Below, piece by piece: positions 1 to 64,000 of a stretch of 64,000 bases of DNA. The stretch is from Nitrospinaceae bacterium (GTDB lineage Bacteria > Nitrospinota > Nitrospinia > Nitrospinales > JACRGP01), in contig JAJDBB010000096.1 in NCBI GenBank assembly GCA_029261555.1, forward strand, positions 35,623-99,622. The letters run 5' to 3'. Both the position numbers and the translations under genes were made by a program. Within the stretch, counting starts at the first letter, position 1; each line of letters opens with the position of its first letter. The notes below the pieces were generated by a model. The model searched no databases and was not told the origin of the DNA. It was given only the letters and a program-made list of their open reading frames with translations.

Positions 1-1
1 G

Positions 2-331
2 GTGAAAGGCAACGTGGTCGACGGGTCCATCCAGCGCGACCCGCAAAACTCTCTGGACGTGGCTTTTCGGATCAAAGAGAACGACGATATTCTAAAGGTC
101 GTGTATAACGGGATCACCCCTGATATGTTCAACGACGGCGGGGAAGTTGTGGTCGAAGGGACATTGGCCGAGGACGGGGTCTTTCACGCCAACACGCTGT
201 TGACCAGTTGTCCGTCGAAATACGAAGCGGAAAAGGAAAAAGGCAAAACCCACCCAGGAAGCCTGCCTGATTTCAGCGGGGCGCAGAAACCGAAAGTCTC
301 TCCGGAGACTCTGCCCAAGGCGAAAATTTAA
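2..331 (+). CDS. ccmE: Cytochrome c maturation haem chaperone CcmE, C-terminal ~109 aa (5' end outside window); CxxxY variant
   Basis: The translation aligns by eye with the CcmE OB-fold and tail (GEVVVEGTL...GVFHANTLLTSCPSKYEAE). It lies directly upstream of ccmF. The position of the HxxxY haem-binding motif reads CPSKY. Confidence 0.85.
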   Translation: MKGNVVDGSIQRDPQNSLDVAFRIKENDDILKVVYNGITPDMFNDGGEVVVEGTLAEDGVFHANTLLTSCPSKYEAEKEKGKTHPGSLPDFSGAQKPKVSPETLPKAKI

Positions 332-417
332 TCTTTCACAATTTATCCCAAGATCGTTCGATCCAGCCGGGGAGGGGATTTTTTCGCCCCGGGGAATGAT
401 TTTTAATTGAGACGTGT

Positions 418-2454
418 ATGAACGCATTAGGCGAATTTGCATTGCAGTTGGGTCTGGCCACTTCCATATATGGAATCGTTTGCTACCTCATGGCGGCGCG
501 CGGCAACCGGATCGATCTTTATTTGAGCGCGGACAAGACGCCGCTTGTGGTCTGGGCCTGCGTTATGATGGCGTCCATCGCTCTTTGGAAAGCGTTTTTG
601 ACGGACGATTTCAGCGTGGAATACGTTTGGGCTTATTCCAACTCCCAACAAAACGTATTCTATAAACTGGCTTCTTTCTGGGGCGGGCAAAAAGGGTCTC
701 TGTTGTTTTGGACCTTGATCCTCACCACTTATATGGTGATCGTTCATTCCCAGTACCGGAAAAAACATCTGCGCCTGGTGCCGCACGCCATGGCGGTCAT
801 GCTTGTAATGACAGTGTTTTTCCTCGGCCTCCTGAACTTTTCCACCAACCCCTTCGAGTTGATTCCCTTGCCTCCCGAGGATGGACGGGGGTTGAATCCC
901 TTACTGCAAAATTACTGGATGGTGATTCACCCGCCCACCTTGTACCTGGGCTATGTGGGATTTACCGTGCCCTTTGCTTTCGCCATTGCGGCGTTGATCA
1001 CGAAGAACCTGGACGACGGTTGGATTCGTTTGACGCGCAAGTGGGCCTTGATCTCTTGGTTTTTCCTGTGCATGGGAAATTTGTTTGGCGCACAGTGGGC
1101 GTATGTAGAGTTGGGCTGGGGTGGGTATTGGGCTTGGGATCCGGTGGAGAACGCCGCGTTCATGCCGCTGATTGTGGCCACCGCTTATCTGCATTCCATC
1201 CAGATCCAGGAAAAGAAGGACATGATGAAAGTCTGGAACATGTCTCTGATCCTGCTGACCTTTGTGATGACCATTTTCGGGACGTTCATCACGCGGAGCG
1301 GTTTGATTCAGTCGGTGCACACGTTTGACGAGGCCACGCTGGGATTTATTTTTCTCGGCTTTCTAGGAGTCATCATCGCATTCAGCGTGTTCCTGATTGT
1401 AAAAAGACTACCGCTTTTGAAAAGTGAAAACGAGTTGGATTCCTTTTTGTCCCGCGAAAGCAGTTTTTTGTTCAACAACCTGGTGTTGTTGGGGATCGGA
1501 TTCGCCACCTTTTGGGGAACGATTTTTCCTATCATTTCCGAAGCCTTCCGGGGCGTAAAAATTACGGTAGGGCCTCCGTTTTACAATCAGGTCAACGTGC
1601 CGATCGGCATGGTATTGCTGGCTTTGGTAGGCATAGGGCCCGTCATCGCCTGGCGCAAGGCCACCTGGTCCAATCTTAAAAACAGTTTTTTTAAACCCAT
1701 CGTTACTGCGGGCCTGGCGGGAGTGGGTCTGTCGTTTTTCCTCCCGTTCACGAACAAGGCGGAAATTCTGGCGTACATCACTTTCATTATTTGCGTTTTT
1801 GTTTTGACGACGATCGTTCTGGAATTTTCCAAGGGCGCGCGGGCGCGAGCGCAAATCTCCGGCGGAACTTTTATTGAAGGCTTTGGCAGTTTGGTCTGGC
1901 ACAACAAGAGGCGCTATGGCGGTTACGTCGTTCATGTCGGAATCGTGTGCATTTTCGCAGGCATCGCCGCGTCTTCCGCCTACAGCGTGGACGCTCAAAA
2001 AGTTTTAAAAATCGGGGAGAGCCTCGAACTCGGCGGTTACACCTTCACGTACGAAAAATTGAGAGTGCGGGAAGCGTCCGACGTGAAGACCCGGATCATC
2101 GCGTCTATGGGAGTATTTAAAGACGGGAAAAGAGTCTGGACCGCCAAGCCGGAAAAGGAATTTTACAAGGAGCAGAACCAGCCGGTTTCCGAAGTGAGTT
2201 TGCGCTCCACGTTCATAGAAGATTTGTACGTGATTCTGGCCGACTTCCGCGAAGACGAAACGGCGACTTTCAAGGTGTACGTCAACCCGATGGTTTGGTG
2301 GATGTGGTTCGGCCAGATGGTGATCGCGTTGGGAACCATTGTTTGTATGTGGCCGGACAAACAGGAAGAGCGTCGGCGCCTGCAACGCGTCCGCCGTCAG
2401 GAAGCGGTGTTTGCCGCCGGACCCGCGGCCCCGGCCCCGGCTCAGCAGGAGTGA
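418..2454 (+). CDS. ccmF: Cytochrome c haem lyase subunit CcmF
   Basis: 678-aa polytopic membrane protein with the WWD-type motif WGGYWAWDPVENAAFMPL. Size and operon position are typical of CcmF. Confidence 0.95.
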   Translation: MNALGEFALQLGLATSIYGIVCYLMAARGNRIDLYLSADKTPLVVWACVMMASIALWKAFLTDDFSVEYVWAYSNSQQNVFYKLASFWGGQKGSLLFWTLILTTYMVIVHSQYRKKHLRLVPHAMAVMLVMTVFFLGLLNFSTNPFELIPLPPEDGRGLNPLLQNYWMVIHPPTLYLGYVGFTVPFAFAIAALITKNLDDGWIRLTRKWALISWFFLCMGNLFGAQWAYVELGWGGYWAWDPVENAAFMPLIVATAYLHSIQIQEKKDMMKVWNMSLILLTFVMTIFGTFITRSGLIQSVHTFDEATLGFIFLGFLGVIIAFSVFLIVKRLPLLKSENELDSFLSRESSFLFNNLVLLGIGFATFWGTIFPIISEAFRGVKITVGPPFYNQVNVPIGMVLLALVGIGPVIAWRKATWSNLKNSFFKPIVTAGLAGVGLSFFLPFTNKAEILAYITFIICVFVLTTIVLEFSKGARARAQISGGTFIEGFGSLVWHNKRRYGGYVVHVGIVCIFAGIAASSAYSVDAQKVLKIGESLELGGYTFTYEKLRVREASDVKTRIIASMGVFKDGKRVWTAKPEKEFYKEQNQPVSEVSLRSTFIEDLYVILADFREDETATFKVYVNPMVWWMWFGQMVIALGTIVCMWPDKQEERRRLQRVRRQEAVFAAGPAAPAPAQQE

Positions 2455-2459
2455 ACGCC

Positions 2460-2948
2460 ATGAAAATAAAAAAGATCTTAGTTTATTGCGGCGTCTTGAG
2501 TTTGTTTTTGGTTTTCTCCAGCGCCGCGTTTGGCGGCGCGTTGGTGGCGGATTTGGAAAACGCCTTGATGTGCAAATGCGACGATAAGTGCGGCAAGGTG
2601 ATTATCAACTGCACCTGCGACACGGCCAACCAGACACGCCTGGATTTTCAACAACACCTCGACTCCGGGATGACGGTGGATCAGATTATCAAAATGCATG
2701 TGGACAAATATGGGGAAACTGTTTTGTCCGCTCCCAGCAAAAACGGGTTCAATCTGACCGCCTGGATCACTCCCTTTGCCGCTATTCTGGGGGGAGGCTT
2801 TGGGATCAGAAAACTCATGAAACGCTGGGTGAAAAGGAAAAAAACTTCCGCGGGCGAAGCGCCCGATTCTATCGAAGAACCCTCTCCAACGGCGCCTTCG
2901 AAATACGCCCGGCGCCTTCAGGATGAATTGGACAACCTGGAATCCTGA
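2460..2948 (+). CDS. ccmH: CcmH/CycL/NrfF-like cytochrome c biogenesis protein with atypical Cys-rich motif
   Basis: ATG at 2460 lies 6 nt after the ccmF stop; the ORF-track start at 2295 would overlap ccmF. It has a signal peptide (MKIKKILVYCGVLSLFLVFSSAAFG) and the segment LMCKCDDKCGKVIINCTC. This is followed by VDQIIKMHVDKYGETVL and a TM helix, as in the CcmH family. Confidence 0.7.
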   Translation: MKIKKILVYCGVLSLFLVFSSAAFGGALVADLENALMCKCDDKCGKVIINCTCDTANQTRLDFQQHLDSGMTVDQIIKMHVDKYGETVLSAPSKNGFNLTAWITPFAAILGGGFGIRKLMKRWVKRKKTSAGEAPDSIEEPSPTAPSKYARRLQDELDNLES

Positions 2949-3290
2949 ATGAGCGCGGTTCACATTATAGATCTTCTTCTCGTCGTCGCTATCTTGATCG
3001 TGGTGGGCGTTCCCCTGTTTTCTTCTAACTCCAAATCAAAACTGTACGCCTCTCAGGATGAAATGTTGGAGGAATTCAAGCACCTGCAAGTCCGCAAGGA
3101 TGAGGTTCTGCTTTCCATCAAGGAATTGGAATTCGATTTTAAAACCGATAAACTTTCTCCTGCGGATTATGAAGATACCCACAAGGGGCTTGAGGCGGAG
3201 GCGATGGTTATACTGGAACGAATGGATGAACTGGAATCCCTGAAAAAACAGTCGGGCAAAAGTCGCTCCAAAAAAGCGAACGCCGCGTGA
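2949..3290 (+). CDS. Small membrane-anchored coiled-coil protein, possibly the N-terminal module of CcmI (no TPR part)
   Basis: The start abuts the ccmH stop. One N-terminal TM helix is followed by LLSIKELEFDFKTDKLSPADYEDTHKGLEAEA, which resembles the CcmI N-terminal pattern. The call is based on context only. Confidence 0.4.
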   Translation: MSAVHIIDLLLVVAILIVVGVPLFSSNSKSKLYASQDEMLEEFKHLQVRKDEVLLSIKELEFDFKTDKLSPADYEDTHKGLEAEAMVILERMDELESLKKQSGKSRSKKANAA

Positions 3291-3330
3291 GCCGCCCGTC
3301 TCCCCTCTACCCTCCGGTATCGTAAATTAA

Positions 3331-4071
3331 ATGGACGAAACCTCCCAGCCCCCGTCGCCGGACGTCGCCGTTAAGGCGGTTGGCCTGCGGAAATCCTTTG
3401 GTTGGCTTGAAGCGTTGCGCGGGGTCAGTTTTGAATTGAAGAAGGGGGAATTTCTCGCCGTCTTCGGTCCCAATGGCGCGGGGAAAACCACCCTGTTAAA
3501 AATCCTTTCAACGTTGACCCGTCCGACGGCGGGAAGCGCTTGGGTTGCGGGCTACGACGCGACGAAGGGCGACGCCGAATTGCGCAAGGAGATCGGGGTG
3601 ATATCGCATGCCAGCAGTATTTACGGCGATTTGACCGCGTTTGAAAACATGGTCTTTTATGCTAGGATGTACGGCGTTCGCGACCCGGAAACACGCGCCG
3701 TAGAGGTGGTCGACGAGGTGGGACTGAAAGCTCGATTGCACGACCGGGCGGCTACTTTTTCCCGAGGCATGTTGCAACGGCTGACCATCGCCCGCGCCGT
3801 GATTCACAATCCCTCCGTTTTGTTTTTAGACGAACCCTACACCGGACTGGATCAGCACGCGGCGAAATCGTTGACCGAACAACTGGCCTTCCTGCATACG
3901 GAAAAGCGTGCGCTGATTCTGACGACCCACGATATCGATCGAGGATTAGATACCTGCGACAAGGCCGCCATTCAAGTGGCGGGGAAATTTGTCCGCATGG
4001 ATTCCATCGACGAGATCGACCGAAAAAATTTTGAAAATTTGTATCTAAAAACCGTCCGGGAAAACAGTTGA
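3331..4071 (+). CDS. ccmA: Haem exporter ABC ATP-binding subunit CcmA
   Basis: Walker A GPNGAGKTT, ABC signature FSRGMLQRL and Walker B VLFLDEP. It lies immediately upstream of ccmB. Confidence 0.85.
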   Translation: MDETSQPPSPDVAVKAVGLRKSFGWLEALRGVSFELKKGEFLAVFGPNGAGKTTLLKILSTLTRPTAGSAWVAGYDATKGDAELRKEIGVISHASSIYGDLTAFENMVFYARMYGVRDPETRAVEVVDEVGLKARLHDRAATFSRGMLQRLTIARAVIHNPSVLFLDEPYTGLDQHAAKSLTEQLAFLHTEKRALILTTHDIDRGLDTCDKAAIQVAGKFVRMDSIDEIDRKNFENLYLKTVRENS

Positions 4072-4115
4072 GCCGGTCTTTCTAAAAAACATTCGGCGAC
4101 CCGCCTAGCCTGCAC

Positions 4116-4796
4116 ATGGATCAATATTTTAAAACCGTTTACGCCATCGTTTGGAAAGATTTTGTTACGGAATTAAAAACCCGCGAACTGTTCAGTTCGA
4201 TGTTTATTTTCGCGACGCTGGTGATCCTGATTTTTATTTTTTCCATCAACCTGAGCGTGGTCGACGCCCGGGAGGTGGGACCGGGAATTCTTTGGGCGGC
4301 GTTTATTTTTTCCGGCACGCTGGGCCTCAACCGCTCGTTCATGCTGGAAAAGGAAAACGATTGCTTGCAGGGCCTGATGCTGACTCCGGCGGACCGGACC
4401 GCGATTTTTTTCGGAAAAATGCTGAGCAATTTTGTCTTTCTAACGATCATGGAAATTTTTATTCTGCCGCTGTTCATGGTTTTTTTTAATATCGATTTGT
4501 TGCCCCATCTTGGACCCTTATTGCTGGTGGTGTTTTTGGGCACCGTCGGGTTTTGCGTTTTGGGGACCTTGTTGTCCTCTTTGTCCGCGCATTTAAAAAA
4601 CCGCGAAGTCATGTTGCCCCTGTTGTTGTATCCTTTACTGGTTCCCGTGGTGATCGGTTCGGTTCGCATGACCGGGCAAATTCTCGCCGGGAAGGAACTG
4701 GGGGATATGAGCCAATGGATTGGTTTGATCCTGTGTTTTGATATTATATTTACGGGGGCGGCCATCATGACCATTGATCACATACTGGAGGAATGA
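4116..4796 (+). CDS. ccmB: Haem exporter membrane subunit CcmB
   Basis: 226-aa polytopic membrane protein located between ccmA and ccmD/ccmC. The N-terminus (WKDFVTELKTRELFSSM) is CcmB-like. Confidence 0.85.
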   Translation: MDQYFKTVYAIVWKDFVTELKTRELFSSMFIFATLVILIFIFSINLSVVDAREVGPGILWAAFIFSGTLGLNRSFMLEKENDCLQGLMLTPADRTAIFFGKMLSNFVFLTIMEIFILPLFMVFFNIDLLPHLGPLLLVVFLGTVGFCVLGTLLSSLSAHLKNREVMLPLLLYPLLVPVVIGSVRMTGQILAGKELGDMSQWIGLILCFDIIFTGAAIMTIDHILEE

Positions 4797-4801
4797 TTAG
4801 G

Positions 4802-4951
4802 ATGGATAACCTCGGCTATCTGTTTGCGGCCAACGCCTTTGTCTGGAGCGGCGTAATTTATTACCTGTTTCGCCTGATCCAGCAAAACGCCGCGCTGAAA
4901 AAAGATCTGGATATGTTGAAAGCGGCCCTGGAGGACGACCCGAAATCATGA
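4802..4951 (+). CDS. ccmD: CcmD-like small membrane protein (49 aa), not in ORF track
   Basis: Hand translation gives MDNLGYLFAANAFVWSGVIYYLFRLIQQNAALKKDLDMLKAALEDDPKS. It has one TM helix and a charged tail. Its stop (TGA 4949-4951) overlaps the ccmC ATG (4948) in an ATGA junction, and it occupies the expected ccmD slot. Confidence 0.6.
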   Translation: MDNLGYLFAANAFVWSGVIYYLFRLIQQNAALKKDLDMLKAALEDDPKS

Positions 4952-5670
4952 GCGAAGAACGCCTCCCGGAATCTGAAAACGACGGCGACGAAACTCCCGT
5001 CCTGATCTGGTTGACCGCCGCCGCCCTGTTAGCCGCAATGGGCGCCATTTTTCTGTACGCGCCCACCGAGGCCACTGAAGGCATGGTGCAACGCATCATG
5101 TACTTTCACATCCCCTCGGCCTGGGTGGCCTTCTTTGCGTTTTTCATCGTCTTCGTGTGCAGCGTTTTATTTTTGTGGAAACGCGACCGGGAATGGGATA
5201 TCTACGCCAACGCCTCGGCGGAAGTCGGCTTGATGTTCTGTACGCTGGTCCTCATCACCGGGCCCATCTGGGCGAAGCCGGTCTGGGGAACCTGGTGGGT
5301 GTGGGACGCGCGCTTGACCTCCACGCTCGTGTTATGGTTGATCTACGCGGCGTATTTAATGTTGCGCGCCCGGAGCGAACCCGGCTCCATGCGCGCCCGT
5401 TACGCTGCCGTGGTGGGTATCGTCGGGTTTCTCGACATTCCCATCATCCATTTTTCCGTATTGTGGTGGCGCACCTTTCATCCACAACCCAAGATGATCA
5501 CGTCCGAAGGAATCGGAACGGGAATGGAGACTCCCATGGTCGTCGCGTTGATGATTTCGCTGGGGGCGTTCACGCTTTTGTATTTCCTGCTGATGGGACA
5601 ACGGGTTCGTTTGGAAAAACTTAAAGATGAAATCGATCGCCTCAAAAGAAACAGACTCTACTCTCACTAA
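4948..5670 (+). CDS. ccmC: Haem exporter/haem handling protein CcmC
   Basis: WWD motif WGTWWVWDARLTS in a 240-aa membrane protein. Confidence 0.9.
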   Translation: MSEERLPESENDGDETPVLIWLTAAALLAAMGAIFLYAPTEATEGMVQRIMYFHIPSAWVAFFAFFIVFVCSVLFLWKRDREWDIYANASAEVGLMFCTLVLITGPIWAKPVWGTWWVWDARLTSTLVLWLIYAAYLMLRARSEPGSMRARYAAVVGIVGFLDIPIIHFSVLWWRTFHPQPKMITSEGIGTGMETPMVVALMISLGAFTLLYFLLMGQRVRLEKLKDEIDRLKRNRLYSH

Positions 5671-6250
5671 ACGTTACGTCGCTATTTTCGCGTTCCTGTT
5701 CGTTGCTGCGACGATGATGTTCTTCGATCACCTGAACGAAGATCCTATTACGGTTGGCGAGGCGCGGGAGCACGCCAACCCAGATTCGAAGAGCGCGTCC
5801 TCGCATTATTCGGCGCCGGATTTTTCCGCGCGCGATCTGGAGGGCAATCTGGCCGGGCTTTCTAAATACAAGGGAGACGTGATTCTGCTCAACCTTTGGG
5901 CGACCTGGTGCGCGCCATGCCGGATTGAAATGCCCTATTTTGAAACCTTATACCGTCGCTTCCGGTCGGAGGGATTGACTATACTGGCCGTCAGCATCGA
6001 CAAACAAATGGACGGACGGGTTGCTGACTTCGTCGAAAAATATAAGTTGAGTTTTCCGGTTTTAATCGACGACGGAGGGGAGGTCGAACGCCTGTATCCC
6101 ACCATCTCCATTCCCGCGACGTTTGTGATCGACAAGTCAGGAATGGTGGTTGGGCGCATCGACGGTATGAAGAACTGGAAATCGGAGGAAACGTTTGAAG
6201 CCGTGGAGTATTTGTTGAAACACCCAGGAGTGGCGGCTTCTAAAACTTAA
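5627..6250 (+). CDS. ccmG: Membrane-anchored thiol:disulfide oxidoreductase (CcmG/DsbE/TlpA family)
   Basis: N-terminal TM anchor and a thioredoxin fold with WATWCAPC (CxxC). It is the last gene of the ccm locus and overlaps the end of ccmC by 44 nt. Confidence 0.75.
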   Translation: MKSIASKETDSTLTKRYVAIFAFLFVAATMMFFDHLNEDPITVGEAREHANPDSKSASSHYSAPDFSARDLEGNLAGLSKYKGDVILLNLWATWCAPCRIEMPYFETLYRRFRSEGLTILAVSIDKQMDGRVADFVEKYKLSFPVLIDDGGEVERLYPTISIPATFVIDKSGMVVGRIDGMKNWKSEETFEAVEYLLKHPGVAASKT

Positions 6251-6289
6251 AGCCGCGAATAACGAAAAATTTAATTTTTGAGAATTTCT

Positions 6290-6712
6290 ATGCTACGCGA
6301 AAAAAAGGCGCTCGCCGCCAACGAAAAATTTTATCAGGCGTTCAACAAACAAAACATCGAACAGATGCTCAAGGTCTGGCATAACGACCCGTCCTCTGTT
6401 TGCGTGCATCCTGGATGGGACGCCTTGAACGGGTTTGCGACCATCATGAAAAGCTGGCGGGATATTTTTGAAAACAGCGACAGCATGGATATTAAATTAT
6501 CGGACGTCGCCGTCACCTCCTCAAAGGATCTGGCCTGGGTGCGTTGCCATGAAAACCTGTTCACCATCAACATGTCCGGCGTGCAATCCACCCGGGTTTA
6601 CGCCACAAACATTTTCCTGCTGGTGGACGAGGAGTGGAAGATGGTCCTTCATCACGCCTCTTCCTCGTCGTCGGGCGCGGCAGAGGCGGATGAAGAGTCC
6701 CAAGTCAATTAA
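6290..6712 (+). CDS. SnoaL/NTF2-like fold protein (DUF4440-like)
   Basis: ATG at 6290 is preferred over the TTG at 6278. ANEKFYQAFNKQNIEQMLKVWHNDPSSVCVHPGW...AWVRCHENL resembles NTF2-like/SnoaL-like proteins. Confidence 0.55.
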   Translation: MLREKKALAANEKFYQAFNKQNIEQMLKVWHNDPSSVCVHPGWDALNGFATIMKSWRDIFENSDSMDIKLSDVAVTSSKDLAWVRCHENLFTINMSGVQSTRVYATNIFLLVDEEWKMVLHHASSSSSGAAEADEESQVN

Positions 6713-6716
6713 CGCG

Positions 6717-7223
6717 TCAATTGACGGAAACCATTTTAATTTCAAAAATCAGGGTTTGGCCGGCGAGGAAATGATTGGCGTCCAAAACCGCCGAATCCTT
6801 TTTGACCTCCTTGACCGTTATCATTTGACCTTGAGGACTCGTTAATTTGCTCCCCGCCTTGACCCCCTGCGGTAAATTTTTCAAGGGAACTTCGAATATC
6901 ATTTTTTCGTTGCGCTCGCCGTAAGCCTCCTTCGCCGGAATGGTCACGGTTTTATTGTCTCCCACCATCATCCCGATCACTCCGTCGCTCATCCCCGGAA
7001 TAATATTTTTGGAACCCACGGTGAACTTAAGCGGACCTCGGCCTTCTGATTTGTCGAAAATAGAATCGTCCTGAAGTTTCCCAACGTAATCAATTTCCAC
7101 AACGCTGCCTTCTTTCGCCGCTCCGTCGGCCAGAGCGGACGCGGGAATCGATAATATTGCGGCCAAAAAAACCGCGGACGCAAAAAAAACCGCGCGTCCT
7201 TTACAGGTAAAAAGTTTTTGCAT
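6717..7223 (-). CDS. Exported SlyD-type FKBP peptidyl-prolyl isomerase
   Basis: ATG at 7223 is preceded by GGAGAC. It has a signal peptide ending ASALA and an FKBP core (VEIDYVGKLQDDSIFDKS...FTVGSKNIIPGM...NHFLAGQTLIFEIKM). Confidence 0.8.
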   Translation of the reverse strand: MQKLFTCKGRAVFFASAVFLAAILSIPASALADGAAKEGSVVEIDYVGKLQDDSIFDKSEGRGPLKFTVGSKNIIPGMSDGVIGMMVGDNKTVTIPAKEAYGERNEKMIFEVPLKNLPQGVKAGSKLTSPQGQMITVKEVKKDSAVLDANHFLAGQTLIFEIKMVSVN

Positions 7224-7314
7224 GTCGGTCTCCTTTTTATGCATGCCGGTCTTCATAATGAAGTGAAATATACAAGCGCGAATGGGTTTCCATAAGGCGC
7301 CCGGAGTTAATTAA

Positions 7315-7791
7315 TTAATGGTGGTGGTGACCGTCGTGGGAATGCCCGTGGTCAAGTTCCTCTTTAGTTGCTTCCCGCGTTTCAAGAACCTCCACTGAAA
7401 AATTCAGCGCCTGACCCGCCAGGGGATGGTTGCCGTCTACCGTTATCTGATCGCCCTCCACCGCCAGAACGGTAAAAACCTTCTCCTGCCCTCCAATGTC
7501 GGCGCCGAACTGCATGCCGAGGTCGATTTTGGCGTCTTCCGGAAACTGGGATTTTGCAATGGTCATTTTGAGGCTGGGGTCCAACTCGCCATACCCTTCC
7601 GCCGGAGTCAGCGCCACCTCGGTTTTATCGCCGGCCTTTAGCCCTTCCAACGCCTTTTCTAATCCGGGAACAATCTGCCCGCGACCGTGAAGATAGGAAA
7701 GGGGCTGGTCGGCTTCGGCGCGGTCCAATTCCTCCCCGGCGTCGTTCTTCAAACAAAATTTAATGGACGCTACGGAGTCTTTTTTAATCAT
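7315..7791 (-). CDS. slyD: FKBP-type PPIase/metallochaperone SlyD with His-rich tail
   Basis: VASIKFCLKNDAGEELD...YLHGRGQIVPGLEKALEG...GNHPLAGQALNFSVEVL, with a C-terminal HGHSHDGHHHH tail. Confidence 0.85.
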   Translation of the reverse strand: MIKKDSVASIKFCLKNDAGEELDRAEADQPLSYLHGRGQIVPGLEKALEGLKAGDKTEVALTPAEGYGELDPSLKMTIAKSQFPEDAKIDLGMQFGADIGGQEKVFTVLAVEGDQITVDGNHPLAGQALNFSVEVLETREATKEELDHGHSHDGHHHH

Positions 7792-7865
7792 AACGAATCG
7801 TTTCCTTTTTAAGGTTTTCTATTCAGGTTCAGGACGCTTGTCCCGTTGAAAAAACTTTTTGCGAA

Positions 7866-8327
7866 TTACTCCAAATTTAAAATCTGGCTGGTCACGCTGT
7901 CCGGACCCAGGCTGATCCTGCCCACCGTGATTGGGAGATTGAACCGGCGGGGACCCGCGCTGCCAGGATTAAAGTACAGCGTTTCCCCATGACGTTGATT
8001 GAATGGCTTATGAGAATGTCCGAAGACGACGATTCTGCTTGCGTCGGGGCCCGAACCGTCCGGCGTTTCCGGAAGGTCGTCAAAAATATGCTCCAAGTGA
8101 AAGTCGCGGTTTTTAAGCGTCAGCGTCTCCCGCTCCTTGAACCGATCGATGAGGTCGATATCGTTGTTCCCTGCGACCGCCCGCACCGGCGCGATGACTT
8201 CCAACTCCACGATGACGTCCATGCCGCCGACGTCTCCCGCGTGCAGGATCAAGTCGACTCCCTCAAACGCTTCATAAACCTGAGGTCGGACAAGACCGTG
8301 CGTGTCCGATATGACGCCGATTTCCAT
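7866..8327 (-). CDS. Metallophosphoesterase, YfcE/MJ0936 family
   Basis: ATG at 8327 (MEIGVISDTHG). Motifs GDVGG, GNND and GHSH are present. Confidence 0.8.
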   Translation of the reverse strand: MEIGVISDTHGLVRPQVYEAFEGVDLILHAGDVGGMDVIVELEVIAPVRAVAGNNDIDLIDRFKERETLTLKNRDFHLEHIFDDLPETPDGSGPDASRIVVFGHSHKPFNQRHGETLYFNPGSAGPRRFNLPITVGRISLGPDSVTSQILNLE

Positions 8328-8403
8328 TAACAGGTATCCAATCCAATGGTTAATCAGTAAGCATACCAAAAAATTTTGCCAAATTTAAGGGCGTCTAACG
8401 TAT

Positions 8404-10536
8404 TCACATGGAAAAAATAGAAGTGTTCAAAAGCCGAAAGAAGTCCGGCCGGATTCGAACATTGGTTCTGTTTTTCAAAGTTTTCTTCAAGTTTGTAAGC
8501 TGTGCCACGAGGCGCCGCATGCCCGGCGCGTTGGCCTGCGTTGGATCCATTTTTAAACTCAAAACAAAATACTCCATGGCCGTGAATGGGTTTTTTACTG
8601 CGTCCAAATAATAGACGCCGTATTCCAAAAAGTCCTCGGGAGTGGCGGCGCTTGGATCCAGGTCGATGGGCGGCTCCTGGTAAGTTTTTTCATTTAAAAA
8701 ATAACGCACTCGCTCCAATTGCAATTTGACGGCGGAATCGGGATTTATTTTTAGAACTTTTTGGTAAAAAACGCGGGCTTCGCGAAAACGCGACGTGATA
8801 AACCGCGAGTCGCCCAGTATCTCGTAATCCGGCCAGGAGTTCCCCGTAAGGCTCAGGGATTGATTGACGAGGCGGTTGGTGCGGTCCAGGTTGGGATAAT
8901 CCTGCAACAAATAATACGCGGCGGTGGATTGTAAACGGCGCTTTTTGACCGCGTCGTCCAAGGGAGGATGCTTCACGACGATGAACAGAGAAAGGGCTAG
9001 ACAAAACCCCAGAGAGCTTCTGGCGATGATTTTTATTGCGGGAGATTGCGGATCGGCTTTTAAAAATTTAACAGTTTTGAAAGCGGCGTACAGGCAGAGC
9101 AAACAAAATATGATTTGCAAACAGGGCAGGGTGATCAGAAAAAACCAGTCGAGGTAGTTTTCCAGGGAAAACTTTCCATGGAACAGGTAATCCGCCTGCG
9201 TGGTCGGCCATAGAAAAGAATATTCTCTCCACAAAATCGCCGGACTTTTTAGAGCCGTGAGCAATGGATGCGGATCGCCGAAAAAATTTACGACGAAACC
9301 ATAGCTCAACATAATGTTGTACAGCCAGGCGCTCAAGATCGCCGCAACGACTGCCAGTAGAGCGCCGAGTTTTTTTTCAGACAATGTTTGGCACAGGCTT
9401 CCCAAGCCCAACGCCAGGAAGGGAAAGGCGGGGATCATGTAGCGTTCGCCAAAAGACGCCGAGTCGCCGACCACAATGGGCGCGACGCAAAAGCCCGCGA
9501 AGATTGCCAGGCCCGCGCCGCCCAGCCAGCGGTCGCGTTTAAAAAAAAGGAGCATCCCCGCAAGCCCGAAGAGCCAGATGGGTTCCCCAAAAAACAGGCC
9601 TCGGACAGGACCGAAAAATAAATTTTTTATAGAAGCGAAATACGAGGGGACGTCGCGAACCACCACGGTGAATGGATTGAACGAGGAAAAGACGCCGTGA
9701 ATGGTTTTCCAATAGACTAACTGCGGCAGGACCGCTACGGCGAGGCCGACGAATGCCAGGGCGACTTTTGTTCCCAATTGATTTGGAACCGCCGCCGCGT
9801 TTTTGGAAAATTTCATTTCCGCCAGCAGGCATATGGGGAGCAGGCCGTATACGATGCTGATATAACGCAAATCCACCAGCATGCCCAAAACCGCTCCCAG
9901 TAAAAGAAAGTAACTGTTGGATCTTTCGGGGCGCTCCCTCAGGTTCAGGCAGAGTAACAGAAAGAGGAAGGCTAGGGCAAAGTCGCCGGAATGGCTCATC
10001 CGGTTGCGAATGAAGGCGTAATAAGGCAGGCAGGTTGCGGTGAGCAGAACAAGGGTGGACGCCAGGCCGGTGTTTTTTGGGAAGAATTTTTTTAAACATT
10101 CAAAACATAAAAACATGCCCAGCAAAACAAACATGCTGGACCCTAAAGACGTGGCAGCCAGATAGGGAAAGGAGTAGCCGTCGAGCGCGACGGGATAACC
10201 CAGCGCGGAGTACAAGAGGGCCAGGGCATGACCCAGTAAAAAAAATGGGAGCCACAGGATCGGCGCGCCGATGTACCAGAAGTTGACGGTGTACCCTGTT
10301 GTGGCGATTCGGTCCCGGTGATAAAAAATTCGCTCGTTATAGAAATCAAAATCCCCGTCGATCACCCCGGAGCGAAGATAGGCGTAATACCCGGCGTCGT
10401 CCGCAGGATCAAAATTTTGAACGGTGTAATAACCGGGAGTCCGGGTTTGAGGCTGTTGATAATAACCTAGCGGCGTTAAAAAATACCAATAGGCGAAAAA
10501 TACCAACAGGATAATCAGGGGAGCTTTTTGTTTCAT
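8404..10536 (-). CDS. Polytopic membrane protein, GT-C (ArnT/PMT-like) glycosyltransferase-like N-terminal region with C-terminal TPR-like region
   Basis: 710 aa with many hydrophobic segments. There is an acidic motif in the first loop (DPADDAGYYAY) and TPR-like C-terminal helices (ARVFYQKVLKINPDS, AMEYFVLSLKMDPTQ). The family assignment is tentative. Confidence 0.55.
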   Translation of the reverse strand: MKQKAPLIILLVFFAYWYFLTPLGYYQQPQTRTPGYYTVQNFDPADDAGYYAYLRSGVIDGDFDFYNERIFYHRDRIATTGYTVNFWYIGAPILWLPFFLLGHALALLYSALGYPVALDGYSFPYLAATSLGSSMFVLLGMFLCFECLKKFFPKNTGLASTLVLLTATCLPYYAFIRNRMSHSGDFALAFLFLLLCLNLRERPERSNSYFLLLGAVLGMLVDLRYISIVYGLLPICLLAEMKFSKNAAAVPNQLGTKVALAFVGLAVAVLPQLVYWKTIHGVFSSFNPFTVVVRDVPSYFASIKNLFFGPVRGLFFGEPIWLFGLAGMLLFFKRDRWLGGAGLAIFAGFCVAPIVVGDSASFGERYMIPAFPFLALGLGSLCQTLSEKKLGALLAVVAAILSAWLYNIMLSYGFVVNFFGDPHPLLTALKSPAILWREYSFLWPTTQADYLFHGKFSLENYLDWFFLITLPCLQIIFCLLCLYAAFKTVKFLKADPQSPAIKIIARSSLGFCLALSLFIVVKHPPLDDAVKKRRLQSTAAYYLLQDYPNLDRTNRLVNQSLSLTGNSWPDYEILGDSRFITSRFREARVFYQKVLKINPDSAVKLQLERVRYFLNEKTYQEPPIDLDPSAATPEDFLEYGVYYLDAVKNPFTAMEYFVLSLKMDPTQANAPGMRRLVAQLTNLKKTLKNRTNVRIRPDFFRLLNTSIFSM

Positions 10537-10763
10537 CGATTCGCCAAAGAGGGGACGCGTGTGAAGACGTTTTCAGGACCGTGAAAAAAATTGACCTTGA
10601 TTATAATGAAACCCGCGCGTTCTAACAATAAATGTGGAAAAATATTTACCCGCGGAGAATTCATTCGCGGCTTGAAGCGGGCCATGTTATCCATTATTCT
10701 TTATTCTTAAATCCCAAGATTCCTTTTGCGTCTCTCCTTCATTCGCCTAACCTTCGAGATAAA

Positions 10764-11528
10764 ATGCTAATTTACAGTTGGAACGTTAACGGAATCCGCG
10801 CCGTATTGAAAAAGGGATTCCTGGATTGGGTGGAACAGGCGTCGCCTGATATTTTGTGCCTGCAGGAAACCAAAGCCAACACGGACCAGTTAGAGGAGTC
10901 GACGGTCAATCCGCCGGGCTACCACGCTTATTGGAATTCAGCCGAGCGCAAGGGTTACAGCGGGGTGTGCGTGTGGACCAAAAACAAGCCGAAGGCCGTA
11001 CATAGAGGTATGGGCGTTCCGGAATTCGATACCGAGGGAAGATGTCTCCGGCTGGAGTTTCCGAAATTTGATTTGTTGAACGTTTATTTTCCGAACGGCA
11101 CCTCGGGTCCGGAGCGGCTGAAATTTAAAATGGATTTTTACGACGTCTTTCTCGACCATTGCGAAACCTTACGAAAGGCGGGCAAAAAGTTGATCGTGTG
11201 CGGAGACGTGAACACCGCGCACCGCGCCATTGATTTAAAAAACCCCAAGGCTAACGAAAAAAATTCCGGTTTTCTGCCGGAGGAAAGAGCCTGGCTGGAT
11301 AAATGGATCGCGCATGGTTATGTGGACTCTTTCCGCGAACGGCGCCCGGACGAGCCGGACCATTACACTTGGTGGTCTTATCGGGCCAACGTGCGCGCCC
11401 GAAACATCGGGTGGCGTATCGATTATTTTTTCACGACCTCGGATTTAGCGGCGAAAGTTAAAGACGCCTTTATCGCTCCCGAGGTCATGGGTTCGGATCA
11501 CTGCCCAATTGGATTGGAGATATTTTAA
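10764..11528 (+). CDS. xth: Exodeoxyribonuclease III (AP endonuclease)
   Basis: ATG at 10764: MLIYSWNVNGIRA...LCLQETK...GDVNTAH...GSDHCPIGLEI. Confidence 0.9.
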   Translation: MLIYSWNVNGIRAVLKKGFLDWVEQASPDILCLQETKANTDQLEESTVNPPGYHAYWNSAERKGYSGVCVWTKNKPKAVHRGMGVPEFDTEGRCLRLEFPKFDLLNVYFPNGTSGPERLKFKMDFYDVFLDHCETLRKAGKKLIVCGDVNTAHRAIDLKNPKANEKNSGFLPEERAWLDKWIAHGYVDSFRERRPDEPDHYTWWSYRANVRARNIGWRIDYFFTTSDLAAKVKDAFIAPEVMGSDHCPIGLEIF

Positions 11529-14467
11529 TGACCCCTGAAGTTGCGGTTAACGTTAACAAAACCCTGCACGGGTTTAAATTATTGCGCGAGGAAACCGTTG
11601 AGGAAATCAACTCCCATGCGCTGCTTTTTGAACATGAACGGTCCGGGGCGGAACTGATCGTTTTGGAAAATGACGACGATAATAAATCGTTCAGCATAAC
11701 CTTCCGCACACCGCCGGAGGACGATTACGGAACCGCGCATATCCTCGAACACAGCGTGCTGTGCGGTTCCCGGAAATTCCCGGTCAAGGAACCTTTCATC
11801 GAATTAGTCAAAGGCAGTCTGCAAACCTTCCTCAACGCCATGACCTTTGCGGACAAGACCATGTATCCCCTGGCCAGCCGCAACTCGAAGGATTTTTTCA
11901 ACCTGATGGACGTTTATCTGGATGCGGTGTTCTTCCCCCGCATCACCGAGGAAATCTTCATGCAGGAAGGCTGGCGCCGGGATCTGGAGTCGCTCGAATC
12001 AAACGCCGTGTACAAAGGCGTGGTGTTCAATGAAATGAAGGGCGTGTTCTCCAGCCCGGAAAGCATCATCGACCGCTACCAGGCGCACGCGATGTTTCCC
12101 TCCACCACTTACGGTTACGAATCCGGCGGCGATCCCGAACAAATTCCTCAGTTAACGTATGAAAACTTTTTGGCTTTTCACAAACGGCATTATCATCCGT
12201 CGAACGGCAGGATCATGATTTACGGAGACGGATCCACGCCGGACTACTTGAAGTTCCTGGATGAAAACTACCTCAAGGAATTTACAAAAAGAGCGGCGGA
12301 CTCCGACATTCAGATTCAAAGGCGATTTAGCAAACCAAAGCGCAAGGTTGTTTTTTATCCGGTTTCAAAAAACGAGTCGCTCGATAAAAAAACCTACGTA
12401 TCGGTCGCTTTAAAACTCCATCGCGCTACAGACCACGAACATTGCATGGCCTTCCATATTTTGAGCCACATCCTGCTCGGCACGCAGGCGTCTCCGCTTC
12501 GCAAGGCCCTGATCGATTCGGAACTGGGGAGCGAGGTGATCGGCGGCGGTTTCGACGACTACCGGATGGAGACCTTGTTCGCCGTCGGATTGAAAGGGAC
12601 GGACGAAGAGGACGAAGAGAAAATTCTAGCACTGATCGATTCTACATTACGCGACTTGGGAGAAAACGGAATCGAAGAGGATATGATCGCGGCGGCCATA
12701 AATACCGTCGACTTCAAACTTCGCGAAGCCAATTTTGGCGGGTTTCCCAAGGGACTCGTCTACAATATCCAGTCTCTGTCTTCCTGGTTGTACGACGGCG
12801 ACCCGATAAGCCCTCTGCGTTACGAAAAAGTAATGGCTAAAATAAAAAGAGGAGCTAAGAAGGGTTATTTTGAAAAATTGATCCGGAAATATTTGTTGGA
12901 CAACAATCACCGCGTTGTTGTGGTGGGACTTCCCAAACCGGGATTGACGGAAAAGCAGGACGGCAAGACGCGAAAAAAAATGCGCGAATTTAAATCCTCG
13001 CTTTCCAACGAGGAGGCAGAGCGCTTGGTGGGACGCACGCAGGCGCTTCAGGAGGCGCAGGCCGCGCCGGACCGCCCGGAAGATTTGGCCAAATTGCCGA
13101 AATTGGAATTGACGGATATCAACCGCGAATCCCAGTCGTTCCCCATAGAGGAGAAAGCTCCCTCCGCCCCCAGGATTCTGTTCCACGATTTATTCGCCAA
13201 TAAAATCGCTTATTTTAAAGTGGGGTTCGATACCGGCGCCGTTGATTACGAACAACTGCAATACCTCCCCATGATCGGAAGCATGATTTTGGGAATGGGA
13301 ACCAACCAGCGCAGTTACGTTCAAATGTCGCAGTTGATTGGTATTCACACCGGCGGCGTGCATGCCAGTCACTTTAGCTCCGCGCCTCTGGAGGACCGGG
13401 AGAGAATCATCTCGTACAAATTTTTCAACGGCAAGGCGGAGCTCAATAAAGTAGGGAATTTGCTGGATATATTTTCCGAACTGCTGACCGAATTTAATTT
13501 TAATAACCACAAGCGCCTACTGGAAATCGTTCGCAGCGCCAAGGCGGATATGGAAGAGTCCATCGTCCCTGGCGGCAACCAGTACGTGCTTTCCAGACTG
13601 CAATCCTATTATTCCCGTTTGGGACGATTCGACGAGTTGACGGACGGCGTCGCTTATTACCGGTTTTTGGAAGACCTCCTGAAGCGGGCGGAAAAAGATC
13701 CGGGAGAGGTGGCTGAAGCGTTCCGCAAGGTCGCGGAATGTCTGTTCAACCGAAACAACCTGGTGATCGACGTCACCGCTTCCGCGCAGGATTACGCTAA
13801 GTTTGAGAAGAAACTTTCCGCCTTCGCGAAGGGTTTTACCATCCGAGAGCAATCGCCGGCCCGTCTCGAGTTCAAGCCGCCCGCGTTTAACGAAGCCTTC
13901 GTCACCTCCAGCCGCGTCCAGTATGTGGGGAAAGCCGTTAATTTTTACGATCTTGGTTTTGAGTATACGGGCAAGTTCGACGTTTTAAGATCGTTGTTGG
14001 GATCCGCCTACCTTTGGGATCGCGTGCGGATGCAAGGCGGGGCTTACGGGTGCTCGGCGTCGTTCGACCGCAACACGGGGGATTTTGCGCTGGTCTCCTA
14101 CCGGGATCCAAATCTAACGGAGACCTTGGAGCGTTACGATCAGATTGCCGACTACCTTGCCAATCTGGAATTGTCTCAGGATGAATTGACTAAATTGATC
14201 ATCGGTTGCGTGGGCCGCCTGGACCCGCCGCTCACCCCGGACCGTAAGGGATCGATTGCCATGGTCGAGAGCTTCATTGGAGTCACCCGCGAGATCAAAC
14301 AAAAACGCCGCGACGAATTATTGTCCACGCGCTTGGAAGACTTGCGCGCCTTCGCTCCTTTGTTTCAAAAACTAAAAGAGGAAGGAAAAATTTGCGTATT
14401 GGGCAGCGAGGCGAAGATCAAAAAAGAAGGCAAGCAGTTTGAGCATTTGATCACGGTTTTTGAATGA
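11528..14467 (+). CDS. M16C family zinc metallopeptidase (PreP-like)
   Basis: HxxEH zinc motif (HILEHSVLCGSRKFP). The 979-aa length is typical of PreP/M16C. Its ATG overlaps the xth stop by 1 nt. Confidence 0.85.
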   Translation: MTPEVAVNVNKTLHGFKLLREETVEEINSHALLFEHERSGAELIVLENDDDNKSFSITFRTPPEDDYGTAHILEHSVLCGSRKFPVKEPFIELVKGSLQTFLNAMTFADKTMYPLASRNSKDFFNLMDVYLDAVFFPRITEEIFMQEGWRRDLESLESNAVYKGVVFNEMKGVFSSPESIIDRYQAHAMFPSTTYGYESGGDPEQIPQLTYENFLAFHKRHYHPSNGRIMIYGDGSTPDYLKFLDENYLKEFTKRAADSDIQIQRRFSKPKRKVVFYPVSKNESLDKKTYVSVALKLHRATDHEHCMAFHILSHILLGTQASPLRKALIDSELGSEVIGGGFDDYRMETLFAVGLKGTDEEDEEKILALIDSTLRDLGENGIEEDMIAAAINTVDFKLREANFGGFPKGLVYNIQSLSSWLYDGDPISPLRYEKVMAKIKRGAKKGYFEKLIRKYLLDNNHRVVVVGLPKPGLTEKQDGKTRKKMREFKSSLSNEEAERLVGRTQALQEAQAAPDRPEDLAKLPKLELTDINRESQSFPIEEKAPSAPRILFHDLFANKIAYFKVGFDTGAVDYEQLQYLPMIGSMILGMGTNQRSYVQMSQLIGIHTGGVHASHFSSAPLEDRERIISYKFFNGKAELNKVGNLLDIFSELLTEFNFNNHKRLLEIVRSAKADMEESIVPGGNQYVLSRLQSYYSRLGRFDELTDGVAYYRFLEDLLKRAEKDPGEVAEAFRKVAECLFNRNNLVIDVTASAQDYAKFEKKLSAFAKGFTIREQSPARLEFKPPAFNEAFVTSSRVQYVGKAVNFYDLGFEYTGKFDVLRSLLGSAYLWDRVRMQGGAYGCSASFDRNTGDFALVSYRDPNLTETLERYDQIADYLANLELSQDELTKLIIGCVGRLDPPLTPDRKGSIAMVESFIGVTREIKQKRRDELLSTRLEDLRAFAPLFQKLKEEGKICVLGSEAKIKKEGKQFEHLITVFE

Positions 14468-14488
14468 GGCCTCGGCGCTTCGCCGGGT

Positions 14489-15064
14489 TCAAAGCGATTT
14501 TATGAAATCAAACGCTCGTTTCATGTCCGGCAGGCGGCTCAACTCGTCCACTACCTCAATGTAGCGGATGACGCCTTTCGCGTCCAGAACGATGATCGCC
14601 CGCGCCAGCAAGCGGTTTTCGTCGATTAGCAATCCGCTGGCGCTCCCAAAGGAAGCGTCCCTGTAATCGGATAGAAACAAGACGTTGTTGATTTTAGCTT
14701 CCTTGGAGAAACGTTTTTGCGCAAAAGGCAAATCGCGGCTGATCGTTACCAGAGTAGCCGTGCGGTCCACTCCTTCGTTCTCTTCGCTCAAAATATGAGT
14801 CTGCTTGTCGCAGGTGGGAGTGTCCAGCGAGGGGACCACGCTGATGATCGTCGCCTTTCCCTGAAGACTTTCAAGCCCGACCATACTCATGGAAATATTG
14901 GGGAGGGACATTTTTGGAAGCGTCTCGCCTACCCGTAAAAGCGTTCCCGTCAGCGTCAAAGGTTTGCCCCGCAAGCTCACTTCCGCCGCCGCTGGAGCGG
15001 CGCCCAACCATCCCGCTAAAGCAAGAATCGTCAGGGTTGAATGAAATATTTGCCTAGCGTTCAT
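14489..15064 (-). CDS. tpx: Thiol peroxidase Tpx, exported, single-cysteine variant
   Basis: Signal peptide, peroxidatic motif VVPSLDTPTCDKQT and LPFAQKRFSKEAKINNV. The Ser sits where E. coli Tpx has the resolving Cys. Confidence 0.85.
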   Translation of the reverse strand: MNARQIFHSTLTILALAGWLGAAPAAAEVSLRGKPLTLTGTLLRVGETLPKMSLPNISMSMVGLESLQGKATIISVVPSLDTPTCDKQTHILSEENEGVDRTATLVTISRDLPFAQKRFSKEAKINNVLFLSDYRDASFGSASGLLIDENRLLARAIIVLDAKGVIRYIEVVDELSRLPDMKRAFDFIKSL

Positions 15065-15103
15065 TTATCGTTCTCCAGTGAGTGCGGTCGTGTTTGATGA
15101 GTA

Positions 15104-17488
15104 TTAAAATTCCAGCACGGTGACCGCGTCGCCGCCTTCTTCAAGTTTACCGGGGCCAAAACTTTTTCCCAAACCATATTTGCCGAGATACTCCCGTACC
15201 ATTTTTTTCAACACGCCCGACCCATGGCCGTGGATAATCGTGACCCGGTTCAGTTTGCCGCGCACGGCCTGATTGATAAATTTTTCGAGGACGTCTTGCG
15301 CCTCCTCGTACTTCATTCCATGCAGGTTGACCGTCATCCTGGGGTCGGAGGCGGACTCAATATTGATTTCCACTCCGTTGTTCCTCGGTCTGGCACGGCG
15401 GCCCTCGGCCCTGGCGTTGCCGCGCAGTCGGCTTTTTTCGATCACCGTTTCCAGGTTTCCCAACTGCAAACGAATTTTTTGTTTCCCCTTGGGATCCTCG
15501 AGAAGAAAGCCTTTCGTTCCGTAGGAGTCAACGATCACTGCGTCGCCCTGGCGCAACAAATCAGGGTCAACGTTCCACTCGTCGAAAATATCTGAAGTCG
15601 CCGAAAGCGGCATGCGGCCTCTGGACTCCAATTCTCGTTCGACCTTGCGCAGGCTTTTCGAGTCGCGCTTTTTCCCGGCGTCGTCGATCATCTGCCGTAT
15701 CTCCTGTTTCGCCTTGCGAATCAGGTCCTGGAGTTGTTTGGATTTTTGTTGATTGAAAGTCCTCTTTTCTTTTTTTAATTCATTAGCGAGTTGCTTTTGC
15801 TCGTCGCGTAAATTTTCAGTTTCTCTCAAGCGGTTTTCCAGAGCGGATTTGTCGACGGCCAGGCGCGTCAATTGGTCGTTGAGTTGATCGAGCAGGTAGT
15901 GCGCCTGGGAACTGCGCGTTCCAACCAGCTCCCGCGCTTTTTTAAGAACGACGCCAGGCAGGCCCATGTTCTCCGCAGTCTCCAGCGCAGCGCTCTTGCC
16001 GGGAACCCCGAAGGCCAGGCGGTAGGTGGGTTTCATTTGATCGGCGTCGAACTGCACGCTGGCGTTAAGGAAACCGTCTTGCGTTTGCGCAGCCATTTTC
16101 AACGACAGATAATGCGTGGAGACCAGTGTCGTCATTTCTCTTTTTTTCAATTCCATCAACACCGCTTCAGCGAGCGCTCCGCCTTCGTCCGGGTCGGTGG
16201 AGATGCCCAATTCGTCCAGCAGGATCAACGCGCCGGGGCGGGCGTGGTCAAATATGGAACGAAGCTTATCAAGGTGCCCTGAAAAGGTAGACAGGTGGAG
16301 TTCCATGCTTTGGTCGTCGCCAATGTCCGCATAGACTTCCGGAAAAAAGCCAATCTCCGAGTTTTCCGCCGCAGGCAGGAACAAGCCCGAACGCGCCATG
16401 AGGGAACACAGTCCTGCGGTTTTTAGCGTTGCGGTTTTGCCGCCGGTGTTCGGGCCGGAAATAACGATCACCCGCGTTTCCGTCTCCCACTCGATATCGT
16501 TGGGAACCACGCGCTCGCCGCCCAAAACCAGTTCCGGATTCCGGACCTGAATTAGTTTCGCCCGCGAGCCGGTTTCCAGCGGGCAAAAATTAGCGTCCAT
16601 AACTTTGGCCAGTTTGGCGCGGGCCAGCAAGCAATCCAGTTCCGTCAGAATTTTTAGGTTATTCATTAAAGGCGCTTCAAGGTCGAGAAATCCTCGCGCC
16701 AGAGCGCCCAGAATTTTTTGCCTTTCCTGTTCCACGCGGAGCTTGCAGATTTTCAACTGATTGTTCAGGGGGATCAACCGCGTGGGTTCCATGAACAAAG
16801 TCGCGCCGCTTCCCGAGCTGTCGTGGACGATTCCTTCCAAACGCGAACGGTTTTCTGTTTTGACGGGGATGACGGCGCGTCCTTCTCTTTCGGTGTGATA
16901 AAAATCCTGGATCGCATCTTTGTAAGCAGAATCGGAAAATATTGCAGTAACCGTTTTGTCGAGCTTTTGTCGGGCCGCGCCCGTTTCGCGAACGGCAGTT
17001 TTCAATTCCGGGCTGGCGTTGTCGCGGATTTCCCCGTCCTCGTCGACGCAACGCCCGAGTTCTTTGCGGAAGTCGGCTAGCGGGTCAAGCCGTTTCGTCA
17101 ACAGGTATAGACGCTCCAGGTTTTCGCGATTCGCCAGCGCCTTGTGTGTCCGGTTTGTCAGCCGCAAAAAGTCGAGGATTTGCAGGCACTGTTCCGGCGC
17201 CAGCAAAAGGCGTTCGTTCGCGTCCTCGAAGATGGGACGCAGATCGGCAAAATATTTGAGGGGGAGACCGGCGCCGGATTGTTCGAGGGAAACCATCTCC
17301 CGCGTTTCACGCAGGGAGATTTGCGCGACGGCCAAGTCCTTGTGCGGCAAAAGGTTTAGCAGACGCTCCCGTCCAGAAGGGGAGAGCGCCTGAGCGGAAA
17401 GTTTTTGCCGGATGGCGTCCCAGCCCAGGAGAGCCATGGACTTGAGTAAAAAGGTTTCGTTGTTTGGGGAAGGCGCGTCGGCGGTCAT
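15104..17488 (-). CDS. mutS2: Endonuclease MutS2
   Basis: Walker A GPNTGGKT and the MutS ATPase core. The C-terminal Smr domain reads VNLHGMKYEEA...IIHGHGSGVLK. Confidence 0.95.
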   Translation of the reverse strand: MTADAPSPNNETFLLKSMALLGWDAIRQKLSAQALSPSGRERLLNLLPHKDLAVAQISLRETREMVSLEQSGAGLPLKYFADLRPIFEDANERLLLAPEQCLQILDFLRLTNRTHKALANRENLERLYLLTKRLDPLADFRKELGRCVDEDGEIRDNASPELKTAVRETGAARQKLDKTVTAIFSDSAYKDAIQDFYHTEREGRAVIPVKTENRSRLEGIVHDSSGSGATLFMEPTRLIPLNNQLKICKLRVEQERQKILGALARGFLDLEAPLMNNLKILTELDCLLARAKLAKVMDANFCPLETGSRAKLIQVRNPELVLGGERVVPNDIEWETETRVIVISGPNTGGKTATLKTAGLCSLMARSGLFLPAAENSEIGFFPEVYADIGDDQSMELHLSTFSGHLDKLRSIFDHARPGALILLDELGISTDPDEGGALAEAVLMELKKREMTTLVSTHYLSLKMAAQTQDGFLNASVQFDADQMKPTYRLAFGVPGKSAALETAENMGLPGVVLKKARELVGTRSSQAHYLLDQLNDQLTRLAVDKSALENRLRETENLRDEQKQLANELKKEKRTFNQQKSKQLQDLIRKAKQEIRQMIDDAGKKRDSKSLRKVERELESRGRMPLSATSDIFDEWNVDPDLLRQGDAVIVDSYGTKGFLLEDPKGKQKIRLQLGNLETVIEKSRLRGNARAEGRRARPRNNGVEINIESASDPRMTVNLHGMKYEEAQDVLEKFINQAVRGKLNRVTIIHGHGSGVLKKMVREYLGKYGLGKSFGPGKLEEGGDAVTVLEF

Positions 17489-18831
17489 GGTCTGCTGGCG
17501 AGTATTACGTCCTTTTCCAGCGCGACGGAGATTTTGGCGTCGTACAAAAGGTAGGGGTCGCGACGCTGTTTGTAACTAGACAATAAAACTTCCAAGTCTC
17601 TCTCAACCTTTTTGTGGAAGTTGACAAATTTTTCTCCCGGAACCAGTTTTCCTTCGATGGTTTCAATTTTTTGCGTGGACACGCGAACCGGTTTTTCAAA
17701 GTCGATCATTTCTTCGCTTAAATAGACTTCATATTTTTCCAGATTCTGCCCCATGATATTGAAGTAATTGTCGCCCTCGTAAACCGCAAACAGCGTGGCG
17801 ATTTTGCCGTCGTGCACGTTCATTTTTTCCGCCTCGGGTCCGGGCAGTTGCAAGGCGGCCAGATTGGTTCCCCGCGTTAGTTTCACCCATTGGATCTGGC
17901 TCATGTGGTTTTCTTCCCGCGTCATCCGTATCACCCTCGGGTTGACGCGGCGCTTTTGCGTTTTCATCCATTCATAAAGTCCGGCGACCTCCGATGTTGG
18001 CAGGAAGTGACCGCCGTGGGCGAATCCTTTTTCATCGTGTTCCTGGTATTCGACGGGATATTTCATGTCGCTCAATATCTTCCAGATGCGTCGGCTGTAT
18101 TGGACCGGAAAAATAGGATCGAACTTCCCTTGAATCATGTACACCGGAGTGTTGTTCAGGTTGACGAGGAAATGCATGTAGCGTTCGGTGACGGCGCCTG
18201 CGATGGGCGCCACGCCGGCGAACAGGTCGGGGTGGAACATCCCCGTCAGGTAGGCGCCGATGGCGCCGTTGGACAGGCCGGCTAAAATAATTCGGTTGGG
18301 GTCGACAGGCAAATCCGATTTTAAATTTTCGACGAGCGCCCGAATGAAATCCTCCGCCGGGCGCGACCACCAGGCCCCCATGGGATAGGTGGGGCAGGCG
18401 ATTATAAACTCGTCCTGTAATCGTTCGACCCAGGCGGGTAGAGTCGTCTCGCCGCTTCCTCCCATGCCATGCAGGACGACGGCCAAAGGATAGGATTTTC
18501 CTGGCTCAAGATTTTTGGGGACGTACAGGGCATAGGAACGTTTCTTCTCTCCCATTTTTAATTCAAGGTTGGGCTGGAGTCCTTCAGTTACTGCCACGCC
18601 GGAGGGAACCTTTTTAAGAATAGTTCTAACGGTTGCGTGAGAAGTTTTTTGTTCCCGCAACCGTTCCAGCGCCTGTTTCTCCGTGTCGGCGTCCTGGGCC
18701 TTTAAATATAGGAGGACGTCGGCCTCGGGATCGTATAAATCCGGCTGGACGTCGTTTTCCTGCAAGGGAGCGGAGCAGGCGAGAACGAATATCAACAAGA
18801 CGATGAAGAAAAGGGATCGGCGCATTTTCAC
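17485..18831 (-). CDS. Alpha/beta hydrolase lipoprotein (esterase/PHB depolymerase-like)
   Basis: Lipobox FVLAC, VVLHGMGGSG and nucleophile elbow GLSNG. It overlaps the mutS2 start by 4 nt. Confidence 0.7.
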   Translation of the reverse strand: MKMRRSLFFIVLLIFVLACSAPLQENDVQPDLYDPEADVLLYLKAQDADTEKQALERLREQKTSHATVRTILKKVPSGVAVTEGLQPNLELKMGEKKRSYALYVPKNLEPGKSYPLAVVLHGMGGSGETTLPAWVERLQDEFIIACPTYPMGAWWSRPAEDFIRALVENLKSDLPVDPNRIILAGLSNGAIGAYLTGMFHPDLFAGVAPIAGAVTERYMHFLVNLNNTPVYMIQGKFDPIFPVQYSRRIWKILSDMKYPVEYQEHDEKGFAHGGHFLPTSEVAGLYEWMKTQKRRVNPRVIRMTREENHMSQIQWVKLTRGTNLAALQLPGPEAEKMNVHDGKIATLFAVYEGDNYFNIMGQNLEKYEVYLSEEMIDFEKPVRVSTQKIETIEGKLVPGEKFVNFHKKVERDLEVLLSSYKQRRDPYLLYDAKISVALEKDVILASRP

Positions 18832-18991
18832 AACATAATGTAAATTGCGGCTAAAGTAAAGTCGGCGCGGACGCGGGAATTCCGGCGGCGTGGGCGAAAA
18901 AAATTTAGTGGGAATATTATTGTATCGGTTAAAATAGCGCGAGTTCGCATTTCATAATTCCCATCGCTAACCCAGTTTAAAAATTTAATTC

Positions 18992-19456
18992 ATGCCGCAC
19001 AATCTGAACGTGGTTCTGGTGGAACCACAAATACCGCCCAATACGGGTTCCATCGGCAGGTTGTGCCTGGCAACGGGGACGACTCTGCACCTGGTCGAAC
19101 CCATGGGGTTTAAAATTGATCATAGCAAACTCAGGCGGGCGGGGCTTGATTATTGGCAATACTTGCAGGTACGCCAGCACCAAAACCTGGAGGCGTTCTG
19201 GAAAGCCATTCCTCCCGATGCGCCGCGAATATTTTTTTCTAAAAAAGCGAGCGCGCCTTTTTATGAACACAAGTTTCTTCCTGAGAGTTATTTGATTTTT
19301 GGCAGCGAGACCGAAGGGCTTTCGGAGGCGCTGTTGGAAAAAAATTCAGGCAACGCGTATTGCATTCCGCAATACGACGAGCGCGTCCGGTCGTTGAATC
19401 TGGCAAACGCGGTGAGCGTGGCGGTGTACGAGGCGATCCGGCAGTTGGGGTATTGA
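18992..19456 (+). CDS. trmL: tRNA (cytidine/uridine-2'-O)-methyltransferase TrmL (SpoU family)
   Basis: NVVLVEPQIPPNTGSIGRLC...LIFGSETEGL...SLNLANAVSVAVYEA. Confidence 0.85.
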   Translation: MPHNLNVVLVEPQIPPNTGSIGRLCLATGTTLHLVEPMGFKIDHSKLRRAGLDYWQYLQVRQHQNLEAFWKAIPPDAPRIFFSKKASAPFYEHKFLPESYLIFGSETEGLSEALLEKNSGNAYCIPQYDERVRSLNLANAVSVAVYEAIRQLGY

Positions 19457-19478
19457 AGCGGCGCCAGGCCGAATGGCG

Positions 19479-19841
19479 TTAGAATTCGGACTGGTCTTCT
19501 TCCAGCATATCGTCTTCAAACAGGTTTTCAAGAGTCTCGCGGTCGCTCGTGTGGGTGTCCAAGCGGTCGGCGTGTTCTATGTATTCGTTGATGCGCTGAA
19601 GTAGTTCCGGGGAAATATTACAAAACACGAGCCTCTGCTGGACGGCTGTTTTTTCAAAATAATTCATCAGTCTGCCGAAAGCTTCTTTAAGAAAGGGGAA
19701 GAGAATGGTCTTCACGCCGGTAAAATCGAGTTCGACCGATTCCTTGTTTTTCAGGCGGGGGAAAATCATGCCGTACAGCTTTTTTCCTTGCAACAAGTCC
19801 CGGCAATCCTCCCCGAACAGTTCGTGTAGCAAAATTTTCAT
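19479..19841 (-). CDS. STAS-like DUF4325 protein
   Basis: VELDFTGVKTILFPFLKEAFGRL resembles the DUF4325 pattern. The call is tentative. Confidence 0.4.
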   Translation of the reverse strand: MKILLHELFGEDCRDLLQGKKLYGMIFPRLKNKESVELDFTGVKTILFPFLKEAFGRLMNYFEKTAVQQRLVFCNISPELLQRINEYIEHADRLDTHTSDRETLENLFEDDMLEEDQSEF

Positions 19842-19935
19842 GAAGGTTGAAGCTCCTTTAAGCGCAATTAATTGAAGTTGAATTATACCTTTTTTCCTGG
19901 CCGTCTTGCTTGGTCGTCTAAATTTAAAAAGTCAG

Positions 19936-21081
19936 CTAAACCCGACCGCATGCCGTGATCTCCTCGCGGTTGTGATAAAGCTGTTTTACGGAGTAAAACT
20001 CCAGGTCTCTGGCGTCCAGGCTTGCCTTGAGTTCTTCGACAAAGTCGACGGGATTGTTTTGCGGAAGTTTGAAAATGACAATGAAATTTCTCGTCCACTT
20101 TTTGTCGATCCAATTTAACAATAATTCGAGGGTTTGGCTTGGGGGCCTCAGCATATCGCAACAAAGCCAGTCGAAAGATGGCTCGCCATTCTGTGGGGCA
20201 AAGGTCATGCCGTCGGTTTGCTGGACGGTTAGGGAGCCCGGCAGTCGGTCTAGGTTTTTGATTCGCACTTCGCCCCTGTCCACGGCGGTCACGCGGCATC
20301 CCTGTTTGAGCAGGTAATGGGTCCAGCCTCCCGGCGCGGCGCCGAGGTCGACGGCGGTTTCTCCGTCTGAGGGCGGACGGGGAAGGCGCGCCGCAGCTTC
20401 GCATATTTTTAAATACGAACGCGAGGGCGACTCGGGATCGAATTTCATTCTTTGTTCGCCGCCGGGATAAGGATGTATGCGGGGGGTTTTTGTTGCGATG
20501 GAAACGTAAACATGGTCGGCGCGGTCCATGCAAAATTGCGCGACCATGAATGGGTCGTCCGGGCCAAGCGTCGCAGGCGGCGCGTAGCGCCGGTACATTT
20601 TGCCGAATCGTTTTTTGAGCTGTTCGAGAACGACCTTTTCGATATTTTTTACCCGTTTGCGAAGAGATTTGAATTCGTCGACGTCCGGGGTGAAAGCGTG
20701 CAGGGTCCAGGGCAGCGGAGACGGGTCGATTATCGGGAAATGGTCGTGAATGATTTTTCGCGCGACGGTTTTAAGGGATTCAATTTCCAGGGACGACGCC
20801 GGAGCCAGTCGCTGGCGCTCAAAAACGAAATCGGTTTTTTCCAACAGCGCCCGCTGGTCGGGGTCGAGTTCCGTCAAACAGACCAGTCCCAGGTCGGCCC
20901 GGTTGATTGACTGAGGCTTGACGGGGGTTCTCGCATTTTGCAAACCGGATTGGATTTCCCGCAGCAGGGTTTTTTCAAAGCCGGGGCGGCACACAAACAA
21001 AAACGAAGGAATCGCTTTTTTCGTCTGGGAAAGCTCTGCCGGAAGGAAATTTTTTTTCAGGTTCTCCATGATGGACGGCAT
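19936..21081 (-). CDS. rlmM: 23S rRNA (cytidine-2'-O)-methyltransferase RlmM-like
   Basis: SAM motif AVDLGAAPGGWT, followed by WLCCDM...FKLP as in RlmM. The 381-aa protein also has an N-terminal THUMP-like part. Confidence 0.75.
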   Translation of the reverse strand: MPSIMENLKKNFLPAELSQTKKAIPSFLFVCRPGFEKTLLREIQSGLQNARTPVKPQSINRADLGLVCLTELDPDQRALLEKTDFVFERQRLAPASSLEIESLKTVARKIIHDHFPIIDPSPLPWTLHAFTPDVDEFKSLRKRVKNIEKVVLEQLKKRFGKMYRRYAPPATLGPDDPFMVAQFCMDRADHVYVSIATKTPRIHPYPGGEQRMKFDPESPSRSYLKICEAAARLPRPPSDGETAVDLGAAPGGWTHYLLKQGCRVTAVDRGEVRIKNLDRLPGSLTVQQTDGMTFAPQNGEPSFDWLCCDMLRPPSQTLELLLNWIDKKWTRNFIVIFKLPQNNPVDFVEELKASLDARDLEFYSVKQLYHNREEITACGRV

Positions 21082-21098
21082 TATAATAATGTCCGCGT

Positions 21099-21117
21099 AG
21101 TTTAAGGAAAAATATTT
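21099..21117. repeat. 19-nt copy of a dispersed intergenic motif (AGTTTAAGGAAAAATATTT)
   Basis: Identical to 58846-58864 and related (reverse complement) to the tandem repeat at 35.1-35.4 kb. It lies in the divergent rlmM/kinase intergenic region and overlaps the inverted repeat GGAAAA-ATA-TTTTCC. Confidence 0.6.
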
Positions 21118-21173
21118 TCCAAAGTTTTTTTGCAGGCCCTCAATCCCAAAAATTATTATCAGGCATTTTTACG

Positions 21174-23165
21174 ATGACCTTGTCCGACAATAAATTCAAT
21201 CGACTAGGAAACTCCCTGGGATTTTTGTTGGCCGTCGGGGCGGTGATGCTGGACAAGTTGTCTCCCGTGTCAGCAGGAGGCGGGCCGGTTTTCGCCGTGC
21301 TTGCCATTTTGGGTTTGATCCTTGGAAGCAGGAAAGCGGTTCTGGTTGGCGCCATGCTTGGGTTTGCGCTGGTTCTTTTCGGGGCTTTTTATTATTTTCC
21401 GGATCGGGTCGAGGAGCAGGCTTTGATCTATCCTTTTCTGAGCCTGGTCATGATGGGCGGGGCCGGCTATCTTTGTTTGCTGGGGATGAATCCTAGGGCG
21501 GATTCTTCGGAGGCGCATAAGGACCGGGAGGCAGAGTTCCCAGGCCGTTTAAACCAATTGGAAGACGCATTGGATCAATCTGAGAAGGATCGGGACACGA
21601 TTCAACTGCATAAAGACGTCGCTATGTTTTCCAATGAAAATCGTCCGGTGGAAGAGGCCATGCATTTTGGAATCGAGCGGGTGTGCAAAGAGACGGGCTG
21701 GCCGGTGGGACATGTGTATTTTCCCAAAAGCGGCTCCATGGATAAGTTGCTTCCCTCTGGAATCTGGTATCTGGAGGATGCGGCGCGCTTTGAAACTTTC
21801 CGAAAAATAACTGAAGACACTCCATTGACCTCGGGCGAGGGTCTTCCGGGGAGAGTGACGTCTAGCGGAAAGCCCGCGTGGATCATGGACGTCACCAAGG
21901 ATTCGAATTTTCCTCGCGCCAAGCTGGCCAAGGACATCGGCGTTCGCGCCGGGTTCGCGTTTCCCATTCTCATTGAAAAGGAAGTGGTCGGGGTGATGGA
22001 GTTTTTTTCGGAACAGGCCGCAGAGCCGGACGCGGTTTTGTTAGAAACCATGGGCAATATTGGAACCCAGCTGGGACGAGTTTTGGAACGGCACCGCTCG
22101 CAAAACGAACAAAAGATTCTGCTCGGAAAACTTGAGGGGCGAATCAAGGAATTAAAATGCATGTACGACGCCACCAACCTTATCCGAACGGCGGCGAACA
22201 TCGAGGACGTTTTTAACTCCCTCGGCGCCGTTATTGCCCTGGGATTGAGATACCCGGATAGCGTCTGCGTTAAAATTATTTTTGACGATCGGCAATATGT
22301 CACAAGGAATTTTGAAACGACGCCTTGGAAATACGCCGGGGATATTATCGTCGAAGGCGAGAACCGGGGCCGCATTGACGTGTACTATCATGAGTCTGGA
22401 GTGGATAAGGGTTCGAATGAAATTTTGGAGGAAGAGCGTGCGCTCATCAATAATCTGGCTAATTTACTGAGCGAATCTATAAAAACCAATCAGGCCCAGG
22501 CGCAACGGGAGACGTCCAGAAAGCAGTTGCGAAAATTGTATAATCGCCTCGAACTGGTGCGCGAGGAGGAGCGCAAGAGAATCGCCCGCGAGGTTCACGA
22601 CGAACTGGGCCAGGTGTTGACCACTTTGAAACTGGAATTGTCGCTTCTCGAAGGCAAGCTGGATAAGGAGGATAATGACTATGGAGAGAACACGGGGTTT
22701 ATGCGAGGATTAATTGATGATACTATTCAAGCGGTGAAGCAAATCTCGTCGGATTTGCGTCCTCCCATTCTAGACGTCCTGGGTTTGATCGAGGCGTTGC
22801 GTTGGCAGGGGCAGGAGTTTGCCAAGCGGACCGGAATTAGATTTGAATTGCAAACCGATCCCGAGGAAATTCGCCTCGATTCCGAGCGATCCACCACCTT
22901 ATTTCGGATTTTTCAGGAAACCCTGACCAATGTCGCCCGTCACGCAAAAGCCCGTAATGTCAAGGTGACTATAATCGAGCGTGAAGGAAACTTGGAAATG
23001 CGCGTGCGGGACGATGGAATAGGAATTGGAAAGGAAAAAGAAGGCGACCCGCATTCCCTGGGACTTTTGGGTATTCGCGAGAGAGTTCTGGTTTGGAATG
23101 GACGAGTGGAATTCATCGGCGTCCCTGGAGAGGGCACGACTGTAACTATTGACATTAAACTATAG
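21174..23165 (+). CDS. Sensor histidine kinase, membrane N-terminus + GAF-like regions + HisKA_3/HATPase
   Basis: Hydrophobic N-terminus and a NarX/DegS-type H-box (REVHDELGQ). ATPase motifs are DDGIGI and GLLGIRERV. Confidence 0.85.
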   Translation: MTLSDNKFNRLGNSLGFLLAVGAVMLDKLSPVSAGGGPVFAVLAILGLILGSRKAVLVGAMLGFALVLFGAFYYFPDRVEEQALIYPFLSLVMMGGAGYLCLLGMNPRADSSEAHKDREAEFPGRLNQLEDALDQSEKDRDTIQLHKDVAMFSNENRPVEEAMHFGIERVCKETGWPVGHVYFPKSGSMDKLLPSGIWYLEDAARFETFRKITEDTPLTSGEGLPGRVTSSGKPAWIMDVTKDSNFPRAKLAKDIGVRAGFAFPILIEKEVVGVMEFFSEQAAEPDAVLLETMGNIGTQLGRVLERHRSQNEQKILLGKLEGRIKELKCMYDATNLIRTAANIEDVFNSLGAVIALGLRYPDSVCVKIIFDDRQYVTRNFETTPWKYAGDIIVEGENRGRIDVYYHESGVDKGSNEILEEERALINNLANLLSESIKTNQAQAQRETSRKQLRKLYNRLELVREEERKRIAREVHDELGQVLTTLKLELSLLEGKLDKEDNDYGENTGFMRGLIDDTIQAVKQISSDLRPPILDVLGLIEALRWQGQEFAKRTGIRFELQTDPEEIRLDSERSTTLFRIFQETLTNVARHAKARNVKVTIIEREGNLEMRVRDDGIGIGKEKEGDPHSLGLLGIRERVLVWNGRVEFIGVPGEGTTVTIDIKL

Positions 23166-23171
23166 GAAATT

Positions 23172-23819
23172 ATGGTTGCGCAAGCGAGCAAGAAAATTGA
23201 AATTTTAATTGCCGACGATCATCCCGTATTCCGCCAGGGGTTGAAACGCGTGCTTTTGGAAACTTCGGATCTACACGTTGCGGAGGAGGCGGGATGTTGC
23301 AACGAACTATTGGATAAAGTCCGGGAACAGAATTTCGATATCATCCTTTTGGACATCTCCATGTCCGGAACCAACGCCCTGGATACCTTGAAGCAGTTGA
23401 AAATCGAAAAACCCAAATTGCCCATTCTGATGGTCAGCGTTTATCCAGAAGAGCATTACGCCGTCCGGTTTATGAAAGCGGGCGCGGCGGGATATGTCAA
23501 CAAAGAGAGTTCGCCGGAGGAGTTGCTGGAGGCCGTGCGTAAAGTTTCCTCCGGAGGCAAGTACATGAGTTTCGCTCTAAAGGAACGTTTGGCGTTCGAT
23601 TTTTCCGACAGCGACAAACAGCCCCACGAGTTGCTCTCCGACCGGGAGTATCAGGTTTTTTGCATGATCTCCTCGGGCCAATCGCTCACGCTGATCGCCA
23701 AAGAGCTTTGCCTGAGCGTCAAGACCGTGGGAACCCACCGGACCCACATCCTGGAAAAAATGAAAATGAAAAACAACGCCCAGTTGATTCAGTACGCGAT
23801 TCTCAATCAGATTATTTGA
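23172..23819 (+). CDS. NarL/FixJ-family response regulator (REC + LuxR HTH)
   Basis: ILIADDHPVFRQG...DIILLDISMSG, with LSDREYQVFCMISSGQSLTLIAKELCLSVKTVGTHRTHILEKM. Confidence 0.9.
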   Translation: MVAQASKKIEILIADDHPVFRQGLKRVLLETSDLHVAEEAGCCNELLDKVREQNFDIILLDISMSGTNALDTLKQLKIEKPKLPILMVSVYPEEHYAVRFMKAGAAGYVNKESSPEELLEAVRKVSSGGKYMSFALKERLAFDFSDSDKQPHELLSDREYQVFCMISSGQSLTLIAKELCLSVKTVGTHRTHILEKMKMKNNAQLIQYAILNQII

Positions 23820-23861
23820 CTTAAAACGGACTGCCAGGGTCGGCAACGCGAGACCGGGAAA

Positions 23862-25433
23862 TTATATTCCCCTTTGCTGGAAGTTTTTGAATCGGGCGAG
23901 GGACGCCGGGGTGAGGCTGCTGGGATTGCGCCTTATGGCCTGCGCCACATGGTCGTTGGAGATAAACAGTTTTCCTTCTTTCAACGCCATGCGCGCCGAT
24001 TCGTCGGCAATGTGATTGATGTCGCTGAACGGATAGCCTTCCAAAGCTCGGGCGAATTTTTTGACGTCGATTTTTTCCACCGGCCGATCTTTAAAGTACA
24101 TTTGCAAAGCTTGTTCTCGAGCATCCAGGTCGGGAGGGCCGACAAAAATCATTTTGTCCAGGCGACCGGGTCGCCGGATGGCCTCGTCGATTTTTTCAGG
24201 TTCGTTGGTGGCGGCGATCACAAAAATCTTTTTCGCCGAACATTCGTTCAAATGAACCAGAAACTCAGTCACCTCTTCCGCCTTGTGCTGTTGTTGGCCC
24301 GTCAACTCGCCCCGTTTTGGAACGAGGCCTTCAAATTCGTCTATGAACAACAGCGAGGGCGCCTTCTCCGCAGCTTCCTTAAAGATATCGCGAATCGCCA
24401 GAACCGTGCCGTGGATGTAAACGCTGCCGATGCTTGAGGCCATCACCTCGTGGAAATTCCATCCCAACTCCTCGGACAATTGTTTGGCGATGTAGGTTTT
24501 CCCGCAACCCGGAGGGCCGTAGAGCAAGACGCCGTTGGGGGCGGATAGTCGAAAACGCTTGTACAGCGCCGGGTCGCGCATGGGTCGTATCACTTCGTGG
24601 AACAAAAGTTGTTTGAGCGAGTTCATTCCCGCGACCTTGCCCAGTCCCTTGAACGACAATAACGGCAGGTCGGCGGGCGATTCCTTCGCGACGGTCTGCG
24701 CCGACGTTTTGTTTTTCTGGAGGGCGTATATTTCATCCAGGTTTTTATAGACGTCCGCCAGCCTGGGATTGATTTTTAGCGCCTGTTTGTAAGATTTGAC
24801 GGCTTCGTCGTATTTTTCCAGTTTGGAATAGGCGTAACCCAGATTGCCGTACGCCTCGGCGGAACCGGGCTGGAGTTTGATGCATTTGCGAAACTCCGGA
24901 ATCGCCTCGGCATGCCAGTTGACCTGGCAGTAGGCAAACCCCAGGTAGAAATAAGCCGAACCATTTTCCGGGTTCGCCTGAATCGACTGTTTGAGGCTGG
25001 CCATGGCCTCGCCGTGTTGTTGCATTCGTTGGTAGGCTCGCCCCAAGTTGAAATGAAAATCGGAATTTTTTGGGGCAAGCTCCGCCGCTTTGGAAAACAT
25101 TTTTACGGCCTCGTCGAAATTTTTCAATCCGACATTGGCCTCGCCTAATCCGTTGTAAGCGTCGGCGCTGTTGGGACTGATTTTTAGAATGTGCGAAAAA
25201 TTTTCAATCGCAAGGTCGTGGCGCCGCAAGTCCAGATACAATGAACCCAGAGAAAAATAAACTGCCGGATTGGCCTGCAGGCGAATAGCTTCTTTAAAAT
25301 GCTGGATGGCTTGCTGGAAGTATTTTAATTTCTTATATTCGAAACCGAGCTTGTAATGAGCGTCCACGTCTCGTGGGTTTTCCTTTAAAGCGGTTTTGAA
25401 GTTTTTTATATCGCTCATAGGATTTGGACTCAC
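23862..25433 (-). CDS. TPR-repeat protein fused to a classic-clade AAA+ ATPase
   Basis: About 250 aa of TPR repeats, then Walker A GPPGCGKT, Walker B LLFIDEFE and the AAA second region of homology (VIAATNEPEKIDEAIRRPGRLD). Confidence 0.85.
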   Translation of the reverse strand: MSPNPMSDIKNFKTALKENPRDVDAHYKLGFEYKKLKYFQQAIQHFKEAIRLQANPAVYFSLGSLYLDLRRHDLAIENFSHILKISPNSADAYNGLGEANVGLKNFDEAVKMFSKAAELAPKNSDFHFNLGRAYQRMQQHGEAMASLKQSIQANPENGSAYFYLGFAYCQVNWHAEAIPEFRKCIKLQPGSAEAYGNLGYAYSKLEKYDEAVKSYKQALKINPRLADVYKNLDEIYALQKNKTSAQTVAKESPADLPLLSFKGLGKVAGMNSLKQLLFHEVIRPMRDPALYKRFRLSAPNGVLLYGPPGCGKTYIAKQLSEELGWNFHEVMASSIGSVYIHGTVLAIRDIFKEAAEKAPSLLFIDEFEGLVPKRGELTGQQQHKAEEVTEFLVHLNECSAKKIFVIAATNEPEKIDEAIRRPGRLDKMIFVGPPDLDAREQALQMYFKDRPVEKIDVKKFARALEGYPFSDINHIADESARMALKEGKLFISNDHVAQAIRRNPSSLTPASLARFKNFQQRGI

Positions 25434-25489
25434 AACCCGGAAAGCCCCGGGGCGCTAAACTCAATTAGAACGCGGTCTGCTTAGAATAT

Positions 25490-25511
25490 AACCCTTTGAA
25501 TTTAAAGGGTT
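25490..25511. promoter_or_regulatory. Perfect 8-bp inverted repeat AACCCTTT-N6-AAAGGGTT in a divergent intergenic region
   Basis: Read directly from the sequence. It lies between the TPR-AAA gene (minus) and the small Cys-rich ORF (plus). It is a candidate operator; function unknown. Confidence 0.25.
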
Positions 25512-25629
25512 AATATTTGTTTGTCAAGCGTCTTTATTGAAAACCCGCTTTGGGTGGTTTAAATTTGCCGGAGTTTGTTTAATCGATAGATCAAGAAATT
25601 CTAACTTTAATAACCACGAGGGGAAAATT

Positions 25630-25935
25630 ATGAAAAACAAAAAATATATTTTTGGCAGCTCAATTGGACTGTTTGTTTTGGCCGCCTTATTTTGGGCTTT
25701 AAATGTTCCAGCAACCATGGCGGATTCGGGGCAGCCTTTCACAGACCGCGACCGTTGCGTTTGCGCTCAACCAAAACAGCTAAGCATGGACGAGGACGAC
25801 GCCAACGAAACGCAACTGCTCGAAAGCAAATTATTTCATTGTCAATGCGGCGGATTGGAATGCGTGATTGCCAAAGGATCGTTTGGCGGCATGGGCGGGC
25901 GCGGCAAAAACTACGGGATTTCCTGCGTCAAGTAA
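25630..25935 (+). CDS. Small exported/anchored Cys-rich hypothetical protein (101 aa)
   Basis: ATG at 25630 is preceded by GAGGGGAAAA. It has a hydrophobic N-terminus (IFGSSIGLFVLAALFWALNV) and six Cys, including CVC and CQC pairs. Confidence 0.45.
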   Translation: MKNKKYIFGSSIGLFVLAALFWALNVPATMADSGQPFTDRDRCVCAQPKQLSMDEDDANETQLLESKLFHCQCGGLECVIAKGSFGGMGGRGKNYGISCVK

Positions 25936-25973
25936 CCCGGCGAGGAAATTGATCGGGAAGGGGAAAGGTTTTT

Positions 25974-27524
25974 TCAGGTCGAAGGTTTGTAGCCTTTCAC
26001 TCCGTCCAGCGTTGCGTTTTCGAAGTCGGCTCCTTCCAGGCAGGCTCCTGAAAGGTCGGCTTTTTTTAACGAAGCGTAGCCTAGCTTCGCGCCGTCGAGC
26101 GCCGTGTTGGAAAAGTCGGCGCCGTCCAGTTTTGATTTTTCCAGGTCGGCGCGTTGGAGGTTGGCGCCCTTGAGCTTTGCGTTTTCAAGAGTGGCTTCGC
26201 AAAATTTGGCTCCCGCGAATTGAGAGTTTTCCAGCACGGCGTCTTGGAGGTCGGCTTTTTGAAAATCCGCGCCAAAAAACAGAACGTTTGACGCCTGAGT
26301 TTCCCGCAAAATCGCTTCGGTAAAATTGGCGCGGCTGAGATCCGAACCGGTTAAATTGGCTTTGGTGAAATCGGCTCCCGTGAGGTCGGCGCCGCTCAAA
26401 TCGGAGTCTTCCAGGTCGACGCCTTCCAGTTTGGCGCGGCTCAATTGGGCCTTATCCAGCCTGGCTCCCTTTGCCTTGGCGTTGACGAGTTTGATTCTTC
26501 CCATGTTCGATCCAAACAATTTCACGTCGATCAAAATCGCGTCGTTGAGGTCGGCGATGCTGAGGTCGGATTCCGTAAGGTCCGCTCCCGTCAGGTCGGC
26601 GCGTCTGAGTATGCAACCGCTCATTTTAGCGCGGTACATGGCGGCGTTATGGAATCGGGATTTTGTCAATTCGGCGCTGGTGAAGTCGACGCGGCTGAGG
26701 TTGGCGTCTTTGAAATTTGCGGCCACTATCTTGGCGCCTTTTATTTGTGCCCGGTTTAAATTTGCGGATTCAAAATTGGATTCGAAAAACACCCCGACAC
26801 TCAATCTAGAGTCGCTCAGATCGGCTTTGAAAAAATTGGCGCCGTTAAAGTTGCCGCGCGAAAGATCGGCCTCCAGGATTTTAGCTTCGCTGAAGTCGCA
26901 CCCGGAGCAATCGGCTTTTTGCATTTGCACGTGTTGCAGGTTGGCTTCGGTCAAAACGGCGTCCTTCAATTTAGCGAGGTTGAGCACGGCGTTTTCCAGG
27001 GAGGCTTTGGAGAAGTTGGCGCCCGAGAGGTCGGCTGCCTTTAATACGATTTCATCAAGAACGGCCTCCTGGAAATTGGCTCCGGTCAGTATGGCTTCAG
27101 AGAAGTCGGCGTCTTCAAGCGTGCGATGGGAAAAATCCATCGCCGCCATATTGGCGGAAATGAACTTGGCTCCGCGGAAATTGACGTCCGTCAGATCGGC
27201 GTTCTCCAGATTGGCCTCGGTGAAATCCGCGTTTTCCAGATTGGCTTTGGAGAGATTGGCCCCCGAGAGGTCGGCTTCGTTGAAAAGCGCGTTTTCTAAA
27301 ACGGTTTCAGAAAGATTGGCGTCGGCGAGGACGGCTTGGGTGAAGTCTGCGTTTTCCAGATTGGATTTGGCGAAGTTGGCTCCGCTCAAGTCGGCTCCTA
27401 CTAGGGAAAGCTCGGATAAATCCAGATCCGACAAATCCTTCCCGGCGAGGGAAACGCGTTCCTCGCCTTCTGGAGGATCGTCCAAAAGCGTGTTCTCAAT
27501 TTCTTCTCGGGTCATGGTTGCCAT
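25974..27524 (-). CDS. Pentapeptide-repeat protein (516 aa)
   Basis: Almost the whole length is A(D/N)LxX-type repeats, e.g. ADLSGANFSKASLENAVLNLAKLKDAVLTEANLQ. Confidence 0.9.
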   Translation of the reverse strand: MATMTREEIENTLLDDPPEGEERVSLAGKDLSDLDLSELSLVGADLSGANFAKSNLENADFTQAVLADANLSETVLENALFNEADLSGANLSKANLENADFTEANLENADLTDVNFRGAKFISANMAAMDFSHRTLEDADFSEAILTGANFQEAVLDEIVLKAADLSGANFSKASLENAVLNLAKLKDAVLTEANLQHVQMQKADCSGCDFSEAKILEADLSRGNFNGANFFKADLSDSRLSVGVFFESNFESANLNRAQIKGAKIVAANFKDANLSRVDFTSAELTKSRFHNAAMYRAKMSGCILRRADLTGADLTESDLSIADLNDAILIDVKLFGSNMGRIKLVNAKAKGARLDKAQLSRAKLEGVDLEDSDLSGADLTGADFTKANLTGSDLSRANFTEAILRETQASNVLFFGADFQKADLQDAVLENSQFAGAKFCEATLENAKLKGANLQRADLEKSKLDGADFSNTALDGAKLGYASLKKADLSGACLEGADFENATLDGVKGYKPST

Positions 27525-27700
27525 AGTCTATAAAGCCTCAAACGAGGGAGATGAAAATATCTCCGGCCTCGGTTTTGGAGTTTAATAAAGAAGGAGCAGT
27601 TTCAGGTTGAATGGGCAACTTTATCCCAAGGCAGGAAAGAACACAATAGCGAAAAGTTTGGCGTTTGGGTGGGGATTTTGAGCGCAAGGTTTTTTTATTA

Positions 27701-28723
27701 CTACACGCAATAAGGAGGAACGCCTTCTTCCACCCAATCCCCCTTGCGTTCGGATTTCAGGTTTTGCTGATTCTTTAAAACCCCTGCCTTCATCAAGAGC
27801 CGCGACCGTTCAAACTTCTCCATGATGGCTTCGGCGCTGTCGGATAATAAATTCCCAAAGCCGGGTTGGCACTTCAAATTTCCCACGTCGCAACAGGGCG
27901 TCATCTCCCCGTCCAGGCGCACGGTCATGATGTCGACGCTTCCCTTCGCCGCCGGGCAATTCAGCAAGTATGGATCCTTGGGAAAGGGTATGGATTCCAT
28001 GGAGCGTCTCCCCTGGGGGTCGATCTTGAAGGCGGGAAGGAGGTTGATTCCCAAAGTGAAATTTTCCATATAGGCGAAGGCGCCCGTCTCCCCCATGTGG
28101 TGGGCGTACAATTCTTCGCCGCATTGGGAATGGTTCTCCGTTAGGTAGTCGATCTTTTGCAAATAGTCGTCCAGCAGTTGCGTGGCTTTATTGTAAGAAC
28201 CGCCGCGCGCGCTAAAAAAATCGCGGAGCAGACGAACCTGATCCCGCAGATCAGGAAGGCTAAAAAATACGACGTTGATCAGCAACTGGTTCTGGAGCTT
28301 CAACGTTTCCGCCAATAAAGGTTCCTGATATTTTTCCCAGGCGGTGGGATAGAGAGTGACGTCCACCCGCCCTCCCAGCTCCATGATTCCCGCCAGCCGC
28401 TTCCAGCGTTTGGAATCCTGCGCCGGAATTTCCAGGTTGGTGTGGATGCAAACGTTGGGCGTTACCGTTCGGAAAATTTTAAAAATTTCGACAACGTCGG
28501 GGTTTTGCGAAGCCTCGCCGCCCGTGAGGTTGATCTCTTGTTGGGCCAAGGCGGAAAGAACTTCCACCTGGGAAATTTTATCGGCCATCGTTTGAGCCTG
28601 GGCGGGGGAGAGGCGCCAGTCCGCGCTTTTAAAATGCGGCGTCAACGGCTCAAAGACGTGGCAGTCCACGCATTCGTCGCGCTCATAGCGGTTGCAACTA
28701 GCCTCTATAAAAATACTCAGCAC
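27701..28723 (-). CDS. Radical SAM-like enzyme with SPASM/twitch-like C-terminus and non-canonical CX7CX2C cluster motif
   Basis: GTG start. IFIEASCNRYERDECVDCH was verified from the DNA. There is a GGE motif (LTGGEASQNPD). The C-terminal CPAAKGSVDIMTVRLDGEMTPCC fits Cx9-15Gx4C. Confidence 0.55.
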   Translation of the reverse strand: MLSIFIEASCNRYERDECVDCHVFEPLTPHFKSADWRLSPAQAQTMADKISQVEVLSALAQQEINLTGGEASQNPDVVEIFKIFRTVTPNVCIHTNLEIPAQDSKRWKRLAGIMELGGRVDVTLYPTAWEKYQEPLLAETLKLQNQLLINVVFFSLPDLRDQVRLLRDFFSARGGSYNKATQLLDDYLQKIDYLTENHSQCGEELYAHHMGETGAFAYMENFTLGINLLPAFKIDPQGRRSMESIPFPKDPYLLNCPAAKGSVDIMTVRLDGEMTPCCDVGNLKCQPGFGNLLSDSAEAIMEKFERSRLLMKAGVLKNQQNLKSERKGDWVEEGVPPYCV

Positions 28724-28826
28724 GCGGTCGTTCCTGGAAAAAAGTTAATTTAGGCTCGTATTGATTTTATGCCCGCAAGCGTACAAATAAAAATAATTTC
28801 TATGGGTGGGATGGCCGCTTGCCGGT

Positions 28827-30206
28827 TTAGCAAAAATTTATGCAAGAGAAAGCAATGGGCGGCGGAGGGCCGTTCAGGGCTTTGCGCAAATCCTTTTCCC
28901 GATAGCCCAGACGGGAAAGTTGTTTGCCTCCGGAAAATATCTCGCTTTCGGAAACATAGGCCACAGTGTCCGGGACGCCGTAAGGACTCAGCGATTCTAC
29001 AAGTTTTTTGATTTGCTTTCTCTGTTTCTTGGGCGTTCCGGGAAGCGCGGGGTATTGGAACGGGTTTTTGTACGGGCTTTTGTAAGTTCCGTTCAAGGCC
29101 TGCAGGGTTTGAAGCATGAGCAAATCGACGTCCCAGGGAGCCATTTCGGAAACTTTTGGATGGGCCTGGACCAACTCCAAAACGCTGATCGCCCTTTGTC
29201 CGAGCGACTTTGCGACGTAATCGTGTTGCGGCTGTTTGGCCGTCCCGGAAAAACCGATAGATTTGCCCACACGTTGCAGCAAATCAAAGTTGACCATGAA
29301 CGTGTATTGTCCGCCGTAAAGGTTGAAGTAGGGTCGGCTTGGCGTATTCAATTCTGTCAGGGAAAACATGCCGTAATCGAAACCCGTATAACCTGCTCCG
29401 TCCGGATCCAGCAACGTTAGCGCGCGCTCTAGAGTCTGGTAGGCGCCAAGGTTGACGGGAATGGGAATTCCCTCCGCCGCCTCGGCTATATGGTTTTTTA
29501 TAATTTCTCCAAAAGGCCAGTCGTCCACGTCCACCCGTTGGAAGTCATGTTCCCAAACGACGGCCGCCAGGAAGGGCGGAAGTTTTTTTAACTCTTCGAG
29601 GTTTTCGTCGTTGAATAATTTTATGAATTCGGCAAATTCGATGGGAACCTGCGCCGGATCGAGTTTGGGTTGTAGGTATTCCTCGAAAAGGGAATCTCCC
29701 TGCTTGAGCAGGACCTTGGTGGCCTGGTCGTCCCAGATTTCGTTGGAGACCGCGAGGAACGTCGATTGAGGCCGGAAGCATTCAAGCTTCTCCGCCGGGA
29801 CCAGCACGGTGGAGTAACGGCCCGCGTGGGTTTGAAGTCTGGCGTTGGCGCGGACGCCTTTGAGAATTTCCAGCGAATAATCGCACAGGATGTAGTGCGT
29901 GCGCGGATAAACCCGGCCTTCGGAGTCCAGTTCCTGAAGCCGGGACAAAAAGCATGCGGCCAGGTTGCCGTTGCCCACGCCCCATTCCTGGACGAACAGG
30001 GTTTCTCCGGGGCGCTTACGGGCCTGTTCAAAATAATTTTCCGCGACGGCGTGAGCCAGGCGATGATCCTGGCTGACGTAGGTTTGGAAATGCTTGTGGA
30101 TTTCCGGGCCGAGCATTCCATAAAAAATGGAATTGACCTGGGTGGACCAACGGTCGGAAGGTTGAAAGTCTCCCAAAGGCTGGGGATCGGGCCGCGATAA
30201 GCTCAT
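28827..30206 (-). CDS. Class I SAM-dependent methyltransferase, MidA/DUF185 (NDUFAF7)-like
   Basis: Motif I-like VQEWGVGNGNLAACFLSRL, then ILCDYSLEIL and VSNEIWDDQATKVL...GDSLFEEYL, paralleling the MidA pattern (lvElGaG.GtLa ... aNE..DAlP ... E). Confidence 0.5.
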   Translation of the reverse strand: MSLSRPDPQPLGDFQPSDRWSTQVNSIFYGMLGPEIHKHFQTYVSQDHRLAHAVAENYFEQARKRPGETLFVQEWGVGNGNLAACFLSRLQELDSEGRVYPRTHYILCDYSLEILKGVRANARLQTHAGRYSTVLVPAEKLECFRPQSTFLAVSNEIWDDQATKVLLKQGDSLFEEYLQPKLDPAQVPIEFAEFIKLFNDENLEELKKLPPFLAAVVWEHDFQRVDVDDWPFGEIIKNHIAEAAEGIPIPVNLGAYQTLERALTLLDPDGAGYTGFDYGMFSLTELNTPSRPYFNLYGGQYTFMVNFDLLQRVGKSIGFSGTAKQPQHDYVAKSLGQRAISVLELVQAHPKVSEMAPWDVDLLMLQTLQALNGTYKSPYKNPFQYPALPGTPKKQRKQIKKLVESLSPYGVPDTVAYVSESEIFSGGKQLSRLGYREKDLRKALNGPPPPIAFSCINFC

Positions 30207-30215
30207 GCAGAGCGT

Positions 30216-31286
30216 TTAACCGTTGGGGTCTTGCGCGGCGTCCGCGGTTTCTCCCTCGGCGGACACGCCTCCGGGAATACCCGCAAGGTTAGTTTGGGCG
30301 GCGCTTTCTTTAGCCCGGTGCATGATCTCTTCGTACTTTTTGTAAGCCTCCTGCGCCTCCTCCATTCGTCCAATGCCCTTATAGCAGTTGAACAAATTGA
30401 GAAACGCCAGCGCGTCGGCGCTGTTCAGGCCGCAGGCATGCTTGAATTGTTTTATGGCCTTTTCGACTCGTCCGATGGAGGCGTACAAGCTTCCCAGGTT
30501 GGTGTAGGCCAGGGAAAATTCGGGATCCAACTCGATCGCCTTGTTGAAGGAGTTGATGGCGTCGTCGGTCATGTTTTGCGCCGAAAAACAACTTCCCAGG
30601 TTGCAGTAAGCCTGCGGATCTTTTTCGTCCAGTTCCACTACGCAAAGCGCGGCGCTCAGCGCCTCGTCGTAGCGTTCGTCGTTGAAGTAGGCGGTGCTCA
30701 GGGCGGAGCGCAGTTCCTTGTCCTCGGGATTGAACATCAGGACTTTTTTCAGAACCTGGATTTCTTCGGAATAAAGTTTTTGCATATCATAGGCAGCGGC
30801 GAGGTTGGCGTAACCCACCGTGTCCGAGGGATCGATTTCCGTCGCTCTTCTAAAGCACTGTGCCGCGTTGGTGTACATGTCCTTGAGCATGTAGACTCCG
30901 CCCAGGTTAAAAAACGTTTCGACGTCCTGATCGTCCAGTTCCGCCGCGCGGTTGAGTTCGCGAATCGCTTCATCTTCGTGGTCCCAGAGTCCGTAAGCGG
31001 CCCCCAGAACTTTGTAGGCCGCGGCCATTTGGGGGTTTCGGCTCACCACTTTTTTTAACATGCCGATGGCTTCTTCGTAATTCCCGCCGTCTACAAACAG
31101 AGTTGCCAGTTCGACATTTTTTTCGGGATTGTTTTCGTCGTCCCGCAGTTCCTTTTTGATCTGCCGGGTTTTCTTCATGATCGCCTGCTCGCGCTTCATC
31201 TCGTTGGGATCGCGCACGCCCAGTTCATTAAGAATTTCCGGGTGGATTTTCATTGTGACCCACTGGTCCGCTTTGCCTTCCGCCAT
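30216..31286 (-). CDS. TPR-repeat protein
   Basis: Repeated TPR units (e.g. AIGMLKKVVSRNPQMAAAYKVLGAAYG, AINSFNKAIELDPEFSLAYTNLGSLY). RBS AAAGGAG lies upstream of the ATG. Confidence 0.85.
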   Translation of the reverse strand: MAEGKADQWVTMKIHPEILNELGVRDPNEMKREQAIMKKTRQIKKELRDDENNPEKNVELATLFVDGGNYEEAIGMLKKVVSRNPQMAAAYKVLGAAYGLWDHEDEAIRELNRAAELDDQDVETFFNLGGVYMLKDMYTNAAQCFRRATEIDPSDTVGYANLAAAYDMQKLYSEEIQVLKKVLMFNPEDKELRSALSTAYFNDERYDEALSAALCVVELDEKDPQAYCNLGSCFSAQNMTDDAINSFNKAIELDPEFSLAYTNLGSLYASIGRVEKAIKQFKHACGLNSADALAFLNLFNCYKGIGRMEEAQEAYKKYEEIMHRAKESAAQTNLAGIPGGVSAEGETADAAQDPNG

Positions 31287-31372
31287 AAGATCCCGCTCCT
31301 TTATAGATTGACGACTACGCTCCGCGAACGGTCCGCCGCTCCTGGAGATTAATTTTGGAATTGAATTAAAAG

Positions 31373-31401
31373 ATATTAGGGAAATAAACGCGACGTGTCA
31401 A
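31373..31401 (-). promoter_or_regulatory. Candidate sigma70-type promoter TTGACA-N17-TAATAT upstream of the TPR/methyltransferase genes
   Basis: On the minus strand, TTGACA is the complement of 31396-31401 and TAATAT of 31373-31378, with a 17-nt spacer. It lies about 90 nt upstream of the TPR start. Confidence 0.35.
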
Positions 31402-31464
31402 ACCAAAAGCCGCGCCCGTCTTTGGACTTTACCTCCGCGTGTCCGGGGGTTCCGACTCCCTGGA

Positions 31465-33267
31465 TCAAACCTCCAAAGCGGTTTCGGCGCGGGCCATCTC
31501 CTCGATGGCCTCTTTTCCGTAACGGTCGAGATAGAGCAGAAAATGTTCACGCGACAGGTACTTCCAGATTTTGGCGGAGGGGAAATTGTCGTCGATCACT
31601 TTTTCAAAATTTTCGTAGACTTCGAAAATCTCCTCCGCCGGCATCCCTTTGTTAATTTCGTAATCGAAGACCACGGCCATGTCCCTGTCGGGGCGATGCA
31701 CTATTCGGTCTATATGGAACTTTTTAGGATTGTGGTAGATGGCGGAATCTTTTTCCAAAGCGAAAATTGATTGCCCAACGGATTGGATGATCCGGTTGCG
31801 AACCTCTCCGTTGTCGACGACGAATTGCACCGTGTCTTCCGCCTCGGCGCGTTCCTCGGTGGGAAATCCGAAGAAGAGGTAGAGGTGGTTCCATATCCCC
31901 GCCAGTGAACTGTGTTGCAGAACCAACCGTTCCGTTTCCTGGGTGCAACCCTTGTCGATAATGGACAGCACCCGGTCGTTGGCGCTCTCCAGTCCGAAAA
32001 ACAGCATGATGAATCCGGCCTGTTTCATTTTTTCGAACAAGTCGGGGCTTTCTATATTATCGGTTTCAAATTTGATCATGCCCAGAGCTCGCATTTCGAG
32101 TTTCCTTTTCAGGATGGAGTCGGACATGCGCCGGAAAGCGTTGGGCGAGATTGCCTCGTCGGAAAAGGTGAAATATTTGGTCTTGTATCGCTGCCCCAGC
32201 CATTCCAACTCTTCCGCCACCCGGTCTTCGTTTTCCTTGCGGTAATAGGAATCGTAAATGTGGCTGTGCGTGCAGAAGGTGCATTTGCCCCAGTAGCACC
32301 CGCGACTGGACATGTAAGGAAGGACCGGAAACGGCATTAAATATTTGCTCAGGTCCAGGTCGTCGAACGAGGGACGGACCAATTGGTCGTAGGGCAGAGA
32401 TTCGCTTTTGGCGTTGCGGACCACCGAGCCGTCTTTCAAATGCACCAAGTTGGGGACTTCGTCCAGGGGCTTCCCGTCGCGCACCGCTTTTACCAGGCAT
32501 TCCAGAGGATGTTCTCCCTCGAACAGGACGATGCTGTGGAAAAATTTTTCAAACAGGATTTGCTTGTCGTTCAGAATATCCGCGTGCCGCGTGAACACGC
32601 TCCCGCCAATGGTGATGTGTAGATGGGGATGGCGTTCCTTCAGCAAACGGGCCAGCGTCAGACCGGGGATGACTTGCCCGACGTGGATAATAGAAATACC
32701 GACCAGGCCGTAGTCTCCCCAATTCACTTTTTGGAGGGAGCTCTTTTCAAAAAATTCCAGATAAGGGTTGGCGACGGGGTCCTGGGTGGCAGTTAGAATG
32801 CCCTTGAGGTTTTCCTCCGGAGCGCCGTCCATGAAAAACGACTCCATGTCCAGGCGGCTGGGAAAATGCGCGTAGGAAATCAGCTTCATCGCCACCTTTA
32901 AGGTGGTGAAAGCGCGTTTGTACTCCTGGAACTGAAAGAAAAGCTCTTCGTTTCGCAAGGCGTCCTTGGCCCCGTCCACTTCCGATAAAACGCTCTCCAG
33001 ATAATCAGGGTCCGAAAGGATTTGCCGATAGGTTTCCTTGATTTCCTTTTCTTCGAGCGACCAGGCGGGGCCGTCTAGGCGGAGGCGGATTTTTCCCACG
33101 CATTCCTCCAGGTAATCACGGGAGAGAAAAGCGTCGTAGCTATCCATGTTGAGGTCGAACTGGTCGGCGTGGCAGCCCTTGGATTCCAGATAAGCCTTGA
33201 GCGTCGGCAGAGCCAGGTAAGGTTGGCTGGGAAACCATTGCGGCGGAAAAATTAAAGCTGTTTTCAT
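31465..33267 (-). CDS. B12-binding-domain radical SAM enzyme (class B-like) with CX4CX2C motif
   Basis: ATG 33267 (MKTALIFPPQWFPSQPYLALPTLKAYLESKG) is typical of the B12-binding N-terminus; the ORF-track alternative start is 33369. The cluster loop SSRGCYWGKCTFC was verified from the DNA at 32272-32298. Confidence 0.8.
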   Translation of the reverse strand: MKTALIFPPQWFPSQPYLALPTLKAYLESKGCHADQFDLNMDSYDAFLSRDYLEECVGKIRLRLDGPAWSLEEKEIKETYRQILSDPDYLESVLSEVDGAKDALRNEELFFQFQEYKRAFTTLKVAMKLISYAHFPSRLDMESFFMDGAPEENLKGILTATQDPVANPYLEFFEKSSLQKVNWGDYGLVGISIIHVGQVIPGLTLARLLKERHPHLHITIGGSVFTRHADILNDKQILFEKFFHSIVLFEGEHPLECLVKAVRDGKPLDEVPNLVHLKDGSVVRNAKSESLPYDQLVRPSFDDLDLSKYLMPFPVLPYMSSRGCYWGKCTFCTHSHIYDSYYRKENEDRVAEELEWLGQRYKTKYFTFSDEAISPNAFRRMSDSILKRKLEMRALGMIKFETDNIESPDLFEKMKQAGFIMLFFGLESANDRVLSIIDKGCTQETERLVLQHSSLAGIWNHLYLFFGFPTEERAEAEDTVQFVVDNGEVRNRIIQSVGQSIFALEKDSAIYHNPKKFHIDRIVHRPDRDMAVVFDYEINKGMPAEEIFEVYENFEKVIDDNFPSAKIWKYLSREHFLLYLDRYGKEAIEEMARAETALEV

Positions 33268-33407
33268 TATATGGAGGACGACCCGGTTTGAATGAAACCG
33301 GCGTTTCGGTTCGAAGCGTTTACGAAAATTATTGTCTGGGAATTTTACCACCCTATGCGGGGAAAACAAAGCAAACCCGGCAAGCTCAGGCGTTTTGAAA
33401 GCTTATT

Positions 33408-35123
33408 TTACGGATCCGATTTGCCTTTGTCCTGAAATTCGTAAAGATTGGCTTCGTTCGGGATCAGGTTGAACGCGTTCCCGTAAAAATAAAACATGTA
33501 AGGGGGCTGTCGAAAAACTTTTTTCATCGACGGCGCGACGGCGGATATATCCGCGCGTTTATCCACGAGCAGGTACTTGAAGTTTTTTTCGCGGAACAGG
33601 GCTTCGAACTGGTTGGCGTTCAACTGGTCTACGATGGCTTTATTTTTGGCGACCACGCTGGCGGGCGTCCTCGACAATTTCCCGAAAGCCATGGGTTTTT
33701 GATGGAGGGTCTGGTAATACATTTGCAATACTGCCGGCTTGGTTTCCAGGTCGATCAGCGCGCCGTTTCCCGGCTGGGCCTGAAGGTATCGAACGAACCC
33801 GGGAACGGGGATCTGGATGACGGGAATGGGACTTGGAAGGTATTCTATAAAAAAGATTAGTAATAACAGGGCCATTCCGTTGCGGTCTTTTCCGTTCCGC
33901 CGGTAAAAATGTTTTAGTCCGACCGCGAAGATAACGGCGGCGGCGAGATAAACCATCACCATCATTCGGACCGGCGTGCCTGAAAGTTTTAAGGGAGGGA
34001 ACAGGAATTCAAAAAATAAATAAGGCATAGAAATCCCGGGAACCGTGCGCCCCCAAACATGAAGCGAGGGTCCAAGGGCCAACAGCCAGAATATCAGAGC
34101 CAGAAAAAACCAGACTCCGAGATCGTGGTCCTGGATTCGCCTTCTCTGTTTCCAAACCAATACGAGCATTAACAAAACGGAAAGCCCTAAATAGACGCTG
34201 TGCTCGTGCGGGTTTTCTGGTAATTGCGACCAGTAGGGCCTGGTCAGCGAGGCGAAACGCCAATGGTTTCCCGGAATCGTAGACGCCAGCAAATCCATGG
34301 AAAACCCGTCCGTGGAGTGGCTTCCCGCTAAAGGGTCTTGTAAGCCGGTCTGGATCAGGAGGCCCGCCAAAACCCCGCTGGTGGACAGGGTCGCGGCGAG
34401 GAAAACAAGGGAGTATTTTAAATATCCGCTTTGCAAAAAATAAAACGGCTTTTTTTGCCAAGCGGCGCGCCAGACGTATGTCAGGATTCCCGCCAGGACG
34501 CAAAACGTAAAATAGTAATAATTGCACAGCAGGACGAGAAACAGGGTAAAAGCGGAAGCCAGGGCGCGGAGAATATTTGGGCGGGCGATCAATTGTCGCC
34601 AAAAGAGTATAAAAAGAGGAACCCATTCCATGGAGACGAGTTGCAAATGGCCCTCGGCAAAGGCGAAATGATAATTGCAAAATGTAAATAAATAACCGCC
34701 CGCCAAACTGGGCCAGTAGGCTTTGGTGACGTCGTACGCCAGCCAAAACGCCGTGAGTCCCGACGCCACAAACCCAAAAACGACGATGAAGTTATAGGTC
34801 TGTATGGGAGTCAGGAATTTTAAAAGAAAAATACCTAAAAAGCCGTTGAATGGACTCAGAGCGTGGGCCAGAACCGTGGAGCCATGAGGGAAATGCACCA
34901 TCGCAGTGTGCCAGGGGAGTTGGTGAAGATTCGTCAACGATTTATCGACCCACCAAAGGCTCCAGATTGTTTGCAGATGAGCGACGCCCGCCCCGTAATA
35001 GTGGGACGAGAAATAAGAAAGAAGGGGGAAGGTGAGTAGGAAAAAACAGGAAAAATAAAAGAAACCCGGCGCGGCGCCGAATTTGAGCCAGAGGATTCGA
35101 TTGTTAACAAGAAATTTGATCAT
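33408..35123 (-). CDS. Polytopic integral membrane protein with C-terminal soluble region (possibly GT-C-like)
   Basis: 571 aa with many hydrophobic segments and no soluble-enzyme motifs. It is first in the minus-strand cluster. Function unknown. Confidence 0.6.
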   Translation of the reverse strand: MIKFLVNNRILWLKFGAAPGFFYFSCFFLLTFPLLSYFSSHYYGAGVAHLQTIWSLWWVDKSLTNLHQLPWHTAMVHFPHGSTVLAHALSPFNGFLGIFLLKFLTPIQTYNFIVVFGFVASGLTAFWLAYDVTKAYWPSLAGGYLFTFCNYHFAFAEGHLQLVSMEWVPLFILFWRQLIARPNILRALASAFTLFLVLLCNYYYFTFCVLAGILTYVWRAAWQKKPFYFLQSGYLKYSLVFLAATLSTSGVLAGLLIQTGLQDPLAGSHSTDGFSMDLLASTIPGNHWRFASLTRPYWSQLPENPHEHSVYLGLSVLLMLVLVWKQRRRIQDHDLGVWFFLALIFWLLALGPSLHVWGRTVPGISMPYLFFEFLFPPLKLSGTPVRMMVMVYLAAAVIFAVGLKHFYRRNGKDRNGMALLLLIFFIEYLPSPIPVIQIPVPGFVRYLQAQPGNGALIDLETKPAVLQMYYQTLHQKPMAFGKLSRTPASVVAKNKAIVDQLNANQFEALFREKNFKYLLVDKRADISAVAPSMKKVFRQPPYMFYFYGNAFNLIPNEANLYEFQDKGKSDP

Positions 35124-35130
35124 AGAAGAC

Positions 35131-35380
35131 GCCAGGCAAGCGCCTGGAGGCAGATGTTTGCGATTGGATAATTTACCTTAAACTGACAACCGATCACTAC
35201 CAGCTTTTCTTTTACTGAGACCAGCGTCACGCTGGCCGAGCGTTGCCCGGCCAGGCAAGTGCCTGGAGGCAGATATTTGCAATTGGATAATTTTCCTTAA
35301 ACTGACAACTGTCAACCGATCACTGCCAGCTTTTCTTTTACTGAGGCCAGCGTCACGCTGGCCGGGAGTTGCCCGGCCAG
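35131..35380. repeat. Tandem direct repeat, two full units (119 and 126 nt) plus the first 5 nt of a third
   Basis: Unit 1 is 35131-35249 and unit 2 is 35250-35375. By manual alignment they differ by about 9 substitutions and a 7-nt insertion (TGTCAAC). Each unit carries hairpins CCAGGC-AAGY-GCCTGG and CCAGCG-TCA-CGCTGG. Confidence 0.9.
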
Positions 35381-35388
35381 TAAAACGC

Positions 35389-35418
35389 TTGACACCTTAA
35401 AAAATAAAAGATTATACT
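35389..35418 (+). promoter_or_regulatory. Candidate sigma70-type promoter TTGACA-N18-TATACT
   Basis: TTGACA at 35389-35394 and TATACT at 35413-35418. It lies immediately after the tandem repeat, upstream of the plus-strand block. Confidence 0.4.
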
Positions 35419-35451
35419 TGGCTTGCATATTCCCTCAAAATTAAAAAATCG

Positions 35452-35478
35452 ACCCCGTTTCGGGGTTTTTAATTTTTG
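35452..35478 (+). terminator. Terminator-like hairpin ACCCCG-TTT-CGGGGT followed by TTTTTAATTTTT, within the putative leader
   Basis: Read directly from the sequence. A-tract upstream and T-tract downstream. It sits between the candidate promoter and the RBS/TTG start at 35513. Confidence 0.35.
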
Positions 35479-35512
35479 TCGTTTAATAATTTTTGTTTTA
35501 GGAGAAAAGCCA

Positions 35513-36136
35513 TTGAGCGAAGACAGCGAAGCCAAAAAGGATGAAAATGCCGCGGAAACTTCCGGAGTTGCGGACGACGCGTCGGAGCAAAGAGGCGAGC
35601 AGGATTCCCTTTCCGATTTGAGCGAACTCGAAAAGATTAAAAAGGAGCTTCAAAAGGAAAAGGAAAAAGCCGCCAAGGAACTGGAAGCCGGCGAGGGGGA
35701 AGAGGAGGACGTCCGCGAGGTCGATTATCTTCAAAAGCTGGTCACCCTGACCGTTCAATTCGATCACCATGTCGGCATGTTTTTAATGCCGGGTTATATC
35801 GACTGTGGAATGAAATACGACCATAAACTTGCAGACAGCTATCTGACGCATTTGAATTCCATCCAGGGATTTTTGCGGCTATTGGAGAAAGTGGACGGCG
35901 TCACCCGGGAACTGGTCACCAAGGATTGTATTATCAAGTTGCGCAACGTGGTTCAGCAAATTCACAAAAACCTGATCAAACCGTTATACCGGGAAGTGGA
36001 TTTGATGAAAAAGAAACCCAAAATGGAAAATCTGGACAACTTCAAGGAAAGCTGGAACGAGCGGCTTTTGGACTTTCAGAAAACCTGTGATTTTGAGTAC
36101 CAGAGACTCGACGTTAAAGGGTTTATGGTGAACTGA
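35513..36136 (+). CDS. Hypothetical protein with poly-acidic/coiled-coil N-terminus
   Basis: TTG at 35513 is preceded by AGGAG with an 8-nt spacer; the ORF-track start at 35423 would include the hairpin. The N-terminus reads MSEDSEAKKDENAAE...AGEGEEED. No family was recognised. Confidence 0.5.
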   Translation: MSEDSEAKKDENAAETSGVADDASEQRGEQDSLSDLSELEKIKKELQKEKEKAAKELEAGEGEEEDVREVDYLQKLVTLTVQFDHHVGMFLMPGYIDCGMKYDHKLADSYLTHLNSIQGFLRLLEKVDGVTRELVTKDCIIKLRNVVQQIHKNLIKPLYREVDLMKKKPKMENLDNFKESWNERLLDFQKTCDFEYQRLDVKGFMVN

Positions 36137-36264
36137 CGCCAGCCAATCGCTGCCGGTTAAAAGTTGACGGTTTAAACGCTACTCCCTTGCAGGACGGGCG
36201 GCGCCAAAAGGCCCAACATTCCAGAAAACCAATCATTTAAATTTTTAGCGGAAGAACCACCCCA

Positions 36265-36295
36265 AACCCCTCTTTGTTAAGAGGGGTTTTAAATT
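36265..36295 (+). terminator. Hairpin AACCCCTCTT-TGTT-AAGAGGGGTT followed by TTAAATT
   Basis: 10-bp perfect stem read from the sequence. The T-tract is short, so termination may be partial. Confidence 0.45.
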
Positions 36296-36387
36296 GCCTC
36301 TAGGCGTTTGCCTGGGGCGAAACGCTCCCTTTCTTTAATATTGCGCGGATTCGAGGTTTGTGGCCGTGTCAACGATTTAGGATATAT

Positions 36388-37410
36388 ATGGAAAACAACC
36401 GGGACGACGAGGAGACCCAGGTCGAGGCGGAAGCAGTTGAAGAAACTTCCGGCGGAGCTGTCGAGCTTATTGAGGAGGAAACGCTCCCTGAAAAAGCGGC
36501 ACGGGAGGTGGACCATTCCAAGCTTTACGTTTGGGTGGCCGATACGGGGAACAACCGGATTCAAAAATTCGACGGCAACGGAAACTTTCTTTTTTCTTTC
36601 GGCAAGCCGGCGGGAACTCGCGCCCCTTACAAGGACGGCGAATTTAAAACTCCCATGAGCGTTTCCATCGACAGCGAGGGGAATATCTGGGTGGCGGATA
36701 CCGGGTGCCATCGCATACAGAAATTCGAATCCGACGGCGATTTTACGCTCACTGTGGGAACGGAGGGATGGGGCCAGGAAAAATTTTACTGGCCGGAAGC
36801 TATCGTGGCGGAACCGACGGGAACCGTTTTGGTGGCCGACACTCACAATCATTGCATGAAACGGTACGACGACGAGGGCGAGTTTGTTCTCGGTTTTGGT
36901 TACGCGGGGGATTTCGACGGTTTCATGAAATTCCCCGGCGGCGTTTCTCTCGACAGAGAGGGAAATATATTTGTGGCCGACCGGGACAACCAGCGGATCC
37001 AGATTTTCGACGAAAACGGACGCTATCTTTCCAAGTTTGGAGAATACGGGTCCGAAGACGGCCGCCTCAATTTCCCCAACTCCCTGGTGGTGACGCCGGA
37101 CGACCGGATCATTGTTCTGGAGAAGAGCCAAAACCGAATGCAGGCCTTTGACCGCGAAGGAAACTTTCTGGCGACCTATGGTCAGCAAGGCAAAAGGGAA
37201 GGGCAATTCAATTGTCCCCTGGACTTGGCCCGCGATCCTTACGGCTATACTTTCGTAGCGGATACCTTGAACAACCGGATTCAAAAATTTGATCCCGATA
37301 TGAATTTTGTGGCGCGCTGGGGCACCATGGGCGTGGAGGCTGGGCAAATGCGGGATCCCTCCGGAATCGCTTTGTCCTGGGAGCCTGATTGGGCGCCGGA
37401 GGACGAATAA
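36388..37410 (+). CDS. NHL-repeat beta-propeller protein with acidic N-terminal tail
   Basis: ATG at 36388. Six NHL-like units (WVADTGNNRIQKFDGNGNF, WVADTGCHRIQKFESDGDF, LVADTHNHCMKRYDDEGEF, FVADRDNQRIQIFDENGRY, IVLEKSQNRMQAFDREGNF, FVADTLNNRIQKFDPDMNF). Confidence 0.9.
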   Translation: MENNRDDEETQVEAEAVEETSGGAVELIEEETLPEKAAREVDHSKLYVWVADTGNNRIQKFDGNGNFLFSFGKPAGTRAPYKDGEFKTPMSVSIDSEGNIWVADTGCHRIQKFESDGDFTLTVGTEGWGQEKFYWPEAIVAEPTGTVLVADTHNHCMKRYDDEGEFVLGFGYAGDFDGFMKFPGGVSLDREGNIFVADRDNQRIQIFDENGRYLSKFGEYGSEDGRLNFPNSLVVTPDDRIIVLEKSQNRMQAFDREGNFLATYGQQGKREGQFNCPLDLARDPYGYTFVADTLNNRIQKFDPDMNFVARWGTMGVEAGQMRDPSGIALSWEPDWAPEDE

Positions 37411-37467
37411 AAAACCTCCCCCCGTTGACTCTCCCGTTTGGTAGATAAAAAAAAGGAAAAGAATCGC

Positions 37468-38055
37468 GTGAAAGCGTTTGGTTTTAACATTGGTAAAATT
37501 ATATTTCCGGGAATTGCGTTTGTTCTGGTTTTATTAAGCGCTGCGGTTCATCCCCTATCGGCGCAAGAGAATATTGCTCCGGGCGATTCAAAAACCGAAC
37601 CCGATTTTCACATTGTCGACAACAACGACGGAACGGTGACGGATTCCAAAACCGGTCTTATATGGGCGAAGAAAGATTCTTACCAGGCGTTGAAGAAATG
37701 GTTGAACTGGTACATGTCCCAGGATTACCTCAAGGATCTGAACGAGAAAAAATTTGCAGGGCACGACGATTGGCGCTTCCCAACCCGCGAGGAGTTGGCC
37801 ACCCTGTACGATGAGAGTCACACCATCACCTGGAAATATTACTGGACCACTAACGAGATTCATATGGATCCGATTTTCGTGGACCCTCATTGCTGTATCT
37901 GGACCAGCGACCCACATAAGGAAAAATACGCCTGGGGTTTTAATTTCATTCGAGGCCAGCTCTACGTCAGCTTGAAGGACACCGGGGTGCAGTATTCTCT
38001 CACTGCGGTGCGCCCGGTTCGCGGCCAGCCGGGGAAGCCCCCGGAGGCAGAGTGA
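37468..38055 (+). CDS. DUF1566 (Lcl C-terminal-like) protein with signal peptide
   Basis: GTG 37468 follows AGGAAAAG; the ORF-track TTG is at 37438. Signal peptide ends LSAQE. Motifs: DGTVTDSKTGLIWAKKDS, FAGHDDWRFPTREELATLYD, IHMDPIF, CIWTSD, AVRPVRG. Confidence 0.85.
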   Translation: MKAFGFNIGKIIFPGIAFVLVLLSAAVHPLSAQENIAPGDSKTEPDFHIVDNNDGTVTDSKTGLIWAKKDSYQALKKWLNWYMSQDYLKDLNEKKFAGHDDWRFPTREELATLYDESHTITWKYYWTTNEIHMDPIFVDPHCCIWTSDPHKEKYAWGFNFIRGQLYVSLKDTGVQYSLTAVRPVRGQPGKPPEAE

Positions 38056-38198
38056 GCGCAACTTGTACGGTAAATGCTGTGCGTTACATTGAATTTGTAA
38101 ATCCAAACCACCCTCCCTTGTTATATATATATTTGGAAACCTGCCAAGCGCTGATAAAATGGAAATTGCAAACTCAGAAAATTGAATAAGGCGAACGC

Positions 38199-39023
38199 AT
38201 GAGCGAAGAGGAAATAGAATCCGGAACGGAAGACGAGAAGGCCGGCGAATCTCAGGAATCTGAATCCGCCGAAGCGCCGCCTCTTCCCGAGGAAGACGAG
38301 TCTCCGGTCCCGGCAGAAGGCGATGAAGCCGTCGACGATGAAGAGGGTGAAGGCGAGGAGGAATTTGACCTCGAAGCGCAAATTGAATTGTTCCGCGAGC
38401 AGATTGAAGAAGAACCCGATAATTGCATCCACTATTACAACCTTGGAGAAGCCCTGGCGGAGCTTGGAGATCTTGAGGGGGGGCTGGAGAATTATCAGGC
38501 GGCCCTGGAGTTGGACGACGGCGGGTTCGACGCCATCATTCACTTTGGAATGGCCGAGGTTCTGACCGCTAAATTGATCCAGGGCGTTTCTTCAAACGTG
38601 ATAAAAAGCTCCGTCGGCTTGATTTCGTCGCATAAGGATAAAACCACGATCAATAGCGTAGATGAGAAAGACTATAGTTGCGCGATTGACGAATTTCAGG
38701 CGGCGATAAAAAGTTTGTCAAAATTGCAGGCGGACGAGGAAATCGTTGAACACATTTCCAAAAACGCTCCCGAGCAAATCGCCACCCTTTATTATAAATG
38801 GGGGTCGGATCTTATGGATAAGGCTCGACAACTTGATATGTACGGAGAAGAGATTCAGGACATGAAACTGGCCCTCAAGCATTTTAAAAAAACCCTGGAG
38901 ATTGATCCCAACCATTCGGCGGGACATTTGATGGAAAAGCTGTCGAAGAAGATGCTGGCGGAGGGTTGGAAGAGTTACGACGAATACGGTTTCGAGGCCA
39001 AAGACATCCCTGGACTGGGGTGA
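38199..39023 (+). CDS. Hypothetical protein: ~60-aa poly-acidic N-terminus followed by TPR-like helices
   Basis: MSEEEIESGTEDEKAGESQESE...DEEGEGEEEFD, then YYNLGEALAELGDLEGGLENYQAALELD (TPR-like). Confidence 0.7.
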   Translation: MSEEEIESGTEDEKAGESQESESAEAPPLPEEDESPVPAEGDEAVDDEEGEGEEEFDLEAQIELFREQIEEEPDNCIHYYNLGEALAELGDLEGGLENYQAALELDDGGFDAIIHFGMAEVLTAKLIQGVSSNVIKSSVGLISSHKDKTTINSVDEKDYSCAIDEFQAAIKSLSKLQADEEIVEHISKNAPEQIATLYYKWGSDLMDKARQLDMYGEEIQDMKLALKHFKKTLEIDPNHSAGHLMEKLSKKMLAEGWKSYDEYGFEAKDIPGLG

Positions 39024-39061
39024 CCTTAACTTAACTAAAGAGTTCATGAGAGGCGCGAGCA

Positions 39062-39457
39062 ATGGCAGATATACAGGAATTGATTCGGTTGGGTTTGAGT
39101 TCGGACGGGCAGGTTCTTAATTTAAAGGCCAAGTTTATTCGTGAGGTGGGCGCCGTGGAACTTGCAAAGCAAGAGAGCTTGAGCAACGTTCGATCTTTGG
39201 ATCTCTCACAAAATGATATCGGAGACGAAGGCGTGAAGGCGGTGGCGGAATCGCCCATTTTTTCCAAGGTAAGAACCCTCAATTTGAAGTCCAACAGCAT
39301 TGGAGACGAAGGGGCCTCCCATCTGGCAAACTCGATCACTCTGGAGAGTCTTAGAAGCTTGCAATTGGTGGTGAACGATATCACCGAGGATGGCGAAAAA
39401 ATATTGAGAAACTCAAAAAACTTGAAAAACCTGACGTCGCTGAAATTTCGCGTTTAA
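39062..39457 (+). CDS. Leucine-rich repeat protein, ribonuclease-inhibitor (RI/RNI)-type repeats
   Basis: 28-29-residue repeats: LDLSQNDIGDEGVKAVAESPIFSKVRT / LNLKSNSIGDEGASHLANSITLESLRS / LQLVVNDITEDGEKILRNS. Confidence 0.8.
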   Translation: MADIQELIRLGLSSDGQVLNLKAKFIREVGAVELAKQESLSNVRSLDLSQNDIGDEGVKAVAESPIFSKVRTLNLKSNSIGDEGASHLANSITLESLRSLQLVVNDITEDGEKILRNSKNLKNLTSLKFRV

Positions 39458-39755
39458 GACCGCCGGTTTTTAATGAAAAATCAGTTCGGGGAGACAATAA
39501 AGAGCTTTTATTATTAGTGGGTTACGCGAGCTACTCTTTTTTCCTCAAAATAGCCCTTGACTTATATCGGGGCATTTGATAATTTCGACCCGTTCCAAAA
39601 CCTTTTGGACTAGAACGATTGAGAAGGTATCCTTGTACTTAGGGTTTCTAATATAGGAAGTAGAAATAGGGGAAGGGGCTTTTGCCTCTTAAAGATTTAT
39701 CGTTTAAAATTTTAGATCTTTTTAATGACGTGCCTTTTTTTGAAAGGGGGAGCAA

Positions 39756-40247
39756 ATGGTAAAGAAAAATATTATCTGTCTGTTTACCGTGGCAGCCTTT
39801 TTGGTCGTTGCTACTGTGGCCAGCGCAAACGTCACCGAGGTAAAACCGGGCGGCAGCACGATTTGCGAAAACGCTTCTTGGATCATTTACAACCAGAGCG
39901 AGACCGAAGACACCAGCATTACTTTTGACATTGGACCTTATGCTTACAGCTGGGAAAAGGTTTTCAAACGAACCCTCCCTCCGGGCGGATCGCAGACCAA
40001 CGCTTTGGCGAGTAAAAGCATCATCACCAATAAGGGACCGGGAGATATCGCGGTTAACTGTCAGCGTCAGCGGTTTGATCGCCATGACTGGAGGATCGAC
40101 GCAGGTTCTGGAAAAACCTATCAGAGCGACTACCATCTGGACCATGTTCAGCCGGAGACTTATGTAGAGCCGGGTTATGGTATGCCAGTGGGTACGGAAA
40201 GAGGCATCGGCGCTATTAGAGGTCATACTTCCGAGCAGTATCGCTAA
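39756..40247 (+). CDS. Secreted hypothetical protein
   Basis: RBS AAGGGGGAG and signal peptide MVKKNIICLFTVAAFLVVATVASA. No family was recognised. Confidence 0.6.
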   Translation: MVKKNIICLFTVAAFLVVATVASANVTEVKPGGSTICENASWIIYNQSETEDTSITFDIGPYAYSWEKVFKRTLPPGGSQTNALASKSIITNKGPGDIAVNCQRQRFDRHDWRIDAGSGKTYQSDYHLDHVQPETYVEPGYGMPVGTERGIGAIRGHTSEQYR

Positions 40248-40270
40248 GCATTACCAAAAATTTTAAAATT

Positions 40271-40303
40271 AGCCGGAAGGTTTCGACCTTCCGGCTTTTT
40301 TTT
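40271..40303 (+). terminator. Rho-independent terminator
   Basis: AGCCGGAAGG-TTTCGA-CCTTCCGGCT followed by 7 T. Confidence 0.8.
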
Positions 40304-40343
40304 ATTGGCGCCGGTTTTAAACAATCTTTTTTGGGTTTTGGAA

Positions 40344-40847
40344 ATGAGTGAAAGATTTGTCGATAATGGAGATGGGACCGTCACTGATAAGCACACAAAC
40401 CTAATGTGGATGAAAAACGATTCCTATTTAGATCTGGGTCAGGCGGTCACCTTCGACACCCCGCAGAAAAGAACCGCCCTGAAATACCTAAAAAAAATGA
40501 ACGAACTGCCTTTTGCCGGGCACGACGACTGGCGTATCCCCTCCAAATTCGAAGCCTTTTCCCTTTACGACGTCGACCAGTCCCTGTCGGATCATTACAA
40601 TATGGAAATCCATATCCCTCCCATTTTTTCTCCGGGTTGCGGATTTGATACCTGGACCAGCAATGTTCGCGGAAAAATAACCTGCTATGTGGTGTCTTTT
40701 GGTACCGGAACCGGCGGCCACAAGGAACAGGATTCCTCCATCAATACCAGTGTCCGGTTGGTTCGCCAAGTTGGGCCTGTAACAAATCTTTCCAAGATTG
40801 TTCCTAAATTTAAAATGGACCATAATTTGGCCGGCGGCTGGCGTTGA
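40344..40847 (+). CDS. DUF1566 protein, no signal peptide
   Basis: ATG 40344: MSERFVDNGDGTVTDKHTNLMWMKNDS, FAGHDDWRIPSKFEAFSLYD, IHIPPIF, DTWTSN, SVRLVRQ. Confidence 0.85.
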   Translation: MSERFVDNGDGTVTDKHTNLMWMKNDSYLDLGQAVTFDTPQKRTALKYLKKMNELPFAGHDDWRIPSKFEAFSLYDVDQSLSDHYNMEIHIPPIFSPGCGFDTWTSNVRGKITCYVVSFGTGTGGHKEQDSSINTSVRLVRQVGPVTNLSKIVPKFKMDHNLAGGWR

Positions 40848-41095
40848 CCGGCATTGAAATTCCGTCCCTTGAGGGTCTCTCAGCGCTTGAAAATTTGAAT
40901 TTTGGGTGGTAGTCTTTACTGAACAATATAGCTAAAATTTATTGGATTGATTGACGAACGCTCTGGAAATGTTTTTCGTTTGAGGGGTGGAATCGCTTCC
41001 TAATTTTCCATGCGAGAACGTTGGCGATAAAGAACGCCTCCCCTCTTATGAGATAAAAAGTTTAGAGTGTTTTTTTTAATTTTGGAGAGTTTACA

Positions 41096-41536
41096 TTGGC
41101 TTCTTGGGAAAAAAAATTTAAAGATAACGGAGACCAGACGGTAACTGATTTGGAAGAAGATTTGATCTGGTGTAAAAAAGATTCCAGAATGGAATTAGGT
41201 AAATGGCTCAATTGGGACGAGGCAGTCGCCTACCTGGCCGCTTGTAACGAGCAAAAATACCTGGGTTTCGACGATTGGCGCGTGCCTGCCAAGAGCGAGT
41301 TGCGCGGGTTGCTTAAGCAAAAGGAAGCCTTTAAGGAGCTTTTCCTGAAACTTCCAGAAAAGAAAAAACGCAACGTCGCAAACTATCAAGCCGGAGGCGA
41401 ATGGAGCTATTGGACCTGCGAAACGCGGTTCGATTCTTACGCTTGGAAATGTTATTACCCCTCTGGTAAAGAGATTTGCGTGGACCAACAAGTCTCGACC
41501 ACCGGAACTTCCGTGCGTTTGGTCAGGGATTCATAA
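41096..41536 (+). CDS. DUF1566 protein, divergent member, no signal peptide
   Basis: TTG start after GGAGAG. DNGDQTVTDLEEDLIWCKKDS, LGFDDWRVPAKSELRGLL, YWTCETR, SVRLVRDS. Confidence 0.75.
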   Translation: MASWEKKFKDNGDQTVTDLEEDLIWCKKDSRMELGKWLNWDEAVAYLAACNEQKYLGFDDWRVPAKSELRGLLKQKEAFKELFLKLPEKKKRNVANYQAGGEWSYWTCETRFDSYAWKCYYPSGKEICVDQQVSTTGTSVRLVRDS

Positions 41537-41593
41537 AACGCAGACCGGGATGGATCGAAACCCATCTCCCCAAAAAATATCAGGAGCGATCTC

Positions 41594-42238
41594 ATGGAAT
41601 CCGACGAGATTTTAGAAAATAACAACGACCCTTCGGAAGGCGGCGAAGCGCCAGATCTGGGAACCCCGGGCGACGGGGAAGAGCCTTACGCCGAGGAAGA
41701 ATGGATCGGCGAAAAATGGGGGGACGAAGACGAAATAGAAATCGACGTCCTTGAGGAGACGGACGCTCCTCAATTTGTTGACAACGGCAACGAAACCGTC
41801 AGCGACGGGAAAAACCGGTTGATGTGGGCCAAGGCCGACTCTTTTAAAGAATTCGGGTATGGAATCACTTGGTTTGAAGCCTGGGATTACTGCGAAGAAC
41901 TTAATGATAAAAAATTCGCCGGATTCGACGATTGGCGTCTTCCGGGTTTCGATGAATCCAAAACGCTCTTCTCGTTTATCAAATCCAACGAAGACAAGAA
42001 CGGAGCGGAAATTCATATTGACGACCTGTTCGAGCCCGGCGGGGGAGACAATACCTGGACGTATGAAGAAAAACCAGATTTCCAGCAATACGCAATGAAG
42101 TTCAGCTACATCACCGGGAACGAAAAATGGGATCATAAGGACAACGAGTATTCCTACGTTCGAGCCGTGAGAGACGAAGTCGAAGTGGGCGAATGGGAAC
42201 CCGAATGGCGGAAGGACTCCAAAAAACTCGCAGGCTGA
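41594..42238 (+). CDS. DUF1566 protein with ~65-aa poly-acidic N-terminal extension
   Basis: MESDEILENNNDPSEGGEAPD...EDEIEIDVLEE, then FVDNGNETVSDGKNRLMWAKADS, FAGFDDWRLPGFDESKTLFS, IHIDDLF, YVRAVRDE. Confidence 0.85.
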   Translation: MESDEILENNNDPSEGGEAPDLGTPGDGEEPYAEEEWIGEKWGDEDEIEIDVLEETDAPQFVDNGNETVSDGKNRLMWAKADSFKEFGYGITWFEAWDYCEELNDKKFAGFDDWRLPGFDESKTLFSFIKSNEDKNGAEIHIDDLFEPGGGDNTWTYEEKPDFQQYAMKFSYITGNEKWDHKDNEYSYVRAVRDEVEVGEWEPEWRKDSKKLAG

Positions 42239-42266
42239 TCCCGCGCGTTATGGATGATAATACTCT

Positions 42267-42488
42267 ATGAGCCATTATATGATTTTTGGTAAGGACGATT
42301 GTCCTCACACCCAAAAAGCGCTGGAAGAATTTAAAAAGAAATGTAAACCTTTTCTGTATATCAACGTCGACAAGGACCCAAAAGCCTTGGAAAAAATGCT
42401 CGAATATTCCGACGGCAGGCACATGGTCCCCATTATCGTCGACGTCGATAAGGGAGACGTTACGGTGGGATTCACCGGAGAAGATTAA
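42267..42488 (+). CDS. Glutaredoxin-like small thioredoxin-fold protein, monothiol CPHT site
   Basis: MIFGKDDCPHTQKALEEFKK...GRHMVPIIVDVDKGDVTVGFTG matches the Grx/NrdH/YruB-like layout (CxxC position, cis-Pro VP, GF). The codon after CPH is ACC (Thr), not Cys or TGA. Confidence 0.65.
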   Translation: MSHYMIFGKDDCPHTQKALEEFKKKCKPFLYINVDKDPKALEKMLEYSDGRHMVPIIVDVDKGDVTVGFTGED

Positions 42489-42551
42489 TCGCGCGGACCA
42501 TGGGTTCCGAAACCGCCCATCCACGCAGAAAACTTTTTACCGAAAGAAAGA

Positions 42552-43040
42552 ATGATGAGCGAGCAAACGCCTCAGGTTCGAGGGAAAAAGGAAGAGCTAA
42601 AGCGGTTTCAGGAAAAAGGTCCGCATGTGATTCTTGACTCGAAGAATGATATTCATTGGATGAAAAAGGATTCCTGGCTGGACAAGGGAAAATTTTTTAA
42701 CTGGCACGAGTCCAAGGATTACGCGGCCACAAAGAATATCCGGAAAATTGGCGGCTTTGAGGATTGGCGGCTCCCCACCGGGGACGAGGCCATGTCCCTG
42801 CACGACGAGACTCTGGAGAATCCCGGCAAGGGCGGAGTCGTTTTGCACATCGATCCGCTCTTTCCCGAAGGAGCTTTCAAAACCGGCTGGGTGATGGGAG
42901 ATACCTCCACCCGGCGTCCCCGTTGGGATTTCTCCGAAGGCAAAATGGTTTTCACTGATGAATACACCTTCGGATCCGTTCGGCTATGTAGAAAATCCCC
43001 CGTGGAAAAAGATCGATCCCGAGTGCGTCGAAACCGTTAA
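42552..43040 (+). CDS. DUF1566 protein, no signal peptide
   Basis: ILDSKNDIHWMKKDS, GGFEDWRLPTGDEAMSLHD, LHIDPLF, SVRLCRKS. Confidence 0.8.
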   Translation: MMSEQTPQVRGKKEELKRFQEKGPHVILDSKNDIHWMKKDSWLDKGKFFNWHESKDYAATKNIRKIGGFEDWRLPTGDEAMSLHDETLENPGKGGVVLHIDPLFPEGAFKTGWVMGDTSTRRPRWDFSEGKMVFTDEYTFGSVRLCRKSPVEKDRSRVRRNR

Positions 43041-43064
43041 GCCTCTAACAAAATATATTTTGCC

Positions 43065-43976
43065 ATGAAAGAAACAACCCAAAGCGGCCGGTACCTGGAC
43101 AATGGCGACGGAGTCATTCTCGACACAGATACCAATCTGATGTGGATGAAGAACGACACCTGGATTGAAATTGGCTCGTTGATGAGCTGGCACAAGGCCC
43201 AGGAATATTTGAAAAAGCTGAACGAGGAGAAATTCGCCGGACATCAAAACTGGAGGTTTCCCACGGGAAACGAGGCTAAATCGCTTTTCGACGACGCCTC
43301 CAGCAATCACGATCGGGAAGGATGCGAGATTTTTCTCAACCCGGTTTTTCCCTCCGGGTGCGGTTACACCACATGGACTAGCGAAACCCGCGGCGCCAAG
43401 GCCGCTATGGGATTTGATTATCGAGCCAACTACGAGTACTGGTTGGCCAAGGAAAACGAAGGATTTCCCAGCGGGGTTCGTTTTGTCCGCAGTCACAAAT
43501 CCAGACAGGAAATTGAAAAAGAGAAAAAGCGCTTTGTGGATACGGGCAAAGGAGCCGTGGTGGATCTGGAAACCGAATTGATGTGGAAAAAAGGAGATTC
43601 ATTCATCGACCTGGATAAATGGGTCACCTGGCAGGAGGGGAAATCCTATTGTCAGGGACTGAATCAAAGACGGTTTGCCGGATTCGAAAACTGGAGAATG
43701 CCGACGCGAAAGGAAGCGCAAACCATTAGCGATTTGAGCAACCCGATCACGGACGCCTACGGGGATACGGTCTATCTGGCTTCCGCATTTTCTCCGGGAT
43801 CCGGCGCCACCTGCTGGACCAAAACCCTGAATAAATCAGATGCCTCCCTTGCCGTTCGCTTCCATTATTATAACGGCGATCACAAGTGGCACAAAAGGGG
43901 ATTGCGGAGTCACGGCGTGCGCGCCGTGCGCGCCATGGAGCCGGAGGAATTGCAAACAGATTCCGATTCCGACTGA
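43065..43976 (+). CDS. Tandem double-DUF1566 protein, no signal peptide
   Basis: Domain 1: YLDNGDGVILDTDTNLMWMKNDT, FAGHQNWRFPTGNEAKSLFD, TTWTSE, GVRFVRSH. Domain 2: FVDTGKGAVVDLETELMWKKGDS, FAGFENWRMPTRKEAQTISD, CWTKT, GVRAVRAM. The C-terminal tail is acidic. Confidence 0.85.
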   Translation: MKETTQSGRYLDNGDGVILDTDTNLMWMKNDTWIEIGSLMSWHKAQEYLKKLNEEKFAGHQNWRFPTGNEAKSLFDDASSNHDREGCEIFLNPVFPSGCGYTTWTSETRGAKAAMGFDYRANYEYWLAKENEGFPSGVRFVRSHKSRQEIEKEKKRFVDTGKGAVVDLETELMWKKGDSFIDLDKWVTWQEGKSYCQGLNQRRFAGFENWRMPTRKEAQTISDLSNPITDAYGDTVYLASAFSPGSGATCWTKTLNKSDASLAVRFHYYNGDHKWHKRGLRSHGVRAVRAMEPEELQTDSDSD

Positions 43977-43999
43977 GCTTTCCGACTTAAAGGGCAACC

Positions 44000-44455
44000 A
44001 TGGGATTGAACCCAGAACCAAATAAAAACCCGGGCGAAGACCGGTTTGTTGAAGACGGAGAAGACGCGCTTATCGACACGCGTTGCCGTTTGGTCTGGTG
44101 CAAAAAAGACTCCTGGCAGTTGATCGGCAAATGGATGAGTTGGCGCCAGCTGTCCGATCACCTGCAAGAAATGAACAAACAAAAATTCGCAGGCTACAAT
44201 GACTGGCGCCTGCCCACGGCCCTGGAAGCCAAGAGTCTTTTCGATTTGAAGCACGGCAACAAGGACAACATGGGGAAGCCCGCTTTTTTGGACCCGGCGT
44301 TTCCCCCCGGGTTTGGCTTTCTCTGCTGGACCTCGGACGTGAGAAACAAAATCCAGGCTATCCGGGTCGGATATCGAAAAGGAGTGGGGAGCTACGACGA
44401 TATTTACAGAACATCCCGGGGCGCCACGCGCTTTGTCCGCGATATCGAATCATGA
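44000..44455 (+). CDS. DUF1566 protein, no signal peptide
   Basis: FVEDGEDALIDTRCRLVWCKKDS, FAGYNDWRLPTALEAKSLFD, FLDPAF, LCWTSD, ATRFVRDI. Confidence 0.85.
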   Translation: MGLNPEPNKNPGEDRFVEDGEDALIDTRCRLVWCKKDSWQLIGKWMSWRQLSDHLQEMNKQKFAGYNDWRLPTALEAKSLFDLKHGNKDNMGKPAFLDPAFPPGFGFLCWTSDVRNKIQAIRVGYRKGVGSYDDIYRTSRGATRFVRDIES

Positions 44456-44514
44456 ACCGGCGGGAAAACTCAAACATTTAACACCGTTGTTCGCGGAGAG
44501 GGAAGTTTGTAAAA

Positions 44515-44949
44515 GTGGAAAACCAGAAACGCTTTATCGATAACGGCGACGGCACCGTCACCGATACCAAATTGAAATTGATATGGAAACAGAACGATGG
44601 TCTGCAGGACGTCAGTAAATGGACAAACTGGTACGACTCCCTGGGCTATATCAAGGAATTGAATATAAAAAAGTTCGCGGGTTGTGGTGATTGGCGTATG
44701 CCGACTCTTAAAGAAGCGGAATCGCTATTTTACGAAGAGCGAGACGTTTATATCCGCGACATGGACCGTTTTGAAATATTTATCGATCCCGTTTTTTCGC
44801 CGGGAGGCGGTTACACGAGCTGGACCAGTACCAGCAAACCCAACGGGTGCGCTTTGATTTTCTATTATCGCTACGGCCATGAAAACTCAAATCACAAGGA
44901 AGATATTTCCAAGGATACGGTTCGGGCGGTGCGCAACGCGACCGAATGA
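44515..44949 (+). CDS. DUF1566 protein, no signal peptide
   Basis: GTG start. FIDNGDGTVTDTKLKLIWKQNDG, FAGCGDWRMPTLKEAESLFY, IFIDPVF, TSWTST, TVRAVRNA. Confidence 0.85.
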   Translation: MENQKRFIDNGDGTVTDTKLKLIWKQNDGLQDVSKWTNWYDSLGYIKELNIKKFAGCGDWRMPTLKEAESLFYEERDVYIRDMDRFEIFIDPVFSPGGGYTSWTSTSKPNGCALIFYYRYGHENSNHKEDISKDTVRAVRNATE

Positions 44950-45042
44950 AATGCGTAAAAAGAGCGCCAGAGACAATCAGCGCGGGAGGCGATTATCCTA
45001 ACTTATAAAATCATCAATCCTCAGGAAAGCCAAAACTCGGTA

Positions 45043-45810
45043 ATGACTTTTCGTTTCGAGGAAGAGGACTATCAAAACACCTATGTGCTGGAAGATTTTT
45101 ACGGAACCAATCCGTTTGAAGACAGCCATTGCACCTTGCTTTGCCTTCACGATCCGGAAAGCGAAGTTCGCCTTTCCTTCATTTACAATTTTAATAAAAC
45201 CTACGTGACGCCTCCCGGCCAAGGTCAACTGACCCAAACTCAGGCGAGCATCGTCAAGGGGTTTGTAAAGGATATGCCGGAGGAGTTAGCGACCCTGATC
45301 AAGCAAAGATATTTTGAAGCCAAAGCATACGGCGAAAAGAACCCCAGGTCTTATCTGGAATTTCAAACGGGGCGTTACGCCAATTATATTGAAATGTTTC
45401 CTCATAAATCGGCGCCGATGAATTTTTCATTCGACGGCCAAAATCATTTTGCGGAAGATTCTTACGAAATGGATCCTCGGATTAAAAATCAAAGCGTAAA
45501 ACTGTCGTTTTACGAAGAGGACACCCAAAACGAAAAGCAGTCCGCCCTGTTTCATTACACCTATTTCTTCGACGAGGAAAAGCGTGCGGAGGTGGATTCC
45601 CGATTGCAGGAGGAAGAGTCGGCGATCCTTTACGCCTTCCATCAATTTGTCCCTGGCGCACACGATGTTTTGAAAACCCGATATAAGGAAGTTAAAAAAC
45701 TTGGCGCCGAACTCATGGAAGAAGGACCGCAAATCCCCGTGCAGGTCGAGGAGGAAAAGCCCAAATCAAAAAAGAAGAAGGGTAAAAAAGAAAAGCGGGT
45801 CGTTAATTGA
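45043..45810 (+). CDS. Hypothetical protein with strongly basic C-terminal tail
   Basis: 255 aa with no recognised family. The C-terminus reads EEEKPKSKKKKGKKEKRVVN. It follows the last DUF1566 paralogue in the array. Confidence 0.5.
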   Translation: MTFRFEEEDYQNTYVLEDFYGTNPFEDSHCTLLCLHDPESEVRLSFIYNFNKTYVTPPGQGQLTQTQASIVKGFVKDMPEELATLIKQRYFEAKAYGEKNPRSYLEFQTGRYANYIEMFPHKSAPMNFSFDGQNHFAEDSYEMDPRIKNQSVKLSFYEEDTQNEKQSALFHYTYFFDEEKRAEVDSRLQEEESAILYAFHQFVPGAHDVLKTRYKEVKKLGAELMEEGPQIPVQVEEEKPKSKKKKGKKEKRVVN

Positions 45811-45934
45811 TTTAAGCGAATGGTTACAAATTCTGCTGCCCGCGATTTTAATATGTTAGGCTTTTAAGCAAGGGTAAGCAAAATCATCCAATAATGAAAT
45901 CGGCGTCAGCCGAAATTTTATAGAGAGTGAAAAC

Positions 45935-46528
45935 GTGTCTGCAACGGAAAGAACAGTAAAAAAAGTTCAGGCCAGGCATATTCTGGTCGATTCCAAAGAA
46001 AAAGCCGCAGCGTTAAAAGTCCAGTTGGACGAGGGCGCGGATTTCAATAAATTGGCGGAAGAGCACAGCGAGTGTCCCTCTAAAAAGCGCGGAGGAGACT
46101 TAGGTTGGTTCGGTAAAGGCGCGATGGTGCGGCCTTTTGAGGTGGCCGCATTTTCCGCACAGGAAGGAGAAATGGTCGGTCCGGTTAAAACTGAGTTTGG
46201 ATGGCACCTGATTTACGTTTATGAAGTTAAGGACGACGTCAATCCAGATGCAGGGCCGCCCACTGGCGACGAAGACGCGGACGATGGCACCTTGCGCCTG
46301 GTGGCGGAAAACTACGCCCACGAGTTCATGATGCTGGGCTACACCAGCAAAAAAGTCATGAGCCTGTTTACCAGCCCGCATTTTAAATCCGCGAACACCG
46401 TTTACAATATTCTGGGGGAAGGGACCATTCAGGAAGTCATCGCCTCCGTATTCGGCCAAAAGTACGAGGCTCCGAAAAAAACCGACGAGACGCCAGAGTC
46501 GGCCCCGGACGAAACCGCCAAGAAATAA
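45935..46528 (+). CDS. Parvulin-type peptidyl-prolyl isomerase (PpiC-like) with ~100-aa C-terminal extension
   Basis: VQARHILV...FNKLAEEHSECPSKKRGGDLGWFGKGAMVRPFEVAAF...GPVKTEFGWHLIYV. Confidence 0.85.
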   Translation: MSATERTVKKVQARHILVDSKEKAAALKVQLDEGADFNKLAEEHSECPSKKRGGDLGWFGKGAMVRPFEVAAFSAQEGEMVGPVKTEFGWHLIYVYEVKDDVNPDAGPPTGDEDADDGTLRLVAENYAHEFMMLGYTSKKVMSLFTSPHFKSANTVYNILGEGTIQEVIASVFGQKYEAPKKTDETPESAPDETAKK

Positions 46529-46569
46529 GGCGAGCTGTTAAATCTGAATTAAATCGAATATGTTTAAAA

Positions 46570-46605
46570 AGGCCCCTTTCTTAAAAGAAAGGGGCCTTTT
46601 TTTTT
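46570..46605. terminator. Bidirectional Rho-independent terminator between convergent parvulin and serA units
   Basis: AGGCCCCTTTC-TTAAAA-GAAAGGGGCCT, with an A-tract upstream and 8 T downstream. Confidence 0.8.
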
Positions 46606-46699
46606 GACGTCCACGCGCCGATCCCGCCCGAAGGCAAGACTGATTTGCAAATCCAATGCGGCTTGCGGCGCTCGCCATATAAGAGGCGAGTTACTTTGT

Positions 46700-46714
46700 C
46701 CAGCGGCACGCTGG
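46700..46714. repeat. Variant copy of the CCAGCG-N3-CGCTGG hairpin motif (loop GCA)
   Basis: CCAGCGGCACGCTGG read from the sequence. It is followed by TCTTAAAAGAAAGGGGTCTTTTT, a near copy of the right half of the terminator at 46570-46605. Confidence 0.4.
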
Positions 46715-46756
46715 TCTTAAAAGAAAGGGGTCTTTTTAATTTTTCGCTTCGAGAAC

Positions 46757-48337
46757 TTATAATTTTACGCTATGGACCTCCGTGATATTCGGGGTCTCGC
46801 GAAGTTCTCGCAAAGTTTCATTGGTCGGCGGAGAGTCCACGTTGATAATGGAAACCGCCGTCCCTTTTTCCTGAAACCGCCCCAAATGAAAGCCAGCGAT
46901 ATTAATTTTGTTTTTCTCAAGAACCTTGCCCACATGACCGATCACCCCGGGCGCGTCCTTGTTTTTCAGAACCAGCATATAATCTGAAAACCTCGCCTCC
47001 AGATTGAAATCGTCCAGCTTCGCGATTCTCGGATCTCGATTGCCGAAAATAGTTCCGGTAATGCTGCGCGAGCCGCTCTTGGTTCGCACCACCACCTCCA
47101 TCGTATTGGCGTAGTCCTTGGCGTCGCTGTTTTTGGACTCCTTGATAGAAATTCCTCTTTCCTTGGCCAAATAGGGAGCGTTAACCATGTTCACGCCTTC
47201 GATGCTTCCGGAAAAGAATCCTTTCAAAACGGAAATAGTGATCGGTTCCACCTTGAGCTCCGCAACCTCTCCACAGTATATAATTTGCAGCGACTCCAGG
47301 CCGTCGTCGGTCAATTGCGAAATCAACGTTCCCAGCTTCTCCCCCAACTCCAGGTGAGGCTTGATCTGCCCCAGTAAATCCTCGTCGATGGAAGGCATGT
47401 TGACGGCGTTTCGAACGCGACCGTACTTCAAATAATCGATCATCTGATCCGCGATCGCCACCGCCACGTTTTCCTGAGCCTCTTCCGTGGAAGCGCCCAG
47501 ATGCGGAGTGCAAATCACCTCGTCCAGCTTCAATAACGGATTGTCCTGATTCACCGGTTCTTGCGAATAAACGTCCAGAGCCGCGCCCGCCACCTTTTTG
47601 TCCTGAATGGCCTGAGCCAGAGCCTCCTCGTCGATCAACCCGCCCCGGGCGCAATTGACGATTCGGATGCCCGGCTTGACGCAGTCGAACTCTTCCTTGC
47701 CTAAAAGCGGTTTGCCGGAAATTTTTGGAGTGTGCAGGGTGAGAAAATCGCTCCGCTCAAGAACGTCCTTGAGTTCCGCGCGCTCCACGCCCAGGCTCTC
47801 CGCATGCTCGTCCGTAATATAAGGATCGTACGCCAGAATCTTCATGGCAAAACCCTTGGCCCGTTGAGCCACGATCGAACCGATCCTCCCCATGCCGACC
47901 ACGCCCAAAGTTTTTCCGAACAATTCGACGCCCAGGTATTTTTTGGGAGTCCATTGACCGTCGACCTTCACCGACTGGTTCGCCTGAGGCGTGTTGCGGG
48001 AGAGAGACAGCATCAATGCCATGGCATGCTCTGCCGTGGTGATCACGTTGCCGTCCGGAGCGTTCATGACGATGATTCCTTTCTTACCCGCCGCGTTCAG
48101 GTCGACATTGTCGACGCCGATTCCGGCGCGACCGATCACCTTTAACTTCGTTGCGGCCTCAATGACGTCCGCCGTTACCTTGGTGGCGCTTCTTATAGCG
48201 AGTCCGTCATAGTCGGGGATTACCTGGATCAGCTCTTCCTTGGTCATTCCCGTTTTAACGTCGACTTCGATACCGCTTTCCTTCTTCAAAATTTCTACTC
48301 CCACGGAGGAGAGATTATCGCTTACAAGGACCTTCAT
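46757..48337 (-). CDS. serA: D-3-phosphoglycerate dehydrogenase (long form with ACT domain)
   Basis: 526 aa. NAD motif GVVGMGRIGSIVA, catalytic-region conservation and a C-terminal ACT-like region. Confidence 0.9.
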   Translation of the reverse strand: MKVLVSDNLSSVGVEILKKESGIEVDVKTGMTKEELIQVIPDYDGLAIRSATKVTADVIEAATKLKVIGRAGIGVDNVDLNAAGKKGIIVMNAPDGNVITTAEHAMALMLSLSRNTPQANQSVKVDGQWTPKKYLGVELFGKTLGVVGMGRIGSIVAQRAKGFAMKILAYDPYITDEHAESLGVERAELKDVLERSDFLTLHTPKISGKPLLGKEEFDCVKPGIRIVNCARGGLIDEEALAQAIQDKKVAGAALDVYSQEPVNQDNPLLKLDEVICTPHLGASTEEAQENVAVAIADQMIDYLKYGRVRNAVNMPSIDEDLLGQIKPHLELGEKLGTLISQLTDDGLESLQIIYCGEVAELKVEPITISVLKGFFSGSIEGVNMVNAPYLAKERGISIKESKNSDAKDYANTMEVVVRTKSGSRSITGTIFGNRDPRIAKLDDFNLEARFSDYMLVLKNKDAPGVIGHVGKVLEKNKINIAGFHLGRFQEKGTAVSIINVDSPPTNETLRELRETPNITEVHSVKL

Positions 48338-48401
48338 TCCTGTCGCTCCAATAGTTGAATTTTAATATGAATCCACGCGCATCTGCGCTCGTAAGATCGG
48401 A

Positions 48402-49547
48402 TCAATAGCCTTCCAAAAGAATTTCCTGGGCGGCGGCAACGCCTTTGCCCAACTCCACGGGATGGCCGAATTTTTTCAACGCCATCTCCACGGCGGAAAT
48501 CGCCACCACCACGTCGAACGTGTCGATATAGCCGAGGTGGGCGACGCGGAGAATTTTCCCTTTCCATTGGTCCTGCCCGCCGGCGAGGGTCACGCCAAAC
48601 TCGTCACGGATGCATTTGACCAGCTTGGCCCCGTCGACAGACTCCGGTACGAAGAAACCCGTGCAACTGTCCGCCGGGCTGTCCGGAGCGCACAAACGCA
48701 GGCCCAAAGCCTGGGCCGCCGCGCGCGTGGCCCGCGCCAGCCGGTTGTGCCGGGCGTGAACGACGTCCAGTCCGTCTTCCTTCACGTCCTGCAACACCTT
48801 TCTCAACCCGATCACCAGCGATACCGCAGGAGTGTAGGCCGAGGTCTTGTTGGCGAGATTCTTCTTTTCTTTTTTGAAATCGAAATAGAACTTCGGGCAT
48901 TTGGATTGATCTGCAAATTTCCACGCCTTCTCGCTCAAAGACACGAGCGCCAGACCCGGCGGCAGGCACAAGGCCTTTTGCGAACCGGTGAGCAGGACGT
49001 CGATTCCCCAATCGTCCATGGGAAGCGGGAAAACGCCGACGCCCGTGATGCCGTCGACGATCAAGAGGCAATCGTCCCGGTCGCGGGTCAGTTTGGCCAA
49101 AGCCTCGATGGGATGCGCGGCGGCGGTGGACGTTTCACTGGCCTGCACACACACGGCACGGATGTCAGGATCGTCGTCCAGGATTTTTTTGATCGCGGCG
49201 GGGTCGCAAGCCGTTCCCCATTCCACCTCGTGCCACACCACGGACATGCCGTAAGTCTCGCCTATCTTGCCCCAGCGCTCGCCGAACTTTCCGCCGTTGA
49301 TCGCGAGGATTTTATCTCCGGGAGACAAGCAGTTGACGATGCTCCCCTCCATGGCGCCGGTTCCCGTCGAAGCGAGAATTAGAACGTCCTGTTTTGTTTG
49401 GAAGAGATACTTGGCGTCCTCCGCGGCCTCGCCGAAAATCGCGCTGAACTGCGGCGTCCGGTGGTGGACCATGGGGGCGGCCATTTCGAGTAAAACGTGT
49501 TCTGGAACCGGGGTGGGACCCGGCGCCAGGAGATACCTTTTTTTCAT
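48402..49547 (-). CDS. Class V aminotransferase (serine-pyruvate/AGXT-like; possibly the phosphoserine aminotransferase partner of serA)
   Basis: LLAPGPTPVP start and PLP-lysine region TGSQKAL. It is adjacent to and co-oriented with serA. Confidence 0.8.
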   Translation of the reverse strand: MKKRYLLAPGPTPVPEHVLLEMAAPMVHHRTPQFSAIFGEAAEDAKYLFQTKQDVLILASTGTGAMEGSIVNCLSPGDKILAINGGKFGERWGKIGETYGMSVVWHEVEWGTACDPAAIKKILDDDPDIRAVCVQASETSTAAAHPIEALAKLTRDRDDCLLIVDGITGVGVFPLPMDDWGIDVLLTGSQKALCLPPGLALVSLSEKAWKFADQSKCPKFYFDFKKEKKNLANKTSAYTPAVSLVIGLRKVLQDVKEDGLDVVHARHNRLARATRAAAQALGLRLCAPDSPADSCTGFFVPESVDGAKLVKCIRDEFGVTLAGGQDQWKGKILRVAHLGYIDTFDVVVAISAVEMALKKFGHPVELGKGVAAAQEILLEGY

Positions 49548-49765
49548 AATGATTGTTCCTGTTTAGAAGATTTATGATAAATGGATTTGGTAGTTTTTTT
49601 ATGCGTCCCGGCTGGAATTATAAAAGGCCGCCCGTTAAAGGGGAAGCCGGTCGCGGTGCGGGACAATCAGGGATCGGAAAACGCAAGAAGAAGTTTCCGG
49701 AACGTATCCTGAAAATTATTCGAATTGGGCTGTATTAAGGAACCTTACAGAAAGGCAGTGGCCAA

Positions 49766-49794
49766 ATTATATAAAATTTGAGGCCAAACCACAA
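49766..49794 (-). promoter_or_regulatory. Candidate promoter TTGTGG-N17-TATAAT (minus strand) ~210 nt upstream of the aminotransferase start
   Basis: TATAAT is the complement of 49766-49771 and TTGTGG of 49789-49794, with a 17-nt spacer. This implies a long leader. Confidence 0.3.
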
Positions 49795-49883
49795 GCCCCG
49801 GCGGTGGCAAATTCGCCGGGCCGAGCGCCTCGACAAGCTCAACCTGACATGATTACCTAGGTCGACCTACTTAAATGGGTGCG

Positions 49884-50756
49884 TTAGGAACGTTTCTTTT
49901 TTGAGTCTGATGAGCCGCCGATTTTCTTGGCGTTCTTGCCTAGCTCCACCGACTTCAAAGTCGCTTCCTCCACCGCGTTCATGAGCGTGGTTCGCAGTCC
50001 GCCGGCTTCCAGAGTGTGCAGGCCGGAGATCGTGGTGCCGCCGGGAGACGTCACCATATCCTTCAACTCGCCGGGATGCTTGCCGCTCTCCAGCGCCAGT
50101 TTAGCGGACCCCATCACCGTATGGATGGTCAACGCGTTGGAAACTTCCCGCGACAGGCCCATTTTCACTCCGGCGTCGGACAGGGCTTCGATGATCATAA
50201 AAATGTAAGCGGGACCGCTTCCGCTCAATCCCGTGACGGCGTCCAGATGCGTCTCTTCGACGTCCACGGTTTTGCCAATGGCCTCGAACAGGCGATGGGC
50301 GATCTGGATATCCGTTTTGGAACAATGCTCCGACGCCGCGATCGCGGTGACGCCTGCCTGTACCAGGGCCGGAGTGTTGGGCATGGTCCGGACGATGGAG
50401 GCGCTTTTGCTAGGCGAATTGTTCAGTATTTCCTCGAAGGCGACGATGGGCGTGCCCGCCGCGACGGAGACAATCAGCTTGGAGTTGTCCACCAGATCCT
50501 GGATTTCTTTTAACAGGGATTGGATGACCTGCGGTTTTACGGCGACGATGAGGACGTCGCATTTTTCGGCCACTTCGCGGTTGTCCCCCGAAGCTTTGAT
50601 TTTATACAGCTTGTGCAAAGTTTCCTGGCGGGCTTCGACGGGGTCGGAGACGTAAATATTTTTTGCTTCGATGAACGAGGCGGAAATCAATCCCTTGATA
50701 ATGGCTTCGGCCATGTTGCCTCCGCCCAGAAATCCAAGCTTTTTACTTCTCAACAC
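49884..50756 (-). CDS. proC: Pyrroline-5-carboxylate reductase
   Basis: LGFLGGGNMAEAIIKGL Rossmann motif and the C-terminal dimerisation region SPGGTT. Confidence 0.9.
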   Translation of the reverse strand: MLRSKKLGFLGGGNMAEAIIKGLISASFIEAKNIYVSDPVEARQETLHKLYKIKASGDNREVAEKCDVLIVAVKPQVIQSLLKEIQDLVDNSKLIVSVAAGTPIVAFEEILNNSPSKSASIVRTMPNTPALVQAGVTAIAASEHCSKTDIQIAHRLFEAIGKTVDVEETHLDAVTGLSGSGPAYIFMIIEALSDAGVKMGLSREVSNALTIHTVMGSAKLALESGKHPGELKDMVTSPGGTTISGLHTLEAGGLRTTLMNAVEEATLKSVELGKNAKKIGGSSDSKKKRS

Positions 50757-50795
50757 GATTTATTCTCCCGGTGTTAGAAATTTGCATTTGCCTCT

Positions 50796-51488
50796 TTATT
50801 GATTAGCGCGCGGACCAAAAATCGCCGTTCCCACCCGCACCAACGTTGCGCCTTCTTCCACGGCGACCTCGTAATCATGGGTCATGCCCATGGAAAGGTC
50901 GCTCAATTGAATATTCTCTATATTAAGGGATTCCATTTTATCCCGCAATGCGCGCAATTGGGCAAAGTATTTTCGCGCGTCCTCGGGGTCCGGGTTTTGT
51001 GGAGGGATGGTCGTTAGACCTTTGACTTTGATTTTGTCCAGGCGCGACAGGTCTATCAAAAGTTTTTCCAACTCTTCGGGGGCGACGCCGGATTTACTTT
51101 CTTCGCCGGAGATATTTACTTGTACCAGCGCTGCGATGGAAGAGTTGCGCCGGGAGGCTTCCTTTTGAATCGCCTCGGCCAGCTCCAGGCTGTCGAGAGA
51201 GTGGAATAAATCGAATCCATCGAACAGGTATTTGACTTTGTTTTTTTGCAGATGACCGATGAAGTGCCATTGGTATTCTTGCTCGCCCAGGTGCGAAATT
51301 TTCTCCCGCGCCTCCTGCATTTTGTTTTCGCCGAAACAGGTTTGACCCGCCTGCCGGGCCTGGACAATCAATTCCGCTGGAACCTGTTTGCTGACGGCGA
51401 CCAGAGAGACGTCTTCGGGGTTTCTCCCGGAGCGCTTGGCCGCCTGAGCGATCCTGTCTTTAACGATTTGAAGGGCGTCTGAAATCAA
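50796..51488 (-). CDS. yggS: YggS-family PLP homeostasis protein
   Basis: LVAVSKQVP (PLP lysine), WHFIGHLQKNKVKY and SMGMTHDYEVAVEEGATLVRVGTAIFG. Confidence 0.9.
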   Translation of the reverse strand: MISDALQIVKDRIAQAAKRSGRNPEDVSLVAVSKQVPAELIVQARQAGQTCFGENKMQEAREKISHLGEQEYQWHFIGHLQKNKVKYLFDGFDLFHSLDSLELAEAIQKEASRRNSSIAALVQVNISGEESKSGVAPEELEKLLIDLSRLDKIKVKGLTTIPPQNPDPEDARKYFAQLRALRDKMESLNIENIQLSDLSMGMTHDYEVAVEEGATLVRVGTAIFGPRANQ

Positions 51489-51509
51489 AGGGAATATTAT
51501 TAGCGCGCT

Positions 51510-52736
51510 TTACTTCCGGGAGGAATTTGCGGCGGCGTCAAAGTGAGGGATGGTGAAATGGAAGGTCGCCCCATGATTGAATTCGGAATCAAACCAGATT
51601 TTGCCGAGATGAAAGTCTTCGATGATTTCCCGGCAGGACATCAGGCCGAAGCCGTTGCCGTCCGGTTTGCTGGTGAAGTTTTCCCTCAAGAGAATGGGCT
51701 GGATGTGTTCGGGGATTCCAGCGCCGTTGTCTATAATGCTGATCTGGTTGTAACCGTTGCCGTCCGTTAAAGTTATTTCAATGGTTCCGTCTTTTTCTGA
51801 GGCGTACCCGGCGTTAAGAAGCAGGTTTTGCAACACCCGTTTGATATCCAAAAAATTGAAATGGGCGCTTTTTAAATCCACGTTTTCCTGGACCACGATG
51901 TTCTTTTTCTTCAAAACCTTATGACAGGAAATTTCGTCGACCGTTTCCTGAATCAACGGCAACACCTGGGCTTCGGCCTTCACATATTCGGATTTTGTTT
52001 TTTTAACGCAAGCCAGACTCTGATCAATCAGAGTGATGAGGTTTTTCCGGACGGAAATCATGGTGTTGAAACTTTTTTCGACCATATCCCAGCCCTCGCG
52101 CTTTTTATGCCGTGGGTCGGTGCCTTTCAGGATATCCACTGCCTTGGATAAATAAACGTCGGCGTATCCCAATGGAACCAAACAGTTTCTCATGTCGTGG
52201 GTGAAATTGCTGACTTTCTGCATGTCTCCGGCCATCACGTCCAAATCGCTCCGCATTCGATGGGAAAACACTTTGACCATTTCCAGCAGGGCGCCGTGAT
52301 CGGAGGCAATATGCTTTTCGAACAAATTTTTGGGAATGATCATGAGGACGGATTCGTCGAGGGCCACCGCGCTTGCGGAGTGGGCCTCCGCGTCCACCAT
52401 CGTCATCTCCCCGAGATATTCGCCCGAACTCAATATTGCGATTCGGTTGCGAAATGTATCGCCCTTGTAAATCAGCAGGTGCCCGGAAAGGATAACGTAG
52501 AAATTTATTTTCTCGTCCTTTTCACCTTCTTTAAGCAAAATTTCATCTTTTTCCAAAACCAATTCGCGGGATTGTTCCACCAGGTCTTTTTGGGTTTCCT
52601 CGGGAAGATATTTAAAAAGGTCGATGCGTTTTAATAATTCAAGCTTTAAAAGGTTATGGCCCTTGGATGAGGCGAGGCGGCTTGGATCGCCGGAGGAGGA
52701 CGTCTGATTTTCTTCGGAAGGTATTTTCTTGCTCAT
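51510..52736 (-). CDS. Cyclic-nucleotide-binding-domain histidine kinase
   Basis: The cNMP-binding-like N-terminus reads LFKYLPEETQKDL...GEYLGEMTMVD. H-box FTHDMRNCL and HATPase motifs (DNGAGIP, GFGLMSC) are present. Confidence 0.8.
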   Translation of the reverse strand: MSKKIPSEENQTSSSGDPSRLASSKGHNLLKLELLKRIDLFKYLPEETQKDLVEQSRELVLEKDEILLKEGEKDEKINFYVILSGHLLIYKGDTFRNRIAILSSGEYLGEMTMVDAEAHSASAVALDESVLMIIPKNLFEKHIASDHGALLEMVKVFSHRMRSDLDVMAGDMQKVSNFTHDMRNCLVPLGYADVYLSKAVDILKGTDPRHKKREGWDMVEKSFNTMISVRKNLITLIDQSLACVKKTKSEYVKAEAQVLPLIQETVDEISCHKVLKKKNIVVQENVDLKSAHFNFLDIKRVLQNLLLNAGYASEKDGTIEITLTDGNGYNQISIIDNGAGIPEHIQPILLRENFTSKPDGNGFGLMSCREIIEDFHLGKIWFDSEFNHGATFHFTIPHFDAAANSSRK

Positions 52737-52987
52737 GACTTAAAACCTCTTTAAAGGGTTTCAAGCTCAGGCGGAAATTAACTTAGAAAAAGTTAAGTTT
52801 GCCGAGTCCAAAATAGAACCACCTCATTCGGATGTCAATACCTAATTGCCGTCAAAGGCCTCCCTGCTGATTATTCTTATCAATCCCGCGTTTACGCAGG
52901 AATCCGACTTGTTTAAGTGATGGATAAATTCTAAAATGGTAGGAATTCATCGGCTCTTCCAATTTTTGTTGCATAAGGAGGGATATT

Positions 52988-54115
52988 TTGGAGGAACTCC
53001 TTAAAAGAATATTGATGAACGTTCCAGACGTTATTCTCGTATTTGACGAGAATATGGGTATTGAGTTTGTGAACACCGCCTTTGGGCGATTGATGAAAAA
53101 ACGGACCCGTGATTTTTTTGGCGCGCCGTTGGCGGACGTCGATGCCGCTTTCCACGAGAGTTTGACCCCCCTTTTCCAAAGAATCCAAAAAAATCCCCAA
53201 GATCCTATCATGAGAACGTTTCGCGAAAAACGCGAAGCGACGTCGGGAGGGTACCAGGCGCGCGACCCGCTGGCTCCAGCTCTTGCCGAAGGAAATGCGG
53301 ACGATTCGCCTAGGGTGTTGACGCTAAGGGGCGACATTTTCACTTACCAGTTTTTCGATGCGGGGCCCGGCGATGGCGACTTGAAAATCGGTTTGGCGCT
53401 CAGCAAGGTGACGGATGAAAAAGAACTGCTGGAACGGTTGACCCAGACCGGAAGCGTTTCCGGCCTGGACACGCTGGCCGCAGGCGTCGCGCACGAAATG
53501 AACAATCCGCTGTTTTCGATCACCGGACACGCGGAGGCCATTCTGGACGAAACGGGAATAGATAAAATCCAGGCCTACGCCGAAAAAATCCGGGGAAGTT
53601 CGCGTCGCATCGCCAAAATCGTTGCGGATTTGTCCGGATATGCGCGTGGCAAGGGAAACGAGGAAAAAAAGAAAATCGACCTCGTTGAAACGCTGGATTC
53701 GGCGGTGAAAATTGCCCTGATCCATTTCGACGAAAACGAGCTGACCGTGGAAAGAAACTACGCCGTTCTTTCGCCCGTGGAAGCGGTTCCCGAAGAGCTT
53801 CAGCGAATTTTCACGAACCTTTTTGAGAACGCTTTACAGGCTATGGACGGCAAGGGAACCTTGTCCATAACGGCGTCTGAAACCGGAGACGGGGTTCAGA
53901 TCCGGGTCCAGGACACAGGTTCCGGTATTTCCAGGAAATATCTGTCGCGAATTTTTAACCCCTTTTTCACCACAAAGGGCCAGGGGAAAGGGACGGGACT
54001 CGGGCTGAACGTGGTTCGTAAACTGGTGAAAAAATACGGCGGCGATATTGAAGTGGAATCCGAGCCGGGCAAAGGCGCCATATTTTCCGTGACCCTCCCT
54101 TGCAATTCAGAATAG
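52988..54115 (+). CDS. PAS-like sensor histidine kinase
   Basis: TTG start after AAGGAGG. H-box AAGVAHEMNNPL and HATPase motifs (DTGSGISRKYL...GTGLGLNVV). Confidence 0.85.
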   Translation: MEELLKRILMNVPDVILVFDENMGIEFVNTAFGRLMKKRTRDFFGAPLADVDAAFHESLTPLFQRIQKNPQDPIMRTFREKREATSGGYQARDPLAPALAEGNADDSPRVLTLRGDIFTYQFFDAGPGDGDLKIGLALSKVTDEKELLERLTQTGSVSGLDTLAAGVAHEMNNPLFSITGHAEAILDETGIDKIQAYAEKIRGSSRRIAKIVADLSGYARGKGNEEKKKIDLVETLDSAVKIALIHFDENELTVERNYAVLSPVEAVPEELQRIFTNLFENALQAMDGKGTLSITASETGDGVQIRVQDTGSGISRKYLSRIFNPFFTTKGQGKGTGLGLNVVRKLVKKYGGDIEVESEPGKGAIFSVTLPCNSE

Positions 54116-54386
54116 AGGCTATCGTTAGGTTCATCAAAGGAGTTTTATTTGGTGGGTATGGAAACAATAAAGCGCATTGGATGCGCTCAAAAAACAAGCT
54201 TGACGCCGCATTGAAAAAGGAATATAAGGTAATCGGTTGTAAAGGACATTATTTGATTTTAGCTCGCGACTGGAAACAAAGGGTAGCGCCTTGAAAATAT
54301 TCTTGCCGGTAAAAAAGTTGATTTGGAATTGAGGCGAGGCTGTTTAAAAAGATATTTTTACTCATTAACTAAACAGGGGGATCGTT

Positions 54387-54809
54387 ATGGGTATTATTGA
54401 CAAAGTATCTGGGGTTCATGGCAAAATCATGATCATCGAAGACGAAGAGGAAGTGCGAGAAATTCTCAAGCTTCATCTGGAGTCGGCGGGCTACGAAGTT
54501 ATAGAGGCCGAAGACGGCGAGAAGGCCATTGAGAAGATGAAAGAAGGATCAAATCTCCTTCGGGTGGGATTGATCATCACCGACATTAGGATGCCCAAGA
54601 TAAACGGGGTTGAGGCGATAGAATATTTGAGAGAGCACGCTCCGTCCAAACCGATCATGGTCGTCACGGGTTACCCCGACACCGACTTGGCTATTTCCCT
54701 AATGCAAAAAGGCGTCAAAGAATACTTGGTTAAACCGGTGGAAAAAGAAAAATTGCTGGAAAAAGTAAAAGCCGTTTTGGCTGAAGAACAAAATTTCGAT
54801 TACGTTTGA
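54387..54809 (+). CDS. Single-domain (CheY-like) response regulator
   Basis: IMIIEDEEEVRE...LIITDIRMPKINGVEA...VVTGYPD...YLVKP. Confidence 0.9.
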   Translation: MGIIDKVSGVHGKIMIIEDEEEVREILKLHLESAGYEVIEAEDGEKAIEKMKEGSNLLRVGLIITDIRMPKINGVEAIEYLREHAPSKPIMVVTGYPDTDLAISLMQKGVKEYLVKPVEKEKLLEKVKAVLAEEQNFDYV

Positions 54810-54835
54810 TCAAAGTTCAACAAGCGTCCAAATAT

Positions 54836-54881
54836 AGCGCCCCTTGGGAGATCATATCCCTCAAGGGGCGCTTTTATTTTT
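54836..54881. terminator. Rho-independent terminator between convergent response-regulator genes
   Basis: AGCGCCCCTTG-(15-nt loop)-CAAGGGGCGCT followed by TTTTATTTTT. Confidence 0.75.
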
Positions 54882-54905
54882 GAGGAGGAAAGGCGTTCTC
54901 CCGGT

Positions 54906-55301
54906 TCAGGAATCTAAATCCGGGCTCTCCCTGGCAAACGAGTCGATGGTATCCAATAGTTTCTCTCGGTCTATGGGTTTTACCAGGTAGGCTTTTCCGC
55001 CTTTGTTTGTAAAGTTAGCCGCCATTTGAGTGTCCGGGTAGCCGGTTAGCATAACAAAAGGGATTTCCGGCGCAAACTTCCTTAAATACTCGAAACAGCC
55101 GATCCCGTTGATTTTGGGCATGCGCACGTCGCATAGTATCAGTCCCACGGTAGCCAGGTTATCGCCCTGTTTCAGGGTGTCGATAGCAACCTCCCCGTTT
55201 TCCGCCTCCAGGATATCGTAATTCTTCGGCTCCAGAGCCAGCAGGATTACTTCGCGGACGTCTGGGTCGTCGTCCACCACTAGAATTTTTCCTTTTGCCA
55301 T
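54906..55301 (-). CDS. Single-domain (CheY-like) response regulator, paralogue of 54387-54809
   Basis: ILVVDDDPDVRE...LILCDVRMPKINGIGC...MLTGYPD...YLVKP. Confidence 0.9.
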   Translation of the reverse strand: MAKGKILVVDDDPDVREVILLALEPKNYDILEAENGEVAIDTLKQGDNLATVGLILCDVRMPKINGIGCFEYLRKFAPEIPFVMLTGYPDTQMAANFTNKGGKAYLVKPIDREKLLDTIDSFARESPDLDS

Positions 55302-55490
55302 TTTTCGCCTCCCCGCCGAGGTAAGGTTTTTCGGTTAGGTAAGTTTCATGACGCGAGCGATTTGGTCCGTTTCATTTGGACTTGGGCGCTGGAAATTATT
55401 ATACTACCAATTGACTGGGTAAGGGCCTGTTATCGGTTTATCCAGTTGGTTTTCCCTCCCGGTTGGTAAAAATTTTTGGAGAAGCAAGGC

Positions 55491-57881
55491 ATGGCCAAAA
55501 CTTCGTCCGGAAAATTAAGAGGCCTCAAGGGCAAGCTGATCAGGATCATGATTCTGGTGGGAGTGCTTCCTTTGATATTGGCCATGGTCATTTCCTATGG
55601 CCAGGGAAACAAATCCCTGAAAAATGTGATTGGCACCAGTTTCCAGGCGCTGGCCTACGAAACATCCACCAAACTGGATATCCTGATCCGGGACGCCGTT
55701 CGGGAAAGCCGCCGTCTGTCAAACCATCCCACCGTTTACCTTTCTGTAAAACGGTTTAGCGGCGCCCGAATTCAATTGGATGAATCCGCCCGGCTTGCAA
55801 GGGAGGCCAAGCTTTGGGAGAGCAGAAACCCAGAGATGGAATCCCTGTTAAAAAACGCGGGCAGTCGAATCCTTCAAGGGTTTCTGAGTCATGAAACCAA
55901 TTCCAATAAAGCGACCAAAGCCCTCTATATTACTAATGCGGAGGGGGTATTACACGCCAGCATAAATTTCAAGCCCAAGTACCTTAACAAGGACCTGGCC
56001 TCCTGGCGGGCAATCATAAACGGCGATAAAAATTCCGTTTTTATAGGGCCTATCTACTGGGACCCAGTCTCCGAAGTTTACGTATTTGAAATGGCTTTTC
56101 CCGTGAAGGATCGAGAGGGAAAAACCATAGGCGTTTTTCACCGGATTTACTCGGCCAAAGATTTTTTTTCGTCCTCCATTGAATCCATCGTATTTGGTGA
56201 AACCGGACATGTAATGTTGATCAACGCCAAGGGAGTGGTGGTCGACTGTCCCATTTTGCCCACTGGATTCCAACTGGCCGATCCGAACCTGGTGCGTAGC
56301 GTCACTGGTCCCGAACAGGCCTGGGTGCAAACGCAAACCGACGGGCATGGAGGCGACGATCTTTCCATAATTGGGTTTTCTCCGCTGGAGACGTCCAATT
56401 CTTTTATTCAGGCCTCCGGGGCCGAGGCCTGGTACACCTTTGCCTGGCAATCTTCGGACGAAGTGCTGGCGCCCGCTCGCACCTTGTTCCTCTGGGCCTC
56501 GTCCGCTGGAGTGCTTTCCATCATTTTGATTGTCGTTATGGGATCCATGGCTTCGAACAAGGTCGTTCAACCCGTTCTGGAGATTCAAAAAACCACCGGC
56601 AGAATCGGGCGCGGGGAAAACGTGGAACCGCTCGCCATACAAACCGGGGATGAAATTGAGGCCTTGGCAAACGAAATCAATTCCATGAACGAACTACTTC
56701 AAAAGGCCTTTTCCGGATTGGAAACCAAGGTGGAGGAAAAGACCAAGGAAGCCCTGTACTTTAAGGAATATACCGAGCAGATCCTGATGAGCGTTCCGGA
56801 CCCTATTTTGATTTTCGACGAAAACCAGAAAATCGAATACGTCAACAAGGCCTTCGAGATCCTGGAAGGTTTTGAATACCATGAGTTGGCGGGCAAGAGT
56901 TTGGGCGAGGCCAAACTCAAGGACGAAAAACAATGGGACCAAATCTTGCAGGAACTGAAGAGTTTCACTCTCGGAGAAAAAGCCCAGGATCAACCTGCGC
57001 CGGAGAGCAAGGGCCGGGCGGAATACAAGGCCAGGGATCCTTTGGCCCCGAAACAACCGGCGGGCGATTCACAACCGAAATCGATAGTGACGCTACGCGA
57101 CCGGGTTTTTGTTTATCGGTTTTTCGACGTGGTGACGGAGGTCGAGAAAAGCGGCCAAGTCGGTCTTTTTTTGAAGGAAATCACCGAGATCAAGGCCCTG
57201 CAGGACCAGTTGGGCATGACGGAAAAGATATCCAGCCTGGGGCGGCTCTCCGCCGGCATCGCGCATGAGATAAACAACCCTCTGTTTTCAATTTCGGGAT
57301 TTACCGAGGCGATCGTCGACGAAACCGATCCCGAAAAAATTCAAAAATATGCGAAAAAAATCCTGAAAAATTCAAGACACATTGCCGCTATTGTGCAAAA
57401 TATGTCCGGATACGTCCGCGATAACAAAGACAGCATTCAGGAAGTCAACGTCAATGAAAGGCTGGAAGGCGCGCTGGAAATTGCGTTGACGGCGTCTTAT
57501 TCCGACGACGTTGAGTTGCAAAAATCTTGCTCCGACCTCCCCTTGATAAAAGCCAAGCCGGAGGAAATCCAGCAAATTTTCGTCAACATCATGACCAACG
57601 CCGTTCAGGCCATGGACGGCAAAGGCAAGCTCTCAATTTCATCGGTTCATGCAAACAATTTAATCGTCGTTAAAATCCAGGATAACGGCCCAGGCATTCC
57701 TCCGGACTATCTTTCCAAAGTGTTCGATCCTTTTTTTACCACCAAGGAGCAGGGAAAGGGAACGGGCCTGGGGTTGAATATCGTTCACCGCATGGTGTTA
57801 AAATACGGGGGCGAAATTCATATCGATTCAAAAGTGGGGGAGGGGGCGCTATTCACCGTGACCCTCCCCGTTTCAACATAG
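55491..57881 (+). CDS. Membrane sensor histidine kinase (periplasmic Cache-like domain, HAMP, PAS, HisKA, HATPase)
   Basis: ATG 55491 follows GGAG. Two TM segments flank a ~300-aa extracytoplasmic region. The HAMP-like segment is followed by H-box SAGIAHEINNPL and the motifs DNGPGIP and GTGLGLNIV. Confidence 0.85.
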   Translation: MAKTSSGKLRGLKGKLIRIMILVGVLPLILAMVISYGQGNKSLKNVIGTSFQALAYETSTKLDILIRDAVRESRRLSNHPTVYLSVKRFSGARIQLDESARLAREAKLWESRNPEMESLLKNAGSRILQGFLSHETNSNKATKALYITNAEGVLHASINFKPKYLNKDLASWRAIINGDKNSVFIGPIYWDPVSEVYVFEMAFPVKDREGKTIGVFHRIYSAKDFFSSSIESIVFGETGHVMLINAKGVVVDCPILPTGFQLADPNLVRSVTGPEQAWVQTQTDGHGGDDLSIIGFSPLETSNSFIQASGAEAWYTFAWQSSDEVLAPARTLFLWASSAGVLSIILIVVMGSMASNKVVQPVLEIQKTTGRIGRGENVEPLAIQTGDEIEALANEINSMNELLQKAFSGLETKVEEKTKEALYFKEYTEQILMSVPDPILIFDENQKIEYVNKAFEILEGFEYHELAGKSLGEAKLKDEKQWDQILQELKSFTLGEKAQDQPAPESKGRAEYKARDPLAPKQPAGDSQPKSIVTLRDRVFVYRFFDVVTEVEKSGQVGLFLKEITEIKALQDQLGMTEKISSLGRLSAGIAHEINNPLFSISGFTEAIVDETDPEKIQKYAKKILKNSRHIAAIVQNMSGYVRDNKDSIQEVNVNERLEGALEIALTASYSDDVELQKSCSDLPLIKAKPEEIQQIFVNIMTNAVQAMDGKGKLSISSVHANNLIVVKIQDNGPGIPPDYLSKVFDPFFTTKEQGKGTGLGLNIVHRMVLKYGGEIHIDSKVGEGALFTVTLPVST

Positions 57882-57921
57882 CGTTTCGTCCCCCGCCCCA
57901 AACTGTTTCCGGCTCGCCATC

Positions 57922-58674
57922 CTAACCGCCCACTCCCATTTCCATGGGCGTAAGCAATAGCGACCAATTCTCTTTTTCCCAGTTTTTCGCTTCAAGATAA
58001 TTCGCGAACTCTTTTTCTTTCCGCTTGAATTCGGAATGGTGAGCGTATTGCCTTCCATTGCGTTTTACGGGCGGTGCGTACTGATGACACATTTCGTGGT
58101 AAACCGTCAGTTCCAAAACGGAAAGCGGGACAAACGACTGGTTCAGCCTGGGGTTGATGCGTATCACCCGTTTTTTTGAATCGTAAGATCCGAAACGGAA
58201 GGATCTGCGATTCGGCCCTTTTCTATTTTTTCCCCACCTGATGGTTGCCTCGATATCGCCTCCAAAATACTCCCGGTTCAATCGGTCAAAAATGTTCGCA
58301 AGTTGGGGAGTTTCCTTGTTATCATAATTTTGCGGAAGACGAATCTTATCCGTGCGGACTGGGGTTAGTGCGCTCCGGAAGGTTTTTAAAACTCCGGCAA
58401 CCGGTCCCGGCAAATTGTTTCGCTTTTGAAGTTGGTCCAGGAGGTTTTGAATGATGGCTCGTTCCAGAACTTCCCTGGAGGTATTAAAGCAGTCAAAATA
58501 ATTTTCGTTGAACATTTCAAGCGATACGGCGTGAGGAGACGTCTGAATTCCCAACTGTCCCAGGAATTCTGCGCTCGCGGTCTTGACCTTAAAGACGGCA
58601 GAATAACCCGGCGTCGAACCGTTCGCTTCGCGCATTTTGCCGACGCTAATTTTTCCTGGGGATTCGTTTTTCAT
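57922..58674 (-). CDS. SprT-like/DUF45-type zinc metalloprotease-like protein
   Basis: HExxH motif in LTVYHEMCHQY, followed by HHSEFKRKEKEF, as in SprT-like domains. Confidence 0.55.
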   Translation of the reverse strand: MKNESPGKISVGKMREANGSTPGYSAVFKVKTASAEFLGQLGIQTSPHAVSLEMFNENYFDCFNTSREVLERAIIQNLLDQLQKRNNLPGPVAGVLKTFRSALTPVRTDKIRLPQNYDNKETPQLANIFDRLNREYFGGDIEATIRWGKNRKGPNRRSFRFGSYDSKKRVIRINPRLNQSFVPLSVLELTVYHEMCHQYAPPVKRNGRQYAHHSEFKRKEKEFANYLEAKNWEKENWSLLLTPMEMGVGG

Positions 58675-58820
58675 TGAAACACCTCGCTGGGGAGGCCTCT
58701 AGAGGCAGATAGTGTAACGTTTAAAGGGAATGGTTCAATTACTGGAGAGTGTGCAACCGTTACTTTTCCGCCAGCGGTACGTCGACCACAGTGAACATTG
58801 ATAAACACGGGAAAAAATTT

Positions 58821-58901
58821 TGGCAGTGGTCGACCGATAGTTGTCAGTTTAAGGAAAAATATTTCATCTTCAACCACTGGGTCCAGCGTCACGCTGGCCG
58901 G
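58821..58901. repeat. Rearranged partial copy of the 35.1-kb repeat unit
   Basis: The reverse complement of 58821-58864 aligns with unit 2 of the tandem repeat. It shares TTTTCCTTAAACTGACAACT and CACTGCCA, about 36 of 44 nt by manual alignment. The hairpin CCAGCGTCACGCTGGCCGG at 58883-58901 is in direct orientation. Confidence 0.7.
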
Positions 58902-58939
58902 CAATTCTTTCGCCCCCAGGGGTAACCAGGGTCGTTTTC

Positions 58940-59146
58940 ATGGCGTTCGTAAATATATCTTTGCTGGGCTTGGCGGTCTGCGCCGCCGTCTTTTTTTTCT
59001 ATCTGATTAAGGTCGTCAAATTTGAAAAAGAGGACGTGGAAAACGAGGGCCAGCGCCTGTCCCAATATGTCGGCAAAAAGGAATCGATCAAATTGGACAA
59101 AAAATTAAAGTCCGTTCCCAAGCTTGGCGATCAACAACGCAAATAA
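58940..59146 (+). CDS. Possible small membrane protein (68 aa)
   Basis: One TM helix (ISLLGLAVCAAVFFFYLI) and a charged tail. There is no convincing RBS. Confidence 0.25.
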   Translation: MAFVNISLLGLAVCAAVFFFYLIKVVKFEKEDVENEGQRLSQYVGKKESIKLDKKLKSVPKLGDQQRK

Positions 59147-59310
59147 AAATTTGATCGGGGTTTGTAACGCTGTATATCCAGAGCCTATGACTCAACTCCC
59201 CTCAATCAGTTCCGTCTGGCTTTTAATGTTCGATCAGGAAGACAATCCTCTTTTGGCGAGAGGCAAATTCATTGACGCCTGCGGGCAAACGCAAAAAATT
59301 GGCGGCGAAA

Positions 59311-60111
59311 ATGAAATTTGAAAATAACTTCTCTCCGACGTCCCAAGGCGTCCCTATCCTTTGCTATCATAATGTATCCGACACAAAGTATAAAAACTAT
59401 TCGCTGTATACGCTTCCGGTAAAAAGGTTCAAAACCCAGATACGCTGGCTGAGACGCCTTGGGTATAGCGCCGTCTCGCTCGACGCCCTTTACGAACATC
59501 TTGCCAACGGAAAACCCCTTCCGCTCAAAGCGGTGGTTATAACGTTTGACGACGGTTATCGAGATCTGCAAACCACAACGATCCCCTGGCTCGCCAAAAT
59601 GGAGCTGGCTCACACCTTGTTCCTCAACTCGGGAAAAATGGGGGGAACCACGGGCTGGATACCGCGAGCGCCGGATATTTCTATATTGAGCGCGGAAGAG
59701 GTGAAAGGAATAGATCGGCTCCACGGCGACTGGGTAGATTTTCAGGCGCATGGAAGAAATCATCTCGCTCTCAGGAACCAGACGCCCGAAACTGTGCGAA
59801 AAGAAGTGATGGAGGACGTCCAATCGTTGGAGTCGATTTTAAACCGTCCAGTTTCCTATCTGGCGTATCCATTTGGGTATTACGACGCCAATACAGTTGA
59901 GAGCGTCGTAAAAACTCCTTTGCGGGCGGCTTTTACTGTCGACCAGGGCTTGTGCCGAAGAGGACAAAACCTGCACAGTCTCCCCCGGGTGGAAATTTTG
60001 GGCAACGACTGGTTCATTGATTTCATAATGAAGCTGGTTTTTGGATGGAGTCCAATCGCAAAACTGAGAACTTTTTTGAAATTGACCTGGGTAAAGCTTC
60101 GTTCAGGCTAA
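59311..60111 (+). CDS. Polysaccharide deacetylase (NodB/CE4 family)
   Basis: ATG 59311. ILCYHNV, VVITFDDGYRDL, QAHGRNH and LAYPFGYYD. Confidence 0.85.
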   Translation: MKFENNFSPTSQGVPILCYHNVSDTKYKNYSLYTLPVKRFKTQIRWLRRLGYSAVSLDALYEHLANGKPLPLKAVVITFDDGYRDLQTTTIPWLAKMELAHTLFLNSGKMGGTTGWIPRAPDISILSAEEVKGIDRLHGDWVDFQAHGRNHLALRNQTPETVRKEVMEDVQSLESILNRPVSYLAYPFGYYDANTVESVVKTPLRAAFTVDQGLCRRGQNLHSLPRVEILGNDWFIDFIMKLVFGWSPIAKLRTFLKLTWVKLRSG

Positions 60112-60459
60112 AAGCGGTCTCAAAATTGGAGGCGGCAGAAGATTGGCTAAAAAATAGTTTTGTATATCGGGAGAGCTTGGTTAAAATTCTGAAGATTGCG
60201 GGAGAATGCCTTGAGTTTGTGGGAAAAACCGGCTAAAACCCCCCGGCCAGTCCCCTACAAATCGATTGAAAATTCCCCGGTTGGAGGTAAAACTTAAGGT
60301 GGATATATTTTTTACTGTTAATTAGGTTTATTTGCCTTATACTAATTGATAAAGCGTAAGTATATAAGGAGTTATCTATAACTCCGTGACGAAAAAAAAT
60401 GATTTTGTCCCGGATTGACACTTGAGTTTTATCTAAATAAAGGACGCCTTGAAATTTTG

Positions 60460-60936
60460 ATGCCCCGACAATACAGTTTGAGAATTAAACCGGAAAGCGG
60501 TTTTACACTGGTAGAGATTCTCACCGTTATCGCCATCATAGGGATTGTCGTGGTCCAGGCGGTTCCTATGGTGTCAACCTGGCTGGATAAAAACCGTTTA
60601 GATGGGATTGCCCGGAGAATCACCAACGATTTACACTATTGTCGCCAACACGCCATATCGGAAAACAAGTATTATGTTGTCGACTTTACCGGTTCTGATC
60701 CCATCACCTATTCTGTTAAATCCGGCGACGTCCTGGGAACTTATCCAACGACTATCAAAAGCGAAACTCTTGACGACAGCAAGAAATTTGTGACGTTCAC
60801 GAATTCCAGCGATCCGGTGTTTAATTACCGCGGAATGAGCATTACCACAACCACACTGGTCATCACCAATGTCAACGGCAGTACAAGGACAATAACCATT
60901 AATCTTGGCGGGAAAATTTCAACAGCGAAATCGTGA
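60460..60936 (+). CDS. fimT: Type IV minor pilin, GspH/FimT family
   Basis: The prepilin motif is G|FTLVEILTVIAIIGIVV, followed by LDGIARRITNDLHYCRQHAISEN. Confidence 0.75.
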   Translation: MPRQYSLRIKPESGFTLVEILTVIAIIGIVVVQAVPMVSTWLDKNRLDGIARRITNDLHYCRQHAISENKYYVVDFTGSDPITYSVKSGDVLGTYPTTIKSETLDDSKKFVTFTNSSDPVFNYRGMSITTTTLVITNVNGSTRTITINLGGKISTAKS

Positions 60937-61051
60937 CGGTAATTTCCTGTTTGTTCCGGAATTGGCGTCTGAAGGGGCGGAAATGCAAAAGCCGAGAGAA
61001 TATTTTATGAGAGTATATGAAAAAAGGCACATAAATTGCTTTTTTAGCTCT

Positions 61052-61423
61052 ATGAAACTTCGAGACGAAAAAGGATTCAGTCTTATAGAAGTGTTGGTGA
61101 CCATTGTTTTGGTCTCCGTCACCCTTTCAGCCCTTGCGACTCTCTCCGCCAGCATCATCCGGGGAAGCCAGCAATCCCAGCATGTGACGGGTTCTATAAC
61201 GCTGATGCAGGATAAAATCGAGGAGTTTAAAAATACTGCCTATGCCAGCATTGCCACCGGTTACGAAACAGGGATCAAGATGGACGGCACGGCGGGCGGG
61301 CCTTATGGTCGCGCCTGGACCATTACCACGGTAGGCGACGCGAAGCAGGTGGACGTCACCGTTACCTGGCCGTTCAATGGGGTTACCAGAACGCGGACCA
61401 TGACCACCATCATTGGCCAATAA
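61052..61423 (+). CDS. pilV: Type IV minor pilin PilV-like
   Basis: ATG 61052: MKLRDEKG|FSLIEVLVTIVLVSV. It has the small size and position typical of pilV. Confidence 0.75.
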   Translation: MKLRDEKGFSLIEVLVTIVLVSVTLSALATLSASIIRGSQQSQHVTGSITLMQDKIEEFKNTAYASIATGYETGIKMDGTAGGPYGRAWTITTVGDAKQVDVTVTWPFNGVTRTRTMTTIIGQ

Positions 61424-62304
61424 TGAAATCATTTGATATGCGCGGTTTCCTCAAAAGAAACAGGCTTAATGAGACTGCGGGTTTTACCCTGATTGAGTTG
61501 ATGATTGCCATGGTCATTGGCCTGGCGGTCATAGCCTCGCTTTATCAATCGTATATTTTCATGAGCGACCTGAACAGAAAGCAAGGCGGTAAGGTCGACG
61601 CAATTCAAAATGCCAGAAACGCAATGGACATTCTCACTCGCGACTTGCGAATGATCGGATCAGGTGCCCCCGATTCGGTGTCCGCTAAAATCACTGCAGC
61701 GGATGATAAATCCATCACTTACCTGGCAAACTTCTGGAATATATCGACCGAGCTTTCGGCCCGGGCATCAAACGGCGATGGAACTTTAACTGTGGTTAGT
61801 TCATCGGGGTTCATAGACGGGCAGAATATCTATATTTGTAACGACAGTGGCGCTTCCGCCGTGATCCTGCTGGATAACGATCCAACAGACGGAACCACAA
61901 TCGACTTGCCTGCCAATTTGGGAGCCAATTACTCCAATGGATGCCCTGTCAACGTGGTCGACACTGTAACTTATGAATATGAGGGTAGTCCCAATGAAAT
62001 CAAGCGCACCCTGACTCCGGTCAATACTTTGAATTCTGGTAACAAAGAAGTCCTGGCGGATAATATTGATTATGTCCAGTTTAATTATTTCGACAGTTCG
62101 GGAACCGAAATCGGCACGGTGGGCACAGCGTTGACCGCCGGTGAAATATCGAGTATTCAGAGAATTAAGGTGTTAGTCGTCGGGCTCTCACCAGACGAGG
62201 ACGGTCCAATAGTCACCACCACCTATGGCGATGCATCGACCTCAACCGACGGAAAATCCCGAATCTATCTGGAATCCGATATCAAATTACGTAACGTTAG
62301 TTAG
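61423..62304 (+). CDS. pilW: Type IV minor pilin PilW-like
   Basis: AG|FTLIELMIAMVIGLAVIA...NARNAMDILTRDLRMIG. The start overlaps the pilV stop. Confidence 0.75.
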   Translation: MKSFDMRGFLKRNRLNETAGFTLIELMIAMVIGLAVIASLYQSYIFMSDLNRKQGGKVDAIQNARNAMDILTRDLRMIGSGAPDSVSAKITAADDKSITYLANFWNISTELSARASNGDGTLTVVSSSGFIDGQNIYICNDSGASAVILLDNDPTDGTTIDLPANLGANYSNGCPVNVVDTVTYEYEGSPNEIKRTLTPVNTLNSGNKEVLADNIDYVQFNYFDSSGTEIGTVGTALTAGEISSIQRIKVLVVGLSPDEDGPIVTTTYGDASTSTDGKSRIYLESDIKLRNVS

Positions 62305-62308
62305 CCAC

Positions 62309-63463
62309 ATGATTAAAAAAATGCACAATAATTCTTGCCAGAAACAGATTCCCAATAAGGTTTCTCGAATCATGCAAAAAATATTTATAAATCGCCTGTC
62401 GAATTCAAAGGGAATGGTTTTGATAACCGCCCTGTTGCTGACGGCTGTTTTAATGGTCATGGCCACCTACATGATGCAAAGCATGGGCACGGAAACCATG
62501 ATTGCGGGTAGTTACGAGGTCAACACCAAGTCGTTGTACATCGCCGAAGGCGGGTTGGAAGTGATCAAGTCCGAACTCAAAACCAATCAGACGGATTCTT
62601 TCGCTTATGTGACCTATTCGGCGGGAAACACCCAGGAATATATAGTGAACGACGGGGCCGCCTATCCAATGACCACGGTCACGAATCCCGTTAATTATGT
62701 TGGCATAGGGAACGGTTGGTATATTACTAAAAACGCCACCACCCTGGCGTTGACCAATGCGTTGACCCTTCTCAACGCGCAATGGCCAATTTACAAGTCG
62801 GTTGCCGTCGGGAGCGACGCCGCGGTCGTTGAAATTCAAAGACCACGGTGGTTCAGTTCCAGTCCGACGCAGATTCAGATTCCCATGGCTTCGACCACCA
62901 ATAATGTCGCCAACACGAATTTACTGCCCAAGTCCGTCGCCAGCAACCTGGACTTGGAATTTGACAATAACTTATTGGTTTTTCAAACCTTCCGGGACCC
63001 GGCGGACGATACTACCCTGATGGATAATATCGCAAATGATGAAGTGGTCATTGGCTTGAACGCCACTGAAGATCATTATGGGACGGAGGACGATTACGGA
63101 ATCTATGACGCCAACGCGGCAATCTCCGGTATTGCTTCGTTTCCAAAAAATACCGGGCGAACGCTCATCCTTCGTAAATGCGCCTCGGGAAATTATGGCG
63201 CTTTTGATTGCGACACTACCAGTACTCTTCCTTATATCATTCCGGACATAAATGGCACCAACCTGACCTTCCTGGCCGGATTGATTGGGGGCGTTTATTA
63301 CGGCAAGGTTTATACAGACCCGTCGGCCACTCCCAGCGATCTCACGGACGACGTCTGCGATGATCTGGCCGTCGGAAATATTGGGAGTCTGGTTGAGACT
63401 ACACGCTATAAAATTGAATACCTGTCCACTTCCGTATTGGTGAGTGGTTGCGATAACGATTGA
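62309..63463 (+). CDS. pilX: PilX-like pilus assembly protein (PilX N-terminal domain)
   Basis: GMVLITALLLTAVLMVMATYMMQSMGTETMIAGSYEVNTKSLYIAEGGLE. The start is uncertain: ATG 62309 was chosen and downstream ATGs are possible. Confidence 0.65.
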   Translation: MIKKMHNNSCQKQIPNKVSRIMQKIFINRLSNSKGMVLITALLLTAVLMVMATYMMQSMGTETMIAGSYEVNTKSLYIAEGGLEVIKSELKTNQTDSFAYVTYSAGNTQEYIVNDGAAYPMTTVTNPVNYVGIGNGWYITKNATTLALTNALTLLNAQWPIYKSVAVGSDAAVVEIQRPRWFSSSPTQIQIPMASTTNNVANTNLLPKSVASNLDLEFDNNLLVFQTFRDPADDTTLMDNIANDEVVIGLNATEDHYGTEDDYGIYDANAAISGIASFPKNTGRTLILRKCASGNYGAFDCDTTSTLPYIIPDINGTNLTFLAGLIGGVYYGKVYTDPSATPSDLTDDVCDDLAVGNIGSLVETTRYKIEYLSTSVLVSGCDND

Positions 63464-63638
63464 TTTTGGGTGTGGGCCTATAAAGCTCTAAAAAAGGCAC
63501 AAAAATTGCTACTTAAGTATTGATGATTGCTATTTATCAAAATTGAGACGCGGGGAAGGAAATAGAGCTTTTTTAAAGATCAATAATAAAATTAGCTGGT
63601 CCTTGAGATTTTGTCTCACAACGTAAGGAGGATACACC

Positions 63639-63953
63639 ATGAGTAAAAAAACATTTAAAACATTCATTGCTTTTTCGTTGGTAGCCGTTCTTGGATTCGT
63701 GTTCATGAATGTCGTTGGAACGCCGAGCAGCATCGCCGGTTCCAGCAAGGTGACCATTTGCCATAAGGTAGGCGGAGCCGAAGTCACCTTGAACGTAGCC
63801 GACGACGGCGCCGCTGGCGGGCATATCCCGAATCACACCGGCGACAGTTTTGGCCCCTGTGCCACCGATTCCGGTTCCAACGTTAACACCAACAGCAGCG
63901 CTTTTGGATTTGGCGACCCCTCCACCCGGATGAAAGATTACCGGGAGGAATAA
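63639..63953 (+). CDS. Small secreted hypothetical protein (ICH...H..H.GD..G.C motif)
   Basis: RBS AAGGAGG and a signal/anchor (FIAFSLVAVLGFVFMNVV). The core reads KVTICHKVGGAEVTLNVADDGAAGGHIPNHTGDSFGPC. Confidence 0.55.
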   Translation: MSKKTFKTFIAFSLVAVLGFVFMNVVGTPSSIAGSSKVTICHKVGGAEVTLNVADDGAAGGHIPNHTGDSFGPCATDSGSNVNTNSSAFGFGDPSTRMKDYREE

Positions 63954-63991
63954 TCTAGAAGAGTTTAACCTAATTAATTGGAGGAAACACC

Positions 63992-64000
63992 ATGAGTAAA
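63992..64000 (+). CDS. Start of a probable paralogue of 63639-63953 (cut by window end)
   Basis: GGAGGAAACACCATGAGTAAA repeats the GGAGGATACACCATGAGTAAA translation-initiation region of the preceding gene. Confidence 0.3.

Follow-up and report, generated by a model that had tools for sequence, protein, structure and literature searches.

Near the middle of the 64-kb stretch of DNA that we analyzed (the window), a gene for a 571-aa membrane protein on the minus strand is separated from a promoter-like site on the plus strand by two long repeat units, which lie head-to-tail between the ATG of the membrane gene at 35123 and position 35389. Homologs of the membrane protein align from residue 1, and we therefore take this ATG to be the true start. 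Tandem Repeats Finder delimits the array at 35131-35380 (period 126, 2.0 copies, 88% matches, score 381), and global alignment of the units gives 93% identity over aligned bases, with eight substitutions and one 7-nt indel. An earlier, sequence-only reading of this DNA had described a tandem repeat of 119/126 bp, as both analyses bear out, and had put the substitutions at about nine, one more than the alignment contains. It also saw the first 5 nt of a third unit; the start of such a unit is present but longer, a degenerate stretch at 35376-35391 in which 11 of 16 bases match.

The 7-nt difference had been taken for an insertion in unit 2 that created a palindrome. The palindrome is indeed there, at 35303-35314, but two outgroup copies of the unit, one at 58.8 kb in the window and one at locus L021 of the close relative Nitrospinaceae OFTM44, both have the long form, so that comparison of these sequences makes it probable that 7 nt were deleted from unit 1 rather than inserted into unit 2.

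Each unit reads, in order, hairpin A, the short sequence AGGCAGAT, an A/T-rich core of ~70 nt, GAG(A/G), hairpin B and hairpin C. Hairpins A and B had been recognized before, with exactly these sequences, but hairpin C had been overlooked, so there are three per unit rather than two, and at the unit junction B, C and the next A abut with no spacer between them. Folding of the array region indicates strong structure on both strands (z -4.8 and -4.2), single units give z -2.1 to -3.4, and a B-C-A triple hairpin is predicted on either strand. A minus-strand small ORF at 35178-35315 (45 aa) was regarded as spurious.

On the minus-strand mRNA, hairpin A of unit 1 ends 8 nt 5′ of the AUG. As had been pointed out, no Shine-Dalgarno sequence precedes the membrane gene (no GGAG, GAGG or AGGA occurs in the 18 nt 5′ of the ATG), but this is not unusual in this genome, where a motif of that type is found at only 22 of 59 crude gene starts. 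The plus-strand promoter expected at 35389 was recovered as TTGACA-18-TATACT, with 11 of 12 consensus matches, and two further promoter-like sites, both on the minus strand, were found nearby (see table). The 207-aa ORF downstream has no Pfam match and nothing ToxN-like about it; its PADLOC match, to an orphan methyltransferase, is non-significant (E 0.024), and is one of just two PADLOC defense-system matches, the other being non-significant as well (E 0.037). A type III toxin-antitoxin locus was rejected: antitoxin repeats known so far are only a third as long as these units, and the promoter-like site comes after the repeats.

Features of the tandem array and of related sequences in the 64-kb window
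Feature	Position	Strand	Remarks
Membrane protein gene, 571 aa	33408-35123	-	Homologs carry PF19830; ATG 35123 confirmed
Repeat unit 1, 119 nt	35131-35249	+	TRF; pairwise alignment; nhmmer E 6e-42
Hairpin A, unit 1, CCAGGC-AAGC-GCCTGG	35132-35147		Followed by AGGCAGAT at 35148-35155
A/T-rich core motif, unit 1	35166-35184	-	3-4 mismatches to 19-mer of 21099/58846
Hairpin B, unit 1, CCAGCG-TCA-CGCTGG	35221-35235	+	Covariance model R1, 33 bits; signature of dispersed family
Hairpin C, unit 1, CCGAG-CGTTG-CCCGG	35236-35250		One stem mismatch
Repeat unit 2, 126 nt	35250-35375	+	TRF; pairwise alignment; length judged ancestral from outgroup copies
Hairpin A, unit 2, CCAGGC-AAGT-GCCTGG	35251-35266		Followed by AGGCAGAT at 35267-35274
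A/T-rich core motif, unit 2, AGTTTAAGGAAAATTATCC	35285-35303	-	3-4 mismatches to 19-mer of 21099/58846
Promoter-like site in unit 2, TTGACA-17-AATTAT	35287-35315	-	10/12; long unit form only
Palindrome TGACAACTGTCA	35303-35314		Within degenerate heptad run; 7 nt missing there in unit 1
Hairpin B, unit 2, CCAGCG-TCA-CGCTGG	35347-35361	+	Covariance model R1, 35.7 bits
Hairpin C, unit 2, CCGGG-AGTTG-CCCGG	35362-35376		B+C pair also in complete Nitrospinaceae chromosome OZ250172.1 (L032, L038)
Degenerate start of third unit	35376-35391	+	3′ part overlaps plus-strand -35 box
Promoter-like site TTGACA-18-TATACT	35389-35418	+	11/12
Promoter-like site TTGAGG-16-TATAAT	35411-35438	-	10/12, consensus match only; back-to-back with plus-strand site
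Solo 19-nt core motif AGTTTAAGGAAAAATATTT	21099-21117	+	19/19 identical to 58846-58864
Inverted hairpin-A-like copy, CCAGGCAAACGCCTAG + AGGCAAT	36297-36317	-	Adjoins other dispersed module
Segment of ~117 nt with GGCAAGACTGATTTGCAAATCC (46633-46654) and B-like hairpin CCAGCGGCACGCTGG (46700-46714)	46606-46722	+	Covariance model R1, 26.4 bits
Sister element with different interior: hairpin, then AGGCAGATAGTGTAACGTTTAAAGGGA	58694-58787	+	Homologous to OFTM44 L021 ~2735-2816
Third unit copy, inverted, more diverged	58767-58899	-	Unit positions 13-116; nhmmer E 6e-10; core profile E 1e-22

The elements of the array recur elsewhere in the window, where every copy is intergenic. The search for further units that the sequence-only reading had proposed returned dispersed copies both in the window, at 58767-58899, and at OFTM44 L021. 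The window copy has an exact hairpin B at its end (58883-58897), and a membrane ORF of 68 aa (ATG 58940) follows downstream; a sister element meets it tail-to-tail, and the degenerate B hairpin at the sister's end (58771-58787) is shared between the two. The signature hairpin, GGGT-CCAGCG-TCA-CGCTGG-CCGG, is found again at 46700 and 58883. A pattern search for hairpin B gave eight matches in the window, that is, four sites read on both strands in three intergenic regions, against 0.12 expected; the covariance model R1 likewise gave four significant matches in 64 kb, and perfect hairpins of the form CCAG-NN-loop-NN-CTGG number six, again against 0.12 expected. By alignment and synteny, the segment at 46606-46722 is missing from a collinear OFTM44 locus that is otherwise 81-87% identical. 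On its flanks, half of the terminator is duplicated, over about 23-38 nt. The hairpin-A-like copy near 36.3 kb adjoins a second dispersed module (36234-36293), 82% identical to a sequence at OFTM44 L107.

The full-length unit type was found only four times, three in the window and one in OFTM44 (unit search E 7e-8; core profile E 2e-21), the latter at a non-orthologous site. Hairpin B occurs at at least 11 loci from at least seven Nitrospinota assemblies, matches dozens of intergenic sites in metagenome contigs among the matches listed, and is identical in Ruminococcus/Clostridia MAGs and several metagenome lineages. Two cultured species, N. gracilis and N. watsonii, also have members of the family. 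Its 5′ flank is conserved outside the search pattern, reading GGGT at 66 and GAGT at 16 of 112 sites among the matches listed. Among 35 sites with non-canonical sequence, 22 keep both inner pairs complementary, with four inner-pair types, compared with ~2 expected, which argues that the hairpin structure is under selection. We examined 76 intergenic occurrences of the hairpin in related loci. Among the matches listed, the flanking genes stand in every arrangement (12 ++, 14 --, 11 -+ and 8 +-), and 77 flanking ORFs match 101 unrelated Pfam families. The order of modules is also variable: the two element types that lie tail-to-tail at 58.7-58.9 kb occur in the opposite order at OFTM44 L021, two B hairpins stand 23 nt apart at locus L196, and the other module is joined to an inverted A at 36.3 kb.

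Searches for a mobilizing enzyme were negative within their scope. Approximate IS200/IS608 TnpA queries found nothing by tblastn in the window or the Nitrospinota loci, in a search that covered ~1.6 Mb in all, including ~70 kb of named Nitrospinota genome loci, and no transposase appears among the 25 Pfam families listed of the 101 matched by the 77 flanking ORFs. One IS200-like match (L057) was set aside, as it belongs to an unrelated Planctomycetota locus of 68% GC. Plasmid and phage collections gave chance coding matches only, and viral contigs two stray matches.

We also asked whether the array belongs to a known class of RNA or repeat. The proposed sRNA or leader reading found no support in Rfam, which gave no match in the window at the gathering threshold and only noise at E up to 10 at both loci; in 26 related loci, too, the elements themselves matched no family. 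No tRNA or tmRNA was found. The resemblance of GGUCCAGC...GCUGGC to an HDV-like ribozyme is superficial, since a perfect 6-bp stem and a 3-nt loop leave no L3/P1.1, and Rfam again has no match. A CRISPR array, in which unique spacers would separate the repeats, was rejected because what lies between the hairpins recurs from unit to unit with 93% identity. Direct repeats of the heptamer TAACTGA have been described in Beggiatoaceae and Cyanobacteria (PMC4679880), and the core contains a similar run, AAACTGA CAACTGT CAACCGA TCACTGC, which is likewise near a start codon with no Shine-Dalgarno sequence, but the heptads here are degenerate, none being exact, antisense to the downstream gene and embedded in a longer hairpin-bounded unit.

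The closest parallels are with REP/BIME sequences of Enterobacteria and Pseudomonas, including tandem BIME-2 and REPINs. REPs are imperfect stem-loop palindromes of 20-40 nt, present in tens to hundreds of copies per genome, with a cognate RAYT gene flanked by REPs. Like these, hairpins A, B and C are extragenic palindromes able to form stem-loops, and they occur in mosaic clusters with other conserved motifs. The two groups share GC-rich imperfect palindromes of small size, a strictly extragenic and dispersed distribution, mixture with short motifs in variable order and orientation, some tandem arrays, frequent placement at gene 3′ ends by terminators, and compensatory changes in the stem. 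A conserved tetranucleotide stands 5′ of the palindrome in both, but it is GGGT or GAGT here, the classic REP head GTAG being absent. They differ further in that Nitrospinota and Ruminococcaceae, members of different phyla, have an identical hairpin B, although a REP is usually specific to one genus; that the units carry a conserved A/T-rich core of ~70 nt; and that no RAYT gene was found in the ~1.6 Mb searched. Correia elements (CREE/NEMIS) of Neisseria are similar in size (~100-155 bp) and are frequent between genes, commonly just upstream of them. They are transcribed into mRNA leaders, in which their terminal repeats form hairpins, and their A/T-rich internal sites (IHF, promoter boxes) can alter expression of neighboring genes; the units here may resemble them in these respects also. 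Correia elements, however, are bounded by terminal inverted repeats of 26 bp and duplicate a TA target, and the units here have two different local hairpins instead; no terminal inverted repeats of MITE or Correia type join the unit ends, and the one empty-site comparison (46.7 kb) showed no short target-site duplication. PATEs, which derive from IS200/IS605, are also short and non-autonomous, with subterminal hairpins similar in shape to A and B (CCAG...CTGG) and a conserved short sequence 5′ of the hairpin, and all four window copies of B are on the same strand; in contrast to the PATE case, no IS200/IS605 transposase or TnpB was detected in the sequence searched.

We conclude, with a probability of roughly 0.62, that the array consists of two head-to-tail copies of a ~120-nt hairpin-bounded intergenic repeat that belongs to a dispersed, mosaic Nitrospinota family resembling REP/BIME and Correia elements, although the small number of full-length units counts against a REP-like reading. 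Because the hairpin repeat is scattered through non-coding DNA of this Nitrospinota genome and its relatives, the array probably does not represent a dedicated control element of the two genes beside it. Three candidates had been offered before: an sRNA or leader structure in duplicate, an element of REP/MITE type and a phase-variable spacer. The REP-like one is favored by the dispersal, the mosaic composition, the occurrence in either orientation and the one case of presence/absence.

The more serious competitor, which we nonetheless consider unlikely, is that the core is a cis-regulatory module for envelope-related genes (a protein-binding site, an unconventional promoter or a leader), with the GC-rich hairpins as accessories such as 5′-terminal stabilizers and the tandem duplication doubling the regulatory input to the membrane gene. 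The core is ~72% conserved between window positions 58800-58901 and OFTM44 L021 2615-2717, which are non-orthologous sites, and at all three loci it faces a same-strand downstream gene, for the 571-aa membrane protein, the 68-aa transmembrane protein and a signal-peptide protein. Moreover, the 19-mer AGTTTAAGGAAAAATATTT has three matches in the window against 0.02 expected, and its solo copy at 21099 lies 56 nt upstream of an operon for a histidine kinase and a LuxR-type regulator, the latter encoded at 23172-23819; identical in all 19 positions and alone before a two-component operon, it looks more like a putative binding site than decayed repeat DNA. Against this, the sample comprises three or four loci, the tandem units depart from the 19-mer at three or four positions, and the bounding hairpins stand beside unrelated genes in any orientation. 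No sigma-70-like promoter follows the 19-mer at 21.1 kb or 58.8 kb (a candidate picked by hand at 21.1 kb agreed at only three of six -35 positions and went uncalled), and four core copies yield a weak consensus RNA structure (-5.8 kcal/mol) that shows nothing consistent beyond the terminal hairpin. A sigma-54 promoter was rejected too: boxes reading TGGCAG and TGGCCG do occur, but each copy misses the GG-N10-GC spacing by 1-2 nt. Nor could sigma-28, ECF, IHF or UP-element sites be read consistently in the core from copy to copy.

Tandem sRNA paralogs are a known arrangement, and each unit might be a small-RNA gene in a pair like PrrF1/2 or the NsiR1 arrays, with U/C-rich tracts (CUUUUCUUUU, UUCCUU) as putative anti-Shine-Dalgarno seeds. 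Since the conserved core is directed toward the gene downstream of it at each locus, an sRNA or leader reading keeps some probability, and the stable folds of the units and the pyrimidine-rich single-stranded stretches of the plus-strand reading would suit it; we nevertheless judge tandem sRNA genes improbable, because 35131-35380 lacks a promoter and an intrinsic terminator for each unit. The sole internal promoter-like site lies in unit 2, on the minus strand, no plus-strand hairpin is followed by a U-run, and the sole terminator-like call, at hairpin A, is weak (six pairs) and on the minus strand. The equal folding signal on both strands, the hairpins' lack of orientation bias relative to transcription and the empty Rfam searches point the same way. 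More improbable still is a phase-variable spacer, in which gain and loss of 119-126-bp units would change how the divergent promoters are placed relative to the membrane gene. Two long direct repeats do lie within the divergent control region, and by synteny arithmetic an OFTM44 contig ends ~40 nt from the repeat edge, which would fit an assembly break caused by the repeat, but the substitutions and the indel between the units indicate an old duplication that is not actively cycling, and the period far exceeds that of known simple-sequence contingency loci. Least credible is a neutral duplication confined to this locus and lacking relatives. Its two copies and their ordinary point-mutation divergence would be in keeping with it, and the sequence-only reading had named the joint lack of conservation, transcription and copy-number variation in related genomes as the outcome that would suggest it; it is refuted by the related copies, which stand at 58.8, 46.7 and 36.3 kb of the window and also occur in OFTM44, other Nitrospinota and metagenomes.

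If the array is a REP/BIME-like repeat, the family may have spread through a hairpin-recognizing activity on single-stranded DNA (RAYT- or IS200-like) or through recombination. The tandem pair would have arisen by local duplication, through unequal recombination or slippage between hairpin clusters, and its units would then have diverged by the eight substitutions and the 7-nt deletion. The membrane-gene mRNA may carry the array as a structured leader; were the minus-strand promoter-like site at 35411-35438 used, both units would form a ~280-nt leader of that mRNA. About six stable hairpins in such a leader, one of them ending 8 nt from the AUG, could alter the stability of the mRNA or its translation, incidentally and not as a dedicated switch.

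It is unusual that the signature hairpin is conserved exactly from phylum to phylum. A literature search found no paper on the hairpin sequence or on Nitrospina REPs, and no published work on the repeat content of Nitrospinota. We raise, very tentatively, the idea that GGGT-CCAGCG-TCA-CGCTGG-CC marks an undescribed cross-phylum family of intergenic mosaic and tandem repeats, that the 19-nt core is a portable regulatory site for the 5′ ends of envelope genes, or both. A cross-phylum family, if real, would imply a horizontally spreading, hairpin-specific mobilizing enzyme or a conserved host factor that reads the hairpin. With its hairpin 8 nt from a start codon and its conserved A/T-rich core, the element could modulate neighboring genes, as Correia and REP sequences do. 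For annotation, the array should not be taken for a riboswitch, an sRNA pair or an operator particular to this locus. The main nitrite oxidizers of the sea belong to the Nitrospinota, and the repeat family would be expected to recur, and to break assemblies, throughout Nitrospinota genomes.

The tandem repeat beside the minus-strand membrane gene is real and had been accurately described, and it is an undescribed member of the dispersed intergenic hairpin repeats. Tandem Repeats Finder reported 35131-35380 as an array of period 126 (2.0 copies, 88% matches, score 381), the sole long-period non-coding array within the window, and both this and a global alignment support the placement of a repeat between the membrane gene and the plus-strand promoter by a sequence-only reading. 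Unit 1 (35131-35249) and unit 2 (35250-35375) differ by 8 substitutions, rather than about 9, and by the 7-nt length difference already noticed. The start of a third unit, first put at 5 nt, runs longer, with 11 of the 16 bases 3' of unit 2 still agreeing with the unit start and extending into the -35 box. Hairpins A and B are present as reported, but each unit also holds a third, hairpin C. At the unit junction B, C and A are contiguous without a spacer, and a triple hairpin is predicted for either strand. Perfect CCAG-NN-loop-NN-CTGG hairpins occur six times in the window versus 0.12 expected. The proposed fold check gave stable, equally favourable structures for the array on the two strands (z -4.8 and -4.2), with single units at z -2.1 to -3.4. 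An unrelated coding repeat, a 60-nt tandem (2.8 copies, 67% matches, 27213-27380), lies inside a pentapeptide-repeat protein gene (25974-27524).

Features at and around the tandem array, in window positions
Feature	Position	Strand	Remarks
Hairpin A	35132 and 35251		CCAGGC-AAGY-GCCTGG
Hairpin B	35221 and 35347		CCAGCG-TCA-CGCTGG
Hairpin C	35236 and 35362		CCG[A/G]G-nGTTG-CCCGG
Significant hairpin-B copies	35213-35243, 35339-35369, 46692-46722, 58875-58905	plus	covariance model
Hairpin-A-like copy	36297-36317		inverted, then AGGCAAT
Polytopic membrane protein	33408-35123	minus	571 aa; homologues carry PF19830
Strong promoter-like site	35389-35418	plus	TTGACA-18-TATACT
Promoter-like site	35438-35411	minus	TTGAGG-16-TATAAT, back-to-back with the plus-strand site
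Weaker promoter-like site	inside unit 2	minus
GAF histidine kinase	21174-23165
LuxR-type response regulator	23172-23819

The unit also occurs elsewhere: a two-unit profile found a third copy at 58767-58899, inverted and more diverged (E 6e-10), and another in the related Nitrospinaceae assembly OFTM44 (locus L021, E 7e-8). With a profile of the shared core, the A/T-rich interior of the unit, all four copies scored E 1e-21 to 1e-24, and no others appeared in 1.6 Mb of collected loci. Because the heptad region is long in both outgroup copies, unit 1 has most likely lost 7 nt between GTTG repeats, in place of the gain by unit 2 that had been proposed. An exact hairpin B is found again at 58883, and one with an altered loop at 46700; its pattern matched 8 times (4 sites on 2 strands) versus 0.12 expected, and a covariance model trained on 40 hairpins of the family gave four significant window matches. 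All four are plus-strand copies in a window whose GC skew is positive from end to end, so hairpin B may have a replication-strand bias (n=4). A further dispersed module at 36234-36317 comprises CATTTAAATTTTTAGCGGAAGAACCACCCC... and a terminator-like hairpin, CCCCTCTTTGTTAAGAGGGG, followed by the inverted hairpin-A-like copy. This module is 82% identical to OFTM44 L107 2059-2115, and its type also adjoins hairpin B in L107 and in another collected locus, L038.

Comparison with OFTM44 revealed one insertion/deletion polymorphism. An 11.8-kb piece of that genome shares gene order with window 36.7-48.6 kb (81-87% nucleotide identity), and the serA-rotamase spacer measures 229 nt in the window versus 83 nt in OFTM44. 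The window's additional ~117 nt (46606-46722) contain a B-like hairpin and a stretch like the 5' part of the unit; one half of the terminator common to both genomes is duplicated at their borders. In the reverse case, OFTM44 L241 9378-9494 has ~110 nt of intergenic sequence absent at window 39027-39035, with no recognisable hairpin module in it. Projected through the synteny, the OFTM44 contig stops near window 35423, ~40 nt from the tandem-repeat edge, as would be expected if the assembly had broken in repeated sequence. Window SerA is 90% identical to that of OFTM44 (GCA_029261575.1) and 69% to that of Nitrospina gracilis; the window belongs to a member of the Nitrospinota.

We scanned one genome per species for exact CCAGCGTCACGCTGGCCG. 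Most of the matches listed are chance matches in GC-rich genomes, but also among them are at least 11 loci from at least 7 Nitrospinota assemblies. In these loci, and in dozens of intergenic occurrences from a metagenome scan, conservation extends beyond the search pattern; of the 112 non-redundant sites among those listed, 82 have GGGT or GAGT 5' of the hairpin. The common layout is a hairpin, then AGGCAGAT or AGCAGAAT, a variable interior of 0 to 90 nt, T(G/T)G(G/A)GT and hairpin B, often with CCGGGnnTTGCCCGG after it. Interiors are of several types whose order and orientation vary from locus to locus, making the family a mosaic. At non-canonical sites in the same frame both inner pairs are complementary in 22 of 35 cases versus ~2 expected, with four different inner-pair types; thus the stem itself is under selection. 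Orientation relative to neighbouring genes is unbiased (++12, --14, -+11, +-8), with gene 3' ends commoner than 5' ends as close neighbours on our own reading of the flanking genes. The 77 nearest ORFs fall into 101 unrelated Pfam families, with no transposase family among the 25 listed.

Within PIN/VapC toxin genes of GC-rich bacteria (metagenome loci L130, L139, L141, L149 and others) the 20-mer GTCCAGCGTCACGCTGGCCG is part of the reading frame, coding for SSVTLAE; these matches are coincidental and must be filtered from any census. Hairpin B also forms the tip of two other, longer kinds of element in metagenome loci (L121, L129, L142, L232 and L190, L147, L166, L224). The first kind is framed as cccatcgcacgttaatattgg-B-cttgcggcgggg and has a gggcagacgttcgct...gagcccc hairpin on its 5' side; the second is a long inverted repeat, agagtctgtctgaaaaatcggaaatgg...cccatttttcagacagactct.

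For the membrane gene, the start at ATG 35123 is borne out by homologues that align from residue 1; the public NCBI copy is annotated 74 codons short of this conserved N-terminus (34902-35123, minus strand). The repeat edge lies 8 nt upstream of the ATG and a Shine-Dalgarno motif is lacking, as had been observed, but its absence is unremarkable here, since a rough tally gave such a motif to just 22 of 59 window genes. If the outer minus-strand promoter-like site is used, both units would lie in a ~280-nt leader of the membrane-gene mRNA, where the array could act as a structured leader. About 30 nt past the plus-strand promoter-like site is an intrinsic-terminator-like hairpin, GACCCCGTTTCGGGGTT, with a T-run (35451-35477), and 3' of both an AGGAG-TTG start at 35513 opens a 207-aa ORF without a family match. 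The promoter and terminator-like pair within 35389-35512 might belong to a short attenuator leader or to an sRNA of ~50 nt.

The earlier candidates were a duplicated sRNA or leader, a REP/MITE-like element and a phase-variable spacer. No unit carries its own promoter and terminator pair, and the suggested Rfam check, run at the gathering threshold and with E relaxed to 10, matched no family to the repeat here or to the elements in 26 related loci. Searches gave no tRNA, no convincing consensus structure of the four cores beyond the terminal hairpin, no significant defence or toxin match for the 207-aa ORF or other neighbours, and chance matches only in plasmid, phage and viral collections; a literature search found no paper with the hairpin sequence in it or on REP elements in Nitrospina. 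The degenerate core heptads recall the TAACTGA repeats known from Beggiatoaceae (PMC4679880), yet none is an exact match and they lie on the strand opposite to that of the downstream gene.

A regulatory role for the core, acting on downstream membrane- or secreted-protein genes, draws on its orientation, facing a same-strand gene of that kind in all three loci, and on its 19-nt centre, AGTTTAAGGAAAAATATTT, identical at 58846-58864 and 21099-21117 (3 window matches versus 0.02 expected). The copy at 21099 stands solo, free of hairpins and flanking similarity, 56 nt 5' of the GAF histidine kinase / LuxR-type regulator operon. However, no sigma-70-like promoter follows AGTTTAAGGAAAAATATTT at 21099 or 58846 and the tandem-unit copies carry 3-4 mismatches, and we regard such a role as unlikely. 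Best supported instead is a REP/BIME-type repeat that is intergenic, dispersed, mosaic and bounded by hairpins, occurs at this locus as a tandem pair and is functionally analogous to Correia elements. We conclude that the repeat is probably not a bespoke control element. The family may have spread by a hairpin-specific single-strand DNA enzyme or by recombination, and local duplication would have produced the pair. The classic REP head is GTAG, unlike GGGT or GAGT here, and tblastn with IS200/IS608 queries found no RAYT gene in the window and the collected Nitrospinota loci, a small part of any genome; the repeat is therefore no more than a candidate member of the REP-RAYT system proper.

The hairpin with its GGGT head is also present in MAGs assigned to Ruminococcus and Clostridia (40-49% GC). 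In an R. flavefaciens MAG (L116 3138-3345), three tandem intergenic units of 68-82 nt, each ending in an identical GGGTCCAGCGTCACGCTGG hairpin, lie 5' of a WXG100-like gene; a Clostridia MAG has this hairpin at contig ends (L010, L018). Because REP sequences are normally genus-specific, finding it identical across phyla may point to an enzyme that spreads horizontally or to a common host factor.
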